From positions 320,001 to 384,000 of the forward strand of contig CAWDEM010000004.1 in NCBI GenBank assembly GCA_963801355.1: 64,000 nucleotides of DNA, in the 5' to 3' direction. The position numbers and the translations under genes are program-made. The notes under the pieces are model-generated. The model did not search any database. It saw only the letters and a list, made by a program, of their open reading frames with translations, and was not told the DNA's origin. Origin of the DNA: Ignavibacteriota bacterium (lineage in GTDB: Bacteria > Bacteroidota > Ignavibacteria > UBA10030 > UBA6906). Of the stretch, positions 1 to 64,000 are shown piece after piece (within the stretch, counting starts at the first letter, position 1; every line of letters starts with the position of its first letter).

Positions 1-193
1 TCGCGAGGGCTTTGCTGACAGCTTCTTTTGCCGCGAATCGCGCCGCAAAATGTTGATACGGATTCGCCTTAGCGTTGCAGTAGGCGAATTCCCCTTCCGT
101 GAAGAGTTTTTCTGTAAAACGGGGTCCCAGCGTCTCAATATCCCGGCGGATGCGGTCAATCTCAATGATGTCGACGCCGATGCCGCGTATCAT
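1..193 (-). CDS. acpS: Holo-[acyl-carrier-protein] synthase, 5' part (runs off the window edge)
   Basis: Not in the ORF track. Manual translation from ATG at 193 gives MIRGIGVDIIEIDRIRRDIETLGPRFTEKLFTEGEFAYCNAKANPYQHFAARFAAKEAVSKAL, with the AcpS motifs GxGxD and ARFAAKEA. ATGA overlap with the HAD gene stop. Confidence 0.95.
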   Translation of the reverse strand, partial: MIRGIGVDIIEIDRIRRDIETLGPRFTEKLFTEGEFAYCNAKANPYQHFAARFAAKEAVSKALA

Positions 194-897
194 GGCCGGC
201 CTGCAGTGTCCTGGTGCGCCGAGTTCTCCCGGTCGATGACATCCAGGAGTTCCGATACGTCATTGAGCTCGTACTTTGCATGAGATTCGACGGTACCAAA
301 GGCATCGCCGTACCGCGCGAAGACCGTTGTGATGCCGACCTGCGCGGCACCCACCATGTCGCGTTCCGCCCAGTCGCCTACCATGAGCGTCTCGGAAGGC
401 TCCACGTCGAGCTCCTGCAGTGCCCGCAGAAATGGGGCGGGACTGGGCTTTCGCTGGTGGGTATCTTCAAACGTCACCACGCAATCAAAGAGATGATGGA
501 AGTTCAGATAACACAACCGGAGCCACGCTTCACGCCCGGGGGCATCGGAAACCACCGCAAGCCTGATGCCGCGCTTCAAGAGAGCCACAAGAGTCATGTT
601 GACATGCGGGTAGGGAACCAGTGCCGCCTCGCGGGCTCTCCGATAGGCAATGATACCCGCCGACAGGATCTTGTAGTTTACCTTCTGGAATACATCATAC
701 AGCAATTGATCGAAGACACTCTGAAATTCGATACCCCGTTCTTTGTAGATGGCATCGATGCGTGCCTCGGCCTCTTCGCTGGTCAGCCCCAGACCGGCGT
801 CAATCATGGCGGTGATGGCGGCGGCAACGGCCTGGCGTTTCATCCGCATGAAATCAACCAGCGTGTTGTCCAGATCGAAAATGACCGCTCTGATCAT
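190..897 (-). CDS. HAD-superfamily hydrolase (subfamily IA)
   Basis: Motif I FDLDNTL, motif II VSD, KPSP, motif IV VGDWAERD. Confidence 0.9.
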   Translation of the reverse strand: MIRAVIFDLDNTLVDFMRMKRQAVAAAITAMIDAGLGLTSEEAEARIDAIYKERGIEFQSVFDQLLYDVFQKVNYKILSAGIIAYRRAREAALVPYPHVNMTLVALLKRGIRLAVVSDAPGREAWLRLCYLNFHHLFDCVVTFEDTHQRKPSPAPFLRALQELDVEPSETLMVGDWAERDMVGAAQVGITTVFARYGDAFGTVESHAKYELNDVSELLDVIDRENSAHQDTAGRP

Positions 898-900
898 GGT

Positions 901-1173
901 TTACTTTGCCTCACGCGACAACCTGGCGGCCTCGTCTTCGATGTACGCACGGAGAGCGGGCTTGAGGTAGACATCATCGAGACCGATCTCCCGCAGCGCC
1001 GTGGCCAGCACCGAGGCTTTGCGCGACGGCATCAGCCGGCGGTTGATCAGCAGGAGTCGCTGATCCCGCAGGATACAATAGCCTCCTTCGAAGTCGCCGC
1101 GTTCGTAGCGAATGGTCACGCTCAGCTGGGTGGCGACGTTCTGCAATTCCTCGATCAGTTCTTCGTGCTTCAT
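901..1173 (-). CDS. Small hypothetical protein (90 aa)
   Basis: Tightly coupled to both neighbours (4-nt overlap upstream, 3-nt gap downstream). Contains GDFEGGYC and YLKPALR. Confidence 0.75.
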   Translation of the reverse strand: MKHEELIEELQNVATQLSVTIRYERGDFEGGYCILRDQRLLLINRRLMPSRKASVLATALREIGLDDVYLKPALRAYIEDEAARLSREAK

Positions 1174-2150
1174 GCTGGCTGCGGTGCATTCCTGCGGAAC
1201 GGCTGGAATATGGCAAGGACAATGATGGTATAGTAACAGAGCAACGCGACGAGCGGTACGCCGGCCAATGCTCCCACGCGCGCGAGAAACAGTTCACGGA
1301 CGGCCGCCACACCGGTGTCTGCAAAGAGGACCATGATAACCATGCGCACATCCAGGTACATGACATAGGCTTCGACCGGAACGAACAGGTACAACAACAG
1401 AGCACTCATCAGCAGCCAGCCGTGCTCGCGCAGAAGGAATGGCGACGTCCAGAGAAACACGACGCTGCCTGCGAGGACGAGAACATAGCCGCTGATCATG
1501 AGAATCGCCGACTCTGCAAGCACGCGGTACAGCTGGTGTTCCACAACGGGCGGTGTCCGGTCGTTGAACTGGATGGTGCCCGGGATCAGCAGTTCGTTGG
1601 CGATCACGGCGCGGACTGCCGTCGAGCCCAGCCAGAGTATCGCACCCGTCACAATCACGCACAGAGCAAACCGCCAGAGTGTGAACCGGTGTGCACGGTG
1701 CGCCGCAATGGCATCCACACCTTCCGGGTGATCAATCAGCCAGTTCTTGTACCAGCTCAGATCATAACAGAGCGCGAAAAGGTTTTCCAGGGATTCGGGT
1801 GTTGCAGCACAATAGGCCGACGCAAAGCGCTCCTGGACGGGCAGGGGAGAATGCACGAGCAAAAGCCGCACCAGGCGCGCGACGGTTGCTATCTCTGTCT
1901 GCAGTTCCGAGGAGAGACGCGCTGTGTTTGGATCAGTTGCTCCGACACGCCGCAATGATCCACCTGCACTGGCAACAAACTTGGCATGAAAACTCAACTC
2001 TTCCAACGTGCCAAGAGCTTTGTGCTGCGACGCAGCTTCAAGCAATACGGCTAAGTCTTCAGGACGAGTGAGTTTATCGCCGGAGTATCGTTTCAGCACA
2101 TTGAGGAGATCTTCGGTCGGAGAGCTCACTCTTATCGTTGTTTGGGGCAC
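1170..2150 (-). CDS. Hypothetical protein: soluble helical N-domain fused to a 4-TM membrane domain (DUF2269-like)
   Basis: GTG at 2150 follows GAGGA and a sigma70-like promoter. First ~150 aa are hydrophilic; the C-half has four hydrophobic segments ending AIFQPF. Confidence 0.7.
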   Translation of the reverse strand: MPQTTIRVSSPTEDLLNVLKRYSGDKLTRPEDLAVLLEAASQHKALGTLEELSFHAKFVASAGGSLRRVGATDPNTARLSSELQTEIATVARLVRLLLVHSPLPVQERFASAYCAATPESLENLFALCYDLSWYKNWLIDHPEGVDAIAAHRAHRFTLWRFALCVIVTGAILWLGSTAVRAVIANELLIPGTIQFNDRTPPVVEHQLYRVLAESAILMISGYVLVLAGSVVFLWTSPFLLREHGWLLMSALLLYLFVPVEAYVMYLDVRMVIMVLFADTGVAAVRELFLARVGALAGVPLVALLCYYTIIVLAIFQPFRRNAPQPA

Positions 2151-2164
2151 ATATCCTCGGACGG

Positions 2165-2193
2165 AATATACAAAAAGTAGCAAACATGGTCAA
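2165..2193 (-). promoter_or_regulatory. Sigma70-type promoter for the leftward operon (to acpS)
   Basis: TTGACC-N17-TATATT on the minus strand in an AT-rich divergent intergenic region. Confidence 0.7.
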
Positions 2194-2197
2194 TTGT

Positions 2198-2226
2198 TTG
2201 ATTCTCTTAAAGATAATTCCCATATT
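2198..2226 (+). promoter_or_regulatory. Sigma70-type promoter for the 7TM-HD/xerD operon
   Basis: TTGATT-N17-CATATT, 23 nt before ATG 2250. Confidence 0.55.
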
Positions 2227-2249
2227 AGTTTACATAATCTTACAAACTG

Positions 2250-4649
2250 ATGAATATAAGATCATTTCTCCTGCAAACGGCAAAACTGCTCCAGAAGTTG
2301 AGAATCTCGCCAGACGTTGCCACCAAAGCAGCGCTGGGGGTCTTGCTTCTTATTCTTCTTGCACTGATGTTCCCGCGCGGGGAGTCGCTGGAGCTTGAAT
2401 TCAGGGTTGGTGCCATCTGGGCGCAGAAAGATCTGATCGCGCCGTTTTCATTTCCTGTGCTCCGCGAGGAGAAGGAATATCTGAACGATGCGCAGGCTGC
2501 ACGCGCATCCGTCCTCCAGGTTTACGAACGCGACAGCACTGTCGGAGAGCGACAGATCCGGAGGCTCGAAGACTTTTTCCGGCATCTGCATGACGTTCTG
2601 AAGGTCAACCGGCAGTACAAGAGGGATATCAAGCGCGGCGATGGTGCCGCCGCTGACGATTCCCTTTTGCTGGCACAACTTATTGCGGCGCTGGAAATTC
2701 CCTTCAGTGGCCACGAATGGGCGGTCCTCGATGCAGCCGGGAGCAACGGGCACCTTGAGGCGATGCAGCGTGATTTGACCGAGGCGTTAAGAATCATCTA
2801 CGAGACAGGGGTGCTTGACAGGAGCAAGGGGACGGTGCCGCATGCGGATGTTGCCCTGCGTGACCGGAAGATCGAGGAGCTGACGCCGCTCTCGCGGTTG
2901 TTCGATCGCGCGGACGCCGTTGCCGCACTTGAATCACGACTCCTCCAGCACTATCGCATCGACAACGATTCCCTGGCGCTGGCCTACAAGATCGGCGTGA
3001 TCTACCTTGCACCGAACATCAAATACAGTGAAGAGGCCACAGCACAGGCGCTCGCCACTGCCGTCGATGCAGTCCCCCGCACCATCGGCTTTGTTCAGGA
3101 AAATGAGCGGATAGTCAGCAAACACGAACGGATCACTCCGGATATCCGGTTGAAACTCGAATCGCTCCGCCGTGCGAAGGCCGAGCGCGGCCCGGCCTCC
3201 GATACCTTCCTGCAGATTCTTGGCATCACGCTGCATGTCGCTCTGGTAATTGTGCTGTACGGTATTTACCTGTATTTGTTCCGGAAGAAGATCTTCAGCA
3301 ACAACCGGCGGCTGGCACTCATTGCACTGTTATTTGTCCTCGAGGGTGCCTTTGCCTACCTCTCGCGTGAGCTGGACGTCACGTCGCCCATCGAATATCT
3401 GATCGTCGTTCCTGCGGCATCCATGTTGCTGACGATCATTTTCGATTCCCGCGTGGGATTTTACGGTACGGTCATCATCGCGTTCATCGTCGCGGGAATC
3501 CGCGGCAACGATTACTCCGTCGCACTCGCGTCGCTGGTGGCCGGTGTCCTGTCGGTGTACTCTGTGCGGGACATGAAGAACCGCACACAGCTCTTCCGCT
3601 CACTCGGCTTCATTTTCACGGGCTACGCCCTGACGATCGTTGCGCTGGGCCTCGAACGCTACGAGACGGTGCAGGTCATTCTGGAGCAATTGTTGTTCGC
3701 GCTGGTGAATGCCGTCGTGTCGCCGGTGCTGACCTATGGATTATTGATCTTCCTGGAACGCACGTTCCGTGTCACCACGGATCTGACGCTGATGGAGCTC
3801 GCGCACTTCAACCACCCGTTGTTGCGCCTGCTCGCGGAAAAGGCTCCCGGCACATACCACCACAGCACAAGCATTGCAATCCTCGGAGAAGCCGCGGCAA
3901 GTGCCATCGGTGCCAATGAGATCCTGGTACGTGCCGGGGCATACTTTCACGATGTCGGCAAGGTCGTGAAGCCCACCTATTTTGTTGAGAATCAGCGGGG
4001 GTCACGCAGCAAACACGATAAGCTTGCCCCACGGATGAGCTCCCTGATCATCACGGCACACGTGAAAGACGGGATTGCGCTGGGGCGTGAGTACGGCCTT
4101 CCGGAGGAAGTGATCGACTTCATCCCCATGCATCACGGAACGACCCGGATCGACTTCTTCTATAATAAGGCGCTCCAGTTGGCGCAAAATTCGGACGACG
4201 AAACAAAGCTGGACGAAATCAACGAGCAGGACTACCGGTACCCCGGCCCCAAACCGCAGACGAAGGAGACCGGGATCCTCATGCTGGCCGATGCGGTCGA
4301 AGCCGCAGTGCGCACCATCGAAGAGCCGACACCGCAGCGCCTCAGCGACGCCATTGATGAACTCGTGAAACGCCGTCTCGACGAGGGGGAACTGGACGAA
4401 TGTCCGCTGACGTTGCGCGATCTGACGAAAGTCAAGGCGGCATTCCATGCCGTGACGGTCGGTATCTACCACACGCGTGTACGGTATCCCGAGCCGCTCT
4501 CGCCCCGCGTGCGCAAACCGCGGCTGAAGTCCGCTCCGGCGGCCGAAGAACTCCCGCCGCCCACAGAAACACCGCTGTCCGCCGAATCACCCCGGTCCGC
4601 CGAATCACCCCGGTCCGCCGAAACACCACAGGGCACGGAACCTGTATGA
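2250..4649 (+). CDS. 7TM-HD membrane phosphohydrolase (PgpH-like, putative c-di-AMP phosphodiesterase)
   Basis: N-terminal TM, large extracytoplasmic domain, ~7 TM helices, then an HD domain with APGTYHHS, FHDVGK, MHHGT, YRYPGPKPQTKE and MLADAVEA. Confidence 0.9.
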   Translation: MNIRSFLLQTAKLLQKLRISPDVATKAALGVLLLILLALMFPRGESLELEFRVGAIWAQKDLIAPFSFPVLREEKEYLNDAQAARASVLQVYERDSTVGERQIRRLEDFFRHLHDVLKVNRQYKRDIKRGDGAAADDSLLLAQLIAALEIPFSGHEWAVLDAAGSNGHLEAMQRDLTEALRIIYETGVLDRSKGTVPHADVALRDRKIEELTPLSRLFDRADAVAALESRLLQHYRIDNDSLALAYKIGVIYLAPNIKYSEEATAQALATAVDAVPRTIGFVQENERIVSKHERITPDIRLKLESLRRAKAERGPASDTFLQILGITLHVALVIVLYGIYLYLFRKKIFSNNRRLALIALLFVLEGAFAYLSRELDVTSPIEYLIVVPAASMLLTIIFDSRVGFYGTVIIAFIVAGIRGNDYSVALASLVAGVLSVYSVRDMKNRTQLFRSLGFIFTGYALTIVALGLERYETVQVILEQLLFALVNAVVSPVLTYGLLIFLERTFRVTTDLTLMELAHFNHPLLRLLAEKAPGTYHHSTSIAILGEAAASAIGANEILVRAGAYFHDVGKVVKPTYFVENQRGSRSKHDKLAPRMSSLIITAHVKDGIALGREYGLPEEVIDFIPMHHGTTRIDFFYNKALQLAQNSDDETKLDEINEQDYRYPGPKPQTKETGILMLADAVEAAVRTIEEPTPQRLSDAIDELVKRRLDEGELDECPLTLRDLTKVKAAFHAVTVGIYHTRVRYPEPLSPRVRKPRLKSAPAAEELPPPTETPLSAESPRSAESPRSAETPQGTEPV
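4578..4622 (+). repeat. 18-bp in-frame tandem repeat (about 2.5 copies) encoding SAESPR
   Basis: TCCGCCGAATCACCCCGG x2 followed by TCCGCCGAA. Confidence 0.9.
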
Positions 4650-5563
4650 ACGGACGCGTGGAAGAATACCTGCACTTTCTCTCGCTCGAAAAGAATGCCG
4701 CACTCAACACCGTTGTGTCGTACCGGCGCGATCTCTCAAAGTACGCCCGTTTCCTCGAGGGGCAGAATATTCCGGATCCGGAAGCCGTCACCCCGGAACT
4801 CGCCTCGCGTTTCGTCCAGCAATTGCACCGCGACGGGCTTTCCGCCCGTTCCGTCATGCGCTGCGTATCCGCTCTCAAGGGTTTTCACCGGTTCCTTCTG
4901 GCCGACGGCTTCAGCAAGCATGATCCCACGGAGACTCTGGATGTCCCCCGTCGCACGCGTACTCTCCCGTCGGTCCTGACGGTGGATGAAGTCAACACTA
5001 TTCTGACTCAGAAGGCACTGAACAGACCTGATGTTGATCCGGATGATGCCCGGAATCTCTGGGTGCGCGACCGCGCAATACTTGAAGTGCTCTATGCCAC
5101 GGGGATACGGGTGTCGGAATTGATCACCCTCCACCAGGCGGATGTCTCCGAGGAGGGAGGCGTCATCCGGGTGTTCGGCAAAGGAGCGAAAGAACGGCTG
5201 GTGCCGATCGGCCCCTCCGCTCTCGCCTGGATCGACCGGTACAAACGGGAATGCCGGATCCGCCTGCACCGGCATGCGACGGGCAATGACGTGCTGTTCC
5301 TGAACCGGACGGGGGACGCGCTGACCCGGATGGGGATCTGGAAGATTGTCCAATCCTCAGCCGTTGAGGCCGGCGTAACAAAGGATGTGCATCCGCACAC
5401 CTTCCGCCATTCCTTTGCCACGCATTTGCTCGAGGGGGGCGCCGATCTGCGGGCCGTGCAGGAGATGCTCGGTCATGCCGATATCGCAACAACCCAGATC
5501 TACACACACATCGACCGTGCGTACTTGAAAGAAGTCCACCGTACATACCATCCTCGTGGCTGA
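4646..5563 (+). CDS. xerD: Site-specific tyrosine recombinase XerD
   Basis: ATG 4646 overlaps the upstream stop (ATGA). RDRAILEVLYATGIRVSEL, GKGAKER, HPHTFRHSFATHLLEGGADLRAVQEMLGHADIATTQIYTH, C-terminal YHPRG. Confidence 0.92.
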   Translation: MNGRVEEYLHFLSLEKNAALNTVVSYRRDLSKYARFLEGQNIPDPEAVTPELASRFVQQLHRDGLSARSVMRCVSALKGFHRFLLADGFSKHDPTETLDVPRRTRTLPSVLTVDEVNTILTQKALNRPDVDPDDARNLWVRDRAILEVLYATGIRVSELITLHQADVSEEGGVIRVFGKGAKERLVPIGPSALAWIDRYKRECRIRLHRHATGNDVLFLNRTGDALTRMGIWKIVQSSAVEAGVTKDVHPHTFRHSFATHLLEGGADLRAVQEMLGHADIATTQIYTHIDRAYLKEVHRTYHPRG

Positions 5564-5575
5564 CCGGGAGTATCA

Positions 5576-7060
5576 ATGTCACGCTCCAGCCTTTCCACCA
5601 GCTTCACAAGCCTGTCCGGAAACAGCATCGCAACACCGGCGGATCTTCGCCGGGAAATTGTGGGGATTGACACGAACGTGCCGCTCCTTGACGGAACCGA
5701 GCGGCGGTATGTGTTTCTGGACAACGCCGCCAGCACGCCCGCATTGCGCCCGGTGCTCCGGTGCATCGAGGAATTCATGCCGTGGTACTCCGGCGTACAT
5801 CGGGGGACGGGTTTCAAATCGCTGCTTGCGACGGAAGTCTTTGATGCCGCGCACGATGTGGTCGGCGAGTTTGTCGGTGCGGACCCGGAGACGCAGACGG
5901 TCATCTTCATGAAGAACACCACCGAATGCGTCAACAAGCTTGCGAACCGCGCCGCCCTCCGCCCTGATGACCTGGTAATCACAACGCTGATGGAGCATCA
6001 CTCAAACGATTTGCCGTGGCGAAGACACTGCCGGGTCATCCATCTCGGCACGGTGGAGGATGGGTGCCCCGACCTGGACCAGCTGCAACGGCTTCTGAGG
6101 GAACATGCCGGCCGCGTAAAGTTCGTGGCGATGACGGGAGCATCAAATATCTCGGGGGTGTGCACTCCGGTGCATGACATTGCCCGATGGACGCATGACG
6201 CAGGCGCGCGAATCTTTGTGGATGCGGCCCAACTCGCCCCGCACCGCCGGATCGACATGCTGCCGGACGACGATCCCGGGCATCTGGATTTTGTCGCGCT
6301 CTCCGCCCACAAGATGTACGCACCCTTCGGCACAGGCGCCCTGATCGGACCGGGCGAGTTCTTTGAACAGGGTTCGCCCGACGCGGTCGGGGGCGGGGTC
6401 GTCGAAGTCGTCACGCTTGACCATGTCGAATGGAACCATCCCCCCCAGAAAGAAGAAGCCGGGACACCCAATGTCATCGGCGGTGTCGCCCTTGCGTCAG
6501 CAATCAGCCTTCTGACCGCGGTGGGGATGGATGTGATTGCGGATCATGAGACCGCCTTGCTGGAATATGCGTATGGGAAATTGTCGAAGTTGCAGGGCAT
6601 CACGCTGTACGGGCCGACATCGCATTTTGAAAACAAGGTCGGCGTCATCCCTTTCAACGTCGACGGAAAACATCATGCCCTCGTTGCCGCTATCCTGGGC
6701 GTCGAGGGGGGGATCGGCGTGCGCAATGGTTGTTTCTGTGCCCATCCTTTCGTTAAGCACCTGCTGAACGTGACACCGGAGGAGGATCGCCGGTTCACAC
6801 GTGAAGTGCTGGCAGGGGACAAATCCCATATGCCGGGGATGGTGCGCGCGAGTCTTGGATGCTACAGTGACGAATCCGACATCGACGCCCTCATCGGGAT
6901 GCTCGAATGCATTCTCCGGGGTGAGATCCACGGGACGTACCGGCAGGACACGGCGACGGGGGCGTTCAGTGCAGAGGGATTTCATCCGGATTTCAGCCGT
7001 TTCTTTCCCTACACCATCGTGCGGCCGACCGGCGCCAGGCGGCACTCGGAGGCATCATGA
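5576..7060 (+). CDS. Class V PLP aminotransferase (cysteine desulfurase/SufS-like)
   Basis: LDNAAST, EHHSN, DAAQ, SAHKMYAP (PLP lysine), EAGTPN, GVRNGCFCAHP. Confidence 0.88.
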   Translation: MSRSSLSTSFTSLSGNSIATPADLRREIVGIDTNVPLLDGTERRYVFLDNAASTPALRPVLRCIEEFMPWYSGVHRGTGFKSLLATEVFDAAHDVVGEFVGADPETQTVIFMKNTTECVNKLANRAALRPDDLVITTLMEHHSNDLPWRRHCRVIHLGTVEDGCPDLDQLQRLLREHAGRVKFVAMTGASNISGVCTPVHDIARWTHDAGARIFVDAAQLAPHRRIDMLPDDDPGHLDFVALSAHKMYAPFGTGALIGPGEFFEQGSPDAVGGGVVEVVTLDHVEWNHPPQKEEAGTPNVIGGVALASAISLLTAVGMDVIADHETALLEYAYGKLSKLQGITLYGPTSHFENKVGVIPFNVDGKHHALVAAILGVEGGIGVRNGCFCAHPFVKHLLNVTPEEDRRFTREVLAGDKSHMPGMVRASLGCYSDESDIDALIGMLECILRGEIHGTYRQDTATGAFSAEGFHPDFSRFFPYTIVRPTGARRHSEAS

Positions 7061-8319
7061 GCGTCTATGCGTATCAGGACCGGCAACTCTGGGTGGAATC
7101 CGTCCCATTCCAGCTTCTGGCGGAGGAGTACGGTACGCCGTTGTACGTCTACAGCCGGCGCACCATCATCGACGATATTCACCGGATTGAGAGTGCGTTC
7201 GGTGGAATCCCGCACCTGACCTGCTATGCAGTAAAAGCGAACGCCAACCGTGCGCTGCTGCGGATAATTTCCGCTGAGGGTCTCGGAGTGGATGCCGGCT
7301 CAAAAGGGGAGCTCTATCTCGCCCTGACAACGGGGTTTGCGCCCGGCAAGATTACCTGCAGCGGTGTCGGCAAGCGTGACGATGAGATTGCGTTTGCCCT
7401 TGACCATCGCATCCTGGCGTTCAACGCGGAGTCCACCGAAGAGATCGAGGTCATCAACCAGATTGCCCGGCAGAAGGGGGTCAGGGCACGCATCCTGCTG
7501 CGCGTCAACCTGGATATTTACGCCGGAGGCCATGCCTACGTCTCCACCAGCATGCATTACGACAAGTTCGGCTTGCCGCACACGCAGGCACTGGAAGTGC
7601 TCCGTTGGGCATCCACCCTCTCCCACATAGAAGTGAGAGGGATCCATAGTCATATCGGCTCTCAGATCCTCAGCCCGGCAACGTTCCTGAAGGCGGCGGA
7701 AGCCGTCGCGGACATTGTGAAGAAGTTGCGCAAAGCCGGGGTGTCCGTGCACGACCTTGATTTCGGCGGCGGCTACGGAGTTCAGTACCATGGTTTCGTC
7801 AACCATCCCGAACTGCCCTATGAGGCCCCGGAAGGCCCGGCGCTCTCCATGTCGGAACTGGTCCGGCCCGCCCTTCCCGTACTGCGCGATCTGGAGTGCA
7901 CGCTTTCCATCCAACCGGGACGCTGCATCGTCGCACATGGAGGCGTGCTGCTGACCCGGGTACTCTACCGCAAGGAATCCGCGGGAAAGACCTTTCTGAT
8001 CGTCGACGGGGCAATGAACGACCTGATCCGGCCGAGCCTCTATGATGCGCATCACCAGATTGTTCCGCTCCATATCACCAATGCGCCGCATGAGATCGTG
8101 GATGTCGTCGGACCCGTCTGTGAGTCAGGGGATTTCTTCGCCCATGACCGTACACTGCCACGTATGCAAAGGGGAGACCAGATAGCGGTGATGTGCGCCG
8201 GTGCATACGGCTACGTGATGTCCTCAAACTATAATGCCCGCCCGCGTGCGGCGGAAGTGCTTGTCAGCGGTCATACACACACGCTCATCCGTCCCCGGGA
8301 AACCATCGAAGATTTGTGA
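7057..8319 (+). CDS. lysA: Diaminopimelate decarboxylase
   Basis: YGTPLYVY, YAVKAN (PLP Lys), KFG, HIGSQ, DFGGG, GPVCESGD, AGAYG, SNYN. Confidence 0.95.
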   Translation: MSVYAYQDRQLWVESVPFQLLAEEYGTPLYVYSRRTIIDDIHRIESAFGGIPHLTCYAVKANANRALLRIISAEGLGVDAGSKGELYLALTTGFAPGKITCSGVGKRDDEIAFALDHRILAFNAESTEEIEVINQIARQKGVRARILLRVNLDIYAGGHAYVSTSMHYDKFGLPHTQALEVLRWASTLSHIEVRGIHSHIGSQILSPATFLKAAEAVADIVKKLRKAGVSVHDLDFGGGYGVQYHGFVNHPELPYEAPEGPALSMSELVRPALPVLRDLECTLSIQPGRCIVAHGGVLLTRVLYRKESAGKTFLIVDGAMNDLIRPSLYDAHHQIVPLHITNAPHEIVDVVGPVCESGDFFAHDRTLPRMQRGDQIAVMCAGAYGYVMSSNYNARPRAAEVLVSGHTHTLIRPRETIEDL

Positions 8320-8362
8320 AGCGTTCACGGAACGCGCTCAGACAGGATGGAGTACACGCATC

Positions 8363-8908
8363 ATGAACATCACCACACGCTGCGCAACGGCCGTTGCCGT
8401 CATTGCTCTCGCTGCCGGTCTGTCAGGCTGCATTCTGATCCGGACGACGGAACACCGCATCAATCTTCACCCGGACGGAAGCGGCGAGGCCGTGTTGAGG
8501 CTCATCGACATCCGGACCGATGAACCCAGCGACTCGCTCGCCGAACGGGACTACCGTATCATGATGTCGTCCTTCGAACAGGAAGGGGGACAGGGTTTTG
8601 AGGAGGGGAACAGGGAGGTCACCAGCAAGCGGCTGTTTGTGCGCAACGATACGCTCGTTGCCGAAATCGGTTACACCTTCAAGGGGCTTCAGGACATCGA
8701 GGGGCTGCATGCAGCCGAGAACGAATTGTACATCGTGGTGAACGAGAGCCGCGAAGTGGTGCAGACCAACGGCCGGGTGGAGCAGTGGCAGACGACGTCG
8801 CAACGTATCGTCTGGAGCCGCGATGCCAGGCGATTGCTGTTCCGGATACAGGAAAAGGTCATGCCGCCGTCCACTTCACTGGCGCGGATGTATGAAGAGC
8901 AACGATAG
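8363..8908 (+). CDS. Hypothetical lipoprotein
   Basis: ATG 8363; hydrophobic leader ending in the lipobox LSGC. Confidence 0.75.
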   Translation: MNITTRCATAVAVIALAAGLSGCILIRTTEHRINLHPDGSGEAVLRLIDIRTDEPSDSLAERDYRIMMSSFEQEGGQGFEEGNREVTSKRLFVRNDTLVAEIGYTFKGLQDIEGLHAAENELYIVVNESREVVQTNGRVEQWQTTSQRIVWSRDARRLLFRIQEKVMPPSTSLARMYEEQR

Positions 8909-8936
8909 TACCGTTCCAACCAAAGGAGTGAAGAGC

Positions 8937-10064
8937 ATGGCGAGATCACGGCTTCGCGTTGGGGTCATCTTTGGCGGCCGGTCGGGCGAGCATGAAGTAT
9001 CCCTGGTCTCGGCGGGCTCTGTCGTGCGGGCGCTCGATCCTGACAAATACACCGTCGTTCCCATCGGCATTACGCGGGAGGGGCGGTGGATCAGTGCGCC
9101 GGATGCCCTGGTCATGCTGAAGGAGCGGGAAGGTCTCGAGGGCGCAGCCGGTTGCGTGCTGATGCCTGAACCCCATCATGAGGGATTGCTCCTGCTGTCG
9201 GAAGGGCAGCCTTCCGCGGGGAAACTCGATGTGGTCATCCCGCTCATCCACGGAACCTACGGCGAAGATGGGACGCTGCAGGGTTTGCTGGAGCTTGCCG
9301 ATCTGCCGTACGTTGGCGCGGGTGTCCTGGGTTCTGCCCTCGGCATGGACAAGATCGTGCAGAAACAGCTCTTTGTGCAAGCCGGCCTCCGTGTGGCAAA
9401 GTATACGTGGGCCCTTTCCGCCACGTGTCGGACGAATGCTGCGACGATTGCACGAAAGGTCGAACGGACGCTCCGCTATCCGATTTTTGTCAAACCGGCG
9501 AACACCGGTTCGAGTGTGGGCATTACGAAAGCCCACACGCGACGTGAGTTGCTCCGGGCCATGGCGGAAGCGTCGTCGTTCGACCGGAAAGTCATCTTCG
9601 AGCAGGGAGTTGCCGGTGCGCGTGAGATCGAGTGCAGCGTCTTGGGCAACGACGCGCCGGAGGTGTCCGTGTGCGGCGAAGTGATTTCCTCGAACGAGTT
9701 TTATGACTACAACGCGAAATATGTGGACGGCGCCTCACGTGCAGAAATTCCCGCCCGGCTTCCCCGGCGATTGTCGGATCAGATCCGGCGGATGGCGCTG
9801 CGTGCATACACAACCATCGACTGTGCCGGTATGGCGCGTGCGGATTTCTTTGTGACGCGTCGGCGCGGCACCGTGTACATCAATGAGCTGAATACCATCC
9901 CGGGCTTCACGTCTATCAGCATGTATCCGAAACTCTGGGAAGCCTCGGGACTGAGCTTTTCCGCGCTTCTTGACCGCCTCATTGAACTGGCCTTACGCCG
10001 GCATGCAGAAAAAGGGCGTTTGCGGCACAGTTACGATCCCTCCTCCGAGTGGTACCGCCGGTAA
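8937..10064 (+). CDS. ddl: D-alanine--D-alanine ligase
   Basis: FGGRSGEHEVS, HGTYGEDG, MDK, GSSVG, FYDYNAKY, NELNTIPGFT. Confidence 0.96.
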   Translation: MARSRLRVGVIFGGRSGEHEVSLVSAGSVVRALDPDKYTVVPIGITREGRWISAPDALVMLKEREGLEGAAGCVLMPEPHHEGLLLLSEGQPSAGKLDVVIPLIHGTYGEDGTLQGLLELADLPYVGAGVLGSALGMDKIVQKQLFVQAGLRVAKYTWALSATCRTNAATIARKVERTLRYPIFVKPANTGSSVGITKAHTRRELLRAMAEASSFDRKVIFEQGVAGAREIECSVLGNDAPEVSVCGEVISSNEFYDYNAKYVDGASRAEIPARLPRRLSDQIRRMALRAYTTIDCAGMARADFFVTRRRGTVYINELNTIPGFTSISMYPKLWEASGLSFSALLDRLIELALRRHAEKGRLRHSYDPSSEWYRR

Positions 10065-10160
10065 GGCATTCCCGGGGACGGGGACGCCGGTGTATCCCCA
10101 CCCGCCGAACGCTCCCCGGAAGCATTTCATCGCACACACCTGCATTCCGTCGCAACCTCC

Positions 10161-10185
10161 TGAACTACGCCGGGCTTTCTCCGTA
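10161..10185 (+). promoter_or_regulatory. Putative ECF-sigma promoter
   Basis: TGAAC-N16-CGTA, resembling the AAC/CGT ECF consensus, upstream of the HEAT-repeat gene. Confidence 0.45.
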
Positions 10186-10246
10186 CTTTCTTACAGAAAG
10201 AGAAAGCACACCAACGAGTTCCACACACTAATGCAGGGAGGTTGTC

Positions 10247-10699
10247 ATGAAGACGTCAGTAGTGGTGATCGCGGTGCTTGCGCTGATGGTCATGGCAAGC
10301 ACGATGCTGGTGGCGGAAGAGTCGTCACGCACGTTGACCCCCGAACAATATGCGCGTGCCGAGGTGAATCTCCTGGCAGGATTGCAGTCGGACAACCAGG
10401 GAGTGCGTGAAGGGTCGGCGTATATGCTCGGCGAGCTGAAATCCAGCAAGGCAGTGATTCCTTTGATGGCAATGCTCAAAGGTAGTGGCGACGAGACCAG
10501 CCGTGTTGTGGCCGCTCTTGCGCTCACCCGGATTGGTGACGCGCGCGGGGTGTATGCGGTGAAGCGCGCTGCTACATTTGATGAGTCGCCGCAGGTCCAG
10601 CAGAAATGCGCCTTCTTCGTGAATGCCTATGCCCAGCCCGGAACGTTCCAGTTTGCCGTTGTGGGCACCGAGGGCGATCTCGAAATGGCTCACAAGTAA
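10247..10699 (+). CDS. Secreted HEAT-repeat protein
   Basis: Signal peptide; VREGSAYMLGEL...AVIPL and SRVVAALALTRIGDARGV repeats; RBS GGAGG. Confidence 0.8.
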   Translation: MKTSVVVIAVLALMVMASTMLVAEESSRTLTPEQYARAEVNLLAGLQSDNQGVREGSAYMLGELKSSKAVIPLMAMLKGSGDETSRVVAALALTRIGDARGVYAVKRAATFDESPQVQQKCAFFVNAYAQPGTFQFAVVGTEGDLEMAHK

Positions 10700-10728
10700 G
10701 CGCTATTCCGCAGAGTCTCTCCGCAAGA

Positions 10729-10764
10729 GCGCGGGCGGGCGGCTGGAAAGTCGCCCGTTCGCGT
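10729..10764 (+). terminator. GC-rich hairpin, probable terminator
   Basis: GCGCGGGCGGGCGGCT-GGAA-AGTCGCCCGTTCGCGT with G-U pairs; the U tract is weak. Confidence 0.5.
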
Positions 10765-10785
10765 TCCCCCCTTCCCCTCGCGTGT

Positions 10786-10814
10786 TTGAGTATTCCCTGA
10801 ATATCTCGTACATT
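10786..10814 (+). promoter_or_regulatory. Sigma70-type promoter (ftsB-rarA-lptD)
   Basis: TTGAGT-N17-TACATT. Confidence 0.65.
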
Positions 10815-10821
10815 GACCATT

Positions 10822-11166
10822 ATGGAGAATCTGTTCTACCGCAAGAAGAAGTCACCGTGGGATCTCCGCGAACCGTTACGGCGGCTTCTTCGGAACAAAC
10901 GCCTTCTGCTGGTACTTGCCGTTGCCACGCCTCTCGCGGGATACCTGCTTTTTGGCAGTCGCGGCATCATTCAGCGCGTCCGTCTGGAACATCAGAAAGT
11001 CGAGATGGAACAGCGCGTCCGCGATGCAGAAGCAGATGCCGACCGCCTGAAGAGAGAGTCGAAGGCGCTGGACAATGACCGCGCGGCCATTGAGCGTGTC
11101 GCACGCGAAAAACATGGCATGCTTCGCTCCGGCGAAACCGTGTACAGAACATCTCCGAACCGCTGA
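10822..11166 (+). CDS. Septum formation initiator (FtsB/DivIC family)
   Basis: Single TM, coiled coil, IERVAREKHGMLRSGETVY motif. Confidence 0.88.
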   Translation: MENLFYRKKKSPWDLREPLRRLLRNKRLLLVLAVATPLAGYLLFGSRGIIQRVRLEHQKVEMEQRVRDAEADADRLKRESKALDNDRAAIERVAREKHGMLRSGETVYRTSPNR

Positions 11167-12482
11167 TGGACCTGTTTGCGGCAGACACCGACTCGGCGGG
11201 CGCACATGAGCATGTCCCGCTGGCCGAGCGCGCTCGCCCCCGGTCGTTGGCAGAATTTGTCGGACAGGAGCACCTTCTGGGCGAGGGGATGCCCCTCCGC
11301 ATTCTCATCGAGCGGGACCGTGTTCCTTCCCTGATACTCTGGGGTCCCCCCGGCAGCGGCAAGACCACACTTGCGCGCCTCATCGCACTGCATACCGACG
11401 CATCCTTTGTCCAGCTGAGTGCCGTTACCGCCGGCGTGAAGGATGTTCGCGCCATACTCGACCGCGCCGCGACAGCCCGGCGGCAGCGTCGCACCATTCT
11501 TTTCATTGACGAAATTCACCGCTTCAACAAAGCACAGCAGGATGCGCTCCTGCACAGCGTGGAAGAAGGTCTGGTGACGTTGATCGGCGCGACGACGGAG
11601 AATCCATCCTTCGAAGTCATCCCGCCGCTCCTCTCACGGTGCCGGGTGTACCTCCTGCATCCCCTTTCCGCGGATCATCTCAATGCGATCGTGGATTATG
11701 TTCTTGCCCACGATCCCGTGCTGCGCGATCGCCGGATTTCCGTTACGGACCGGGCACGGCTCCTGATGCTTTCCGGCGGAGACGCACGATCCCTCCTGAA
11801 CGGGTTGGAAACTGCGCTGCGCATCGCCGAACAGTCGGGGACGGAAGATATCCGGCTGGGCCGGGCCGAATTTGATGCCGCATTCCAGCAGAAGACGACC
11901 CGCTACGATAACGGCGGCGAAGAGCACTACACTATCATCTCCGCATTCATCAAGAGTGTGCGTGGAAGCGATCCGGACGCGGCGGTGTACTGGATGGCCC
12001 GGATGCTGGAGGGCGGCGAAGATCCCAAGTTCATCGCGCGGCGGATGATCGTACTGGCTTCGGAAGACATCGGCAACGCCGACCCCTACGGTATTACACT
12101 CGCGGTATCCACCTTTACCGCTGTCGACTATGTCGGGATGCCCGAAGCCCGGATCATTCTCTCCCAGTGCGCGACGTACCTTGCATCGGCGCCCAAAAGC
12201 AATGCAGCCTACAAGGCCATCAATGAAGCCCTGGAGGATGTGAAGTCCACCCAGGACGCGCCCGTCCCCCTCCACCTGCGCAACGCTCCCACCGGCTTGA
12301 TGCATGCGCTGGGATACGGGGTGGAGTACAAGTACAGCCACGACCATCCCGGCCACTTCGTTGAACAACAATACCTCCCGGAAGGATTCACGACAAAGAC
12401 GTACTACCGTCCCACAGACAACGGCCGTGAGAAAGACATGCGGGAACGGCTTAACCGCCTGTGGCCCGGGAGGAAGAGATGA
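11166..12482 (+). CDS. rarA: Replication-associated recombination protein A (MgsA/RarA)
   Basis: [65 protein letters not shown]. Confidence 0.96.
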
Positions 12483-15088
12483 GGGGCGTTCGGCGGGGTC
12501 TCGGCCTCCTTCTCGTGTTCATTCCCCTCTACGCAGAAGGGCAGACCGCGGTCCGTCTTGACACGGCGGCAGTCCCTCCCGGCAGTGCCCTTGTGCGGCG
12601 TGATTCCCTGTCGCGACCCGACAGCGCCGTCGTGCGCGTCGACTCCCTGGCCCGCTCATCTCCTTCGGGAGTCGATTCGATTGTCTCGTACACGGCGGTC
12701 GACTCGATTGTGTATGATATTGCGGCCCGGACGATGACGCTTCATGGCGAGGGTGCAATTGACTACAAGGAGCTCGGCCTCAAAGCCGCGCACATTGACA
12801 TCAACTGGAATACCGCCACCCTCCATGCCCGCGGTGTCCCCGACCCGGCCGACAGCACCGGGGTCCGCATCAAGGGCCTGCCCGATCTCAAGGACGGTGG
12901 CGAATCCTACCACGGGTCGACCGTATCCTACAACTTCCGCACAAAAAAAGGGAAGATCGATCTGGGGAAGACGGAGATCGAGAAAGGCCTCTACTACGGC
13001 AGCGAAATCAAGAAGGTCGAGCCGGATGTCCTGTTCGTGCAGAATGGCAAGTTTACCACATGTGACCTCGAGCATCCGCACTACTATTTCGGCAGTCCGG
13101 AGATGAAGCTCATCGTCCGTGATAAGATCATCGCACGGCCGATCTATCTCTATATCGCGGACGTACCGGTATTCGCACTCCCGTTCGGCGTGTTTCCCTC
13201 GGAACGGGGACGCCGTTCGGGCCTGATCGCACCAGCGTTCGGCGAAAGTGAACGCGGCCGGTACCTGCTGCATCTGGGATACTACTGGGCGATGAACGAC
13301 TACATGGACTGGAGTATACGGGCCGACGGCTATTCGAAGGGAAGCTACACGCTCTATTCGGAGTATCGCTACGGGCTGCGGTATTTGTTCAACGGGTCGT
13401 TAAGCGGATCATACGGACGCGTGGTCACCAGGGAGACGAGCGATCCCGATTTCACCGAAGACAAGGTATTCAACATTCATCTCGGCCACAATCAGGAATT
13501 CAACCCCACGACACGGCTTGTGGTGGACTTCACATTCACCAGCGGGTCGTTTTATCAACAGACCAGCAATGCACTGAACGACCTGCTGCGGCAGAATGTC
13601 ATCAGCAACGCGACCCTCACGAAGTACTGGGAGGGAACGCCGAACAGCTTGACCTTCAACGTGCGGCGCGACCAGAATCTGCAACCCGCTCCCGGCGGCA
13701 TCGAGCTGAGTGAGATCCTGCCGAGCATCAATTTCAATCACAGCCAGAGTTTCCCCTTCCGCTCCGGCAAGAGCAGCAGCGGGGGAGGGCAGTGGCGCTG
13801 GTTTGAACTGATCGGCCTTTCATACAGCGGCCAGTTTCTCAACACGCGCACGACCACGAACCTCGTTACGCACAAGGAGGTCGACGAGCGCCGCGGGGTA
13901 CAGCATACCATTACCACCAATGCCGCTCCCAAGATCGGCTACGTCACTCTTGCACCGTTCTTCAACTATACCGAGAAGTGGTACGACAAGCGGATTTCCA
14001 GAAGTTATGATGTGCAGGACAGTGCAGTGCACACGCAGGATGTGAAAGCGATCACCGCCGTGCGGTATTTTGACATGGGTGTTTCGGCTGCCACGAAATT
14101 CTTCGGCATTTTCCAGCCCGGCATCCTCGGCATCAAAGGCATCCGCCACCAGGTCACCCCCAGCGTGACATACACATACCAACCGGATTTCTCGCAGTCG
14201 CGCTACGGATACTATGGCAGGTACAACGATGCCGCGGGCACCGAACAGACATACAGCCTGTATGAACGCGAAGTGTTCGGCGGAGCTCCAGGCGAAGAGC
14301 GGCAAGCCGTCAGTCTCCGGATCGGCAATGTCTTTGAAATGAAGACCGCCGCTGACGACACATCGGACAGGGAGAACAAGTTCCAGCTTTTGAATCTGGA
14401 CCTTTCCACTTCGTACAATTTCGCCCGTGACAGCTTGAATTTCGATGAAGTCGGTGTGGGATTCCGGACGTCGATCGGGCAATTTTTGAACATCGGCGGG
14501 AGTGCGCGCTACAATCTCTATAAGTTCGTTCCGGACCCCGTCCGTCCCGGAACAGGACGGCGCGTGAACAAGTTTCTTCTGAGCGAAGGACGCTTCGCTG
14601 ATATGACGGGGTTCAACATCAGCGTCGGCACGAGATTCAGCGGAGAGAAGCGGCAGACTACGGCGGGGCCTGTGCTGAGTGCGGAGGATTCCCTCCGCGA
14701 AAAAGAGCGGAGCGGGTACAGGAACCTCTACGACGAAGAACCACCCGACTTCAGCATTCCCTGGAGTCTGGACCTCAACTGGAACTTCAGCCAGAGCCGG
14801 CCCGGCGATCCTTCGTTGATCTATCGCAGTTCAGGGCTCTCCGCATCGCTGGGATTCAATCTCACCGACAACTGGAAATTCACGGCCAGTGCGAACTACG
14901 ACCTGATCAACCGGCAATTCGCCGCGCCCCAGATCACAGTGTACCGGGACCTCCATTGCTGGGAAATGAACTTCTCGTGGGTACCAACGGGATACTACAG
15001 GAATTACCGGCTGGAAATACGTCTGAAAGCGCCCCAATTGCAGGATGTGAAGCTGACGAAACAGGCCAGCGGGAGGAACCTGTTCTAG
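12479..15088 (+). CDS. lptD: LPS-assembly protein LptD-like outer-membrane protein
   Basis: Signal peptide, OstA-like N-region with [19 protein letters not shown], beta-barrel, C-terminal YRDLHCW motif. Confidence 0.85.
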
Positions 15089-16344
15089 GCGGTTTGCTTC
15101 CTCTCCTCGTACCTGTATACCGGCTCTTTTTTCCGCAGGATCACATCCCGGGTGATCGTACAGCCCGTCACGCCCTGTTTGTCGGGGAGCGTGTACATGA
15201 CCTCGGTCATGACCTCTTCGAGGATTGACCGGAGCGCACGCGCCCCGGTACCCCGCTCCATCGCTTTCTGGACGACGGTCTTCAGGGCGGCCTCCTCGAA
15301 CACCAGATCGACACCTTCCATTCTGAACAGGCGTGCATACTGCTTGACGATGGCGTTTTTGGGGCCCGTCAGAATGTTCAGCAGGGCATCCTCACCCAGC
15401 GACTGCATTGCACTGACCAGCGGCAGGCGGCCGACAAACTCCGGAATCATGCCGTACTTGATCAGATCTTCGGGCTGCACCATCCGAAGGTACTCGTCGG
15501 ACTGCACGTCCTTCTTGCCGCGGATGTCGGCGCCGAATCCCATCGGGTTGCGGTTCACCCGGCGCGCAACAATCTTGGAGAGCCCTTCGAAGGCTCCGCC
15601 GCAGATGAACAGGATATTGCGGGTGTTAATGTTGATCAGGCTCTGCTCGGGATGCTTGCGTCCGCCTTTCGGTGGAACCCCCGCCACAGTGCCTTCCAGG
15701 ATCTTCAGGAGCGCTTGTTGTACGCCTTCGCCCGACACATCCCGGGTAATGGACGCGCTTTCACTCTTGCGCGCGATCTTGTCGATTTCGTCGATATACA
15801 CAATCCCGCGTTCCGCCTTCTCCACGTTGTACTCGGCGTTCTGCAGGAGGTGCACCAGAATCGTCTCGACGTCGTCGCCCACGTAGCCCGCTTCGGTCAG
15901 CGTGGTGGCATCGGCAATGGCGAACGGGAGGTCGAGGATCTTCGCCAGCGTTTGTGCGAGGAGAGTCTTGCCGGTGCCGGTCGGACCTATCAGCAGGATG
16001 TTGGTCTTCTCAATTTCCACTTCATCCAGTTCAAAGAGGTGGTCCCGGGCATCGATGCGCTTATAGTGATTGTACACCGCGACCGCGAGCGCGCGCTTCG
16101 CGTGCTCCTGCCCGATGACGTATTCGTCGAGGGCTGCTTTGATCTGGGTCGGCACAAGGCTCGCGCGCGGGCCGCGTTTTGCTGTAAATGCTGCAAGATT
16201 GTTCCGGATAATGTCTACCGAGCTTGCAACGCAGATGTCACAGATGTAGACATCGGGGCCTGCAATGATGCTCTGCACCTCTTCCGGGGTGCGGTTGCAG
16301 AAGGAACAATGGATCTTGTCGCCGTTACGAGTGCGTTGGGTCAT
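15085..16344 (-). CDS. clpX: ATP-dependent Clp protease ATP-binding subunit
   Basis: CSFC...ICDIC zinc finger, [26 protein letters not shown]. Confidence 0.98.
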
Positions 16345-16362
16345 GGGGGTGTCGCCGAAGCA

Positions 16363-16983
16363 CTATTTTTTTGCTTCGCGCTCCTTCTTGACGTAAACGT
16401 TGTCGATCAAACCATACGCTTTGGCATCTTCCGACGACATGTACCGGTCGCGGTCCGTGTCCTTCTCCAGGCTTTCGAGCGGCCGGCCGCAATGATGGGC
16501 CAGGATTTCATTGAGACGCCGCTTTGTCCGCAGTATCTCTTCCGCCTGAATGCTGATGTCGGACGCGGTTCCCTGTACGCCACCCCAGGGCTGATGGATC
16601 ATGATGCGCGAGTTGGGAAGTGCGGAGCGCTTCCCCTTGGTCCCTCCGGCAAGCAACACCGCCCCCATGCTGGCCGCAAGGCCGATGCAGATGGTGGACA
16701 CATCCGGACGGATGTACTGCATGGTATCGTAGATTGCCAGTCCGGAGGAGACGCTGCCGCCGGGACTGTTGATATACACGTTGATGTCCTTTTCGGGATC
16801 TTCCGATTCCAGGAACAGCAGCTGTGCTATGATCAGGCTCGCGACCGTGTCATCAATCGGCGTGCCGATGAACACGATCCGTTCCTTCAGCAAGCGTGAG
16901 AAGATGTCATAGGCGCGCTCGCCCCGGCCGGTCTGTTCGACGACCATAGGAATCAATTGGGCGCGGATATCGGGGATGTGCAT
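16363..16983 (-). CDS. clpP: ATP-dependent Clp protease proteolytic subunit
   Basis: [33 protein letters not shown]. Confidence 0.98.
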
Positions 16984-16999
16984 TGGATCTCCTTGTTCA

Positions 17000-18274
17000 T
17001 CAATGCTGAGGTTCTGTCACGATCTTGTCGGTGATCCGGGCGTGATCCTTGAGGAAGGCCGCGATCTTGTTCGTCAGCAGACGGTCCCGGATCGCCTCGG
17101 AAGTCTTCACATGCGGAAGAAGTTTTTCCTTGGTCAATCCGCTCCGGGCGGCTTCATCGTCGGCGACCTTTTCCAGATCCGCCTCTGTCACCTCAATGTG
17201 CTCTGTTTCTGCGATGCGTTCTTTAATGAGCATCCACTTTGCCTGCCATACGGCATACACGCGTCGTTCCTCGCGGAACTTCTTGTCGTCGAAGCCCGCC
17301 GGTAACTGCCGGTCGCGGGAACGGTTGCGGAGCTCCTCCACGTACGAATCCAGAATGCCCTCCACCAGGGCGTCCGGAACGCTGAATTCATGCCGGCGGA
17401 CAATTTCCGAAGCGATATCGTCGGCCACCTTGGCCTCCGTGCGTTCCGTCCAGTACCGCTCCAGATCGGCGCGGATCGAAGCACGGAACTCCTCGGGCGA
17501 ACTCACCTTGTCCCGGGTCACCTTCCGTACTAACGCTTCATCATAGGGTGGAAGTTCGACCTTGTCTATTTTTTTTGCCGTAATGGCGATGTGGACGTCA
17601 TGGGCGTGGTCATCGTGCTGCGTCGTGTATTTTGTCTTGACCTCTTCGTGCACTTTGATGTTCCGCAACGCTCCCTTGATTTCCGGGGTGAGCGAGGCAT
17701 CGGAGAGGTAGAAACGCACGCCCGCCGACTTCTTGCCGATCAGAGGCGTACCCGCGTCGTCGAGTTCCTGCACATCCGCGGTGACGACGTACTCATCGTC
17801 GGCGGCAAGGTCCGCAGGTATCATCGTGCTGTGCACTTTACGCAGCTGCAGGAGCTCATCCTCCACCTCCGCATCGGTCACCGGGTGCACGGGCCGCTCC
17901 ACTGCGATGCCTTTGTACGCCTTCAGATCGACCACGGGTTTGACTTCATACTTGATTTTGAAGCGGAAGTGTTCGCCGCGTTTGAAGTCCATGTCCGTCA
18001 TTGACGGAGTTCCCACCGGGTGGATGTTCCGCTCTTCCATGGCTGCATGGTAGGCATCGTTCGCGATGTCATCAAGAGACTCGTGCTCGATTGCCTCACC
18101 GTACAGTTTCTTGATCATCTCCAGCGGTGCTTTGCCCTTCCGGAAGCCCCGCAATTCTGCCTTGGCTCGATACTTTGCGTAGGCCTTGTCAAACGACGGT
18201 TGAAGCTCTTCGCTCGTGAGCTGGAATTCCGCTTCGTGTTGTACGTCGGAGTGGTTTGTGATTGTTACCTGCAC
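17000..18274 (-). CDS. tig: Trigger factor
   Basis: GFRKGKAP ribosome-binding signature; tig-clpP-clpX synteny; GTG start. Confidence 0.95.
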
Positions 18275-18365
18275 CAGAAGATTCCTCGAATGATGGTGGT
18301 GTCATGATGCGCTGAGGTGAACGTCAAGGCACACCTACAAGGCCTGCTCGCCCGCAAGATCGTTG

Positions 18366-18447
18366 TGGGCATAGGGGGACTCGAACCCTCACGGATTGCT
18401 CCACTAGATCCTAAGTCTAGCGCGTCTGCCAATTTCGCCATATGCCC
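18366..18447 (-). tRNA. tRNA-Leu (anticodon TAG), 3' CCA not encoded
   Basis: GGGCATATGGCGAAATTGGCAGACGCGCTAGACTTAGGATCTAGTGGAGCAATCCGTGAGGGTTCGAGTCCCCCTATGCCCA: acceptor stem, CTAGA/TCTAG anticodon stem around TAG, long variable arm, GTTCGA T-loop. Confidence 0.97.
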
Positions 18448-18489
18448 GATCGCACGATAGCGACGGTCGTCATTCAACACGTAACAGGT

Positions 18490-18518
18490 AATGTAGGGAA
18501 AAAAGGCGTGACTTCCAA
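18490..18518 (-). promoter_or_regulatory. Sigma70-type promoter (tRNA-Leu-tig-clpPX)
   Basis: TTGGAA-N17-TACATT on the minus strand. Confidence 0.65.
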
Positions 18519-18525
18519 AGTGCCG

Positions 18526-20262
18526 TCAGGGGTTCGCCACCGGCGGGTGCGGGAGCATAAGCCGGAAGGTGGAGCCCTGACCCGGCGAAGAGGAGACATC
18601 GACGGTACCGCCGTGGTCTTCCATGATTCTCTTTACAATAGAGAGGCCCAGGCCCGTGCCGTGCTTTTTGCCGTGGGAGAAGAATGGTTCAAAGAGGTGC
18701 CGGCGGACCTCGTCGGGGATACCCGGACCTGTATCGTGGACCTCCACGGCGATTCCGCCTTCCAGGTTCTCCGTGCGGATGGTGACCGTGCCCCCCTGGG
18801 GCATCGCATCGGCAGCGTTGCTGACGAGATTGGTGAGCACCCGGGCGAACTTCACTGCATCCAGGAGCGCCATACCGTCGTATCCGTACGAGCGGCGGAG
18901 CGCAATGTTCCGGCTGGTGAGGTCGGTCTCGAGAAACGGGAGAATCTGTTCCATCGCCTCCGGGAGACGCACGCTGGTGAGCACGGTTGTGGAAGTCCCG
19001 CGGCTGAATTCCAGGATCTCCCGTACCATTGCCGAAAGCCGGTCTACCTGAAGAATCATCTGTTCGGCCATGTGCGCAGCGTCGGCGGAATCGGACTTCT
19101 TTTTGATCGCGCCTGCATACAACCGCATGGTCGCCATCGGGTTCGTGATGTCATGCAGTATCGTGGCCGCCATGCGTCCCACCGCACTCAAGCGTTCATT
19201 GTGGATCATGTCCTGTGCGAGCCGCGCATTCTCGACGGCAATTGCCGCGTGCACCGAGAGTGCATCGATGAACGATTCATCTTCCGGTCCGAAATGACCC
19301 GTGCGCTTGTTGAGAAGCTGGAACACGCCGATGATGTTGCCGTCACGGTTGCGCATGGGCATGCACAGCACCGTATGTGTCGTGTACCCGCTCTTGTGGT
19401 CGATGTCCGGGCTGAAGCGAGGATCACGGTACGCATCGGTGATATTGACCGTTTCTCCCGTCCGTGCGACATACCCGGCGAGTCCCTTCCCGAGGGGCAG
19501 GCGGATTTCCGATATTCCGTCGCCCTGCGCAACCATCGACCAGAGCTCATCGGCTTTCTGATCCACCAGATACACCGTGCCGCGGTCCGCGGTAATGGTG
19601 CGCGTCGCCACATCAAGAATAAGCGCAAGAACCGTCCCGAGGTCGAGGGCTGAATTCACAATCTTACTTGCTTCGATGAGGATCGTCAGGCGGTCCATCC
19701 GGTTCCGGGACGCCAGAATATTCCGCCCCAGCTCCATGACAAAGTTTTGATCCATTGACCGGAGACGGAGGGCGAGGTTGTTGAGCAGGTTGAAGGCAAT
19801 CTGGCTGTGATCGTGGACCAGGTCGTGATAGTTGTCGACACTGAGAACGAGGATTTCGCATGCATCCAGAGCTTCCGCCCGGGCGGAGCGGGGAAGGCCG
19901 TCGATGAGCGACAATTCACCGAAGAAATCACCGGGGTGAAGCACCGCAAGCAACGATTCGACGCCGAATTTCGTATATTTCTTTATCCGGACTCGCCCGC
20001 TGGCGATCAATAACAGATCGCGTCCTTTGGAATACTCGTCAAAGATAAGATCACCGGCATCGAAGTGGCGCTGCGTAAACCGATGACGGCAACGGCGCAC
20101 GATGGCGGGATCGACATCACGGAAGAGGATATTCTGTTGCAGGATCTCGATGAAGGTCTGCGATGCAGGGGGCTTCCGCCGCACCGCCCGGCGTCGCGGA
20201 CTCCCGGCTTTGGTCTTTGCCGGGGCTTTGGGTTTGGACTTTGCAGTGCGTCGCGCGTTCAT
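18526..20262 (-). CDS. cNMP-binding / GAF / histidine kinase
   Basis: cNMP domain (GDFFGELSLIDGLPRSA), GAF (GKGLAG...DAYRDPRF...QLLNK), H-box LHDITNP, N-box NAADAM, DTGPGI, GTGLGL. Confidence 0.92.
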   Translation of the reverse strand: MNARRTAKSKPKAPAKTKAGSPRRRAVRRKPPASQTFIEILQQNILFRDVDPAIVRRCRHRFTQRHFDAGDLIFDEYSKGRDLLLIASGRVRIKKYTKFGVESLLAVLHPGDFFGELSLIDGLPRSARAEALDACEILVLSVDNYHDLVHDHSQIAFNLLNNLALRLRSMDQNFVMELGRNILASRNRMDRLTILIEASKIVNSALDLGTVLALILDVATRTITADRGTVYLVDQKADELWSMVAQGDGISEIRLPLGKGLAGYVARTGETVNITDAYRDPRFSPDIDHKSGYTTHTVLCMPMRNRDGNIIGVFQLLNKRTGHFGPEDESFIDALSVHAAIAVENARLAQDMIHNERLSAVGRMAATILHDITNPMATMRLYAGAIKKKSDSADAAHMAEQMILQVDRLSAMVREILEFSRGTSTTVLTSVRLPEAMEQILPFLETDLTSRNIALRRSYGYDGMALLDAVKFARVLTNLVSNAADAMPQGGTVTIRTENLEGGIAVEVHDTGPGIPDEVRRHLFEPFFSHGKKHGTGLGLSIVKRIMEDHGGTVDVSSSPGQGSTFRLMLPHPPVANP

Positions 20263-20303
20263 ATGAAGACCGGACGGGTCACTTGGGCGGTGGATTTCGG
20301 TGA

Positions 20304-20332
20304 ATGATAGCCAAACCGTATGCCAGAGTCAA
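20304..20332 (-). promoter_or_regulatory. Sigma70-type promoter (histidine kinase)
   Basis: TTGACT-N17-TATCAT on the minus strand. Confidence 0.7.
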
Positions 20333-20361
20333 GCCACATCCGAACAACTCCGACACACCTT

Positions 20362-21282
20362 ATGGATGATGCCATTGTCCTCAGGACAACCGGACTCGCG
20401 AAACGTTTCGGACGTCGATGGGCAGTCAGGAACCTCGACCTGAGTGTCCGACGGGGAGAAGTCTTCGGCTTTCTCGGCCCGAACGGTGCAGGAAAAAGCA
20501 CGACGATCCGGATGCTGCTCTCACTTGTCCGCCCGACTGAAGGCCGGGTGGAGCTCTTCGGCAATCGCCTGACGCGGCGACAGCGGAGCGGGCTCCGGAA
20601 GATCGGTGGGCTTGTGGAGCGGCCTGACTTCTATCTCTACCTGACGGCCCGCCGGAATCTCGAGATCGTTGCCGGCGTGCGGGGGGATGGCTCGGCCTCC
20701 GATATCGACCGCGTGCTCGACACCGTGGGTCTTACTTCCCGTGCACACGACAAAGTCAAGACCTACTCCCATGGTATGAAACAGAGGCTCGGCATCGCGC
20801 AGGCTCTGCTCGGGGCGCCGGAGCTGATCATCCTGGACGAACCCACCTCCGGTCTGGATCCCCAGGGAATCAAGGAAGTCCGTGAACTCATCCGGCAGCT
20901 CTCCCGCGAAGGCCGGATGACGATCTTTCTTTCGTCGCACCTGCTGAGCGAGATCGAACAGATCGCCACAAGCATGGCGATTATTAATCAGGGCCGGCTG
21001 GTGGTGCAGGGACGGGTGGCGGATTTGCTGGAAGCGGGTGACAATGTCGTCCGCATCGAAACACCCATGAGAGACCGAGCACTGGCGGTGATCGCATCGT
21101 CGGGCCTCGCAACCACCGCACACGCGGTGGGACCGGCGATTGAGTGCTCGATGTCGCGCGACCGTGTCGGCGAATTGAACCGGCTTCTCGTTCTCGAAAA
21201 TATCCCCGTCCTTGCGCTGGTGCCGAAGCGATCTCTGGAAGAGTACTTCCTCTCCATCACCGAGGGAGGGAGCGAACTATGA
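20362..21282 (+). CDS. ABC transporter ATP-binding protein (BcrA-like exporter)
   Basis: GPNGAGKST, YSHGMKQRLG, ILDEPTSGLDP, SSH. The start could be 20320. Confidence 0.92.
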   Translation: MDDAIVLRTTGLAKRFGRRWAVRNLDLSVRRGEVFGFLGPNGAGKSTTIRMLLSLVRPTEGRVELFGNRLTRRQRSGLRKIGGLVERPDFYLYLTARRNLEIVAGVRGDGSASDIDRVLDTVGLTSRAHDKVKTYSHGMKQRLGIAQALLGAPELIILDEPTSGLDPQGIKEVRELIRQLSREGRMTIFLSSHLLSEIEQIATSMAIINQGRLVVQGRVADLLEAGDNVVRIETPMRDRALAVIASSGLATTAHAVGPAIECSMSRDRVGELNRLLVLENIPVLALVPKRSLEEYFLSITEGGSEL

Positions 21283-22115
21283 AGACCATTCTTGGCAACG
21301 AGATTCTCAAGACGGGATTGAAGTGGCGTTCCTACATCTCCTTTCTGGCGATTGCCATCGTTGTCCCGCTGGTGGAAGTCGCGCTCAAGCTGCAGGGAAC
21401 GTCCTGGGAACGCAGCATCACCCGCGGCTTTTCGCAGGACTTTGTCATTCTCGGGAACATCCTGAACGGATACTTCATCACGCACGTGATCATGAATGCG
21501 CTGTGGATTCACGTGCCCATCCTGGTGGCCCTGGGGGCCGGCGACCAGCTCGCAGGTGAGGCAACCGGCGGCACATTCCGTCTGTTGCTAACGCGGCCCG
21601 CCTCGCGCAGCCGCATCCTCGCGGCAAAGTACGCCACCTCCCTGTTGTATGCGCTGGCGCTGGTGGCCTTCATGGCCGTGCTCACCCTGAGTCTGGGTGT
21701 GCTGCTCTTTGGCACGGGCGATCTTCTGATTACCGGGCGCACGTTTACAGTGCTCGCGGAGCACGAGGTGCTCTGGCGTATTGTGGTGGCATTTGCGCTT
21801 GCTGCGTGGGGCATGTGGACTGTTGCGTCGCTGGCATTCCTGTTTTCCTCACTGGTGGAGAACGGCATCGGACCGCTGATCGGCACGATGGCGGTAATCA
21901 TCGTGTTCTTCATCATTGGCAATGTGCCGGCGGACCTCTTCACGGCCATCAAACCCTATTTGTTCACCTCCTACCTTGATCTCTGGCAGAAGATGTTCGA
22001 AGACCCGATCCCCTGGAAGAGCGTGCTGCATTCGGTGTATGTGCTCGGCGGCTTCAGCATTGGTTTTTACGCCATCACTTGGTATATTTTTCTGCAGAAA
22101 GACATCCTGAGCTGA
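21279..22115 (+). CDS. ABC-2 type transporter permease
   Basis: About 6 TM; AGEATGGTFRLLLTRPASR..AK motif; ATGA overlap with the ATPase. Confidence 0.88.
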   Translation: MKTILGNEILKTGLKWRSYISFLAIAIVVPLVEVALKLQGTSWERSITRGFSQDFVILGNILNGYFITHVIMNALWIHVPILVALGAGDQLAGEATGGTFRLLLTRPASRSRILAAKYATSLLYALALVAFMAVLTLSLGVLLFGTGDLLITGRTFTVLAEHEVLWRIVVAFALAAWGMWTVASLAFLFSSLVENGIGPLIGTMAVIIVFFIIGNVPADLFTAIKPYLFTSYLDLWQKMFEDPIPWKSVLHSVYVLGGFSIGFYAITWYIFLQKDILS

Positions 22116-22151
22116 CCCAACGACCCTCATTACCGTAAGGACCTTCCCCTC

Positions 22152-23327
22152 ATGGATCTCCAACGTATTCAAGCAGCCCTGCGAGAGCGGGACTTCGGTG
22201 GCTGGCTCCTGTGCGATTTCCATCATCGCGACCACCTTGCGTACCGTGTCCTCGGGCTCCCTATGGAGCGGATGACCACCCGCAGGTGGTTCTATTATAT
22301 TCCGGCGCGTGGCACCCCGAAAAAACTGGTGCACAGCGTTGAAAAGGGGAAGCTTGACTCGTTGCCCGGATCTCTGCAGGTCTATCTTGCGTGGGAGCAG
22401 CTCCACGTTCTGTTGAAGAGAATGCTCGGTCCGAAGAAGACTCTGGCGATGCAATATTCGCCAAAGAACAACATCCCTGCGGTGTCGCTCGTCGATGCGG
22501 GCACCGTCGAACTTGTCCGCAGCTTCGGCCACAAAGTGGTTTCCTCCGCGGATCTCGTGCAGCTCTTTGAAGCCGTCATCGATGAGGAGGGCTATGCGTC
22601 GCATTGCGAAGCTGCCGTGCTGGTCGATCGAATCCGCGCCGAGGCCTTCACGCGGATCAGTGAGGGAGTACGGTTAGGGAACGGCGTGTCAGAGCTGGAG
22701 ATCACGCGGTTCATCATGGACCGCTTTGCGCAGGAAGGGCTGACGACCGCGGATGCGCCCATCGTGGGTACAAACGAACACCCGGCAGACCCGCATTTTG
22801 AGTCCACACCCGGCAACAACCGGCCGTTCAAACATGGCGACACCGTGTTGATCGACCTCTGGGCAAAGAAGAACGTCCCCCGGGCGATTTACTATGATAT
22901 CACCTGGGTGGGGTACATCGGCGATACACCATCTGCACAGTACCGGGAGATCTTCGATGTTGTGGTCAAAGCCCGCGACGCCGCAGTGGCTCTGGTGCAG
23001 AGCAAGTTTGCGAAGAAACAGCCTTGCTACGGGTGGCAGCTGGATGATGCCGCGCGTGCTGTCGTAAAGAAAGCCGGCTACGGCAGGTACTTCGTGCACC
23101 GCACGGGACACTCCATCGGTGAGGAAACTCACGGCAACGGCGGCAATATCGACAATCTGGAAACACGCGACGACCGGCTTCTGATGCCCGGCTGTTGCTT
23201 CTCAATCGAACCAGGGATCTATCTTGAGGGATCCATGGCCGCCCGGACCGAGGTGAATGTCTTTATCCGCCACGACGGTGTTCCCGTGGTGACCGGAGAG
23301 ATCCAACGCGAACTGGTGAGGATGTGA
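22152..23327 (+). CDS. M24 family metallopeptidase (Xaa-Pro aminopeptidase-like)
   Basis: DPH, IDLW, YYDITW, HRTGHSIG..HG, SIEPGIY, RTE. Confidence 0.9.
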   Translation: MDLQRIQAALRERDFGGWLLCDFHHRDHLAYRVLGLPMERMTTRRWFYYIPARGTPKKLVHSVEKGKLDSLPGSLQVYLAWEQLHVLLKRMLGPKKTLAMQYSPKNNIPAVSLVDAGTVELVRSFGHKVVSSADLVQLFEAVIDEEGYASHCEAAVLVDRIRAEAFTRISEGVRLGNGVSELEITRFIMDRFAQEGLTTADAPIVGTNEHPADPHFESTPGNNRPFKHGDTVLIDLWAKKNVPRAIYYDITWVGYIGDTPSAQYREIFDVVVKARDAAVALVQSKFAKKQPCYGWQLDDAARAVVKKAGYGRYFVHRTGHSIGEETHGNGGNIDNLETRDDRLLMPGCCFSIEPGIYLEGSMAARTEVNVFIRHDGVPVVTGEIQRELVRM

Positions 23328-24601
23328 TGGCTTCCCAACTTCGTTTTTCCGATATCCGCACCGGTTTCCATCCCACGTTCTGGGTTGCCAACGGGATGGA
23401 GCTCTTCGAACGTCTTGCGTACTACGGTCAACAGATTGTCTTCATGATCTACCTCCGCAACAAGCTCGGGTTCACCGAGGCGGAGGCAGGCCAGCTTTCC
23501 GGCGTGTTTGGAGGTTTGATCTACCTCCTGCCGATTCTCGGGGGCACGCTCGCCGACAAATGGGGGTTTCGCCGCGCGTTCAACATTGCTTTTTCCATAC
23601 TGGCGCTTGGCTATTTCCTGATTGGCTCCCTCGGCATGGAAGCCTTTGCCGGAGTATACGGCGACATTTCGTTGTACTGGCTGTTGATGGCTTTTCTCGT
23701 GCTGACCGCATTCGGGGGATCGTTCATCAAACCTTCCGTTCTTGGCACAGTCGCGGTGACCACGAACGAAAAGACGAAATCCATCGGGTTTGCCATCTAT
23801 TACTGGCTCGTCAATGTCGGTGCCCTGCTGGGACCGACGATCGCGTTTCTTGTGCGGGACAGATTCGGCAACGAGTTTGTCTATATGGTCTCCACGGTCA
23901 GCTGCCTCGCAATGCTCATCGTCAACATGCTGCTGTACAAAGAAGTGCAGACAGTCACGACGGGTCCGCCGGAGTCGTTGGGGAAGAAGTTCAAGAACCT
24001 GGTCACCGTGCTGTTGAACTTCAAGTTCATGATCTTCCTCCTGATTTACTCGTTGTACTGGATTATTTTCTGGCAGGAATTCATCATCATACCGTATTAC
24101 ATCACGGACTACATTGACAAGGACGCCCCCTACGAAATCATCCAGTCATGGGCGGGGGCCGGGGCGATTATCCTCCTCCAGATTCCGGTCAACTGGTTGA
24201 CGAAGAACCTGCCCGTGCGGACCGCCATCTTGATAGGGTTCATCATGTCAAGTCTGATCTGGGTCATTATCGGCCTATCGCCGAGTATTCCTGCTATTTT
24301 CGCCGGCATTGTGGCGTTTTCGATCGGGGAAATGATCCAGGCGCCCAGGTATTATGAATACATCTCTACGATCGCCCCGCCGGGTCAGCAGGGGCTCTTT
24401 CAGGGGTATGCATTTCTTCCCATCGCCATCGCCAGGTTCGTCGGTGATCCAATAGGCGGATGGCTCTACCAGACATCAAAAGCAGCCGGCAAGCCGGAAA
24501 TGGTGTGGTTTGTGCTCATCGGCATTGGTGTCGGGGCGGCGATCCTTATGGCGATGTACAACCTGGTTGTCGGTCACGTCGAATCAACGGCACGCACATG
24601 A
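23327..24601 (+). CDS. MFS transporter, POT/peptide-transporter-like
   Basis: ELFERLAYYG (ExxERxxYY), GGTLADKWG, FIKP, YWLVNVG; about 12 TM. Confidence 0.88.
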   Translation: MASQLRFSDIRTGFHPTFWVANGMELFERLAYYGQQIVFMIYLRNKLGFTEAEAGQLSGVFGGLIYLLPILGGTLADKWGFRRAFNIAFSILALGYFLIGSLGMEAFAGVYGDISLYWLLMAFLVLTAFGGSFIKPSVLGTVAVTTNEKTKSIGFAIYYWLVNVGALLGPTIAFLVRDRFGNEFVYMVSTVSCLAMLIVNMLLYKEVQTVTTGPPESLGKKFKNLVTVLLNFKFMIFLLIYSLYWIIFWQEFIIIPYYITDYIDKDAPYEIIQSWAGAGAIILLQIPVNWLTKNLPVRTAILIGFIMSSLIWVIIGLSPSIPAIFAGIVAFSIGEMIQAPRYYEYISTIAPPGQQGLFQGYAFLPIAIARFVGDPIGGWLYQTSKAAGKPEMVWFVLIGIGVGAAILMAMYNLVVGHVESTART

Positions 24602-25296
24602 GGGCATCATTCGTTATAGCGCTCCTTGTCGGTGTCCACTGCGCATTCGGTCAGCAGCGTTCCGGTGAGGAGATCCTCCGAAAGGCTGAAGAGAACTTTC
24701 ACGACATCCGGGATTACACGGTGTCGCTGGACATTGTCGCGGACATTGAACGAATGAACATACCGCCGATGCACGCAACAATGTACTTCAAGCAGCCCGA
24801 GAAAGTTCACTTCGATGCGAAGGGAGTTGTGTTTCTCCCGCGTGAGGGGATGGGTGTGCAATTCGGACAGCTGACGCACCGGTATGCGGTGGACAGCGTC
24901 ACACGCGAAGTGGTCGACGGCGCGGACATGTACCGGCTGGTGTTGCATCCGCGCGATGACAAGGCGGTCATACGACGCATGTTCATGTGGATCGATGGAA
25001 AACGATGGACGCCCGAGCGGCTTCTCATGCCGCGGTCCGATGGCCGCACCCTTGAAGCGCAGCTCACGTACGATCGGATCGATCACTTCTGGCTTCCATC
25101 GCGACTGGTGGTGACGTTTTCGGCACCCGAGAGAGACACGACAGCGGCGGCCCCGAGCACAAACCCGTTTGCCCGCGATCTTCCCGCAGCATCGCGCGGT
25201 AACACGCGCACCGGTACGGTGACGGTGAACTACACCGGCTACCGTGTCAACACCGATCTGCCCGACTCCCTCTTCGATGCGGATCAACGGAAGTAG
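24598..25296 (+). CDS. LolA-like periplasmic protein
   Basis: Signal peptide, YFKQPEKV, MWID...P, C-terminal VNTDLPDSLF typical of LolA-fold proteins. Confidence 0.7.
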   Translation: MRASFVIALLVGVHCAFGQQRSGEEILRKAEENFHDIRDYTVSLDIVADIERMNIPPMHATMYFKQPEKVHFDAKGVVFLPREGMGVQFGQLTHRYAVDSVTREVVDGADMYRLVLHPRDDKAVIRRMFMWIDGKRWTPERLLMPRSDGRTLEAQLTYDRIDHFWLPSRLVVTFSAPERDTTAAAPSTNPFARDLPAASRGNTRTGTVTVNYTGYRVNTDLPDSLFDADQRK

Positions 25297-25326
25297 TCGT
25301 GATCCGCTTCCGGTGACGTAGTTGTG

Positions 25327-25355
25327 TTGATGTTGGGACGGGTTTTTCGTACCAT
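25327..25355 (+). promoter_or_regulatory. Sigma70-type promoter (nrdJ)
   Basis: TTGATG-N17-TACCAT. Confidence 0.65.
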
Positions 25356-25402
25356 GAGTGCCCGGCAGCCTCTGCCGCCGTTTCCTGCCTTGTCCGTCCA
25401 CT

Positions 25403-25428
25403 GGAAGCAACTGAAGGAAGCAACTGAA
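25403..25428 (+). repeat. 13-bp perfect tandem duplication in the nrdJ leader
   Basis: GGAAGCAACTGAA x2, immediately before the GGAG RBS. Confidence 0.9.
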
Positions 25429-25439
25429 GGAGACCCGCA

Positions 25440-27968
25440 ATGGTGCTTCAAGAAATGTTTGTGAAGAAAGGGAAGACCGTTCTGCGGATCGGTGAAGAGC
25501 GCACGGCGGCATACGAACGGCTCTACGCTGATCTGGCCGGCCGGATCGACCGCGGAGAGCTCCCCAGTCACAGCGATTATCTCGGCGGCAACGAGCTTGC
25601 AGTGAATATTTACAGGAAGAAGTATTATCTCAAAGACGTCGAGGGGGCAGTGGTAGAGCGCCGCCCCGAGGATGTCTTCGTCCGGCTCGCCTCGTTTCTC
25701 GCATCGAACGAGGCGGACGATGTCCGGCGCACGCGGTGGGCGGAGCGATTCTACCGCATGCTCTACGACGGACGCTTCATCCCTGGCGGGCGGGTTCTTG
25801 CGGGTGCAGGCGATCTCTACCGTCTGAAAACGCTGGCGAATTGCTTTGTGACGAAGATCCAGGTGGACAACATCGAATCGATCTACAATGCTGCGTATGA
25901 ATGCGCTCGCACGTATTCGTACGGCGGGGGCATCGGCGTAGACATCAGCAGCCTCCGGCCGCGGGACTCCGTGGTGCACAACGCCGCCGATAAGTCCACC
26001 GGTGCGGTTTCGTTCATGGAACTCTTCTCCATGACGACCGGTTTGGTCGGGCAGAGCGGCCGCCGCGGGGCGCTCATGTTGACCATTGACGTGAAGCATC
26101 CGGACATCCTCGATTTTATCCGCGTGAAGAAGGTCTCCAATTGGGTGACAAAACAGATTTCCGAACAATGCCAATGGTCGGGATTATTTGATGCGGGGCA
26201 GCTCAAGGAGATTGAGCGACAGGTGCGGGAAAACACGCAGGTACGATTCGGCAATATCAGTATCAAGGTCAGTGACGAATTCATGCAGGCGGTGGACGAA
26301 CAGACCCGGTATGGCACCTCGACCATACTGGTCTACCGCAAATTCTCCCGTCCCACAATCCGGACAGCCGCGCAGACGGCGGAGCGTCATTATTCGTACG
26401 GGATCCCTGCGAAGGATATCGGGACATATGAATTCGCCGGGGATTTCAGCGGGTGCGAGACACTCAACGCGTGGCTGGAAAAGCAGGGCGGTGTGGCTGT
26501 GCGTGAGGAGGATCTCGCGGATGCGTCCCAGCGGGATGTCTTCGGGGATTTTGTCGTCGAACAGCCGCACCAGGGGTATGACCTTGCTCTGCGCCGCGCC
26601 GGTGACTTCCTTCTGTATTATGCATCCGAAGAGACAGGTGACATTCGGCACCTTCTGAAAGCGCGCGAGATCTGGGACGCATTCATTGAAGGGAATTACC
26701 ATACAGCGGAGCCGGGATTGATCTTCTGGACCGCCATGAGCAAGTACAGTCCGTCGAACTACGTCGGCCGTCCGATTTCCTGCACCAACCCCTGTGCTGA
26801 AGTGCCCCTGGAAGACGGCGGTGCCTGCAACCTTGGCTCGATAAACCTGAGCCGGTTCGTCACGGACGGGTACACGGGCCGTGCACGCGTGGAATGGGAT
26901 GAATTGTGGAGGGTTGCGCAGGATGCAGTGCGATTCCTTGATAACGTCGTGGAATGGAACGCACTCCTCAACCCGCTGGAGAAGCAACGCCGTGCGGCCG
27001 CTGAGACCCGCCGGCTGGGGCTGGGCGTGATGGGCATTGCCGACATGCTCAACCAGCTCGGTATGGCGTACGACTCCGATGAGGGCGTTGCCATGCTGGA
27101 GCGCGCAATGGAGACAATCGCCAATGCGGCATATCAATCGTCCGCACTCCTGGCCGGGGAGAAGGGCGCATCGCCCATCTATTCCTCCGCAGAGTACTCG
27201 CGCTGCCCGTTCTTCCAGGAAGCGCTGAGCGATGAGACCCGCGCCCTCATCACCACACACGGCATACGGAACATCGCCATACTCTCCATCGCGCCGACCG
27301 GCAGCATCTCCAATATTGTGCTGGGGTTCCAGCACGATGGAAAGAACTATATTGGAGTCTCGGGCGGAGTCGAACCGGTGTTTGCCCTCTACTATACACG
27401 CCGTTCGGAGTCATTTGGCAACCAGAAATTCCGGGTCTTCCACAGCACCGTGCAGGCATATCTCGATATGAAGGAGCTGACGGATGACGCGCAACACCGT
27501 TCTCTGGAAGAACTGCTGCCGGCACACTTCCATCGGACCGCGCACGTTGTCGCGCCCGATATGCGGGTAAAGATCCAGGCAGCCTGCCAGCGGTATGTCG
27601 ATCATTCGATCTCCTCGACCGTGAACCTGCCGGAAGATGTTGAGCCGGAGGTCATCTCACGAATCTATCTGCAGGCATGGAGGCACGGGCTGAAGGGGAT
27701 TACCGTGTACCGCGACGGCAGCCGCTCGCCGATCCTGTCCGTGGATGGCACGAGCACGCCTTTCCAGGAAGCAAAGAACAAGCGCTTCCGCCTCCGTCTG
27801 CCGCCGGGCGAGGGAGCCGAAGTCGCACGCGAAATCGAAGTGGGTGGGGACGAAGTAGTGCGGCTGCCCGATGGACGCCTGACAACCGTGTATCACCTGT
27901 TGCGGCGTAAAGAGCCGGTGCAGGATGCAACCCTTGGCGCTGCATCAACAATTGTACGACCGAACTGA
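25440..27968 (+). CDS. nrdJ: Adenosylcobalamin-dependent (class II) ribonucleotide reductase, catalytic subunit (NrdJa-like)
   Basis: PGGRVL, ANCF (Cys135), GGGIG, QSGRRGA, EPG, TNPCAE (Cys452), ACNLGSINL, RRLGLG, IAPTGSIS, SISSTVNLP, KGITVYRDGSR. No nrdB in the window. Confidence 0.92.
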   Translation: MVLQEMFVKKGKTVLRIGEERTAAYERLYADLAGRIDRGELPSHSDYLGGNELAVNIYRKKYYLKDVEGAVVERRPEDVFVRLASFLASNEADDVRRTRWAERFYRMLYDGRFIPGGRVLAGAGDLYRLKTLANCFVTKIQVDNIESIYNAAYECARTYSYGGGIGVDISSLRPRDSVVHNAADKSTGAVSFMELFSMTTGLVGQSGRRGALMLTIDVKHPDILDFIRVKKVSNWVTKQISEQCQWSGLFDAGQLKEIERQVRENTQVRFGNISIKVSDEFMQAVDEQTRYGTSTILVYRKFSRPTIRTAAQTAERHYSYGIPAKDIGTYEFAGDFSGCETLNAWLEKQGGVAVREEDLADASQRDVFGDFVVEQPHQGYDLALRRAGDFLLYYASEETGDIRHLLKAREIWDAFIEGNYHTAEPGLIFWTAMSKYSPSNYVGRPISCTNPCAEVPLEDGGACNLGSINLSRFVTDGYTGRARVEWDELWRVAQDAVRFLDNVVEWNALLNPLEKQRRAAAETRRLGLGVMGIADMLNQLGMAYDSDEGVAMLERAMETIANAAYQSSALLAGEKGASPIYSSAEYSRCPFFQEALSDETRALITTHGIRNIAILSIAPTGSISNIVLGFQHDGKNYIGVSGGVEPVFALYYTRRSESFGNQKFRVFHSTVQAYLDMKELTDDAQHRSLEELLPAHFHRTAHVVAPDMRVKIQAACQRYVDHSISSTVNLPEDVEPEVISRIYLQAWRHGLKGITVYRDGSRSPILSVDGTSTPFQEAKNKRFRLRLPPGEGAEVAREIEVGGDEVVRLPDGRLTTVYHLLRRKEPVQDATLGAASTIVRPN

Positions 27969-27996
27969 GTGTCACTCTCTTTCAGGAGTCTCTATC

Positions 27997-28608
27997 ATGA
28001 TCGTTCTTCCGGCAGTTCCCTCAGAGATTGAAGAAGTGACGCGCGAGAAGGCGCTTATCCCCGCACAGGAAACCCGAGAAACCCTGGTGAGCGTGCGTCC
28101 GGATGTGACCGAAGCACGCGTGTACCGGCTGCGCAGCGGCTTCGTGAACAACAGCGTGTTTGTCACGCTCGGCTATGTGCGTGAGAACGAGCGCAACCGT
28201 CCGATTGAGATCTTCATCAACAGCAAGGATCTGACCCGGGCCGCGGAGTACGCCGTGCTCACCCGTCTGATTTCGGCCATCTTCCGGAAGTCGACAGACC
28301 CGACCTTTATCCTTGAGGAATTGCGCGGCATCTATGATCCCAACGGCGGGTATTTCAAGGATGGGAAATACATCCATTCGTTCTATGCGGAAATCGCCAA
28401 GGTCATTGAACAATTTTTCGAAGACATCGGTGTGACGTCGGCGGGCGCTGTACAAACCGCCAGTGCAAAAATTGAGACCCGGCGCGGGGAAGATGCGACG
28501 AACCAGTTCAAGATCTGTCCGAAATGCGGCGACCGGTCGGTGAAAGTCGAGAACGGCTGCATGTCGTGCGTGAATGCGGAGTGCGGGTATAGCAAGTGTG
28601 ATGATTGA
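27997..28608 (+). CDS. NrdJb-like protein (TSCPD-like domain plus C-terminal Cys cluster)
   Basis: RPIEIFIN, LTRLISAIFR, C-terminal CPKC...GCMSC...CGYSKC; own RBS AGGAG. Confidence 0.85.
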   Translation: MIVLPAVPSEIEEVTREKALIPAQETRETLVSVRPDVTEARVYRLRSGFVNNSVFVTLGYVRENERNRPIEIFINSKDLTRAAEYAVLTRLISAIFRKSTDPTFILEELRGIYDPNGGYFKDGKYIHSFYAEIAKVIEQFFEDIGVTSAGAVQTASAKIETRRGEDATNQFKICPKCGDRSVKVENGCMSCVNAECGYSKCDD

Positions 28609-28693
28609 GAAGGGCTGACAGCAAGTTTTTCCGCGTTGGTGCATCCTACCTTATAGAGCCAGAGTCCTCGGAACCAGAGCTTTCAGAAAAGCC

Positions 28694-29242
28694 ATGACCT
28701 ACCCGGACGATGCGGAACTTGTCGGGCGAAGCTGCAAGGGTGACAAAGAGGCGTTCTCGCTGCTCTACGCCAAGTACCAGCGACGCGTATTTGCCTTCTG
28801 CTACCGCCTGATGGGTCACCGTGAAGCCGCGGAGGATGCCGTGCAGACGTCGTTTCTGAAGGCGTACCAGTCTCTTGCCACGCTCGATGACCCCCGGCTC
28901 TTTTACTACTGGCTGTTCACCATTGCGCGCAATGAAGTGTTCTGCCACATCCGCAAGCGACGGGGAACCGGTGTCACGATATCCATCGATGAGGCGGAGG
29001 ATGTGTGGGATGGTGAGTCGCCTCACGAGAAGCTCGTCGACAAAGAGATGCTGGAGCTGGTGGAACGACTGATGGGACAGTTGAAAGCGGAGTATCGCGA
29101 GGCCTTGATCCTCCGGCAGTATGAATGCCTTTCCTATGCGGAGATTGCCGCGATCACGGGCGATTCCATTAGTGCCGTGGAATCAAGATTGTTCAAGGCG
29201 CGCAAGGCACTCGCGCAGCGGCTGGCACCGTTTGTCCGATGA
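28694..29242 (+). CDS. ECF RNA polymerase sigma factor
   Basis: GDKEAFSLLY, AEDAVQTSF, WLFTIARN, LSYAEIA..VESRLFKAR. Confidence 0.93.
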   Translation: MTYPDDAELVGRSCKGDKEAFSLLYAKYQRRVFAFCYRLMGHREAAEDAVQTSFLKAYQSLATLDDPRLFYYWLFTIARNEVFCHIRKRRGTGVTISIDEAEDVWDGESPHEKLVDKEMLELVERLMGQLKAEYREALILRQYECLSYAEIAAITGDSISAVESRLFKARKALAQRLAPFVR

Positions 29243-29268
29243 GAGGAAAATGTCCTGTGGAGGAAACA

Positions 29269-29682
29269 ATGGATTGCATGGGCTTTCAGCAGTTGATCAG
29301 CAGGTTGCGGGATGGGGAATTGCCGTCCGGTGAATCTGCCGGGGTCTTTCAGCATATCTCGGTGTGTGAAGATTGCCGGGACTTCTATCATGCGCTCCAG
29401 GCTCTCGAGTCTGCAATGGGCCGTATTGCCGATCGCGTCCCGCACGGCTCAAGGGTTCGTCCGCTCCCTCTTCCCGGCGCGTTCCGGGCGCAGAAGTGGT
29501 GGAATCAACAGGTGGCATTGCGCCTTCCTGTCCTGGCATTGCTGTTGTGTGCTTTTGCTGCGAGTCTGATCGTTTTGCTCCCCGGAAGCTCTCTGTTTCG
29601 CGAGCCACAGTCAATCTATGTGACAAAACTCCCGACGGTGGTTGTCGACGCAACGACGGCGCCACCCGAACCAATGCAATAA
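29269..29682 (+). CDS. Zinc-finger (ZAS/zf-HC2) anti-sigma factor with one TM
   Basis: HISVCEDC (Hx3Cx2C) followed by a TM segment; RBS GGAGG. The start could be 29239. Confidence 0.85.
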   Translation: MDCMGFQQLISRLRDGELPSGESAGVFQHISVCEDCRDFYHALQALESAMGRIADRVPHGSRVRPLPLPGAFRAQKWWNQQVALRLPVLALLLCAFAASLIVLLPGSSLFREPQSIYVTKLPTVVVDATTAPPEPMQ

Positions 29683-29697
29683 TATCGGAGGTCTACA

Positions 29698-30495
29698 ATG
29701 CAAACACGAATAGCGGTGTGCGTAACCTCCCTGTCCCTGATGTGGATGGTGGGGTCGACAACGGGTGCAGCGCAGGATCCTTCAGAGCCGAGAGAATATG
29801 CGGAACTCTGCTGTCTCGAATGCGCGGCGTCTGCACCACAGGATCAGCCAGAGGTGAAGAAGCGTGTGAATCCCTGGTATCCGACAGTCTTGAAGGAAGC
29901 CGGTATGGAGGGAGAAGTCCGGCTGAAGGTGTTCATCGATGAGAAAGGAATGGTGGAAAAGGCCGAGCCAATCAATTCCACGCATCCGGGCTTAACCACA
30001 CAGCAATATACGTACTTCGTCCAGGCTTCGATCGAGGCGGTCAAACAGTGGGAATTCTCCCCGGCCATGAAGGATGGCAAAGCCATCAAGGCGGAGGTCA
30101 CGATACCGTTTAGATTCAAGCTCTCGGATGGTCCGCAGAAATCGAAAGATGAAGATCTCGTACGTCTCCAGCAGAGCGTGCATGATATCCTGGTCGGCGA
30201 GTCAGTACAAGGACTGAAGGACAAAATAAGCGCACAGGCGTACGCTGTCATTGGGAACAAACAGGAGCTCCTCATAGCACTCCTTTCCGACAAGGGGAAG
30301 AGAAACCTGCTGGTTGAAGGCAGTGACAGCAGGTTGGAGACGGCGCGTACGGTTGTCAGCGACGCAGGTGATATGGCGTACACCGTCCTTAAAACGCGGC
30401 CGGCGGCAGGGAAGGCTGACCGGTATCACACTGTGGTATTTATGAAATCTTCCGGCGGCACGTGGACCATTGCAGCGTGGCATGCCGGGTTGTAA
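29698..30495 (+). CDS. TonB C-terminal domain protein with an extra C-terminal domain
   Basis: PWYP..AGMEGEVRLKVFIDEKG...AVKQWEFSPA..DGK..VTIPFRFKL; N-terminal signal peptide; ~120-aa C-terminal domain ending WTIAAWHAG. Confidence 0.8.
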   Translation: MQTRIAVCVTSLSLMWMVGSTTGAAQDPSEPREYAELCCLECAASAPQDQPEVKKRVNPWYPTVLKEAGMEGEVRLKVFIDEKGMVEKAEPINSTHPGLTTQQYTYFVQASIEAVKQWEFSPAMKDGKAIKAEVTIPFRFKLSDGPQKSKDEDLVRLQQSVHDILVGESVQGLKDKISAQAYAVIGNKQELLIALLSDKGKRNLLVEGSDSRLETARTVVSDAGDMAYTVLKTRPAAGKADRYHTVVFMKSSGGTWTIAAWHAGL

Positions 30496-30531
30496 ACGCA
30501 ATGTTGTCCCTGGACCTTTCGTGTGTTGTTC

Positions 30532-30560
30532 TTGGACTTGTCAGGGAATCCTCGTACCAT
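30532..30560 (+). promoter_or_regulatory. Sigma70-type promoter (feo operon)
   Basis: TTGGAC-N17-TACCAT. Confidence 0.6.
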
Positions 30561-30613
30561 TACGTGGAAGTCTCACGGAACTCCCAATCGGCTGCCTTGT
30601 TCTATTGTATACG

Positions 30614-31636
30614 ATGACTCCCATGATGCTCTTTGTTGTGCCACTGATGTGTCTGCTGGTTGTTGCGGCGGTTGCTCTGTATCCGCGTTCCGGACTGATC
30701 GCCCGATGGAGACGCAGGAATGCCGGCAAAACACGCTCCGCGGTGGAAGATGCGCTCAAGCACGCCTACGACTGCGAATACCGCGGCGTTGCCTGCACCA
30801 TTGAAAGCATCGCAGGCTCTCTTTCTCTCTCAACAGACGCCGCCGCCCGGCTTGTGTCGCGACTGAATGCCGCGGGTTTGCTCCTTCCGGACAAAGTCGC
30901 CCTTCGTCTTACCTCCGGAGGACGTGCCTATGCACTGAGAGTCATCCGCATCCACCGTCTCTGGGAACGGTACCTTGCGGATGAGACCGGCGTGCGTGAA
31001 GTGGACTGGCACCGGCAAGCCGAACAGCAAGAGCATCGTCTATCGTTGGAGGAAGCCGATGCACTCGCGGCCCAGCTGGGCAATCCGCAATTTGACCCTC
31101 ACGGTGATCCCATCCCCTCGGCGAAAGGGGACGTTCCCGAACAGCAGGGAGTACCGCTCACGACGCTGGGCCAGGGTGCATTCGCCGGCATCGTACATAT
31201 CGAGGACGAACCCCGCGAGGTGTACGCTCAGATTTCCGCGCTCGGATTCTATCCCGGCATGCAACTGCAGGTGCTGGAAGCGAATGCAGAACGCATACGG
31301 CTTGATGCCAACGGTGAAGAAGTGATCCTTGCGCCTCTGCTGGCCCGCACGATTACTGTGGCTCCTCTGGCGGAAGAACGCCGGGTGCACGGTCCCTTCA
31401 CGACACTGGCCTCGGTGAAGTCCGGGGAGGAAGTTCAGGTGACAAGTATCTCGCGTGCATGCCGCGGCCAGCAACGCCGTCGGATGATGGATCTTGGCAT
31501 CGTGCCGGGAACTGTTATCAGCCCCGAAATGGAGGGTTTTGCCGGCGATCCGATTGCATACCGTGTGCGTGGCGCCCTGGTGGCCCTGCGTCGCGAACAG
31601 GCGTCCCAGATTTTCGTCAGGAGCCGGGCGTCATGA
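30614..31636 (+). CDS. DtxR/MntR-family metalloregulator with an N-terminal TM helix and two FeoA domains
   Basis: EDALK, w[31 protein letters not shown]; FeoA repeats LGFYPG and [12 protein letters not shown]...[20 protein letters not shown]. Confidence 0.88.
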
Positions 31637-32481
31637 CGACAGTGCAAGAACAACCCACAGCTGCCGGCCAGCGTACACCCGAGGCATGTGAAACCTGTCC
31701 GGCATTCAATGCCGGGCATCTGACACGACTCGGCATCAGCATCACCGACGTGGACTATGTCGTTGCTCTCGCCGGCAATCCCAATACCGGAAAGAGTACG
31801 GTGTTCAATGCCCTGACGGGGCTGCGCCAGCACACAGGAAACTGGCCCGGCAAAACCGTGACCCGGGCCGAAGGCGGCTTCTCCTACGGCGACAAGAAAT
31901 TCAAAATCGTCGACCTCCCCGGTACCTACTCATTGCTGTCAACGAGCGCCGACGAAGAAGTCGCGCGTGACTTCATCCTCTTCGGCCGGCCCGATGTGAC
32001 AGTGATCGTGGTGGATGCGACACGCCTTGAACGCAATCTCAACCTTGTGCTCCAGGTGCTGGAAATCACCGACCGTGCGGTGCTGTGTGTGAATTTGATG
32101 GATGAAGCCCGCCGGCACAACATTGCGGTGGACCAGCGGATACTCGCGAAGGAATTGGGCATCCCGGTCGTGCTGACGGCCGCGCGGCAGCGCGAGGGAA
32201 TGGATCTGCTCTTGCAGAGTATCTCCGAGGTGGCTGCCGGGATGTTTGTGTGCCGGCCGCACCGCGTGCACACACTGCCGCGCGATGTTGCGGCAGCCCT
32301 GGATGCCATGACGGACCGGGTCCGGAAGCTCTTTCCCGATCTTCCGAACGCGCGCTGGGTTGCCCTCCGGCTTCTCGAAGGCGACCAGCGAATGATTGAG
32401 GCGGTACAGTCCGGAGAACTCAGAACGCTCGTCAGCACTCATGCAGGCGGCGCGCCCCGGGCAGAAGAGGTGACCGCATGA
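31633..32481 (+). CDS. FeoB N-terminal GTPase domain (split FeoB, part 1)
   Basis: [35 protein letters not shown]. Confidence 0.92.
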
Positions 32482-33911
32482 CGCCGGATCGGGCCACCCC
32501 GGACGCCGTCCTTGCCGAGGCGGACGCACTGCGCTGGAAACTGGGTGAGGATTATCACGACTCCCTGATGGAGGGGATCTACGCGGATGCCGCACGGATC
32601 GCCGACCGCGCCGTGACGCGGAGTGGCGATGTACAGCGCTTCGATCTGGACCGGACCATCGACCGGATCGTAACGAGCCGCTGGCTCGGATTCCCCGTGA
32701 TGGTCTTGCTGCTGGCGGTGGTATTCTGGATTACGATTGTGGGCGCAAATATCCCCTCGGGATTTCTTGCGTCGATCTTGCTGGACACGGTTCACCCGTG
32801 GCTGAAGGCGGGTGCGGCGGGCCTCGGCTTCCCGGGGTGGCTTTCCGGATTTCTGATCGACGGCGGTTATCTCGCCGGCGCCTGGGTCATCAGCGTCATG
32901 CTTCCCCCCATGGCCGTCTTCTTCCCGATCTTCACGCTGTTGGAGGACTTCGGGTATCTCCCGCGCGTTGCGTTCAACATGGATGCGTTGTATCGCCGCG
33001 CCGGCGCCCATGGCAAGCAATCGCTCACCATGACCATGGGTTTCGGCTGCAATGCAGCCGGCGTTGTCGCGGCACGCGTCATTGACAGTCCGCGGGAACG
33101 ATTGATCGCCATCATTACCAACAACTTCTCCCTCTGCAACGGCCGGTGGCCGACACAAATCCTCGTGGCCGGAATCTTCGTCGGCGCCCTTGCGCCGCCG
33201 TATCTCGCCGGCGTCGTCTCGGCGGGAGCGGTTGTCTTTGTGGCCGTGCTCGGCGTGGTACTCAGTCTCGTGGTCTCCTGGGGGCTTTCCCGCACCGTCC
33301 TGAAAGGTGAAGCGTCGGCATTCAGTCTGGAGTTGCCTCCCTACAGGCCGCCGCGGATATTGCAGACACTCTACACCTCGCTGATTGACCGCACACTGTA
33401 TGTCCTGTGGCGCGCGATTGTGTTCGCAGTACCCGCGGGACTGGTCATCTGGCTGGTCGCGAATGTGCACATCGGCGGCGTCTCGGTGGCCGAGCATTTC
33501 ATCAACTGGTCAAACCCGTTCGGGCTCCTCCTCGGTCTCAATGGGGTGATATTGCTTGCGTATATCATTGCGATACCGGCAAACGAAATTGTCGTGCCGA
33601 CGGTACTGATGCTCACCGTGCTGACGACTTCCGCGCTCACCGGCGTTGGTGCGGGTGCGGGTGTCATGTTCGAAGCAGACTCGGCCACGACAACGGCGTC
33701 AATTCTTCATGCCGGCGGATGGACGGCGCTCACCGGCATCAATCTCATGCTCTTCAGTCTGCTGCACAATCCCTGTTCGACGACCATCTATACGATCTAC
33801 AAAGAAACCGGCAGCGTGAAATGGGCCGCGCTGGCCACGCTCATCCCGCTCAGCATGGGGTTCGTCGTGTGCCTCGCAGTGGCGACGCTGTGGCGTGCAT
33901 TTGCCGGTTAG
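32478..33911 (+). CDS. feoB: FeoB membrane domain (split FeoB, part 2)
   Basis: [29 protein letters not shown]; multiple TM; own RBS GAGGTG and ATGA overlap. Confidence 0.9.
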
Positions 33912-34066
33912 CAAAAAAGCTTAAGATTTTCTCATTTCTCGGAATTCTCTCTCCCCGGCTCCTATTTTTCGCAGGAATTGCGTATATTTTTGGCATGCAA
34001 TTCGCAGTATCACACCGGATACCCAAACTGCTTATCCGTTTGTCAATCTCGATCTAAGGAAGAACG

Positions 34067-37000
34067 ATGAAACGCAACACGGTGACTATCGACGGCAATG
34101 AAGCGGCGGCATATGTCGCTCATAAGCTGAACGAAGTTATTGCCATCTATCCCATTACCCCGTCATCCAACATGGGCGAATGGGCCGACGAGTGGTCAGC
34201 CCAGGGAAGGAAGAACCTCTGGGGAACAGTCCCCTCGGTGACTGAGATGCAGAGTGAAGGCGGCGCGGCCGGTGCGGTCCACGGTGCCCTTCAGGCGGGC
34301 GCGCTGTCGACGACCTTCACGGCGTCTCAGGGCCTCCTGTTGATGATTCCCAACATGTTCAAGATTGCCGGCGAACTCACCTCGACCGTATTCCATGTCT
34401 CCGCGCGATCCGTTGCCGCCCATGCACTCTCGATTTTCGGTGACCACAGCGACGTCATGGCGACCAGGAGCACCGGTTGGGGATTGATCTCCTCGAACAG
34501 TGTTCAAGAGGTGATGGACATGGCGTTGATCGCACAGGCGGCGACGCTTGAAGCGCGTGTCCCCTTCATACATTTCTTCGATGGATTCCGCACTTCGCAT
34601 GAGGTACAGAAGATTGAACAGCTGACTGATGAGGACATGCGTGCACTCATCAGCGATGACCTGATCCGCGCACATCGCGGGCGGGCACTCTCTCCCGAGC
34701 ACCCCGTGCTGCGTGGTTCCGCGCAGAACCCCGATGTGTTCTTCCAGGCGCGCGAAACCTGCAACCCCTTTTACGCGGCCTGTCCGGATATCGTCCAGAA
34801 GGTGATGGACAAGTTTGCGGCGGTCGTGGGGCGGCAGTACAAGCTGTTCCAGTATGTCGGCTCGCCCACCGCCGAACGGGTGATTGTCATGATGGGCTCC
34901 GGTGCCGAGGCCGCGCAGGAAGCCGTGGAGTTCATGAACGCCAGAGGCGCAAACGTCGGCCTGATGAAAGTCCGGTTGTACCGTCCGTTTTCCATCAAGC
35001 ATTTTGTGGATGCCCTCCCCGCAACCGTGAAGCAGATTGCGGTATTGGATCGCACGAAAGAACCGGGCGCTCCGGCGGAGCCGCTCTTTCTTGATGTGGT
35101 CATGGCGATCAACGAGGCGCTGATGAACGGCACCGCTCCGGTGAAGAGCATGCCCAGGGTCATCGGCGGCCGCTACGGACTTTCCTCGAAGGAATTCACG
35201 CCGGCGATGGTGAAAGCGGTATTTGACGAGCTCTCCAGGGCACACCCCAAGAACCACTTCATGGTCGGCATCGTCGACGATGTCACCAACAACAGCCTCG
35301 ACTACGATCACAGCTTTTCCACTGAAGCCGATGACGTGTTCCGGGGCATCTTCTATGGTCTGGGTGCAGACGGTACCGTCGGGGCCAACAAGAACTCCAT
35401 CAAGATCATCGGTGAAGACACGGAATTCTCCGCCCAGGGTTACTTCGTGTACGACTCAAAAAAGTCGGGTTCCACGACCACGTCGCACCTGCGGTTTGGA
35501 CCGCGCCCGATACATTCAACGTACCTCATCAGCCAGGCGAAGTTTGTCGCGTGCCATCAATGGTTCTTCCTTGAGAAATACGACGTGCTGAAGCCCTGTC
35601 TCCCGGGAGGGACGTTCCTGCTGAACAGTATTTACGGCGTTGATGAAGTCTGGGACCAACTGCCGAAGCTGATCCAGGAGCAATTGATCAACAAGAAAAT
35701 CAAGTTCTACATTATTGATGCCTACAAGGTTGCGAACAATACCGGCATGGGTGCGCGCGTCAACACCATCATGCAGACCTGCTTCTTTGCCATCTCGGGA
35801 GTGTTGCCGCGCGAGCAGGCGATCGAAGCAATCAAGAACTCGATCAAGAAGACCTACGGCAAAAAGGGCGACCAGATCGTCCAGCAGAATTTCCAGGCGG
35901 TCGATCAGACGCTGGCGAATCTGCACGAAGTGAAAGTCCCGGCAAAGGTGACGAGTGAGATTGCAATGCCCCCGGTCGTTTCGGCGCGGGCACCGAAGTT
36001 CGTGCAGGAAGTGACCGCACCGATCATTGCCGGGTTTGGCGACAATCTGCCTGTGAGCGCAATGCCGGTGGACGGCACGTTCCCGCTCGGCACGACACAG
36101 TGGGAGAAACGGAATATCGCTCTGGAAATACCGGTGTGGGACACGGTCACATGCATCCAGTGCAATAAATGTGCGATGGTCTGTCCGCATGCCGCCATCC
36201 GGACCAAAGTCTACGATCCAAAATCGCTTGCCGGCGCTCCTGCGACGTATAAGGCCACAGACTACCGCGGGCCGGAATACAAGGGGATGAAATACACCGT
36301 GCAGGTTGCACCCGAAGACTGCACCGGGTGCGAGCTCTGTGTCGAAGTGTGTCCGGCCAAGAACAAGACCGAAACCCGGTTCAAGGCAATCAACATGGCC
36401 CCACAGGGAGCCTTACGCGAACCGGAACGGGCGAATTTCGACTTCTTCCTTGCGATTCCGGATGTCGACCGTCGCCAGGTGAAAGTTGACACGGTGAAGG
36501 GCTCGCAGTTCCTGCTGCCGCTCTTTGAGTTCTCCGGCGCGTGCTCCGGATGCGGCGAAACACCGTACGTGAAGCTGGCCAGCCAGCTGTTTGGTGACCG
36601 CACGATTGTTGCCAATGCCACGGGCTGTTCGTCCATTTACGGGGGGAATCTCCCGACGACTCCGTGGACGGTGAATCATGAAGGTCGCGGAGCCGCCTGG
36701 TCGAACTCGCTCTTCGAAGACAATGCAGAATTCGGTCTCGGGATCCGGCTGACCGTCGACAAGCACACGGAAATGGCGCGTGAGCTTGTACAGAAACTGG
36801 CCTCCGCGATCGGCGATGACCTGGTCACGGGCCTGCTGAATGCGCATCAGTCTGACGAAGCCGGAATTCACGAACAGCGCAACCGCGTTGTGGTGTTGAA
36901 ACAGAAGCTCGCCGGCATGAACGATCCAGATGCGAAGAGCCTGCTCTCGCTGGCGGACAACCTGGTGAAGCGCAGCGTCTGGATCATGGGCGGTGACGGC

Positions 37001-37642
37001 TGGGCGTATGATATCGGGTTCGGCGGCCTTGACCACGTGCTTGCCTCAGGCAAGAACGTGAACGTCCTCGTGCTGGATACCGAAGTCTATTCGAACACCG
37101 GCGGCCAGATGTCAAAATCGACTCAGCGCTCCGCTGTTGCGAAGTTTGCCGCGGGCGGGAAGCCGCTCGCCAAGAAAGATCTGGGGCGTATTGCCATGAC
37201 CTACGGCAGCGTGTACGTGGCCCAGGTGGCGATGGGACACAGCGATCTGCAGACCATCCGTGCATTCCTCGAAGCGGATGCCTTCGACGGTCCTGCGATC
37301 ATCATTGCCTACAGCCACTGTATCGCCCATGGTATTGACATGGCTAAGGGTATGGTAAGCCAGAAAGGTGCAGTGGACAGCGGCGCCTGGCCGCTCTACC
37401 GGTATAATCCCGCACTTGCCCGCGAAGGCAAGAACCCGCTGAAGCTGGATTCGAAACCGCCGAAGATGAAGTTCGAGGAGTATGCCTACCTCGAGACGCG
37501 GTACAAGATGCTCACCAAGAGCAATCCTGAAGAAGCAAAACGCTTGATGGCATTGGCGGAAGGCGATGCAAAGCGCCGGTGGGAGTGGTTTGAGAATGCG
37601 GCGAAGGAATGGGATACCCCGACGCCGGCCGGAACGCACTGA
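34067..37642 (+). CDS. nifJ: Pyruvate:ferredoxin/flavodoxin oxidoreductase (homodimeric type)
   Basis: YPITPSS, MQSEGGAAG, GLGADGTVGANKN, two CxxCxxCxxxCP clusters, FSGACSGCGE, GDGWAYDIG. Confidence 0.98.
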   Translation: MKRNTVTIDGNEAAAYVAHKLNEVIAIYPITPSSNMGEWADEWSAQGRKNLWGTVPSVTEMQSEGGAAGAVHGALQAGALSTTFTASQGLLLMIPNMFKIAGELTSTVFHVSARSVAAHALSIFGDHSDVMATRSTGWGLISSNSVQEVMDMALIAQAATLEARVPFIHFFDGFRTSHEVQKIEQLTDEDMRALISDDLIRAHRGRALSPEHPVLRGSAQNPDVFFQARETCNPFYAACPDIVQKVMDKFAAVVGRQYKLFQYVGSPTAERVIVMMGSGAEAAQEAVEFMNARGANVGLMKVRLYRPFSIKHFVDALPATVKQIAVLDRTKEPGAPAEPLFLDVVMAINEALMNGTAPVKSMPRVIGGRYGLSSKEFTPAMVKAVFDELSRAHPKNHFMVGIVDDVTNNSLDYDHSFSTEADDVFRGIFYGLGADGTVGANKNSIKIIGEDTEFSAQGYFVYDSKKSGSTTTSHLRFGPRPIHSTYLISQAKFVACHQWFFLEKYDVLKPCLPGGTFLLNSIYGVDEVWDQLPKLIQEQLINKKIKFYIIDAYKVANNTGMGARVNTIMQTCFFAISGVLPREQAIEAIKNSIKKTYGKKGDQIVQQNFQAVDQTLANLHEVKVPAKVTSEIAMPPVVSARAPKFVQEVTAPIIAGFGDNLPVSAMPVDGTFPLGTTQWEKRNIALEIPVWDTVTCIQCNKCAMVCPHAAIRTKVYDPKSLAGAPATYKATDYRGPEYKGMKYTVQVAPEDCTGCELCVEVCPAKNKTETRFKAINMAPQGALREPERANFDFFLAIPDVDRRQVKVDTVKGSQFLLPLFEFSGACSGCGETPYVKLASQLFGDRTIVANATGCSSIYGGNLPTTPWTVNHEGRGAAWSNSLFEDNAEFGLGIRLTVDKHTEMARELVQKLASAIGDDLVTGLLNAHQSDEAGIHEQRNRVVVLKQKLAGMNDPDAKSLLSLADNLVKRSVWIMGGDGWAYDIGFGGLDHVLASGKNVNVLVLDTEVYSNTGGQMSKSTQRSAVAKFAAGGKPLAKKDLGRIAMTYGSVYVAQVAMGHSDLQTIRAFLEADAFDGPAIIIAYSHCIAHGIDMAKGMVSQKGAVDSGAWPLYRYNPALAREGKNPLKLDSKPPKMKFEEYAYLETRYKMLTKSNPEEAKRLMALAEGDAKRRWEWFENAAKEWDTPTPAGTH

Positions 37643-37675
37643 CAGCGAACGCGAACTAAACAGGAATCTCATACA

Positions 37676-38665
37676 ATGGATCTCTCAACATCATATCTCG
37701 GACTGCATCTGAAAAACCCTCTGGTGCCCTCTGCCAGCCCTCTCACACGCGCGGTGGACAGCATGAAGCGGCTGGAGGATGCGGGGGCGGCTGCTGTGGT
37801 GATGCACTCAATATTCGAAGAACAGATAGAACACGAAGCGGCTGAGCTCGACCACTATCTTTCCAGCGGGACGGAAAGCTTTGCGGAGGCGCTGTCGTAC
37901 CTGCCCGAAGCCAGCGAGTACTTTCTCGGTCCCGAGGAGTACGTGAAGGAACTGGCAAAGGCCAAGGAGTCCCTTTCGATTCCGGTCATTGCGAGTCTGA
38001 ACGGTGTCTCCACCGGCGGGTGGATTCAATACGCGAAGAAGTTCGAAGACGCGGGCGCCGATGCCGTTGAGCTGAATGTCTATTATATCCCCGCCGATCC
38101 CCTGATGACCGGCACGGATGTGGAGCAACGATACATCGATGTGCTCAAGGCGGTCAAGGCGACGGTGAAAATCCCTGTAGCGATAAAGCTGAGCCCGTAC
38201 TTCAGCTCCATGTCCCATATGGCGCGGCGTCTCGACGAAGCCGGTGCCGACGGGCTGGTGTTGTTCAACCGCTTCTATCAGCCCGATGTGGATATCGAGG
38301 CGTTGGAAGTGGTGCCGAACGTGCAACTCAGCACCTCGCGGTCTCTGCGGCTGCCACTGAGATGGATCGGCATTCTCTTCGGCAGGGTCAACGCCAGCCT
38401 GGCTGCAACGAGCGGGGTGCATACCGCGCAGGATGCCATCAAGCTCATCATGGCAGGCGCGGATGTCACCATGCTCTGCTCGAGCCTGCTGCACCATGGT
38501 CCAAAGCATCTTACAGAGGTTCTCACCGGCCTCGACCGGTGGATGCAGGACCATGAGTACGTGTCGGTGCAACAGATGCGCGGCAGCATGAGTCAGAAAT
38601 CCGTGGCGGATCCCAGCGCCTTTGAACGGGCGAACTATATGAAAGCACTCAACCGGTACCGGTAA
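37676..38665 (+). CDS. Dihydroorotate dehydrogenase-like flavoprotein
   Basis: YLGLHLKNPLV, PVIASLNG, IKLSPY, LFNRF, ATSGVH, FERANY. Has ELNVYY where catalytic class 1 DHODs have NxSCPN. Confidence 0.85.
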   Translation: MDLSTSYLGLHLKNPLVPSASPLTRAVDSMKRLEDAGAAAVVMHSIFEEQIEHEAAELDHYLSSGTESFAEALSYLPEASEYFLGPEEYVKELAKAKESLSIPVIASLNGVSTGGWIQYAKKFEDAGADAVELNVYYIPADPLMTGTDVEQRYIDVLKAVKATVKIPVAIKLSPYFSSMSHMARRLDEAGADGLVLFNRFYQPDVDIEALEVVPNVQLSTSRSLRLPLRWIGILFGRVNASLAATSGVHTAQDAIKLIMAGADVTMLCSSLLHHGPKHLTEVLTGLDRWMQDHEYVSVQQMRGSMSQKSVADPSAFERANYMKALNRYR

Positions 38666-38801
38666 TCACCCACACGATACGCAACGCAGAGACGCAGACA
38701 CGGGAGTGAACAGAAACGAAGAGCATCCATTTACTCCACTCTGCGTCTCGGACGTTGAAGGCAGGTCCGGCATCATTCATGAATGGAGAAGGAGATGGAC
38801 C

Positions 38802-39533
38802 ATGGCAAAACAGATGATGGCACTGTTCCTCGGGCTCGCGCTGGTTGGTGCTCCCCGGGTCACCACGGCGCAGGACACGCAGGATGCGCACGCAGCGGAG
38901 GTCAAGGCCCAGGTGCCGGCACTGCAGAAATTCCACACGCCGATCTATACGCTCTGGCACACCGCCTGGCCGAAGAAGGATACCGCGATGATGGCATCGC
39001 TGTGCACTGACATTGACAGCGGGGTTGCGGGGGTGGCTGCCGCAGAACTCCCGGGCATTCTGCGGGACAAGAAGGATGCATGGGACGAGGGCGTGAAACG
39101 TTTACAGCTCATCGCCGGTCAGTACAGGACGGCAATGGCAGGAACAGAGCTTCAGCCCAAACTTGATGCGGCGGAACGATTGCATATGCAGTACGAGAAG
39201 ATGGTGCGGATTATCAGGCCGGTGTTGAAGGAAATCGACGCATTCCATCAGGTGCTGTACATGATCTATCACTACTATATGCCCGAGCACAGGATGAGCG
39301 AACTCACCGCCGCCGTGACATCGCTGAGCGAAGCGATGGATACACTCGACGCCGTACGCCTGCCGGAGCGCCTCAGGAAGAGAGATGAGGCATTCCAGGC
39401 TGCCCGGGAAAAGCTCTCCACCTCCGTCGCGTACGTGAAAGCCGTGATGTCGTCAGACGATGCCAAGAAGATCAACGATGCCATCCGGAGAATGCACAGC
39501 GACTACGAGGCGCTGGCAAGGGTGTTCGACTAG
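38802..39533 (+). CDS. Secreted helical protein with two internal His-motif repeats
   Basis: Signal peptide; FHx3Yx3H...Hx2YE occurs twice; RBS AAGGAG. Confidence 0.75.
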   Translation: MAKQMMALFLGLALVGAPRVTTAQDTQDAHAAEVKAQVPALQKFHTPIYTLWHTAWPKKDTAMMASLCTDIDSGVAGVAAAELPGILRDKKDAWDEGVKRLQLIAGQYRTAMAGTELQPKLDAAERLHMQYEKMVRIIRPVLKEIDAFHQVLYMIYHYYMPEHRMSELTAAVTSLSEAMDTLDAVRLPERLRKRDEAFQAAREKLSTSVAYVKAVMSSDDAKKINDAIRRMHSDYEALARVFD

Positions 39534-39561
39534 GCACACAACGCCATCATCGGAGCTGCTC

Positions 39562-40020
39562 ATGCAACGTGTATCACGGAGTACCCTCGACGCCTTCTTC
39601 ACGTCACGAGCGTTCGCCGTCGTCGGTGTGTCGGCGGATCATAAGAAGTTCGGGAATATCGTGTACCGGACGATGAAAGCAAAAGGGGCCGTTGTCTACC
39701 CGGTACACCCCACACTGGAAAGCGTGGATGGCGATGCCTGCTACAAGAATGTGACGGCATTGCCGGCAGACGTCCTCTCGGTGGTCACCGTGGTGCCTCC
39801 GCCGGTCACCGCGTCGGTTGTTGCAGAGTGCGTCGCCAAAGGCATCACACGCATCTGGATGCAGCCCGGATCGGAGTCGGCTGAGGCTATTGCGGCGGCG
39901 GAACAGGCGGGCATCGGGGTCGTTGCACGCGAATGCATTCTGATGTTTCTGGAACCCGTGCAATCGTTTCACGCGTTCCACCGCTTTGTGAACAAGGTGA
40001 TCGGGAAGTATCCGAAGTAG
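39562..40020 (+). CDS. CoA-binding protein (YccU-like)
   Basis: AVVGVS, YPVHP, IWMQPG, ECI. Confidence 0.88.
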   Translation: MQRVSRSTLDAFFTSRAFAVVGVSADHKKFGNIVYRTMKAKGAVVYPVHPTLESVDGDACYKNVTALPADVLSVVTVVPPPVTASVVAECVAKGITRIWMQPGSESAEAIAAAEQAGIGVVARECILMFLEPVQSFHAFHRFVNKVIGKYPK

Positions 40021-40035
40021 ACAACGCGATGCGCA

Positions 40036-41867
40036 TCATGTCGCGAGCATGGAGGATTGAATCCTCTCGACTTCATCCATCACCCTGTTCACCTTCCGCA
40101 TCATGAGTGCAAAGGGTTCCGGACCGGTCATATCCACGCCTGCCGCGCGCAACAAAGCAATCGGATAGTCCGAGCCACCCGCCGACAGGAGAGCGAGATA
40201 TCGCCGGGTTGCGTCCCGGTCTCCGGACAGCACCATCTCCGTCAGCGCGGTGGATGCGGTCAGCGACGTTGCATACTGATACACGTAGAAGTCATAGTAG
40301 AAGTGGGGGACCGCCGCCCACTCCGCTTTGATCATGTCATCGACGACACACACGCCGCGGTCGTGCCCGTAGTACCTCCGGGTGATATCCTCGTACAGTG
40401 AACACAGAGTGTCACCGGTGAGTGTTTCCCCCGTTCCACCCGCTCGTGGATCGCCAGCTCGAACTCCGCAAACTGTGTCTGCCGGAAGAGCGTCGCGCGA
40501 ACACCATCCAGATAGTTGACCAGCAAGGAAAGCCGCACGCGACTGTCCGTCTCGGTCTTCAACAGGTGCTCCATCAGCAACGCTTCGTTGAATGTGGATG
40601 CCACTTCAGCGACGAAAATGGAATAGTGAGCGGTCGGATAGGGCTGTGTCCGGTTGGAGAGAAAACTGTGCATGGTGTGGCCGAGCTCATGTGCCACGGT
40701 GCTGACGTCATCATACTTGCCGTTGTAATTCAGAAGGATATACGGATGCGCATCATAGACCGCGCCGTTGGAGTACGCGCCGCCGATTTTTCCCTCGCTG
40801 GGGAGTACATCCATCCATCGTTCGGCAAATGCGCGACGGGCGGTCGTGAGGTAGTCGGTGCCCAGCGGCGCCAGTGACGCGAGAATCAACTCCCCCGCCT
40901 CAGCGAAGGAATAGGTGAGGTCGACGTCAGGGACGACAGGGACATACAGATCATAGCTGTGCAGTTGTTCCACCCCGAGAAGCCTCTTCCGCAATGAAAG
41001 ATACCGGTGAAGAGTGGGAAGGTTCTCCCACGCATTCTTCACCAGAGCATGGTAGACATCCACCGGGATATTCGGCCCATCCAATGCGCTATGCAGGCAA
41101 GAAGGATATTTGCGTGCGCGCCGGTAGAAAAGGTTCTTCTTCACTTCACTGTACAGTCCGATGCCGAACGTGCGACGGTATGCGTAGCATGCGCCGAAAT
41201 ACGCCTCGAAGATTGCGCGGCGGTCTTCACGGTGCGGGGTGGCGCGATGAAGGGCGAATGCCGCCTTGTCCAGTTTGACCGGAACGCCGTCGTGCAGGGT
41301 GACTGTCGGGAAGGGGAAATCGGCATTGGAAAATACGGTGTAGATGCCGCCGGAGGAATCGGCCATGAGACCGGCATCGGCGATCAGCTGTTCTTCGGAT
41401 GCGGTTCCCGTGTGTTTTTCCCGGCGCAGAACGTCGTCAATCGACTGCCGGTATGCAGCCAGTCGTGTCTCTGCGGCGAGAAATCCCTCAATGGTCTGGC
41501 GGCCGATCTGGAGAAGTTCCGGTTCGATAAACGCCGTGCACGCGCCGATGTCGGTTCCAATCTGCTGTATTTCCTGCTGGAATGCGAGATACTCTGCATT
41601 TCGGGTATCAATGTCGGCACGGGCGGAGGCGTACGTGGAGAGGCGTGCGTACAGCTTGCTGATGGAGGCCGTCAGCTCGAAACATGCGAGCAGTGCTTCC
41701 GGGGACGTGCCGAGGGTTCCGCGGCAGGAAGGGATCCTCTCGACTTCCCTGAGGAGAAGAGCCTTTCCGTCTTTCCAGGCGTCAACGTCTCCATAGACAG
41801 GTGTGAGATCCCACTTGAGTTCGTCCGGAATGGTCGCCCGGTCGCGGCTATACGTGGTGAAGGACAC
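40036..41867 (-). pseudogene. pepF: Oligoendopeptidase F interrupted by a single-base frameshift (pseudogene or sequencing error)
   Basis: KWDL, GKIGGAYS, HELGHTMH, FVAEVAS, FRQTQFAEFE in one frame; ETLTGDTL..YYG..HFY..FYVYQYAT..SAGGSDYP in the adjacent frame. The break is at the C5 run 40428-40432. Confidence 0.88.
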
Positions 41868-41888
41868 GGAGGTATCCAGTATTCGTAG

Positions 41889-41921
41889 TCAATAGATAAT
41901 GGACAATGGATAATGGATAAT
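41889..41921 (+). repeat. Degenerate heptamer tandem repeat
   Basis: CAATAGA TAATGGA CAATGGA TAATGGA TAAT in the divergent pepF/yitJ intergenic region. Confidence 0.75.
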
Positions 41922-41944
41922 CAAATCCCTGTGAAGTAGCAAGG

Positions 41945-41973
41945 TTGGGAATAAAGCCGGAAAAGTGTATTAT
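41945..41973 (+). promoter_or_regulatory. Sigma70-type promoter (yitJ-like gene)
   Basis: TTGGGA-N17-TATTAT. Confidence 0.65.
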
Positions 41974-42014
41974 GTCACCTGGCGGGCAAAGACCATTATC
42001 CGACGGATACAACG

Positions 42015-43844
42015 ATGAAATCATTCCGTGAGCGGCTCCAGAATGAAGTGATCGTTTTCGATGGAGGTGTGGGCACATACCTCTACGAAAAGGGAATCTA
42101 CATTAACACGTGCTTTGACGAGCTGAACCTCACGAACGCTGATCTCGTGGGAGAAGTGCATCGTGACTACATCAATGCGGGCGCGGATGTCGTTGAAACA
42201 AACACATTCGGTGCAAACCGTTTCAAGTTGGCGCTGCACGGACTTGAAGCAAAGGTCTACGACATCAACCGTGCAGGAGCGGATATCGCCCGTAAGGTGG
42301 CCGGCGACACTACGCTCGTAGCCGGTTCAATCGGGCCGTTGGGTGTGCAGATTGAACCGATCGGCAAGCTCTCCTATGATGAAGCGAAAGAAGTATTCAA
42401 AGAGCAGGCCAGGGGATTACTGGACGGCCGGGTCGACCTGATGGTCCTGGAGACCTTTGCCCTTGTGAGTGAGTTACTCCAGGCTGTTCGTGCAATCCGT
42501 GAGCTGGATCCGGATATTCCGGTGATGGCACAGGTGACGGTGAATGATGACGGCGTGCTCCTCAGCGGGGCTACTCTTGAAACGTTCGTGACGGAAGTGA
42601 CGAAGTGCGCGATTGACGTGCTGGGGCTGAATTGTTCCGTAGGCCCTAAGGCGATGCTTGAAGCCCTTGAGCACCTCAAGCCGCTCACCAAGCTGCCGAT
42701 CTCCGTCCAGCCGAACGCCGGCGTTCCGCAGAATGTCGGCGGACGGAACATCTATATGACCTCGCCCGAATACATTGCCGAATATGCAAAACGGTTCATC
42801 CTTTCAGGAGCGCAGGTGGTGGGGGGCTGCTGCGGCACCAATCCCGGGCACATCAAGGCGATCCGGCGTGCAGTGCATGCGCTCCAGCCGTCGAAACGCA
42901 TGGATCTGACGGCGGCGGAGTTGAAAGTGACGGCCCCCGAAGCGGTTGCCATTGTGCCAATAGCCGAAAAATCACGCATCAGCAACAAGCTCGCCAAGCA
43001 CCAGTTTGTCACGCTGGTGGAGCTTGTCTCCCCCAAAGGAGTCTCACCGGCTTCTCAAGTGCAGAAAGCCCGCCGGCTGCACCACTTCGGGATCGATGCG
43101 ATCAATATTCCCGACGGGCCACGGGCATCGGCGCGGATGTCGGCACTGGCTCTTGCCGCCATCATCCAGAAGGAAGTGGGGATCGAGACCGTGCTGCATT
43201 TCGCCTGTCGTGACAGAAACGTGATCGGCATGCAATCGGACCTTCTGGGAGCGTGGGCGCTCGGGATGCACAATATCCTGGCCATTACCGGCGATCCTCC
43301 CAAACTCGGCAACTATCCGAACGCCACGGCCGTGTTTGACGTCGATGCCATCGGATTGACCAACATCATCAATCGCCTGAATCATGGCCTCGACCTTGCA
43401 GGCAATCCGATCGGCGAGCCGACGGGGTTCAGCATCGGTGTGGGCGTGAACCCCGGAGCGATCAATCTGGATGAAGAGCTCAGGCGGCTTGATTGGAAGA
43501 TCGAGGCAGGTGCCGAATACATGATTACACAACCGGTGTTTGACCTGCGTCTGCTTGAACAGTTTATGAAGAGGATCGCACACACGCACCTCCCGCTTCT
43601 CTGCGGCATCTGGCCCCTCATCTCGTACGGAAACGCGGAATTCATGAATAACGAAGTACCCGGTGCCAGCGTGCCTCCGGATATCCTCGCGCGGATGCGC
43701 AAGACCACGACAAAGGAAGAGGGCTTCCGCGAAGGAGTGGCAATTGCGAAGGAGACGTACGACCGTGTGAAGAACGACGTCGCCGGGGTGCAGCTTTCCG
43801 CCCCGATGGGACGCATCGAAGGTATCTTCATGATGATGGAGTAG
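42015..43844 (+). CDS. Bifunctional homocysteine S-methyltransferase / methylenetetrahydrofolate reductase (YitJ-like)
   Basis: FDGGVGT, ETNTFGAN, GLNCSVGP, GGCCGT (Zn ligands); MTHFR half with CRDRN, ITGDPPK, ITQPVFD, NEVPG. Confidence 0.92.
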   Translation: MKSFRERLQNEVIVFDGGVGTYLYEKGIYINTCFDELNLTNADLVGEVHRDYINAGADVVETNTFGANRFKLALHGLEAKVYDINRAGADIARKVAGDTTLVAGSIGPLGVQIEPIGKLSYDEAKEVFKEQARGLLDGRVDLMVLETFALVSELLQAVRAIRELDPDIPVMAQVTVNDDGVLLSGATLETFVTEVTKCAIDVLGLNCSVGPKAMLEALEHLKPLTKLPISVQPNAGVPQNVGGRNIYMTSPEYIAEYAKRFILSGAQVVGGCCGTNPGHIKAIRRAVHALQPSKRMDLTAAELKVTAPEAVAIVPIAEKSRISNKLAKHQFVTLVELVSPKGVSPASQVQKARRLHHFGIDAINIPDGPRASARMSALALAAIIQKEVGIETVLHFACRDRNVIGMQSDLLGAWALGMHNILAITGDPPKLGNYPNATAVFDVDAIGLTNIINRLNHGLDLAGNPIGEPTGFSIGVGVNPGAINLDEELRRLDWKIEAGAEYMITQPVFDLRLLEQFMKRIAHTHLPLLCGIWPLISYGNAEFMNNEVPGASVPPDILARMRKTTTKEEGFREGVAIAKETYDRVKNDVAGVQLSAPMGRIEGIFMMME

Positions 43845-43858
43845 GCTCATCCGGTCAT

Positions 43859-43894
43859 GGCGTCACCCATGTGTATCCTCGGGTGACGTTGTTT
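43859..43894 (+). terminator. Rho-independent terminator after the yitJ-like gene
   Basis: CGTCACCC-N12-GGGTGACG followed by TTGTTT. Confidence 0.6.
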
Positions 43895-43980
43895 GCGGAT
43901 CCTTCCCATCGCGCAGCGTATCATGCCCTAGTGTAGAATCCATCCTTTGGCATTCCCCCGAGAACCGGTAATACCTTCCC

Positions 43981-44021
43981 TATGCTGTCTATTCAGCATA
44001 TTTGCCTGGCATGGCGTTTGC
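43981..44021 (+). promoter_or_regulatory. Sigma54 (-24/-12) promoter with an upstream palindrome
   Basis: TGGCATGGCGTTTGC at 44007-44021 has exact GG-N10-GC spacing; TATGCTG-N6-CAGCATA inverted repeat at 43981-44000. Confidence 0.65.
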
Positions 44022-44063
44022 GCCCCTTTGCAGCAGCAGTAAAGGCCACAAGCGAGGGATTCC

Positions 44064-44588
44064 ATGAGTACGGGTCACACGATTATTACCATATTCGCAT
44101 TCATACTACTTTCAACTCTGATCGTCAACTTCTATGACCTCAGCGGAAACGCAGGGGACTCCATTTCAAGCGGACAGGATGGCATCTTTCTGACGTCCAT
44201 TACTACTTCATTCATCGAAATGGCACAGGGTTTGGCGTACGACAGTATCACCGACACCATGAATGTCGGCCTCACCAATGCTCTGTCGCTCACCTCGCCG
44301 AATGATCTGGGACCTGAAGCAGGGGAAGACTCACTGCAACTGTTCAATGATTTCGATGACTTTGACGGCTTCAGCATAGAAAAAGAAGCCGGGACATCGG
44401 GTCGCCGCTACCGGACGTCATTCAGGGTGTTCTATGTAAATCCGGACGATCTTGAACAGATCGCTTTGTCCCGGACATTCGTGAAGAGACTGGACATGAG
44501 AACATGGCGGACATTTCCGCCGGCAGGGGATTCAATGGTGGACACGTTGAGATCCGGTTTTGTCATGGGTTACTTTCACTTTGACTGA
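44064..44588 (+). CDS. Minor-pilin-like protein (MshD/PilV-like)
   Basis: N-terminal hydrophobic helix after MSTG; LGPEAGE...FNDFDDFDG resembles the MshD motif. Confidence 0.6.
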   Translation: MSTGHTIITIFAFILLSTLIVNFYDLSGNAGDSISSGQDGIFLTSITTSFIEMAQGLAYDSITDTMNVGLTNALSLTSPNDLGPEAGEDSLQLFNDFDDFDGFSIEKEAGTSGRRYRTSFRVFYVNPDDLEQIALSRTFVKRLDMRTWRTFPPAGDSMVDTLRSGFVMGYFHFD

Positions 44589-44599
44589 GGGAGACGAGA

Positions 44600-45214
44600 A
44601 TGTCGGATATACTGGATTATATCAGCTCGATCTTGATGGGTGGCATGCTCACGCTGAACGTGCTCACCGTCAATGAGATCGCCAATGAGACCTACTCCGT
44701 CTATCAGGGCGATATGTCGGTGCAGGAAATGCTGGTGACCAGCGTGCAGGTCATGGAAGGCGAATTCCGGAATATGGGATTCGGGGTTCCCGAGAATGAG
44801 CGGACGGTTCTCGATGCGGATACGTCCAGCGTCACATTTTTGACAGACCTTAACCGGGACGGCGCGCCGTTGGATACGGTCCGGTATTTCCTTGGATCGA
44901 TTGACGAGCTCAGCTATACGCAGAACGTCCTGGACCGTTACGTCTATCGCACCGTCAACGGTGTCAACGGGCTCAAGGTCGGCGTAGTGACAACATTCCG
45001 GTTCCGATATCTTGCCAGGGGCGGTGAAGAGCTTGCACTGCCGGTTCCCGCGGACCGTCTGTCCGAGATCCATGAGGTGGAAATCACAATGGAAGTGCAA
45101 AACCCGTATGCCATCTACAATGTCGATCAGACGACGACAGGCAACGAGAGCGCACTCTTCTCCAGCTCGTACTGGCAACAGACGCGTCTGGCATCACAGA
45201 ATTCAAGGAGGTAA
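44600..45214 (+). CDS. Minor-pilin-like protein (PilW/MshO-like)
   Basis: MSDILD followed by a hydrophobic helix with GG; EFRNMGF resembles the PilW-type ExRxAG segment; DLNRDG loop. Confidence 0.55.
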   Translation: MSDILDYISSILMGGMLTLNVLTVNEIANETYSVYQGDMSVQEMLVTSVQVMEGEFRNMGFGVPENERTVLDADTSSVTFLTDLNRDGAPLDTVRYFLGSIDELSYTQNVLDRYVYRTVNGVNGLKVGVVTTFRFRYLARGGEELALPVPADRLSEIHEVEITMEVQNPYAIYNVDQTTTGNESALFSSSYWQQTRLASQNSRR

Positions 45215-45220
45215 CCCACC

Positions 45221-46507
45221 GTGGGTGGCAGAGCAGCGTTGATACTTGTTCTCGGTGTTTCGTTCATTCTTGGGTACATCTCAAGGAACATCAACACCGT
45301 GGCCACGAAGGCGGTCAGCAACATGTCGATGTACAACTCGATGACCGCATCACATGATCTTGCGCTGGCAGGGGCCAACGCGCGTCTGGCGGAATTCTAT
45401 CAGGACACCAGCTCTCTTGCGAGCATGTCCCAGACCTTTGACGGTACAGTCTATAACGGCAGTTTTGTTGCGTCGATGCAGGCGATCAGCGGCAACCGCA
45501 TCAGACTCCGGAGCGTTTCCACGTATCCCATGGGCGGCGGCGCATCGTTGCACGACACCGTGGAGGTTTTCTTTGACAGGAACAAGAAGAACAGCTTTAC
45601 GCTCTTTGCCTGGATGACCGACTTTGAAGGAAATGTGTTCTGGGTGAACTCCGACACCGTGTGGGGCCGCGTCCACTCCAACGGCAACCTGCACATCAAC
45701 GGAAGTCCGGTGTTCATGCAAAAGGCAACCACGGCAAAGGGTTTCGATCCGCCCAAGGTGGGAAAGGGAACCAACAAGGCGATTTTCAAAGACGGTTATG
45801 AAACCGGTATCGCGCCCATCAACTTCCCTACAGACATCTCCGAAATCCTCACTGCAAGCGTCAGCGGCGGCAGAAAGTACATCGGCGACATCTATGTGAC
45901 ACTGTCTCCCGGCACGTCGGCAAACAATGACGGCAAGGCGTACATCAGAAGCGGGAACACTGCGGCAGGGGCGATCATCGATTCCGTGAACCTCAACGAC
46001 GGAAGTTTCAACGGAGCGGTGCTGGCGACAGGCAAAGTCAATGTGGAAGGCACACTCGACGGAAAGCTGACGCTCGCTTCCCAGACGAACGTGGTGGTCC
46101 AGAATGACGTGTTGTACGAAAGAAATCCGCAGGTCACCACAAGCGATGACGTCCTGGGGCTTGTGGCCGAGCAAAATGTGATTGTTGCCGATAATGCGGC
46201 CAACCGCAACAATTGCGAAATCCACGCAAGCATCTTCACGCGTACAGGATCGTTTACCGCGCAGAACTATAACTCACTTCCCCTCACCGGTCAGCTTCGC
46301 GTGCTTGGTTCCATCGTCCAGAAGGAACGCGGGGCGGTAGGCACATTCTCCGGCAGCACGTTGAATCATGGGTTTTCCAAACGGTACCGGTATGACACCC
46401 GGCTGGCGGACCAGACCTTCCGTCCGCCCTTCTATCCGGGCTACTACGTGAGCACGTATGCAATCACCAACTGGTGGGAAAGCTACCGTGTGATGGAGTT
46501 TGAGTAG
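45221..46507 (+). CDS. PilX-like protein with a beta-rich C-terminal domain (DUF4900-like)
   Basis: GTG start, GRAALILVLG PilX-type N-terminus, ALAGAN, GRVHSNGNL, GFSKRYRYDTRL..PPFYP. Confidence 0.6.
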   Translation: MGGRAALILVLGVSFILGYISRNINTVATKAVSNMSMYNSMTASHDLALAGANARLAEFYQDTSSLASMSQTFDGTVYNGSFVASMQAISGNRIRLRSVSTYPMGGGASLHDTVEVFFDRNKKNSFTLFAWMTDFEGNVFWVNSDTVWGRVHSNGNLHINGSPVFMQKATTAKGFDPPKVGKGTNKAIFKDGYETGIAPINFPTDISEILTASVSGGRKYIGDIYVTLSPGTSANNDGKAYIRSGNTAAGAIIDSVNLNDGSFNGAVLATGKVNVEGTLDGKLTLASQTNVVVQNDVLYERNPQVTTSDDVLGLVAEQNVIVADNAANRNNCEIHASIFTRTGSFTAQNYNSLPLTGQLRVLGSIVQKERGAVGTFSGSTLNHGFSKRYRYDTRLADQTFRPPFYPGYYVSTYAITNWWESYRVMEFE

Positions 46508-46538
46508 CACTGCGATGCGTTGCAAGTAGCGCTGAATT

Positions 46539-46574
46539 TCCCGTAATTGCCGTATTAGGCAATTACGGGATTTC
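46539..46574 (+). terminator. Perfect 13-bp hairpin terminator after the pilin-like trio
   Basis: TCCCGTAATTGCC-GTATTA-GGCAATTACGGGA followed by TTTC. Confidence 0.75.
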
Positions 46575-46577
46575 TGT

Positions 46578-49193
46578 ATGTCCACCCCCCTCATGCGGCA
46601 ATACGCGCAGGTAAAGGCGAAGTACCCGGATACCATTCTACTCTTCCGGATGGGGGACTTTTTTGAAACATTCGATGACGACGCGAAGGTCGCCGCGCGC
46701 GTCCTTGGTATTACCCTTACCCGCCGGGGAAACGGAACCGCCGGCGAGACTCCCCTGGCAGGATTCCCGCATCACGCCCTGGATACCTACCTCCCCCGTC
46801 TCCTGAAGGCCGGCTACCGTGTGGCTGTCTGCGAGCAAATGGAAGATCCGAAACTCGCAAAGGGTATTGTCAAACGCGACGTCATTGAGGTGGTGACGCC
46901 GGGTGTTGCGTTTTCCGACAAAGTCCTGGAGCAAAAACGCAACAACTACCTGGCAGCTGTCGCATTGCCGGGCGCGCTCGCGACAGGAATGGATCGCGTC
47001 GGCCTTGCCTTCGTGGATGTAACAACGGCGGACTTCCGCGTTGCGGAGATGCCGCTACGCGCGCTCGCCGAACAGGTGGGCGCCCTGGAGCCGTCGGAAC
47101 TCCTCGTGCAACGGCGCGACGCCGAAACCATCGGACAGGTCCTCCGGGCCACTTTTCACGGCCTGGCGACAAAAACCGAGGACTGGATCTTCAACGACGA
47201 TTATGCGCGCGAGCTTCTGACCGCCCACTTCAACACCCAGTCCCTGAAAGGTTTCGGCCTACAGGAGTTCACGATCGGGATCCTGGCCGCCGGCGCGATC
47301 ATGCACTACCTTCAGGAGACGCAGAAGTCGAACCTTCTGCACATCCGCAAACTCCTGCCGTTTGATATTGCCGACCATATTGTGCTGGATCCCTCAACGA
47401 AGCGGAATCTGGAGATCACCGCATCCATTGCAGGGGACAGCGACGGGACTCTGGTACATGTGCTCGACCGCACCGCGACCCCGATGGGAGGGCGGCTCCT
47501 GAAGCGGTGGATTACACAGCCCCTGAATGCGGTCGCACCGATCCGTGCGCGCCTTGATGCCGTCAGCGAGCTGGTCAATAATGCGACTATACGGGATGCC
47601 GTTGCGGCGCACCTCTCGAGGATCGGAGATCTTGAGCGGCTCAACAGCCGCATTTGCACGGCCCGCGCCGGCCCACGCGACCTTCAGGGATTGCGCGGCA
47701 TCCTCGAGGAAATCGTCCTGCTGCGCGGCAGCTCGAATGCCTTCACGGCAGAGTCCCTGCGTGGTGTACACACCGATCTCCAACCATTACCCGAAGTCGT
47801 CGGACTTATTCAGGCGGCCATTCATCCCGCTCCGCCCGGAACGCTCGCCGACGGTGGCGTGATCTTGCAGGGATACAACAAGGAGCTGGATGAACTGCGT
47901 CTCCTTTCCACCAGCGGCAAGCAATGGATCGCCGACCTCCAGACCGGGGAGAGGGAACGCACGGGCATCCCATCGTTGAAGGTGGGGTTCAACAACGTCT
48001 TCGGGTACTATATTGAAATCACCAACACGCATCGGGACAAAGTTCCATCCCAATACACGCGCAAGCAGACACTGACAGGTGCCGAACGGTACATTACGCC
48101 GGCCCTGAAAGAGTATGAGGAGAAGATCCTCCATGCGGAAGAGCGCATCCTCGCTCTTGAGACGCAGCTCTTTACCGACATCCGCCTTCGTGTTGCCGCA
48201 CATGCGGACGCGATCACCTCGAACGCCCGTGCGCTGGCGGCATTGGATTGCTACGTGTCGCTCGCCGCGGTCGCGGCGGAGAATGATTACGTCAGGCCGG
48301 ATGTCAACGACGGACCGGTCATCGAGATCGTCGACGGCAGGCATCCTGTGATCGAGCGGCTCCTCCCGCCCGGCGAGCACTACACTCCCAACTCAGTTCG
48401 TCTGGACAGCGGCAGAGAACAGATTCTGATCATCACCGGCCCGAACATGAGCGGGAAGTCGAGCTTTTTGCGGCAGGTCGGTTTGATCACCTTGCTTGCC
48501 CAGATTGGCAGCCATGTGCCGGCGAAGAAAGCAGTCATCGGTCTGGTGGACAAAATCTTCACGCGGGTGGGAGCGAGCGACAACATCGCTTCCGGGGAGA
48601 GCACATTCCTGGTGGAAATGCACGAGGCCGCCAACATTGTCAACACAGCCACGGCGCGGAGCTTGATTCTGCTGGATGAGGTGGGACGCGGGACCAGCAC
48701 GTTCGACGGGATCAGCATCGCCTGGGCGCTGACGGAGTATGTGCATGATCGCATCGGAGCGCGGACGCTTTTTGCGACACACTACCATGAGCTGAACGAG
48801 CTTGCGGATCTCCTCCCCCGCATCAGGAACCTCAAGGTCGACGTACGGGAGTACGGCGACAAGGTGATCTTCCTGCACAAAGTCACTCCCGGGTTCGCCG
48901 ATCATTCGTACGGCATCCAGGTGGCGCAGATGGCCGGACTTCCCGAAGAGCTCACCGACCGTGCAAAGCAGCTCCTCAAAAACCTCGAATCATCCGACCT
49001 GACATTTGATGAAGAGACGGCGGGAACGCGGCGTCGCGGACGGAGCCCTTCCGCAAACGTACAACTGACCCTCTTCGAAATGAAGGATGATGTCCTCCGT
49101 GAGCGGCTCCGGAAGGTGGACCCCGATGCAATGACCCCCCTCGATGCACTGCGGCTGCTGACTGAACTCAAGAAGTCCGTTGAAAGAAAATAG
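46578..49193 (+). CDS. mutS: DNA mismatch repair protein MutS
   Basis: TPLMRQY, FRMGDFFE, ITGPNMSGKS, STFLVEM, DEVGRGTSTFDG, ATHYHEL, SYGIQVA, QLTLF clamp motif. Confidence 0.98.
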   Translation: MSTPLMRQYAQVKAKYPDTILLFRMGDFFETFDDDAKVAARVLGITLTRRGNGTAGETPLAGFPHHALDTYLPRLLKAGYRVAVCEQMEDPKLAKGIVKRDVIEVVTPGVAFSDKVLEQKRNNYLAAVALPGALATGMDRVGLAFVDVTTADFRVAEMPLRALAEQVGALEPSELLVQRRDAETIGQVLRATFHGLATKTEDWIFNDDYARELLTAHFNTQSLKGFGLQEFTIGILAAGAIMHYLQETQKSNLLHIRKLLPFDIADHIVLDPSTKRNLEITASIAGDSDGTLVHVLDRTATPMGGRLLKRWITQPLNAVAPIRARLDAVSELVNNATIRDAVAAHLSRIGDLERLNSRICTARAGPRDLQGLRGILEEIVLLRGSSNAFTAESLRGVHTDLQPLPEVVGLIQAAIHPAPPGTLADGGVILQGYNKELDELRLLSTSGKQWIADLQTGERERTGIPSLKVGFNNVFGYYIEITNTHRDKVPSQYTRKQTLTGAERYITPALKEYEEKILHAEERILALETQLFTDIRLRVAAHADAITSNARALAALDCYVSLAAVAAENDYVRPDVNDGPVIEIVDGRHPVIERLLPPGEHYTPNSVRLDSGREQILIITGPNMSGKSSFLRQVGLITLLAQIGSHVPAKKAVIGLVDKIFTRVGASDNIASGESTFLVEMHEAANIVNTATARSLILLDEVGRGTSTFDGISIAWALTEYVHDRIGARTLFATHYHELNELADLLPRIRNLKVDVREYGDKVIFLHKVTPGFADHSYGIQVAQMAGLPEELTDRAKQLLKNLESSDLTFDEETAGTRRRGRSPSANVQLTLFEMKDDVLRERLRKVDPDAMTPLDALRLLTELKKSVERK

Positions 49194-49220
49194 CGAATTC
49201 CGGCCGAATTCGAGCATTTT
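49194..49220 (+). terminator. Possible terminator after mutS
   Basis: CGAATTC-CGGCC-GAATTCG, then AGCATTTT. Confidence 0.4.
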
Positions 49221-49226
49221 CACACC

Positions 49227-49255
49227 TTGGAAATCCCCACCCTTCTGCGTACCTT
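49227..49255 (+). promoter_or_regulatory. Sigma70-type promoter
   Basis: TTGGAA-N17-TACCTT. Confidence 0.6.
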
Positions 49256-49308
49256 TAACGGCATTCCACGCCGATGGCGCTGCCGGACATTTGCCAGAAA
49301 TGTGACTC

Positions 49309-50169
49309 ATGGGCCTCTATCCTCAACCGAACAAGTATCAATGCGGTCCCTTCGCCCTCAAGTACTCGCTGATCATGCTCGGGAGGTTCGTTGATGAGAA
49401 CCAGATTTCCCGCATCGCCGGCACGCACTGGTGGGCAGGAACCGACGAGATCAAACTTGGCCGGGCGGCACATGCCTTCGGCTGTGATATGCGGATCATC
49501 CGCCGCACCAAATCCCTCAGAGCGAAGCGCGAACTACTGCTCTCACTGAAGAAAGGCTATCCGGCCATACTCTGTGTTGACGGGTGGGAGCACTGGATTA
49601 CCGTGGTGGGAGCGGAAAAGGGGAAGTTCATATCGATTGACAGCAGGGAAGCGCCGGTGGTGTGCGTTGACACCTGGCTGGCACTCAAGAAACGCTGGGT
49701 CTACAATGAAGTGGATCAGGATGACCCGACGGAGACCAAGACACTGTACGATCTGCATCTCCTTATTCCCCGCTTCCGTGTGCGCACGAAGGCGCGCCTC
49801 TCGCTGAAGCGGGCGCGCTACCTCCGCAGGCCGGAGAACCGGGAGTTTGCCACGCACTGGGATGAATACTTCACGGATCTTATCCAGATCTGCACTCCGC
49901 GGGATCCACGCAGTGAGAAAGTGTTTCCCCTGGGGGAACTGCTGCGACGCCATGGTGCGATGATCCGCGAGCAGGTGTCGTTCTGGCATGGCAGGGTGAA
50001 GAAAGACCAGATCCGCCGTCTCCTGCGGAATATGAAATTCGTTGCCGATACGTACGATCTGGTCGTACGCAAAGAAGACGAGAAGCGCGCCATCGCAGCC
50101 ATCACGACCCTCCTGACACTATGGGCCTCATCCCGGCTCGGTGTGGGAGACGTCTATGGCAATGCCTAG
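49309..50169 (+). CDS. Stand-alone C39-like (papain-fold) cysteine peptidase domain protein
   Basis: QPNKYQCGPFAL (Q..C), GTD, EHWITVVG (His), IDS (Asp); no signal peptide or ABC domain. Confidence 0.72.
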   Translation: MGLYPQPNKYQCGPFALKYSLIMLGRFVDENQISRIAGTHWWAGTDEIKLGRAAHAFGCDMRIIRRTKSLRAKRELLLSLKKGYPAILCVDGWEHWITVVGAEKGKFISIDSREAPVVCVDTWLALKKRWVYNEVDQDDPTETKTLYDLHLLIPRFRVRTKARLSLKRARYLRRPENREFATHWDEYFTDLIQICTPRDPRSEKVFPLGELLRRHGAMIREQVSFWHGRVKKDQIRRLLRNMKFVADTYDLVVRKEDEKRAIAAITTLLTLWASSRLGVGDVYGNA

Positions 50170-50178
50170 ACTACCCCG

Positions 50179-51288
50179 ATGAACATTCTGCTGACCAACT
50201 CCACCGACATCTTTGCGGGAGGAGAGGACTATGTTCTCATTCTGGCAAAGTATCTGCGCAAGCGCGGCCACGCGGTGAGCGTCTCAGCGCTCCCCGGCCA
50301 TCTCCTGCTCCAGAAATGTGCCGCCGCCGGAATTCCCGGCGTGCCCATTGCGTATCATGGTATGGACCGTGTCTTCCACGTAGCATCAGTGCTCCGGCGT
50401 GAGCTGCGCGCCCGGCACATTGATGTTGTACACAGCAACGCGAATTATGACCGGACAACCGCCGCTCTTGCAGCAGCCGGGACCCCGACCCGTCACGTCG
50501 CAGGAATCCACAGCACTCACTCGATCCAGCACAACATCACCCACTGGCTGCGGAACCGGTGGGGCATCGACCATTTCATCACCGACGCCGAGGCCGGAAA
50601 GGAGGTGCTGGTCCGGGAAGACCACATTGCCGGCCACAGGATCACCACGGTTCCGATAGGCATTGAAGATGAGCCGCCCGGAGAGCGTGCCACCGCCCGG
50701 CACACCACGCGTGACCGGCTGGGGGTGCGGGACACGACCTGTGTCATTGGCAACGTCGCGCGGCTTGTGCCGTTCAAGGGCCACCGGATTCTGCTCGAGG
50801 CGATTGGCATCGTTGTCCGTCAGGTGCCGGATGTGCTTTTTCTGGTCATCGGGGATGGCGAGTTGCTGGAGACGCTTGAGGCGCAGGCACGTTCACTGGA
50901 CATTGCCGGGAAGACCCGTTTCCTCGGCTTTCAGGACAATCTTCACCTCTGGTATCCCGCGTTCGACATCTATTGCCACTCTTCGCTTGAAATGGCCGCG
51001 GAAATGTTTCCCATTGCCATACTCCGGGCGCTCTCCACGGGTCTGCCCGTGGTGTGTTCGAAAGTCGGGGGAATCGCGCTGATGGTTCGCGACGGCGTTT
51101 CGGGTTTCCTGGTTCCGCCCGAAGATCCTGAGGTCCTTGCCGCCTCACTCCTGCGGGTCATGACCGATCCGGCACTGCGCGCACAGATGGGGGCGGCATC
51201 CGCCGCGCTGTTCCGGGAACAGTTCCACGCAGCTGCGATGGCCGAAAAAGTCGAACGTGTCTATATGCGCATCATGGAAACACACTGA
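50179..51288 (+). CDS. Glycosyltransferase family 4
   Basis: AGGE, VARLVPFKGH, GDG, EMFPIAILRALSTGLPVV..VGG. Confidence 0.9.
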   Translation: MNILLTNSTDIFAGGEDYVLILAKYLRKRGHAVSVSALPGHLLLQKCAAAGIPGVPIAYHGMDRVFHVASVLRRELRARHIDVVHSNANYDRTTAALAAAGTPTRHVAGIHSTHSIQHNITHWLRNRWGIDHFITDAEAGKEVLVREDHIAGHRITTVPIGIEDEPPGERATARHTTRDRLGVRDTTCVIGNVARLVPFKGHRILLEAIGIVVRQVPDVLFLVIGDGELLETLEAQARSLDIAGKTRFLGFQDNLHLWYPAFDIYCHSSLEMAAEMFPIAILRALSTGLPVVCSKVGGIALMVRDGVSGFLVPPEDPEVLAASLLRVMTDPALRAQMGAASAALFREQFHAAAMAEKVERVYMRIMETH

Positions 51289-51289
51289 C

Positions 51290-52420
51290 ATGCACATCCC
51301 GTTTCATTCTCCGTTCTATGACGAGCGTGACGCTGCGGCACTCACAGCCGCCCTTCGCACAGGAACACTTGTAGGTGACGGCCCGCATACGGAACGTGCG
51401 TCCGCGGCACTGCGCTCGCTCCTCGGAGTACGTCATGTGATGCTGACGACATCCTGTACGCACGCTCTTGAGCTGGCGATGATGACGCTGGAACTCAAGC
51501 CCCGGGATGAAGTGCTGGCCCCCAGCTTTACGTTCGTCTCGACGACCAACGCGATCCTTCGCGAGCGTGCACAATGCGTGTTTGTGGATATACGGGAGGA
51601 CACGCTGACGATCGATCCCGGCGATCTCGAACGCCGCATCACCGGGCGCACGAGAGCGATCATTCCGGTCGTCTACGCCGGTGTCTCTCCCGATATGGAT
51701 GCACTCATGGCTCTCGCCCGTCCACGGCGTATCCGGGTGGTGGAGGATGCGGCACAGGGGATGTGTGCGCTGTACAGGGGGCGGCCGGCCGGGACGACGG
51801 GCGACGCGGGGTGTTTGAGTTTCCACGAAACAAAGAACTACTCGACGGGTGAAGGCGGCGCGCTGATCACCAATGACGATGTGTTCGCGCAGCGAGCAGA
51901 GATCATCCGTGAAAAAGGGACCAACCGCAAGCAGTTCATGTTGGGACTGGTCGACAAGTACACATGGGTGGATGTCGGGAGCAGTTTCTTGCCCCCCGAT
52001 ACCATGGCTGCGCTGCTGGCGAGTCAGCTTGAGAAACGGGAGGTCATCCAGAACCGCCGGAGAGAAATTCATCAACGCTACAATGAAGCATTTGCCCCGC
52101 TGGCCGGAGAAGGCAAGCTCATCCTGCCCTTCATACCGGACGGGGTGGTATCCAATCATCACATCTACTACGTGCTGATGCAGAGCGAGGCGGTCCGCAA
52201 TGATGCCCTGAAATTTCTTCATACACGGGGGATCGGTGCCACATTTCACTATCTGCCTCTGCATCTGTCTCCCGTCGGGCGTGCGCTGGGATACCGGGAA
52301 GGTGATTTCCCGGTGACAGAATCCGTCAGCGGGCGATTGCTGCGGTTGCCCATCTATCCATCGCTCACCGGCGAGCAGCAGGCCCTGATCATTCGCGCGA
52401 TGCTGGAATTCTTTGCCTGA
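51290..52420 (+). CDS. wecE: dTDP-4-amino-4,6-dideoxygalactose transaminase (WecE/RffA-like)
   Basis: GDGP, TSCTHALE, PSFTFVST, EDAAQG, SFHETKN..GEGG, EKGTNR, DKYTWVD.GSS, FHYLPLH. Confidence 0.88.
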   Translation: MHIPFHSPFYDERDAAALTAALRTGTLVGDGPHTERASAALRSLLGVRHVMLTTSCTHALELAMMTLELKPRDEVLAPSFTFVSTTNAILRERAQCVFVDIREDTLTIDPGDLERRITGRTRAIIPVVYAGVSPDMDALMALARPRRIRVVEDAAQGMCALYRGRPAGTTGDAGCLSFHETKNYSTGEGGALITNDDVFAQRAEIIREKGTNRKQFMLGLVDKYTWVDVGSSFLPPDTMAALLASQLEKREVIQNRRREIHQRYNEAFAPLAGEGKLILPFIPDGVVSNHHIYYVLMQSEAVRNDALKFLHTRGIGATFHYLPLHLSPVGRALGYREGDFPVTESVSGRLLRLPIYPSLTGEQQALIIRAMLEFFA

Positions 52421-52447
52421 GAAGCGTGTTCTTGAGAAGCGTGTTCT
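52418..52447 (+). repeat. 15-bp perfect tandem duplication starting at the wecE stop codon
   Basis: TGAGAAGCGTGTTCT x2. Confidence 0.9.
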
Positions 52448-52467
52448 ATTGAAAAACCGCGAGCCCT

Positions 52468-53700
52468 ATGGACCAACACAAGCTCTATCGCACCATACAG
52501 ATGCTCGGTGAGGCGGAGTTCCGCACGGAAGAGCAGCTGATCGCCCACGTTCTGGAACACATCCTGCAGAATGAACAAATCCACATTCGTGGAGCACGAC
52601 TCTGGCGGCTCGAAACCTCGACCGGCACCTACCGGTTCGTGCGCCAGTACGGCGAAATGGAGTCCATTGATAAGAACTTCCGCATCCGCGTGCTGGAGTA
52701 CCCGCTCTTTCTGCACCTCCCGCGCAAAGGCACCATCGTGGGGAAGGAGACCAATGCCTACCTCCTGAAAAAGGGAATCAAGATCTTTTCAGCGACGGGC
52801 GTGGGGGAGATCATCCAGTGGAAGCGCCATGCGCTTTACCCCTATGTCATTGCCATTACATCGGCGTTCGTGCGGCGCGAAATGATGTATACGCTGAATA
52901 TCATCAGCACGGCACTGACCTCGGTGTTGCGCAATCGCCGTGTCGAGTCGAAGGCACGTCTGCTCGAACAGGATCTGGACAAGGCGCGGCAGATTCAGGC
53001 AAGTATTCTCCCCGAACACGAAATGAAGTTCCATTTCTACGATGTGTACGGAGTCTCGTTACCCGATCGCATTGTCGGTGGCGACTTCTTCGATTATCTT
53101 CAGGCGTCGGGAGACAAACAGCGTCTCGGTGTGGTCATCGGCGATGCCGCAAGCAAAGGGATTCCGGCGGCGGCACAGGCCCTGTACGCATCCGGCGCCC
53201 TCCGCATGGGTGTCGAGTATCAGACAAAGATCGGATCGCTCATCACCAGATTGAATCAGCTCGTCAACAAGACGTTCACGCCCGAACACTTCATCTCCAT
53301 GGTATACGCGGAGCTCAGCACGTCGGATAAAGGGCTGGTCATCTATGTGAACGCCGGTCACAGCAATCCCATCATCCTGCGTGCCGAGACGAACGAGGTC
53401 GAGACCCTGCCCGCGACGGGGCAGATCATTGGTCCATTTCCCCGCGAAAGCTACCATTCAGAGTTCACCGTCCTGCACCGGGGCGACATCATGCTTCTGT
53501 ACACGGACGGCATTGTCGAGGCATCCAACGAGCGAGGGGAGATGTACGGGGAGGAACGGCTGATCCGGATGCTCAAGCAGCACAAGAAACGGACCCCCCG
53601 CGAACTGTGTCAGTTGATCTTGGAAGAGGTCCAGCTGTTCGGCAAAATGGCGGAATATGGGGACGACAAAACGCTGGTTGCAATCAGGCGGTCCCGATAA
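52468..53700 (+). CDS. PP2C/SpoIIE (RsbU-like) phosphatase with a GAF-like N-domain
   Basis: ARQIQ.SILP, VGGDFFD, IGDAASKGIPAA, NAGH, YTDGIVE, DDKT. Confidence 0.9.
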   Translation: MDQHKLYRTIQMLGEAEFRTEEQLIAHVLEHILQNEQIHIRGARLWRLETSTGTYRFVRQYGEMESIDKNFRIRVLEYPLFLHLPRKGTIVGKETNAYLLKKGIKIFSATGVGEIIQWKRHALYPYVIAITSAFVRREMMYTLNIISTALTSVLRNRRVESKARLLEQDLDKARQIQASILPEHEMKFHFYDVYGVSLPDRIVGGDFFDYLQASGDKQRLGVVIGDAASKGIPAAAQALYASGALRMGVEYQTKIGSLITRLNQLVNKTFTPEHFISMVYAELSTSDKGLVIYVNAGHSNPIILRAETNEVETLPATGQIIGPFPRESYHSEFTVLHRGDIMLLYTDGIVEASNERGEMYGEERLIRMLKQHKKRTPRELCQLILEEVQLFGKMAEYGDDKTLVAIRRSR

Positions 53701-53704
53701 TGTC

Positions 53705-55660
53705 CTATCGTAAAACAATCACCTTCTTTGTCTCGAAGATGTCCGGAGCCTGCAGCCGGTAAAAGTACATGCCGTTCGGCAACTGGAGCTTGGCAAGATC
53801 CACCTGATACGCGCCCGCGGGTTGAGTTCCGTCGAAGACCCTCAGAATCTCCTGCCCCAGAATATTGAACACCGTGATGCGCACCTGCCCCGCCCTGGCC
53901 AGCGTGTAACTCAGACTCGTTGAAGGATTGAAGGCCGTGACGGAGACCGTCTCGGGCGGGGGTACCTCCCGCGGGGACTTCACGGGGGGTGAGACCGGAG
54001 TCATCACGGCAATCGTAAATACGGCCGCACGGGGGGTGCCGACGGTGGTGTACCGCCCGTCGGTGGCGCTGACGCGCCAGAAGTAGTCATGCGCGACCCG
54101 GGGAAGAAGAATTCTGAGCGAGTCCGCAGTGCCCGGGTCCAACGTACGGAGTGCAGGACTGTCAAACGTGTTTGTCGTGTCGATGGCGACAATGTAGCGG
54201 ATAGTATCGCCGTCGGGATCGACAGACCTCTCCCACCGCAGCAGTACCTCCGGATCCTCGTGCCCGGGAACACTGATGATCCGTCCCGAAGCCGGCATGC
54301 CAAGGTCGAAATCCGTCGGGGGATCATTGACATTGACGATCTTGATCGCACTCTGCTGGGTCACCGTTCCTGCGCCATTACGGGCGCGGAGAGCAAACGT
54401 CACAGTGTGCTGCAGTGCCAGAGCATTGGTCGGTACCCACTGCACGGTGCCGGATGCGTGATCCAGCGTCATGCCATCGGGCCCGGATATGAGAGTCACG
54501 TCAGGCGGTGTGCCGGTGAAGGTTGGTGTGTAGGTGAAACGGACACCCTGGACCGCATCCGGCGGTGGTGTGCTCGTGAACTCCGGTGCAACAGGAACGA
54601 TGCGCAGGATCTTGCTGGACAAATAGGGCCCATTTGTCAGGTAGATGCAGCCGTCGTTGCCGATCTGCAGATCGGCAATGCCGGTGACATAGGGGAAGAA
54701 CTTCTCCATGCGCAGTGAATCCCCGGTCCCCGTCCATGTTCCCGCCCATATTGCAGGGATGGCGCTTGAGGTAACCAGAATTTTTCCACGCAATTGCGGG
54801 AAAGCGTCGCCGCGGTAGACGACAATGCCCGTAAGGTCCGGCGCATGGTCGGCGGGGAATTCATACAGCGGCCCGGAAAGAACGGCTGATGAATCTCCGC
54901 GAGTGAGCGGCCATCCGAAGTTGCTTCCTCGCCGCACGCGGTATATCCTGTTGGGGGTGTCCGTTCCTCCTTCGGTGCAATACATCGCTCCGGTCTCCGC
55001 GTCCACTGTCAGTCCCTGGCTATTCCGCAGCCCCATGGCCCAGAATGGCTTCAACGACGAGGGATTGTCGGGGGGATATGAACCATCGGGGTTCAGGCGG
55101 AGGATCTTGCCCCAGGGGATGTGGCGGGAGGAGGTGTCCTGCGCCAACCCGGGGTGGGTCAGATGATCTCCGACGGTGATATAGAGTTTGCCGTCAATGC
55201 CGAACCGGAGGACACCGCCGTTGTTTTCCGTAGCTCCGTCGAGCCGCGGGATGACAGCCAGGAGTGTGGGTTCAACGCCGGTGCCGGCCGAGTCGCGGTA
55301 CCGCTCGACAATACCCAGGCGGTCCTGGGCACGTACGTAGAACAGGTAGACAAACGGGGTATCGGGGTAGGCCGGATGGAGAGCAATGCCCAGCAATCCC
55401 TGAGGACCCTCCGATTCAACCGGCACCGTCACGAAGGGTGTAGTCTGGAGGGATGTGCCGGCAATGAGACGTACGCGTCCGCTGTTCTTCTCAGTAAAGA
55501 AGAACACACCGGTCTCCCGCTGTGGGAACGCAAGGCAGACGGGATACTGCGCATACGGTGCCCGCGCGAGAGTGTCCACGCGGTACGACTGCGCGTCAGC
55601 GTTCCTGACAACGACCACTATGCAGCAGAAGGTGAACAGCCGGAGTAGCAGTGGGTTCAA
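53705..55660 (-). CDS. PQQ-dependent glucose/sorbosone dehydrogenase-like propeller with Ig-like domains and a T9SS-type C-terminal domain
   Basis: Probable TTG start at 55660. GLLGIALHP, NGGVLRFGIDGKLYITVGD, GKILRLNPDG, GLRN, NFGWP; Ig-like VNDPP; C-terminal FNPST..FNILGQEI..GMYFYRL..KK. Confidence 0.82.
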   Translation of the reverse strand: MNPLLLRLFTFCCIVVVVRNADAQSYRVDTLARAPYAQYPVCLAFPQRETGVFFFTEKNSGRVRLIAGTSLQTTPFVTVPVESEGPQGLLGIALHPAYPDTPFVYLFYVRAQDRLGIVERYRDSAGTGVEPTLLAVIPRLDGATENNGGVLRFGIDGKLYITVGDHLTHPGLAQDTSSRHIPWGKILRLNPDGSYPPDNPSSLKPFWAMGLRNSQGLTVDAETGAMYCTEGGTDTPNRIYRVRRGSNFGWPLTRGDSSAVLSGPLYEFPADHAPDLTGIVVYRGDAFPQLRGKILVTSSAIPAIWAGTWTGTGDSLRMEKFFPYVTGIADLQIGNDGCIYLTNGPYLSSKILRIVPVAPEFTSTPPPDAVQGVRFTYTPTFTGTPPDVTLISGPDGMTLDHASGTVQWVPTNALALQHTVTFALRARNGAGTVTQQSAIKIVNVNDPPTDFDLGMPASGRIISVPGHEDPEVLLRWERSVDPDGDTIRYIVAIDTTNTFDSPALRTLDPGTADSLRILLPRVAHDYFWRVSATDGRYTTVGTPRAAVFTIAVMTPVSPPVKSPREVPPPETVSVTAFNPSTSLSYTLARAGQVRITVFNILGQEILRVFDGTQPAGAYQVDLAKLQLPNGMYFYRLQAPDIFETKKVIVLR

Positions 55661-55670
55661 TAATACCCTT

Positions 55671-56765
55671 TCATCGGTTCTGCTCTTTCTCGTACAGATA
55701 CGCCAGCGGCTCATGGCGGGCCGTCGTGCCGTCGTGTACGGAGAACTTCCCGCCGCTGTAGATGCGCGCACCGCCATAGTCTCCGCGGGCGCTGATTGCA
55801 TACAGCTCCACTTCGAAGCGCGGGCGCCCCGCGGGGGTCTGCAACCGTTTGAGACGGTTCTGGTCCACTATCTGCTTCACAGTCTCGAGGCATGCCTCCT
55901 CAGGCGATGCGCCCCCGCGCATATTCTCCACGACCATCCGGCAACTGCAGTTGATGAGGTTGGCTTCACCCCGCCCGGTCGAGCCTGCCGAGCCGACTGC
56001 GTTGTCGCAATACAGCCCTGCCCCGATAATCGGCGAATCACCGACACGTCCCGGAATTTTGAAGGCCAGACCGCTGGTTGTGGTAACACAGGAGAGATTC
56101 TCCCGCTGATCGATTGCGCTGCAGTGAATCGTTCCGGAACGGCGGAAGAATTCACCGAATTCATTGCGCAGCGGTGCGGGGAGGAGATCGCCGATATCCC
56201 GGTCCTCGGGTCCGTGGAGCGGCAACCAATCGTCCGTCGCGGAAAGGTGCTCCTTCCAATATAACCAGGCTTCACGGGCTTTTTCCGTGAGCAGGTCCTC
56301 TTCCTTGAATCCGTGTGCCCGGGCGAAGCGCAGGGCACCTTCCCCGACCATCAGCACGTGGTCGCTGCGATCCATCACGGTCCGTGCGACCTTTGACGGA
56401 TTCCTGATGTTTCGCAGGGAGGCGACGGCGCCGGCCTGATGGGTGGGCCCGTGCATAACCGCAGCGTCCAGTTCGACGATGCCATCCTCATTTGGCAATC
56501 CCCCGTATCCGACAGAAACGTCGTTGGGGTCATCTTCGATGATGTTCACGCCTGCAATGACGGCGTCGAGAGCGTCGCTGCCGGCCGCGATCATCTCCAT
56601 GGCCTTTGTAACCGCCCGGAGGCCGTTGGCACTGGAAATCGCGATGGGCCTCACGGGGCCTGTCATGGCACGGGCTGTGCCCTTCAGCGGAACGGCACCG
56701 GTGACAAGTGCCCCGCTGCCGGCAATGACAGCATGGCGGAGGAATTCTCGTCGCGTCGCGGGCAT
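55671..56765 (-). CDS. Tat-exported N(4)-(beta-N-acetylglucosaminyl)-L-asparaginase / type 2 asparaginase family
   Basis: TRREFL Tat motif, SVGYGGLPN, ELDAAVM, GTIH nucleophile region, TTTSG, GRVGDSPIIGAG, TGRGE. Confidence 0.9.
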   Translation of the reverse strand: MPATRREFLRHAVIAGSGALVTGAVPLKGTARAMTGPVRPIAISSANGLRAVTKAMEMIAAGSDALDAVIAGVNIIEDDPNDVSVGYGGLPNEDGIVELDAAVMHGPTHQAGAVASLRNIRNPSKVARTVMDRSDHVLMVGEGALRFARAHGFKEEDLLTEKAREAWLYWKEHLSATDDWLPLHGPEDRDIGDLLPAPLRNEFGEFFRRSGTIHCSAIDQRENLSCVTTTSGLAFKIPGRVGDSPIIGAGLYCDNAVGSAGSTGRGEANLINCSCRMVVENMRGGASPEEACLETVKQIVDQNRLKRLQTPAGRPRFEVELYAISARGDYGGARIYSGGKFSVHDGTTARHEPLAYLYEKEQNR

Positions 56766-56812
56766 GGGAACAACCCCCAATCGGATTTGGCAGGGTGGGC
56801 TATCCAGTATCG

Positions 56813-56841
56813 AAAGTAGAGAATACTTTCAAGAATATCAA
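56813..56841 (-). promoter_or_regulatory. Sigma70-type promoter (asparaginase)
   Basis: TTGATA-N17-TACTTT on the minus strand. Confidence 0.55.
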
Positions 56842-58697
56842 TTCGGCGGAGTGGTGATATGTCCGGGCTGAGGGGGTATTGGTGCGTCGGGAGCCGCCGG
56901 CGCGGGATCGCGGTACAGAGTGATGCCGTAGTAGTCGCGGTCATCGGGAGGGTCGGTATTCCAATCGTTGTATGCGTGTGAATCGTCGGTCTTGTACCTC
57001 AAGACATAATTGCCCTTCTCCAGGACGATGGTGGAATTCACCATCCGGTTCTTTCTTCCCCCTCCGGCATGGAAGGTCAGGCCGTACGACATTTCCCAGA
57101 TTACGGTGCCGGTGCGAGCGTCCTCGATCCACCCATAATCGTACATTGTGCGATTCTGCGCTTCGCCAATCGCATAAATGCGCACACGTGATGTACGGGC
57201 AAGCGTAAACCGCGTCGACTTGTCGGCGTCATCGCCGACTCCGATGATTTGCGCAATAATGTTCTTGTCGTTGACAGCCGTATATTTGACCGCGTACGCC
57301 GGCACGAACGACGAGTCGGCAGCGGAGACAACAATGCCGTAGTGTTCCGGGTCGAAGGGAGGGGAATCGTTCCAATCTCCGTATGCATGGGAGTCGTCGG
57401 TCACATATGTCACGATGTAGTTGCCTTCCGGCAGGGAGATGACTTCGTCAATGTACCTGTTCTTCGAGGCGCCGCCCGCGTGGCGCGTGCGATCGGGTTC
57501 CATGGTCCATACGCGTGCACGTGTCCGTGCGTCCAGGATGCTCCCGTAGTCAGCCATGGTTCGGCGGTTGTTGGCGCGTTCACCGAAGGCGAAGACATGC
57601 AGCCGGCATGCCTTTTTCAGTGTGAAACCGTCCGAACGCGACGTGTTGTTTTCCGCCTTCACAATACTGACAATGATATTGCGTTCTTCGGCAATCGCCG
57701 AGGGCGCAAAGCCGGCGCGCTCGCTTTTCCCTTCGATCACGAGTGACACACCGTAATTGAGCGGGTCATAGGGAGGGGCTGCATTCCAATCGGTGGCTGA
57801 GTGGGAGTCGTCCGTGATGCAGTACAAGAGGTATGAGCCCCTGGGGAGCTCGACCGTAGATGTGACGAGGATATTCTTCTTGGCACCGCCCGCCTCGCGT
57901 GCATCATGACAGTCCAATTCCCAAACGCGGTTGCGTGTGCGCGTGTCAATGATCCAGCTATAGTCAGCGCATTCGGAGCCTGCACTTGCTTCGCCGAGTG
58001 CACGGATGGAGACCGTTGCGGGCGCGGACAATGTGAATCCACGGCGCACGAAAGCGTTCTCTCCGAGGCCGGTCGCCCTCAGCACTGTCTCGGCGGAGAC
58101 TTTTGGAGGAGTGAACGGCGTGACGGCGTCTGCATGAGCTTCGTCCACGGACAGATCGATGCCCCAGGTGCCCGATCGCTTCTCCCACGCGCTGCTGATG
58201 TCATCGCTCCACCAATCAGTCAGCCAGGAGAAGAAGTGGCGTTTGTTCTTGTATTTGTCACCGAACAGTGGTTGCTGCCTGTGATCAACGTTCACGTCGA
58301 AATGGGCGAATGTCGTATGGTAACCAAAGGTGCAGGCAGCAAAGTACGCTTCGTATGATCCTGCGGGGAGGGTGACCGTTCCGTCGAATGTCCGGTCGTC
58401 GCGGAGCTTCTGGGTGTTGCTGGTAGTCATTTCCCACACCGGCTCGCGCGTGTCTGCGTTCAGGATCCAGCCATAGGCAAGCATCCTGTCGCTTTTGTAG
58501 GTCCATCCCTGATTTCCCCCGGCACCCGTGGCATGGATGTGCACAGCCGCCGGTTCGCGCAGGTCAAAGCCGGCGTACCGGAGTTCGGTCTGGCTCATGT
58601 CTCTGAGTGTTGCGATTGACTTTTCTCCGGCAAATGACGCGACGCAACCGGCAGAGAGGAGGGAGGTTGTCAGTAATACGCGGAATGTGATTGGCAT
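56838..58697 (-). CDS. Secreted protein built from four tandem ~125-aa repeats
   Basis: RBS GGAGG, signal peptide. Repeat consensus FTL..GE..DYGWI.D.RT...VWEM..HAGG..KN..L..G.Y...TDDSH...WN..PP.DP..YG; repeat 1 is degenerate. Confidence 0.85.
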   Translation of the reverse strand: MPITFRVLLTTSLLSAGCVASFAGEKSIATLRDMSQTELRYAGFDLREPAAVHIHATGAGGNQGWTYKSDRMLAYGWILNADTREPVWEMTTSNTQKLRDDRTFDGTVTLPAGSYEAYFAACTFGYHTTFAHFDVNVDHRQQPLFGDKYKNKRHFFSWLTDWWSDDISSAWEKRSGTWGIDLSVDEAHADAVTPFTPPKVSAETVLRATGLGENAFVRRGFTLSAPATVSIRALGEASAGSECADYSWIIDTRTRNRVWELDCHDAREAGGAKKNILVTSTVELPRGSYLLYCITDDSHSATDWNAAPPYDPLNYGVSLVIEGKSERAGFAPSAIAEERNIIVSIVKAENNTSRSDGFTLKKACRLHVFAFGERANNRRTMADYGSILDARTRARVWTMEPDRTRHAGGASKNRYIDEVISLPEGNYIVTYVTDDSHAYGDWNDSPPFDPEHYGIVVSAADSSFVPAYAVKYTAVNDKNIIAQIIGVGDDADKSTRFTLARTSRVRIYAIGEAQNRTMYDYGWIEDARTGTVIWEMSYGLTFHAGGGRKNRMVNSTIVLEKGNYVLRYKTDDSHAYNDWNTDPPDDRDYYGITLYRDPAPAAPDAPIPPQPGHITTPPN

Positions 58698-58762
58698 TGC
58701 TCCTCCGGTCCTGAAGTCATGTCCCCGGCGACTTTCGCGCAGCTGGCCGACCCCACGTATAA

Positions 58763-58789
58763 TACGGATGAACCGGCATGGTTGTTGCA
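58763..58789 (-). promoter_or_regulatory. Putative ECF-sigma promoter
   Basis: TGCAAC-N17-CGTA on the minus strand, upstream of the four-repeat gene. Confidence 0.45.
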
Positions 58790-58807
58790 CAGTCTCACAC
58801 GCACACA

Positions 58808-58836
58808 TTGCATTTCGGTCTCAATTTCGGTAGCTT
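58808..58836 (+). promoter_or_regulatory. Sigma70-type promoter (thyA-folA)
   Basis: TTGCAT-N17-TAGCTT. Confidence 0.55.
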
Positions 58837-58863
58837 GCCAGCACTTTTCCATCGACACCTCCC

Positions 58864-59676
58864 ATGCGCGAATATCTGGATCTTGTGGAACGGGTATTGA
58901 CACACGGTAGACGGAAGGGCAACCGGACCGGCGTGGACACCATATCTTCGTTTGCGGAGCACTACTGCGTCGACCTGAGCCGCGGTTTTCCGCTGCTGAC
59001 CACCAAAAAGGTGAATTTTTCGGCAATGCTCCGGGAGGTGCTCTGGTACCTCTCCGGTGAGGACCACATCCGATCGCTCCGGGAGCACACCAGGATCTGG
59101 GATGCATGGGCTGATGCCGACGGGAACCTGGACACGGCGTACGGCCGGTACTGGCGGCGGTTTCCCAGTGCCCGGATGAACCCGGTCACCAAGCAGTATG
59201 AGGTCGTGGAGGTGGACCAGATCGGCAGGGTGCTCGAAATGCTGAAAACGGACCCTGATTCGCGGCGTATGGTGGTCACCGCATGGGAGCCCGGCAACGC
59301 CCTGAGCAGCAAGCTTCCCCCCTGCCACTACACGTTCGTTTTCAACGTTGCCGACGGCAGGCTCAGCTGCCATTTGACGCAGCGTTCCGGCGATATCGCT
59401 ATCGGAATACCATTTAATCTTGCAGCCTACTCTCTGTTGACCCAGATATTGGCGCATGATGCCGGCCTCGCGCTCGGGGAGTTCAGCCATACGATTGTGG
59501 ACGCGCATGTCTATGTGAACCATGTGGACGGTCTCCGGGAACAGTTGAAGCGAGCACCGCGCCCCCTTCCCCGCCTTCAGATTGAGGCCAAACCGATTGA
59601 CCAGCTGCAATTTGAGGATTTCGCCGTCATCGGATACGATCCTCATCCTGCCATCAAATTCCAGGTGGCAGTGTGA
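58864..59676 (+). CDS. thyA: Thymidylate synthase
   Basis: RTGVDT, FPLLTTKK, IWDAWA, SRR, LPPCH, QRSGD..GIPFN, DAHVYVNH. Confidence 0.97.
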   Translation: MREYLDLVERVLTHGRRKGNRTGVDTISSFAEHYCVDLSRGFPLLTTKKVNFSAMLREVLWYLSGEDHIRSLREHTRIWDAWADADGNLDTAYGRYWRRFPSARMNPVTKQYEVVEVDQIGRVLEMLKTDPDSRRMVVTAWEPGNALSSKLPPCHYTFVFNVADGRLSCHLTQRSGDIAIGIPFNLAAYSLLTQILAHDAGLALGEFSHTIVDAHVYVNHVDGLREQLKRAPRPLPRLQIEAKPIDQLQFEDFAVIGYDPHPAIKFQVAV

Positions 59677-60182
59677 TTATCGCCATCATTGCCGCCATCG
59701 CCCGGAACCGGGGAATAGGCAAGGACGGCGGGCTTCCATGGCACCTTCCGGAGGATCTGCGTCGCTTCAAGAAGCTCACGATGGGTCATACGGTGTTGAT
59801 GGGGAAGAGGACGTGGCATGCGCTCGGGAAACCGCTACCCGGCCGCAGGAACGTGGTGTTGAGCAAAACGCCGGTGGATGGGGTTGAAACATATGGATCC
59901 ATCGATGAAGCACTCGCTGCGCTCCGGGGAGAGGAGCGCATCTTCGTGATCGGGGGCGGCAACGTGTATGCACAGTTCCTCGGTCTTGCTGAGGAACTGT
60001 ACCTGACCATCCTTGACCGCGAGGTTGATGCAGACACATACTTCCCGGCCTTTGAGCATCTGCTCGGGGGCACATTCTTCCGTGTCAGCAGTGATGTCCA
60101 CGACGGATTCAGGTTTGACGTATACCGGCGGGTACAAAATCCATCGGGATATGCCGCAAGCGGGGAACCGCCGGCGCCATAA
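59673..60182 (+). CDS. folA: Dihydrofolate reductase
   Basis: IG..GLPWHLPEDL..FK, MGKRTW, PLPGRRNVVLS, IGGG, DTYFP; GTGA overlap with thyA. Confidence 0.96.
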   Translation: MIIAIIAAIARNRGIGKDGGLPWHLPEDLRRFKKLTMGHTVLMGKRTWHALGKPLPGRRNVVLSKTPVDGVETYGSIDEALAALRGEERIFVIGGGNVYAQFLGLAEELYLTILDREVDADTYFPAFEHLLGGTFFRVSSDVHDGFRFDVYRRVQNPSGYAASGEPPAP

Positions 60183-60272
60183 ATTGTTATATATCGCGGG
60201 GGGAAGACCCCGATGGATCCTTTTTTGTGTATCTGATTGCTATATTGGAAACACGAGCAACATGAGGCCGCG

Positions 60273-60560
60273 ATGAAACGCAAAACACGGCGGGGGAAGA
60301 AGATGTTCTGTACCGAATGCGAGTCGGCTCTGGACAACTTCTGCTTCGCGCCCAATGATTATGCTGACATTTTGAAGCATCATTTTGAATGTCAGCGTTC
60401 AGGGAAGTTCAAAGGAGCGATTTGCTCGAAGCTCTTTATAGCAGATACAAGCATCTCCGCGCTCAAGGCTCACAAACCCAAGCTTTCAGCCAAGAAGCTC
60501 GCCAGCCTGAAAACCGCAATCCTGCAGAAGATCGCCACCGAAGACGTGCAAAAGAAGTAG
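60273..60560 (+). CDS. Small basic Cys-rich hypothetical protein
   Basis: FCTEC..NFC..HFEC..IC; Lys-rich ends; preceded by GAGG and a TATATT box. Confidence 0.65.
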   Translation: MKRKTRRGKKMFCTECESALDNFCFAPNDYADILKHHFECQRSGKFKGAICSKLFIADTSISALKAHKPKLSAKKLASLKTAILQKIATEDVQKK

Positions 60561-60591
60561 AGTTCCCCCCATCGACCACCTGTTTCCCCGG

Positions 60592-62733
60592 CTATTTTTT
60601 TGCGGGTCGCTGGTAATATTTCTTTGCGTATTCGACCACCATGCGATCGGTGTTATACACCGGGAGCAGGGTGGCAATCGAATGCCGGACCCGCCGCAGG
60701 AGGTTGTGCGGAATACCATCCTTTCCCCGGTCGTAAAAGAGCGGAATCACCTGATTCTCGAGCACGGCCCGGAGAGAAGCGGCATCCAGATCATCCTGCA
60801 GCTGTTCTGAGCTGGCGGTTGTATCTTCCCCGACTTTCCATCCGTTCATTCCGTCGTACGCCTCACGCCACCAGCCGTCCATTGTACTGAGATTGAGGGA
60901 GCCATGCATGATGCCCTTCATGCCGCTAGTGCCGCACGCCTCATTCGGACGCCGCGGAGTATTCAGCCAGATGTCAGCGCCGGCAACGAGATATCGTGCA
61001 ACATTGATGTCGTAGTCTTCGACAAAGACGACGCGTCCGAAGAGATCCACCCGTTTTGTGATGTTGACGATCTCCTGGATGAAATGCTTCCCCGCGTCAT
61101 CGCGGGGATGCGCTTTCCCCGCGAACACCAGCTGTACCGGCCGTTCTTTGTCGGTCAGAACACGGATGGCCCAGCCAAGATCACGGAAGAACAATGGGGC
61201 ACGTTTGTAGGTCGCAAACCGGCGAGCGAAGCAAATGGTCATTGCGTCCGGCGACAGCACATTGTCATACAATCCGATATCGTCGGGATTGTGACGGAGC
61301 TGTTGCTCACGCAGGCGTTTTCGAACAAACTCCACAAGTTCCCGCCGGAGGGAGGTGCGCAGGGCCCACAGATCCTGGTCCGAGACTTTCTTCGATTCCA
61401 GCATTGCGTGCCAGTATTTCGCGTCCCGCAGCCTGTCAATCCATGCACGTCCGAGGTGATTGGTCCAGAACAGCGAAGCCGTGGGAGTCGTCCAGCCCGC
61501 CGTGTGAACACCGTTCGTTACAGAACCGATCGGGACTTTGCTGACGGCTGTGTCGGGGTAGAGTTCCTTCCACATCTCCTGGCTGACGCGGCCATGGAGC
61601 TGGCTCACGCCGTTCGCGGCGCGGGACATTTTCAATGCCAGGACGGTCATGCAGAACGGTTCACTTTGATCGCCGTTGTGGATGCGCCCGTAATTGATAA
61701 AGTCGTCGATGGGCATACCCATGAGAGTGGCAAGGTACCCGAGGTTTCCTTCGATGAGTCCGCGGTCAAAACGGTCATGACCGGCGGGGACGGGCGTATG
61801 CGTCGTGAACACGCAGCGCTTCCTCACAAAGGCTTCGGCATCATGGAGCGATTTCTTCGTCTGCAGTCGTTCGCGCAGCAGCTCCAGCGTGAGAAACGAT
61901 GAGTGACCCTCGTTCATGTGGAAGACCGAGGGGGAGATGCCGAGTTTACGAATGAGTCGTACACCACCGATACCGAGGAGGATCTCCTGGCCGATGCGAT
62001 TTGACTGGTCTCCGCCATACACATGGCCGGAGAGGTCTCTGAAAAACTGTCCGTTCTGCGGGAGATTTGTATCGAGCAGGTAGAGTCTCACGCGGCCGAC
62101 CTCCACCACCCACGCCTGATAGGCGACTTCTGCAGAGCCAATCTGGACGGTACAGATCACCGGATTTCCCCGTTTGTCGGCAACCCGGCGCAACGGCAGC
62201 CGTTCCGGATCATAAGCAGGGTACATCTCCTGCTGCCAGCCGTCCCTGCTGATGTGCTGCCGGAAGTACCCATGGCGGTAGAAGATGCCGATGCCGAGGA
62301 ATGGTACGCCGAGGTCACTGGCGGATTTGGCATGATCGCCCGCCAGCATTCCCAGGCCTCCGGAATAGATGCGGAGACTTTCGTGCAGGCCGAATTCAGC
62401 GCTGAAGTATGCCACAGGAGCATTCTTCAGCCACGGTGTGTTCTTGCTGGCCCAGGTACTCTTGGCTTTCATGTAGTCCTGGAAGGTCCGGCACACTGTA
62501 TCCACCTTCTCATAGAGCTCGGGGTCCTGCAATCGGCCCCGGAGTTCCCGTCCGGACACAAAATTCATTACCTCCACCGCGTTATGGTTGCTGTCCTCCC
62601 AGAAGAAAGGCGAGAGCTCTTTGAAAATTCTCTGTGCAGCCGGATTCCACGAACGCCACAGGTTGTACGCCAGTTCGTGAAGTTGTTGGATGCGGCTTTC
62701 GATCTGTTTTTCCGAAATTCGCTTGGAGGCCAC
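60592..62733 (-). CDS. glgP: Alpha-glucan (glycogen/maltodextrin) phosphorylase
   Basis: GTG 62733 after AGGAG. YFSAEFG, YSGGLG.LAGDH, HMNEGH, TTHTPVPAGHD, ARRFATYKR, GKAHP, EACGTSGMK. Confidence 0.95.
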   Translation of the reverse strand: MASKRISEKQIESRIQQLHELAYNLWRSWNPAAQRIFKELSPFFWEDSNHNAVEVMNFVSGRELRGRLQDPELYEKVDTVCRTFQDYMKAKSTWASKNTPWLKNAPVAYFSAEFGLHESLRIYSGGLGMLAGDHAKSASDLGVPFLGIGIFYRHGYFRQHISRDGWQQEMYPAYDPERLPLRRVADKRGNPVICTVQIGSAEVAYQAWVVEVGRVRLYLLDTNLPQNGQFFRDLSGHVYGGDQSNRIGQEILLGIGGVRLIRKLGISPSVFHMNEGHSSFLTLELLRERLQTKKSLHDAEAFVRKRCVFTTHTPVPAGHDRFDRGLIEGNLGYLATLMGMPIDDFINYGRIHNGDQSEPFCMTVLALKMSRAANGVSQLHGRVSQEMWKELYPDTAVSKVPIGSVTNGVHTAGWTTPTASLFWTNHLGRAWIDRLRDAKYWHAMLESKKVSDQDLWALRTSLRRELVEFVRKRLREQQLRHNPDDIGLYDNVLSPDAMTICFARRFATYKRAPLFFRDLGWAIRVLTDKERPVQLVFAGKAHPRDDAGKHFIQEIVNITKRVDLFGRVVFVEDYDINVARYLVAGADIWLNTPRRPNEACGTSGMKGIMHGSLNLSTMDGWWREAYDGMNGWKVGEDTTASSEQLQDDLDAASLRAVLENQVIPLFYDRGKDGIPHNLLRRVRHSIATLLPVYNTDRMVVEYAKKYYQRPAKK

Positions 62734-62766
62734 GTTTGCTCGCTCCTGATGGATAATCAAACGTAA

Positions 62767-62795
62767 AATATAGTGATTCACAGCGGTAAAACCAA
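62767..62795 (-). promoter_or_regulatory. Sigma70-type promoter (glgP)
   Basis: TTGGTT-N17-TATATT on the minus strand. Confidence 0.6.
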
Positions 62796-62864
62796 TAAAG
62801 TAATGGGATTATCGCAACAGAAGGGCCAGAACGGGAGTGAAGAAGGCAAAAACAGCTAAAATTG

Positions 62865-64000
62865 TCAAAGAATTTGAGCAACTCCAAACGTAAACCGGAG
62901 ACCAGCCGGCTCACTCAGGCGCCACGTAAAATCCAGGCGCAGAACATCAAATACCCTATTGATGCCGATTCCGGTTTCCGTGTACCAGCCGCCGGATTCC
63001 GTGAGCGGCAGCCGGCTCCGGTTCCAAGTCCGGGCGAATCCTGTGTGAAGTACGAGTTCAATGCTTCGTTCGTACAGGAAAGGCAGGCCGAGGGCCAGGA
63101 AGGGGAGGGACCGGAAGTTGTGTTCAGCGGTGCAGGCGACATATTCGGTGCCCCCGAATTCTTTCACGTCAAGGCCCCGGAGGACTCCCAGCGGCCCGAT
63201 GCCACTTGAAGCACTTTCGAGCGAAAATGCACGTTGCAGCGGCAATGTTCCACCTGAGAAGCCGCCGGCAATCCGGAACGTAAAACCGGGTGCGAACAGC
63301 AGACTCCGCGCAAAGGTCGGCACCATCAGCGTTGCGATTGCCTCGAACCGGGTGAAGTCGAACGAGCTCCCGGCGAGATGAGGAGTGGAATGTTCGAGGA
63401 GGATGTCCAGGGCATTGTGCGTGATCAGGTTCAAAGGAACGGGAGGTTCACCGTAGCGGAGGGTGAGCAGCAGGCTGCGCATTTTGCCTTCGGCCACGGG
63501 GAGATTCGGGCGGTACGCTCGCGAACGGTACAGAATGCTGTACTCCGTTGCCACGGGAAGAGAAGAATGCATTTCGCTCATGAATGCGAGTTCCGCATGC
63601 ACCATGCGCGAGGGAGACACCGTTACAAACGATCGCCACCCCTCTACATGATAGTAATCGCGGTAGTCATTCTTCTGCAACAGCGCGGTCAGCGAGTTCA
63701 CCAGCGATCCGAACACACCCCCGTCCGGCCGGATCGCGGACCTTCTGTATCCGTCGACGCCGAGTCCGAGCACGTGTACGGGAGAGGTGAAGAAGGTCAC
63801 GCCGGCGGAATACGATGTGTTTCTGGCCGAGAAATTGTATGCCGCTCCCGCCCTGGCATCCGCCAGCGGGAATACGGCGGCGGACCACTGCGCCCCGAGG
63901 TGAAAACCTTCGACCCTGGAAAACGCGACGTCTGCATACTGCAAGAGAGAGGCGGTGGATCCGTCCTCTCCGCCGATTGTCATTGTGATGCCGCCGGGTC
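62865..64000 (-). CDS. Outer-membrane beta-barrel protein, C-terminal part (DUF5686-like); starts beyond the window
   Basis: Frame is open to the window edge. FSRVEGFHLG, DYRDYY, LPLQR, C-terminal YTETGIGI..LRLDFTWR amphipathic strands. Confidence 0.7.
   Translation of the reverse strand, partial: PGGITMTIGGEDGSTASLLQYADVAFSRVEGFHLGAQWSAAVFPLADARAGAAYNFSARNTSYSAGVTFFTSPVHVLGLGVDGYRRSAIRPDGGVFGSLVNSLTALLQKNDYRDYYHVEGWRSFVTVSPSRMVHAELAFMSEMHSSLPVATEYSILYRSRAYRPNLPVAEGKMRSLLLTLRYGEPPVPLNLITHNALDILLEHSTPHLAGSSFDFTRFEAIATLMVPTFARSLLFAPGFTFRIAGGFSGGTLPLQRAFSLESASSGIGPLGVLRGLDVKEFGGTEYVACTAEHNFRSLPFLALGLPFLYERSIELVLHTGFARTWNRSRLPLTESGGWYTETGIGINRVFDVLRLDFTWRLSEPAGLRFTFGVAQIL

Follow-up and report, generated by a model that had tools for sequence, protein, structure and literature searches.

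Reviews state, in the text available, that leader cleavage by a prepilin peptidase is required before any type IV filament can assemble, and they place this peptidase within an ancestral core of five proteins (PMC10191384, PMC6668835). Canonical pili often, but not always, use a glutamate at position 5 of the mature subunit (Glu5) (PMC10191384, same portion of text). For Melioribacter roseus, the accessible part of the genome paper reports pilT, pilQ, pilB and pilC, with pilA and pilD missing (PMC3534657). The described systems closest to the locus studied here are the type IVa pilus (T4aP), the secretion system of type II (T2SS), the competence pilus of Thermus thermophilus and the MSHA pilus.

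We analyzed a stretch of 64,000 nucleotides (hereafter, the window) from an Ignavibacteriota genome. An initial annotation of the window had pointed out three genes as a possible exchangeable tip module of an undescribed type IV filament. Our results suggest that this cassette is a second, stand-alone set of leaderless minor pilins, and that it is a fairly likely alternative tip of the single type IVa-like pilus of the genome.

Results

Three co-oriented genes with gaps of 11 and 6 nt were found exactly as initially annotated, all on the + strand. Gene A (44064-44588) encodes 174 aa and gene B (44600-45214) encodes 204 aa; they are predicted leaderless minor pilins, A with a GspI/XcpV (PilV-like) fold and B with a GspJ/XcpW (PilW-like) fold and Asp6. 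Gene C (45221-46507) has a GTG start and encodes 428 aa, a candidate tip pilin of PilX/GspK position with a large added DUF4900-like domain. The N-termini were the same as those quoted originally: each protein opens with Met and a polar stub, which is short and leads into a long hydrophobic helix. The A, B and C starts are preceded by in-frame stops at distances of 7, 5 and 2 codons; therefore, the three proteins have no hidden leader, and longer reading frames with a leader from an upstream start were ruled out. The start positions are conserved in homologs. The neighbors of the cassette are presumably a 609-aa methionine-synthesis gene on one side and mutS on the other, and the cassette is probably its own transcription unit. 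The window gave no match to a pilin, assembly ATPase, secretin or peptidase, as had been claimed, and likewise none to a platform protein. The reported absence of a class III leader motif was borne out: the trio had no match to N_methyl (PF07963), and window B has no Gly in residues 2-4. Pfam and NCBIfam searches gave no family name above cut-off for A, B or C, and a search of solved structures with sequence profiles from the A, B and C alignments gave 0 matches.

The proteins had been likened to PilV, PilW and PilX, and a fold comparison with the GspI/GspJ family had been proposed. The AlphaFold2 model of A (142 sequences; pLDDT 93.6) showed a helix at residues 3-56 followed by a beta-sheet head. 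In a search against 48,161 solved chains, the top match of A was XcpV (Z 8.4, rmsd 2.7, 85 aligned residues), a Z value close to the tool's stated background for best matches. The second match was GspI (Z 8.2, rmsd 2.1, 80 aligned), and further matches included EpsI (Z 7.7) and, in fourth place, Thermus TTHA1218 (Z 7.2). The model of B (64 sequences; pLDDT 79.4; helix at residues 2-57) matched TTHA1219 best (Z 11.3, rmsd 3.1, 138 aligned), followed by XcpW (Z 11.2), EpsJ (10.6) and GspJ (10.0), and the next match dropped to 5.6. Foldseek agreed with a GspJ-type fold for B (E 4.8e-4). Both predicted models have the lollipop form of a long alpha1 helix and an antiparallel beta-sheet head, pointing to an XcpV/GspI type for A and an XcpW/GspJ type for B. 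The A family comprises 1112 clusters at 50% identity; its profile comparison with the pilins gave a probability of 9%, over the N-terminal 21 columns only, and was given no weight. An acidic FDDFDDF motif in A presumably recalls MshD.

C had a weak Pfam match to DUF4900 below cut-off (E 0.0044). A homolog 57% identical to C resembles Atlas clusters in which DUF4900 and PilX_N are found in 11-54% of the members, and the likeness of C to PilX is based on these clusters. An I-type gene, a J-type gene and a large third gene follow the order of a tip-priming set, with C a candidate for the PilX/GspK position. No sequence match was found between C and ComZ. For the soluble part of window C the pI is 6.4, close to neutrality, and for that of its machine-linked paralog it is 8.9. 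These findings indicate that A, B and C are almost certainly a minor-pilin trio. The folds of A and B, together with the gene order, suggest that the trio would assemble as a heterotrimer.

N-terminal residues were compared across the family. Lys or Arg occurred within residues 1-8 in 0/68 A, 0/68 B and 0/53 pilins, but in 69/71 C. Glu was present within residues 1-12 of 3/68 B proteins and of no A (0/68), C (0/71) or pilin (0/53). The Glu at +5 that is common in type 4 pilins thus has no counterpart in the major or A-type subunits, a point against the pilus-tip reading; B carries Asp at residue 6 or 8 instead. Among the matches listed, all 120 pilin homologs begin with MGQQQ. The best 150 of the 1112 A-family clusters showed no basic leader, with Lys or Arg in the first eight residues of 2/133 full-length proteins, and the distant families of the trio were also leaderless.

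The initial annotation had proposed that removal of the initiator Met brings Asp of B to position +5. When B was aligned with GspJ, EpsJ and XcpW, the first aligned residues were offset by one; if these entries are in mature numbering, as we assume, Asp6 of B would fall at +5. Asp6 is invariant in close relatives and was found in 115/120 close homologs. The proposal therefore holds for window B; however, it does not extend to the family, because Asp is at position 8 in 14/68 B proteins (among them the machine-linked paralog in this genome) and is absent from some distant B families. The distant families frequently have W, N, Q or H as residue 2, which by the general rules would block Met removal. 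Because the position of Asp shifts and residue 2 blocks removal in distant families, Met removal does not set the register family-wide. Replacement of Glu5 by Asp in B is plausible.

The genome (4.8 Mb, 8 contigs, 100% complete) was searched for a prepilin peptidase, since a count of pilD had been suggested. Peptidase_A24 gave 0 matches, with controls positive in 12/14 genomes; A24_N gave none above cut-off; SPP and Arc_PepC_II gave no credible match, with positive controls; and profile and tblastn searches from PilD of five relatives found nothing in the genome. A membrane GxGD rule that recovered all six PilD control ORFs selected 11 ORFs (10 distinct) in the genome, none of them a peptidase: 8 were transporters or sensors and 2 were shadow frames. 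N_methyl gave 0 matches in the genome, and the class III pilin pattern was found in 0/52,517 genome ORFs. The complete genome therefore yielded no prepilin peptidase, and the PilD expected of a type IVa pilus was not found in it.

The same pattern was seen in other genomes, which are kin, so that their counts are not independent and no test statistic is claimed. Among 61 related genomes, the pilin was present in 54, PilB in 54, C in 49 and an A24 peptidase in 8. In these 8, the peptidase adjoins a separate PilB in 6 and canonical N_methyl pilins in 6; it therefore belongs to a second system. In a phylum sample of 251 genomes, the pilin was found in 101 and an A24 match in 43, with both in 16, so that 85/101 pilin genomes had no A24 match; for single-contig pilin genomes the figure was 14/21. 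An A24-type peptidase is very probably not involved, and the pilus probably assembles without any prepilin peptidase.

The main rival explanation is that the same tip cassette is used, but that the stub of 1-3 residues is removed by a protease which is non-A24 or has diverged beyond recognition. Archaeal pilins with a short leader and G|Q cleavage provide a model for such trimming. Gly is residue 2 in 53/53 pilins and lies within residues 2-4 in 70/71 C and 53/68 A; it precedes Lys/Arg in C and forms G-Q in most A. Eight solved pilins aligned with the family at one offset, which makes family residue 4 the mature +1 and leaves MGQ, a three-residue stub, upstream. In the mitochondrial T2SS, which lacks GspO, another protease has been proposed (PMC10128026, in the text available). 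However, Gly was found in residues 2-4 of only 20/68 B and was missing in 48/68 B and 15/68 A, and stub length differs between paralogs. The 0 GxGD protease candidates in the genome also argue against trimming, as do the unlabelled ORFs common to at least three machine loci, which included no conserved peptidase-like gene within the short flanks covered. We therefore regard trimming as unlikely.

A single PilB-PilC-PilT-secretin locus was found in the genome (G000:C4:982-996 kb), 620 kb from the cassette. It consists of a response regulator, a PilB-like gene, two small pilins, PilC, PilB and a paralogous trio, followed by PilT, PilM/N-like and PilO-like genes, the secretin and an Ig-domain lipoprotein. 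A check for paralogous trios, suggested in the earlier work, thus revealed a second trio, located between pilB and pilT. Window B and C share 26-34% identity with their paralogs in this locus (about 26-30% for the C heads). The small pilins of the locus begin with MGQQQ or MGSQQ, and two of the 4 major pilin copies in the genome lie outside it. The pilin family profile matched a Geobacter pilin (E 8.7e-4), and many family members are annotated by JGI as 'Tfp pilus assembly protein PilE', indicating that annotation pipelines do see these proteins as pilin-like.

Walker A and GExRD motifs are intact in PilB and PilT. PilB, PilC, PilT and the secretin all scored under NCBIfam equivalog cut-offs, with the PilB and PilT families as best matches. 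The PilM-like assignment is based on one weak match (NF045709, E 2e-8) in a fused PilM/N-like protein; PilN and PilO were assigned by position, and no PilP was identified. The genome therefore contains the extension ATPase, platform, secretin and retraction ATPase PilT of a type IVa system, as well as rpoN, and the absence of filament machinery, which would have spoken against the initial proposal, was not observed. The idea of an undescribed filament was upheld in part: the motor and secretin are ordinary and T4aP-like, and novelty is confined to how the subunits begin and to the missing peptidase. We consider it highly likely that the cassette trio is served by this machine.

The machine might instead form a short periplasmic secretion endopilus, or the proteins might stay membrane-anchored; the trio would then prime that structure, and no surface pilus would be made. 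The best folds of A and B are indeed those of T2SS pseudopilins; the secretin is short (415 aa) and scored slightly better as GspD than as PilQ; and a T4aP-derived secretion system exists in Bacteroidetes (PMC6668835, accessible portion). However, a T2SS has a GspE-type ATPase and no PilT, whereas here PilT is present and intact (E 2e-90) and the extension ATPase is closer to PilB (409 bits) than to GspE (366 bits). Minor pilins of the Thermus pilus likewise resemble pseudopilins (PMC6561018, in the part available). The several major pilin copies and the large variable head of C, which suits a surface tip, also make an endopilus or membrane-anchored complex quite unlikely.

To compare stand-alone and machine-linked trios, we examined 52 loci, a set that is biased toward the trio type of the window and in which some 'stand-alone' loci are short contigs; the machine-linked loci used for comparison were hand-picked. 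The window-type trio was located in the pilB-pilT slot in 10 loci and adjoined the machine in one, and 41 loci had no machine genes in the examined DNA. Matches to A numbered up to five or six per genome, and one locus (L067) had three trios in tandem. A quick tree built from 69 B proteins showed 8 from machine-linked loci nested among 34 stand-alone ones, the window protein included; B of the machine locus of this genome fell outside the window's group. A single clade of machine-slot B was rejected (17 vs 20 rows, p-AU 8e-40) after the 69 rows had been thinned by hand to 37, with five long-branch rows omitted. Either transfer of trios between both kinds of site or an early duplication followed by differential loss would therefore account for the pattern, and active exchange is not the sole reading. 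Judged from these sequences, the occurrence of one trio type both as a stand-alone unit and in the pilB-pilT slot is consistent with the proposed exchangeable tip module.

A sigma54-type promoter motif (GG-N10-GC) spans 44007-44022 (+) and precedes the A start by 57 nt; the initial annotation had pointed out this promoter. It matches 9/11 positions of what we take to be the consensus; the genome background of sites at 9/11 or better is 0.026 per 260 bp. The predicted promoter is supported by position and by conservation. Sites of at least 9/11 were found upstream of 12/35 stand-alone trios, 0/27 machine-linked trios and 0/70 internal B genes, and upstream of 8/26 first pilins vs 1/30 later pilins; they were missing at 23/35 stand-alone trios and 18/26 first pilins. 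The first pilin of the machine locus carries one of only 12 perfect sigma54 sites in the genome. A sigma54 site before the major pilin is a known feature of pilA.

A perfect 13-bp hairpin at 46539-46570 (+; z -5.6, 0/200 shuffles), which ends 7 nt ahead of the mutS ATG, is a possible terminator of the trio. The hairpin described in the initial annotation is thus real and stable; however, its label as a terminator is uncertain because the hairpin lies in the mutS 5' region and its left arm overlaps a conserved motif that precedes mutS and resembles a sigma70-type promoter (46520-46549, +; a TTG hexamer and a TA..T hexamer separated by 17-18 nt). This motif was found in 17/19 loci with mutS vs 0.4% of shuffles, a comparison that is partly circular because the pattern was drawn from the same loci. 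Close relatives have hairpins of differing sequence at the same place, several of them without a U-run, and in several less closely related loci a separate hairpin, GC-rich and with a U-run, is found further upstream. The hairpin may serve mutS as well as, or instead of, the trio.

It is very unlikely that the stand-alone trio is a duplicate, silent or regulatory, with no part in any fibre. The machine locus already has a complete trio, and Pseudomonas minor pilins have been reported, in the part of the source available, to regulate FimS-AlgR. However, the three window ORFs are all intact, and across the family their homologs retain 50-96% identity; 13/52 loci share the metF-trio-mutS order; other species have the window type as the sole trio of the machine slot; and the cassette has its own conserved promoter motif.

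Discussion

The reading that we favor, with somewhat better than even confidence, is that the cassette provides a working alternative tip. The hydrophobic helix of each subunit would act as a signal anchor, with the N-terminus in and the head out. A stub without a charged leader (C keeps one Lys/Arg) would leave deformylation or Met removal as the only processing, so that the subunits would be born extractable from the membrane. The absence of any proteolysis beyond Met removal seems likely to us, slightly more so than the working tip itself. Judging from fold and gene order, the three proteins would prime assembly as a complex tipped by C. PilB and PilC would add the MGQQQ pilin beneath this C-A-B complex, PilT would retract the fibre, and the secretin would be its exit. 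Sigma54 would co-induce the cassette with the major pilin, giving a pilus capped by either of two tips. The C heads of these two tips would differ in the ligand bound, be it a surface, polysaccharide or DNA.

ComZ, the nearest analogy to C, binds DNA (PMC6561018, available text), and ComEC is present in the genome, which is weak evidence on DNA binding by the tip pilin. Nevertheless, because window C is near neutral, adhesion would be as likely a function for it as DNA binding.

A broader proposal stands at about even chances: a whole filament branch, across Ignavibacteria-type bacteria and neighboring classes, may have dispensed, in every subunit, with the leader, prepilin peptidase, N-methylation and Glu5, and may vary function by switching between separately promoted tip cassettes, such as the sigma54-driven one described here. 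In the literature searched, nothing was found that describes leaderless pilins from this lineage, although supplementary tables (e.g. of PMC6668835) may list such loci as 'generic' systems. If the proposal is true, a natural peptidase-free system would reveal which parts of pilin maturation are truly needed, and questions about N-methylation and Glu5 would become directly testable. It would also explain Melioribacter roseus without pilA and pilD, if that strain carries the MGQQQ pilin family. Detection based on the class III signal would miss such pili, and the system would provide a chassis without a peptidase in which tips are naturally interchangeable.

Of the known systems, MSHA (MshD/O/P) resembles the present one in having loci without a peptidase in cis; however, MSHA genomes have PilD elsewhere and no PilT, whereas here PilT is present and no peptidase, borrowed or otherwise, was found (PMC6668835, PMC10191384, for the portions available). 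The mitochondrial T2SS is likewise a type IV filament system without a prepilin peptidase gene, but the accessible text describes a GspG whose long N-terminal extension is presumed to be removed by a different protease, retention of Glu5, and absence of minor pilins (PMC10128026). The Thermus thermophilus PilA1-PilA2-PilA3-ComZ competence tip has pseudopilin-like minor pilins beside a large tip pilin, as here, and ComZ was also missed as a PilD substrate by PilFind; in contrast to our trio, PilA1-3 belong to the canonical class III pilins, and PilD is present in Thermus (PMC6561018, same part of the paper), and C has no sequence likeness to ComZ. The T2SS heterotrimer GspI/GspJ/GspK (XcpV/W/X) gave the best matches to the modeled A and B, in the same order, but here PilT is present, the larger third protein C carries a putative DUF4900-type domain, GspO was not found, and the subunits are leaderless. 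The T4aP priming set (PilV/PilW/PilX; PilI/J/K with PilB, PilC, PilT, PilMNO and PilQ) is alike in its three-gene order and long N-terminal helix, in its extension and retraction ATPases, platform and secretin, and in the sigma54 site before the major pilin. It differs in its class III leader, Phe+1, Glu5 and genomic PilD, none of which was found here, and in that the present system has a fused PilM/N-like protein and a cassette without a FimU-like fourth gene. The trio thus likely functions like a type IVa pilus tip set and yet, having neither the class III signal nor the peptidase, lies outside the canonical T4aP.

Trio arrangement at and outside the machine locus

In several distant genomes, the pilB-pilT interval of the machine locus, which encodes the predicted filament assembly proteins, held no trio of leaderless minor-pilin-like genes (L162-L168, L170, L171, L174 and L176), and trios were present at stand-alone sites only. 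If the machine works in these genomes, its trio must therefore be supplied in trans from the stand-alone sites. Two or three divergent trios formed a tandem array in L067, L068, L160 and L164-L166; such arrays occurred both stand-alone and within the machine locus.

A PilB-like paralog (L001:4451-6262; G000:C4:982450-984261) is located directly upstream of the pilins in the machine locus of the window's own genome (G000). Neither a Walker A nor a GExRD motif was found in its sequence, and a response-regulator gene overlaps it. Immediately 3′ of the secretin gene is a gene for an Ig-domain (Big_1/invasin-like) lipoprotein (L001:18458-19915), a possible pilotin or adhesin, with homologs in 9 machine loci.

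Additional pilin copies and the promoter-like motif before mutS

Comparison of the major pilin with its second copy in G000 (G000:C8:181790-182194; L057:2788-3195) revealed identical proteins, coding DNA differing at one position, and unrelated flanks. The near-identical coding DNA in unrelated flanks suggests recent duplication or gene conversion. At G000:C4:900326-900733 (L056:2824-3234) lies a solitary third variant of the pilin, with 69% identity; in the sequence upstream of it, a good sigma54-type site can be read.

The region before mutS that carries the promoter-like motif (46520-46580 in the window) was compared with its counterpart in loci L058-L105. Just 4-6 nt separate the motif end from the assigned mutS start in six relatives (L090, L094, L100, L102, L103 and L105), a spacing that hints at a leaderless mutS mRNA there.

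Canonical filament loci

In addition to the leaderless system, a minority of relatives have a second type IV filament locus, of canonical type (L006, L007, L008, L053 and, in related genome G058, G058:C1:388-391 kb). This second locus encodes N_methyl pilins and PilD and has a PilB of its own.
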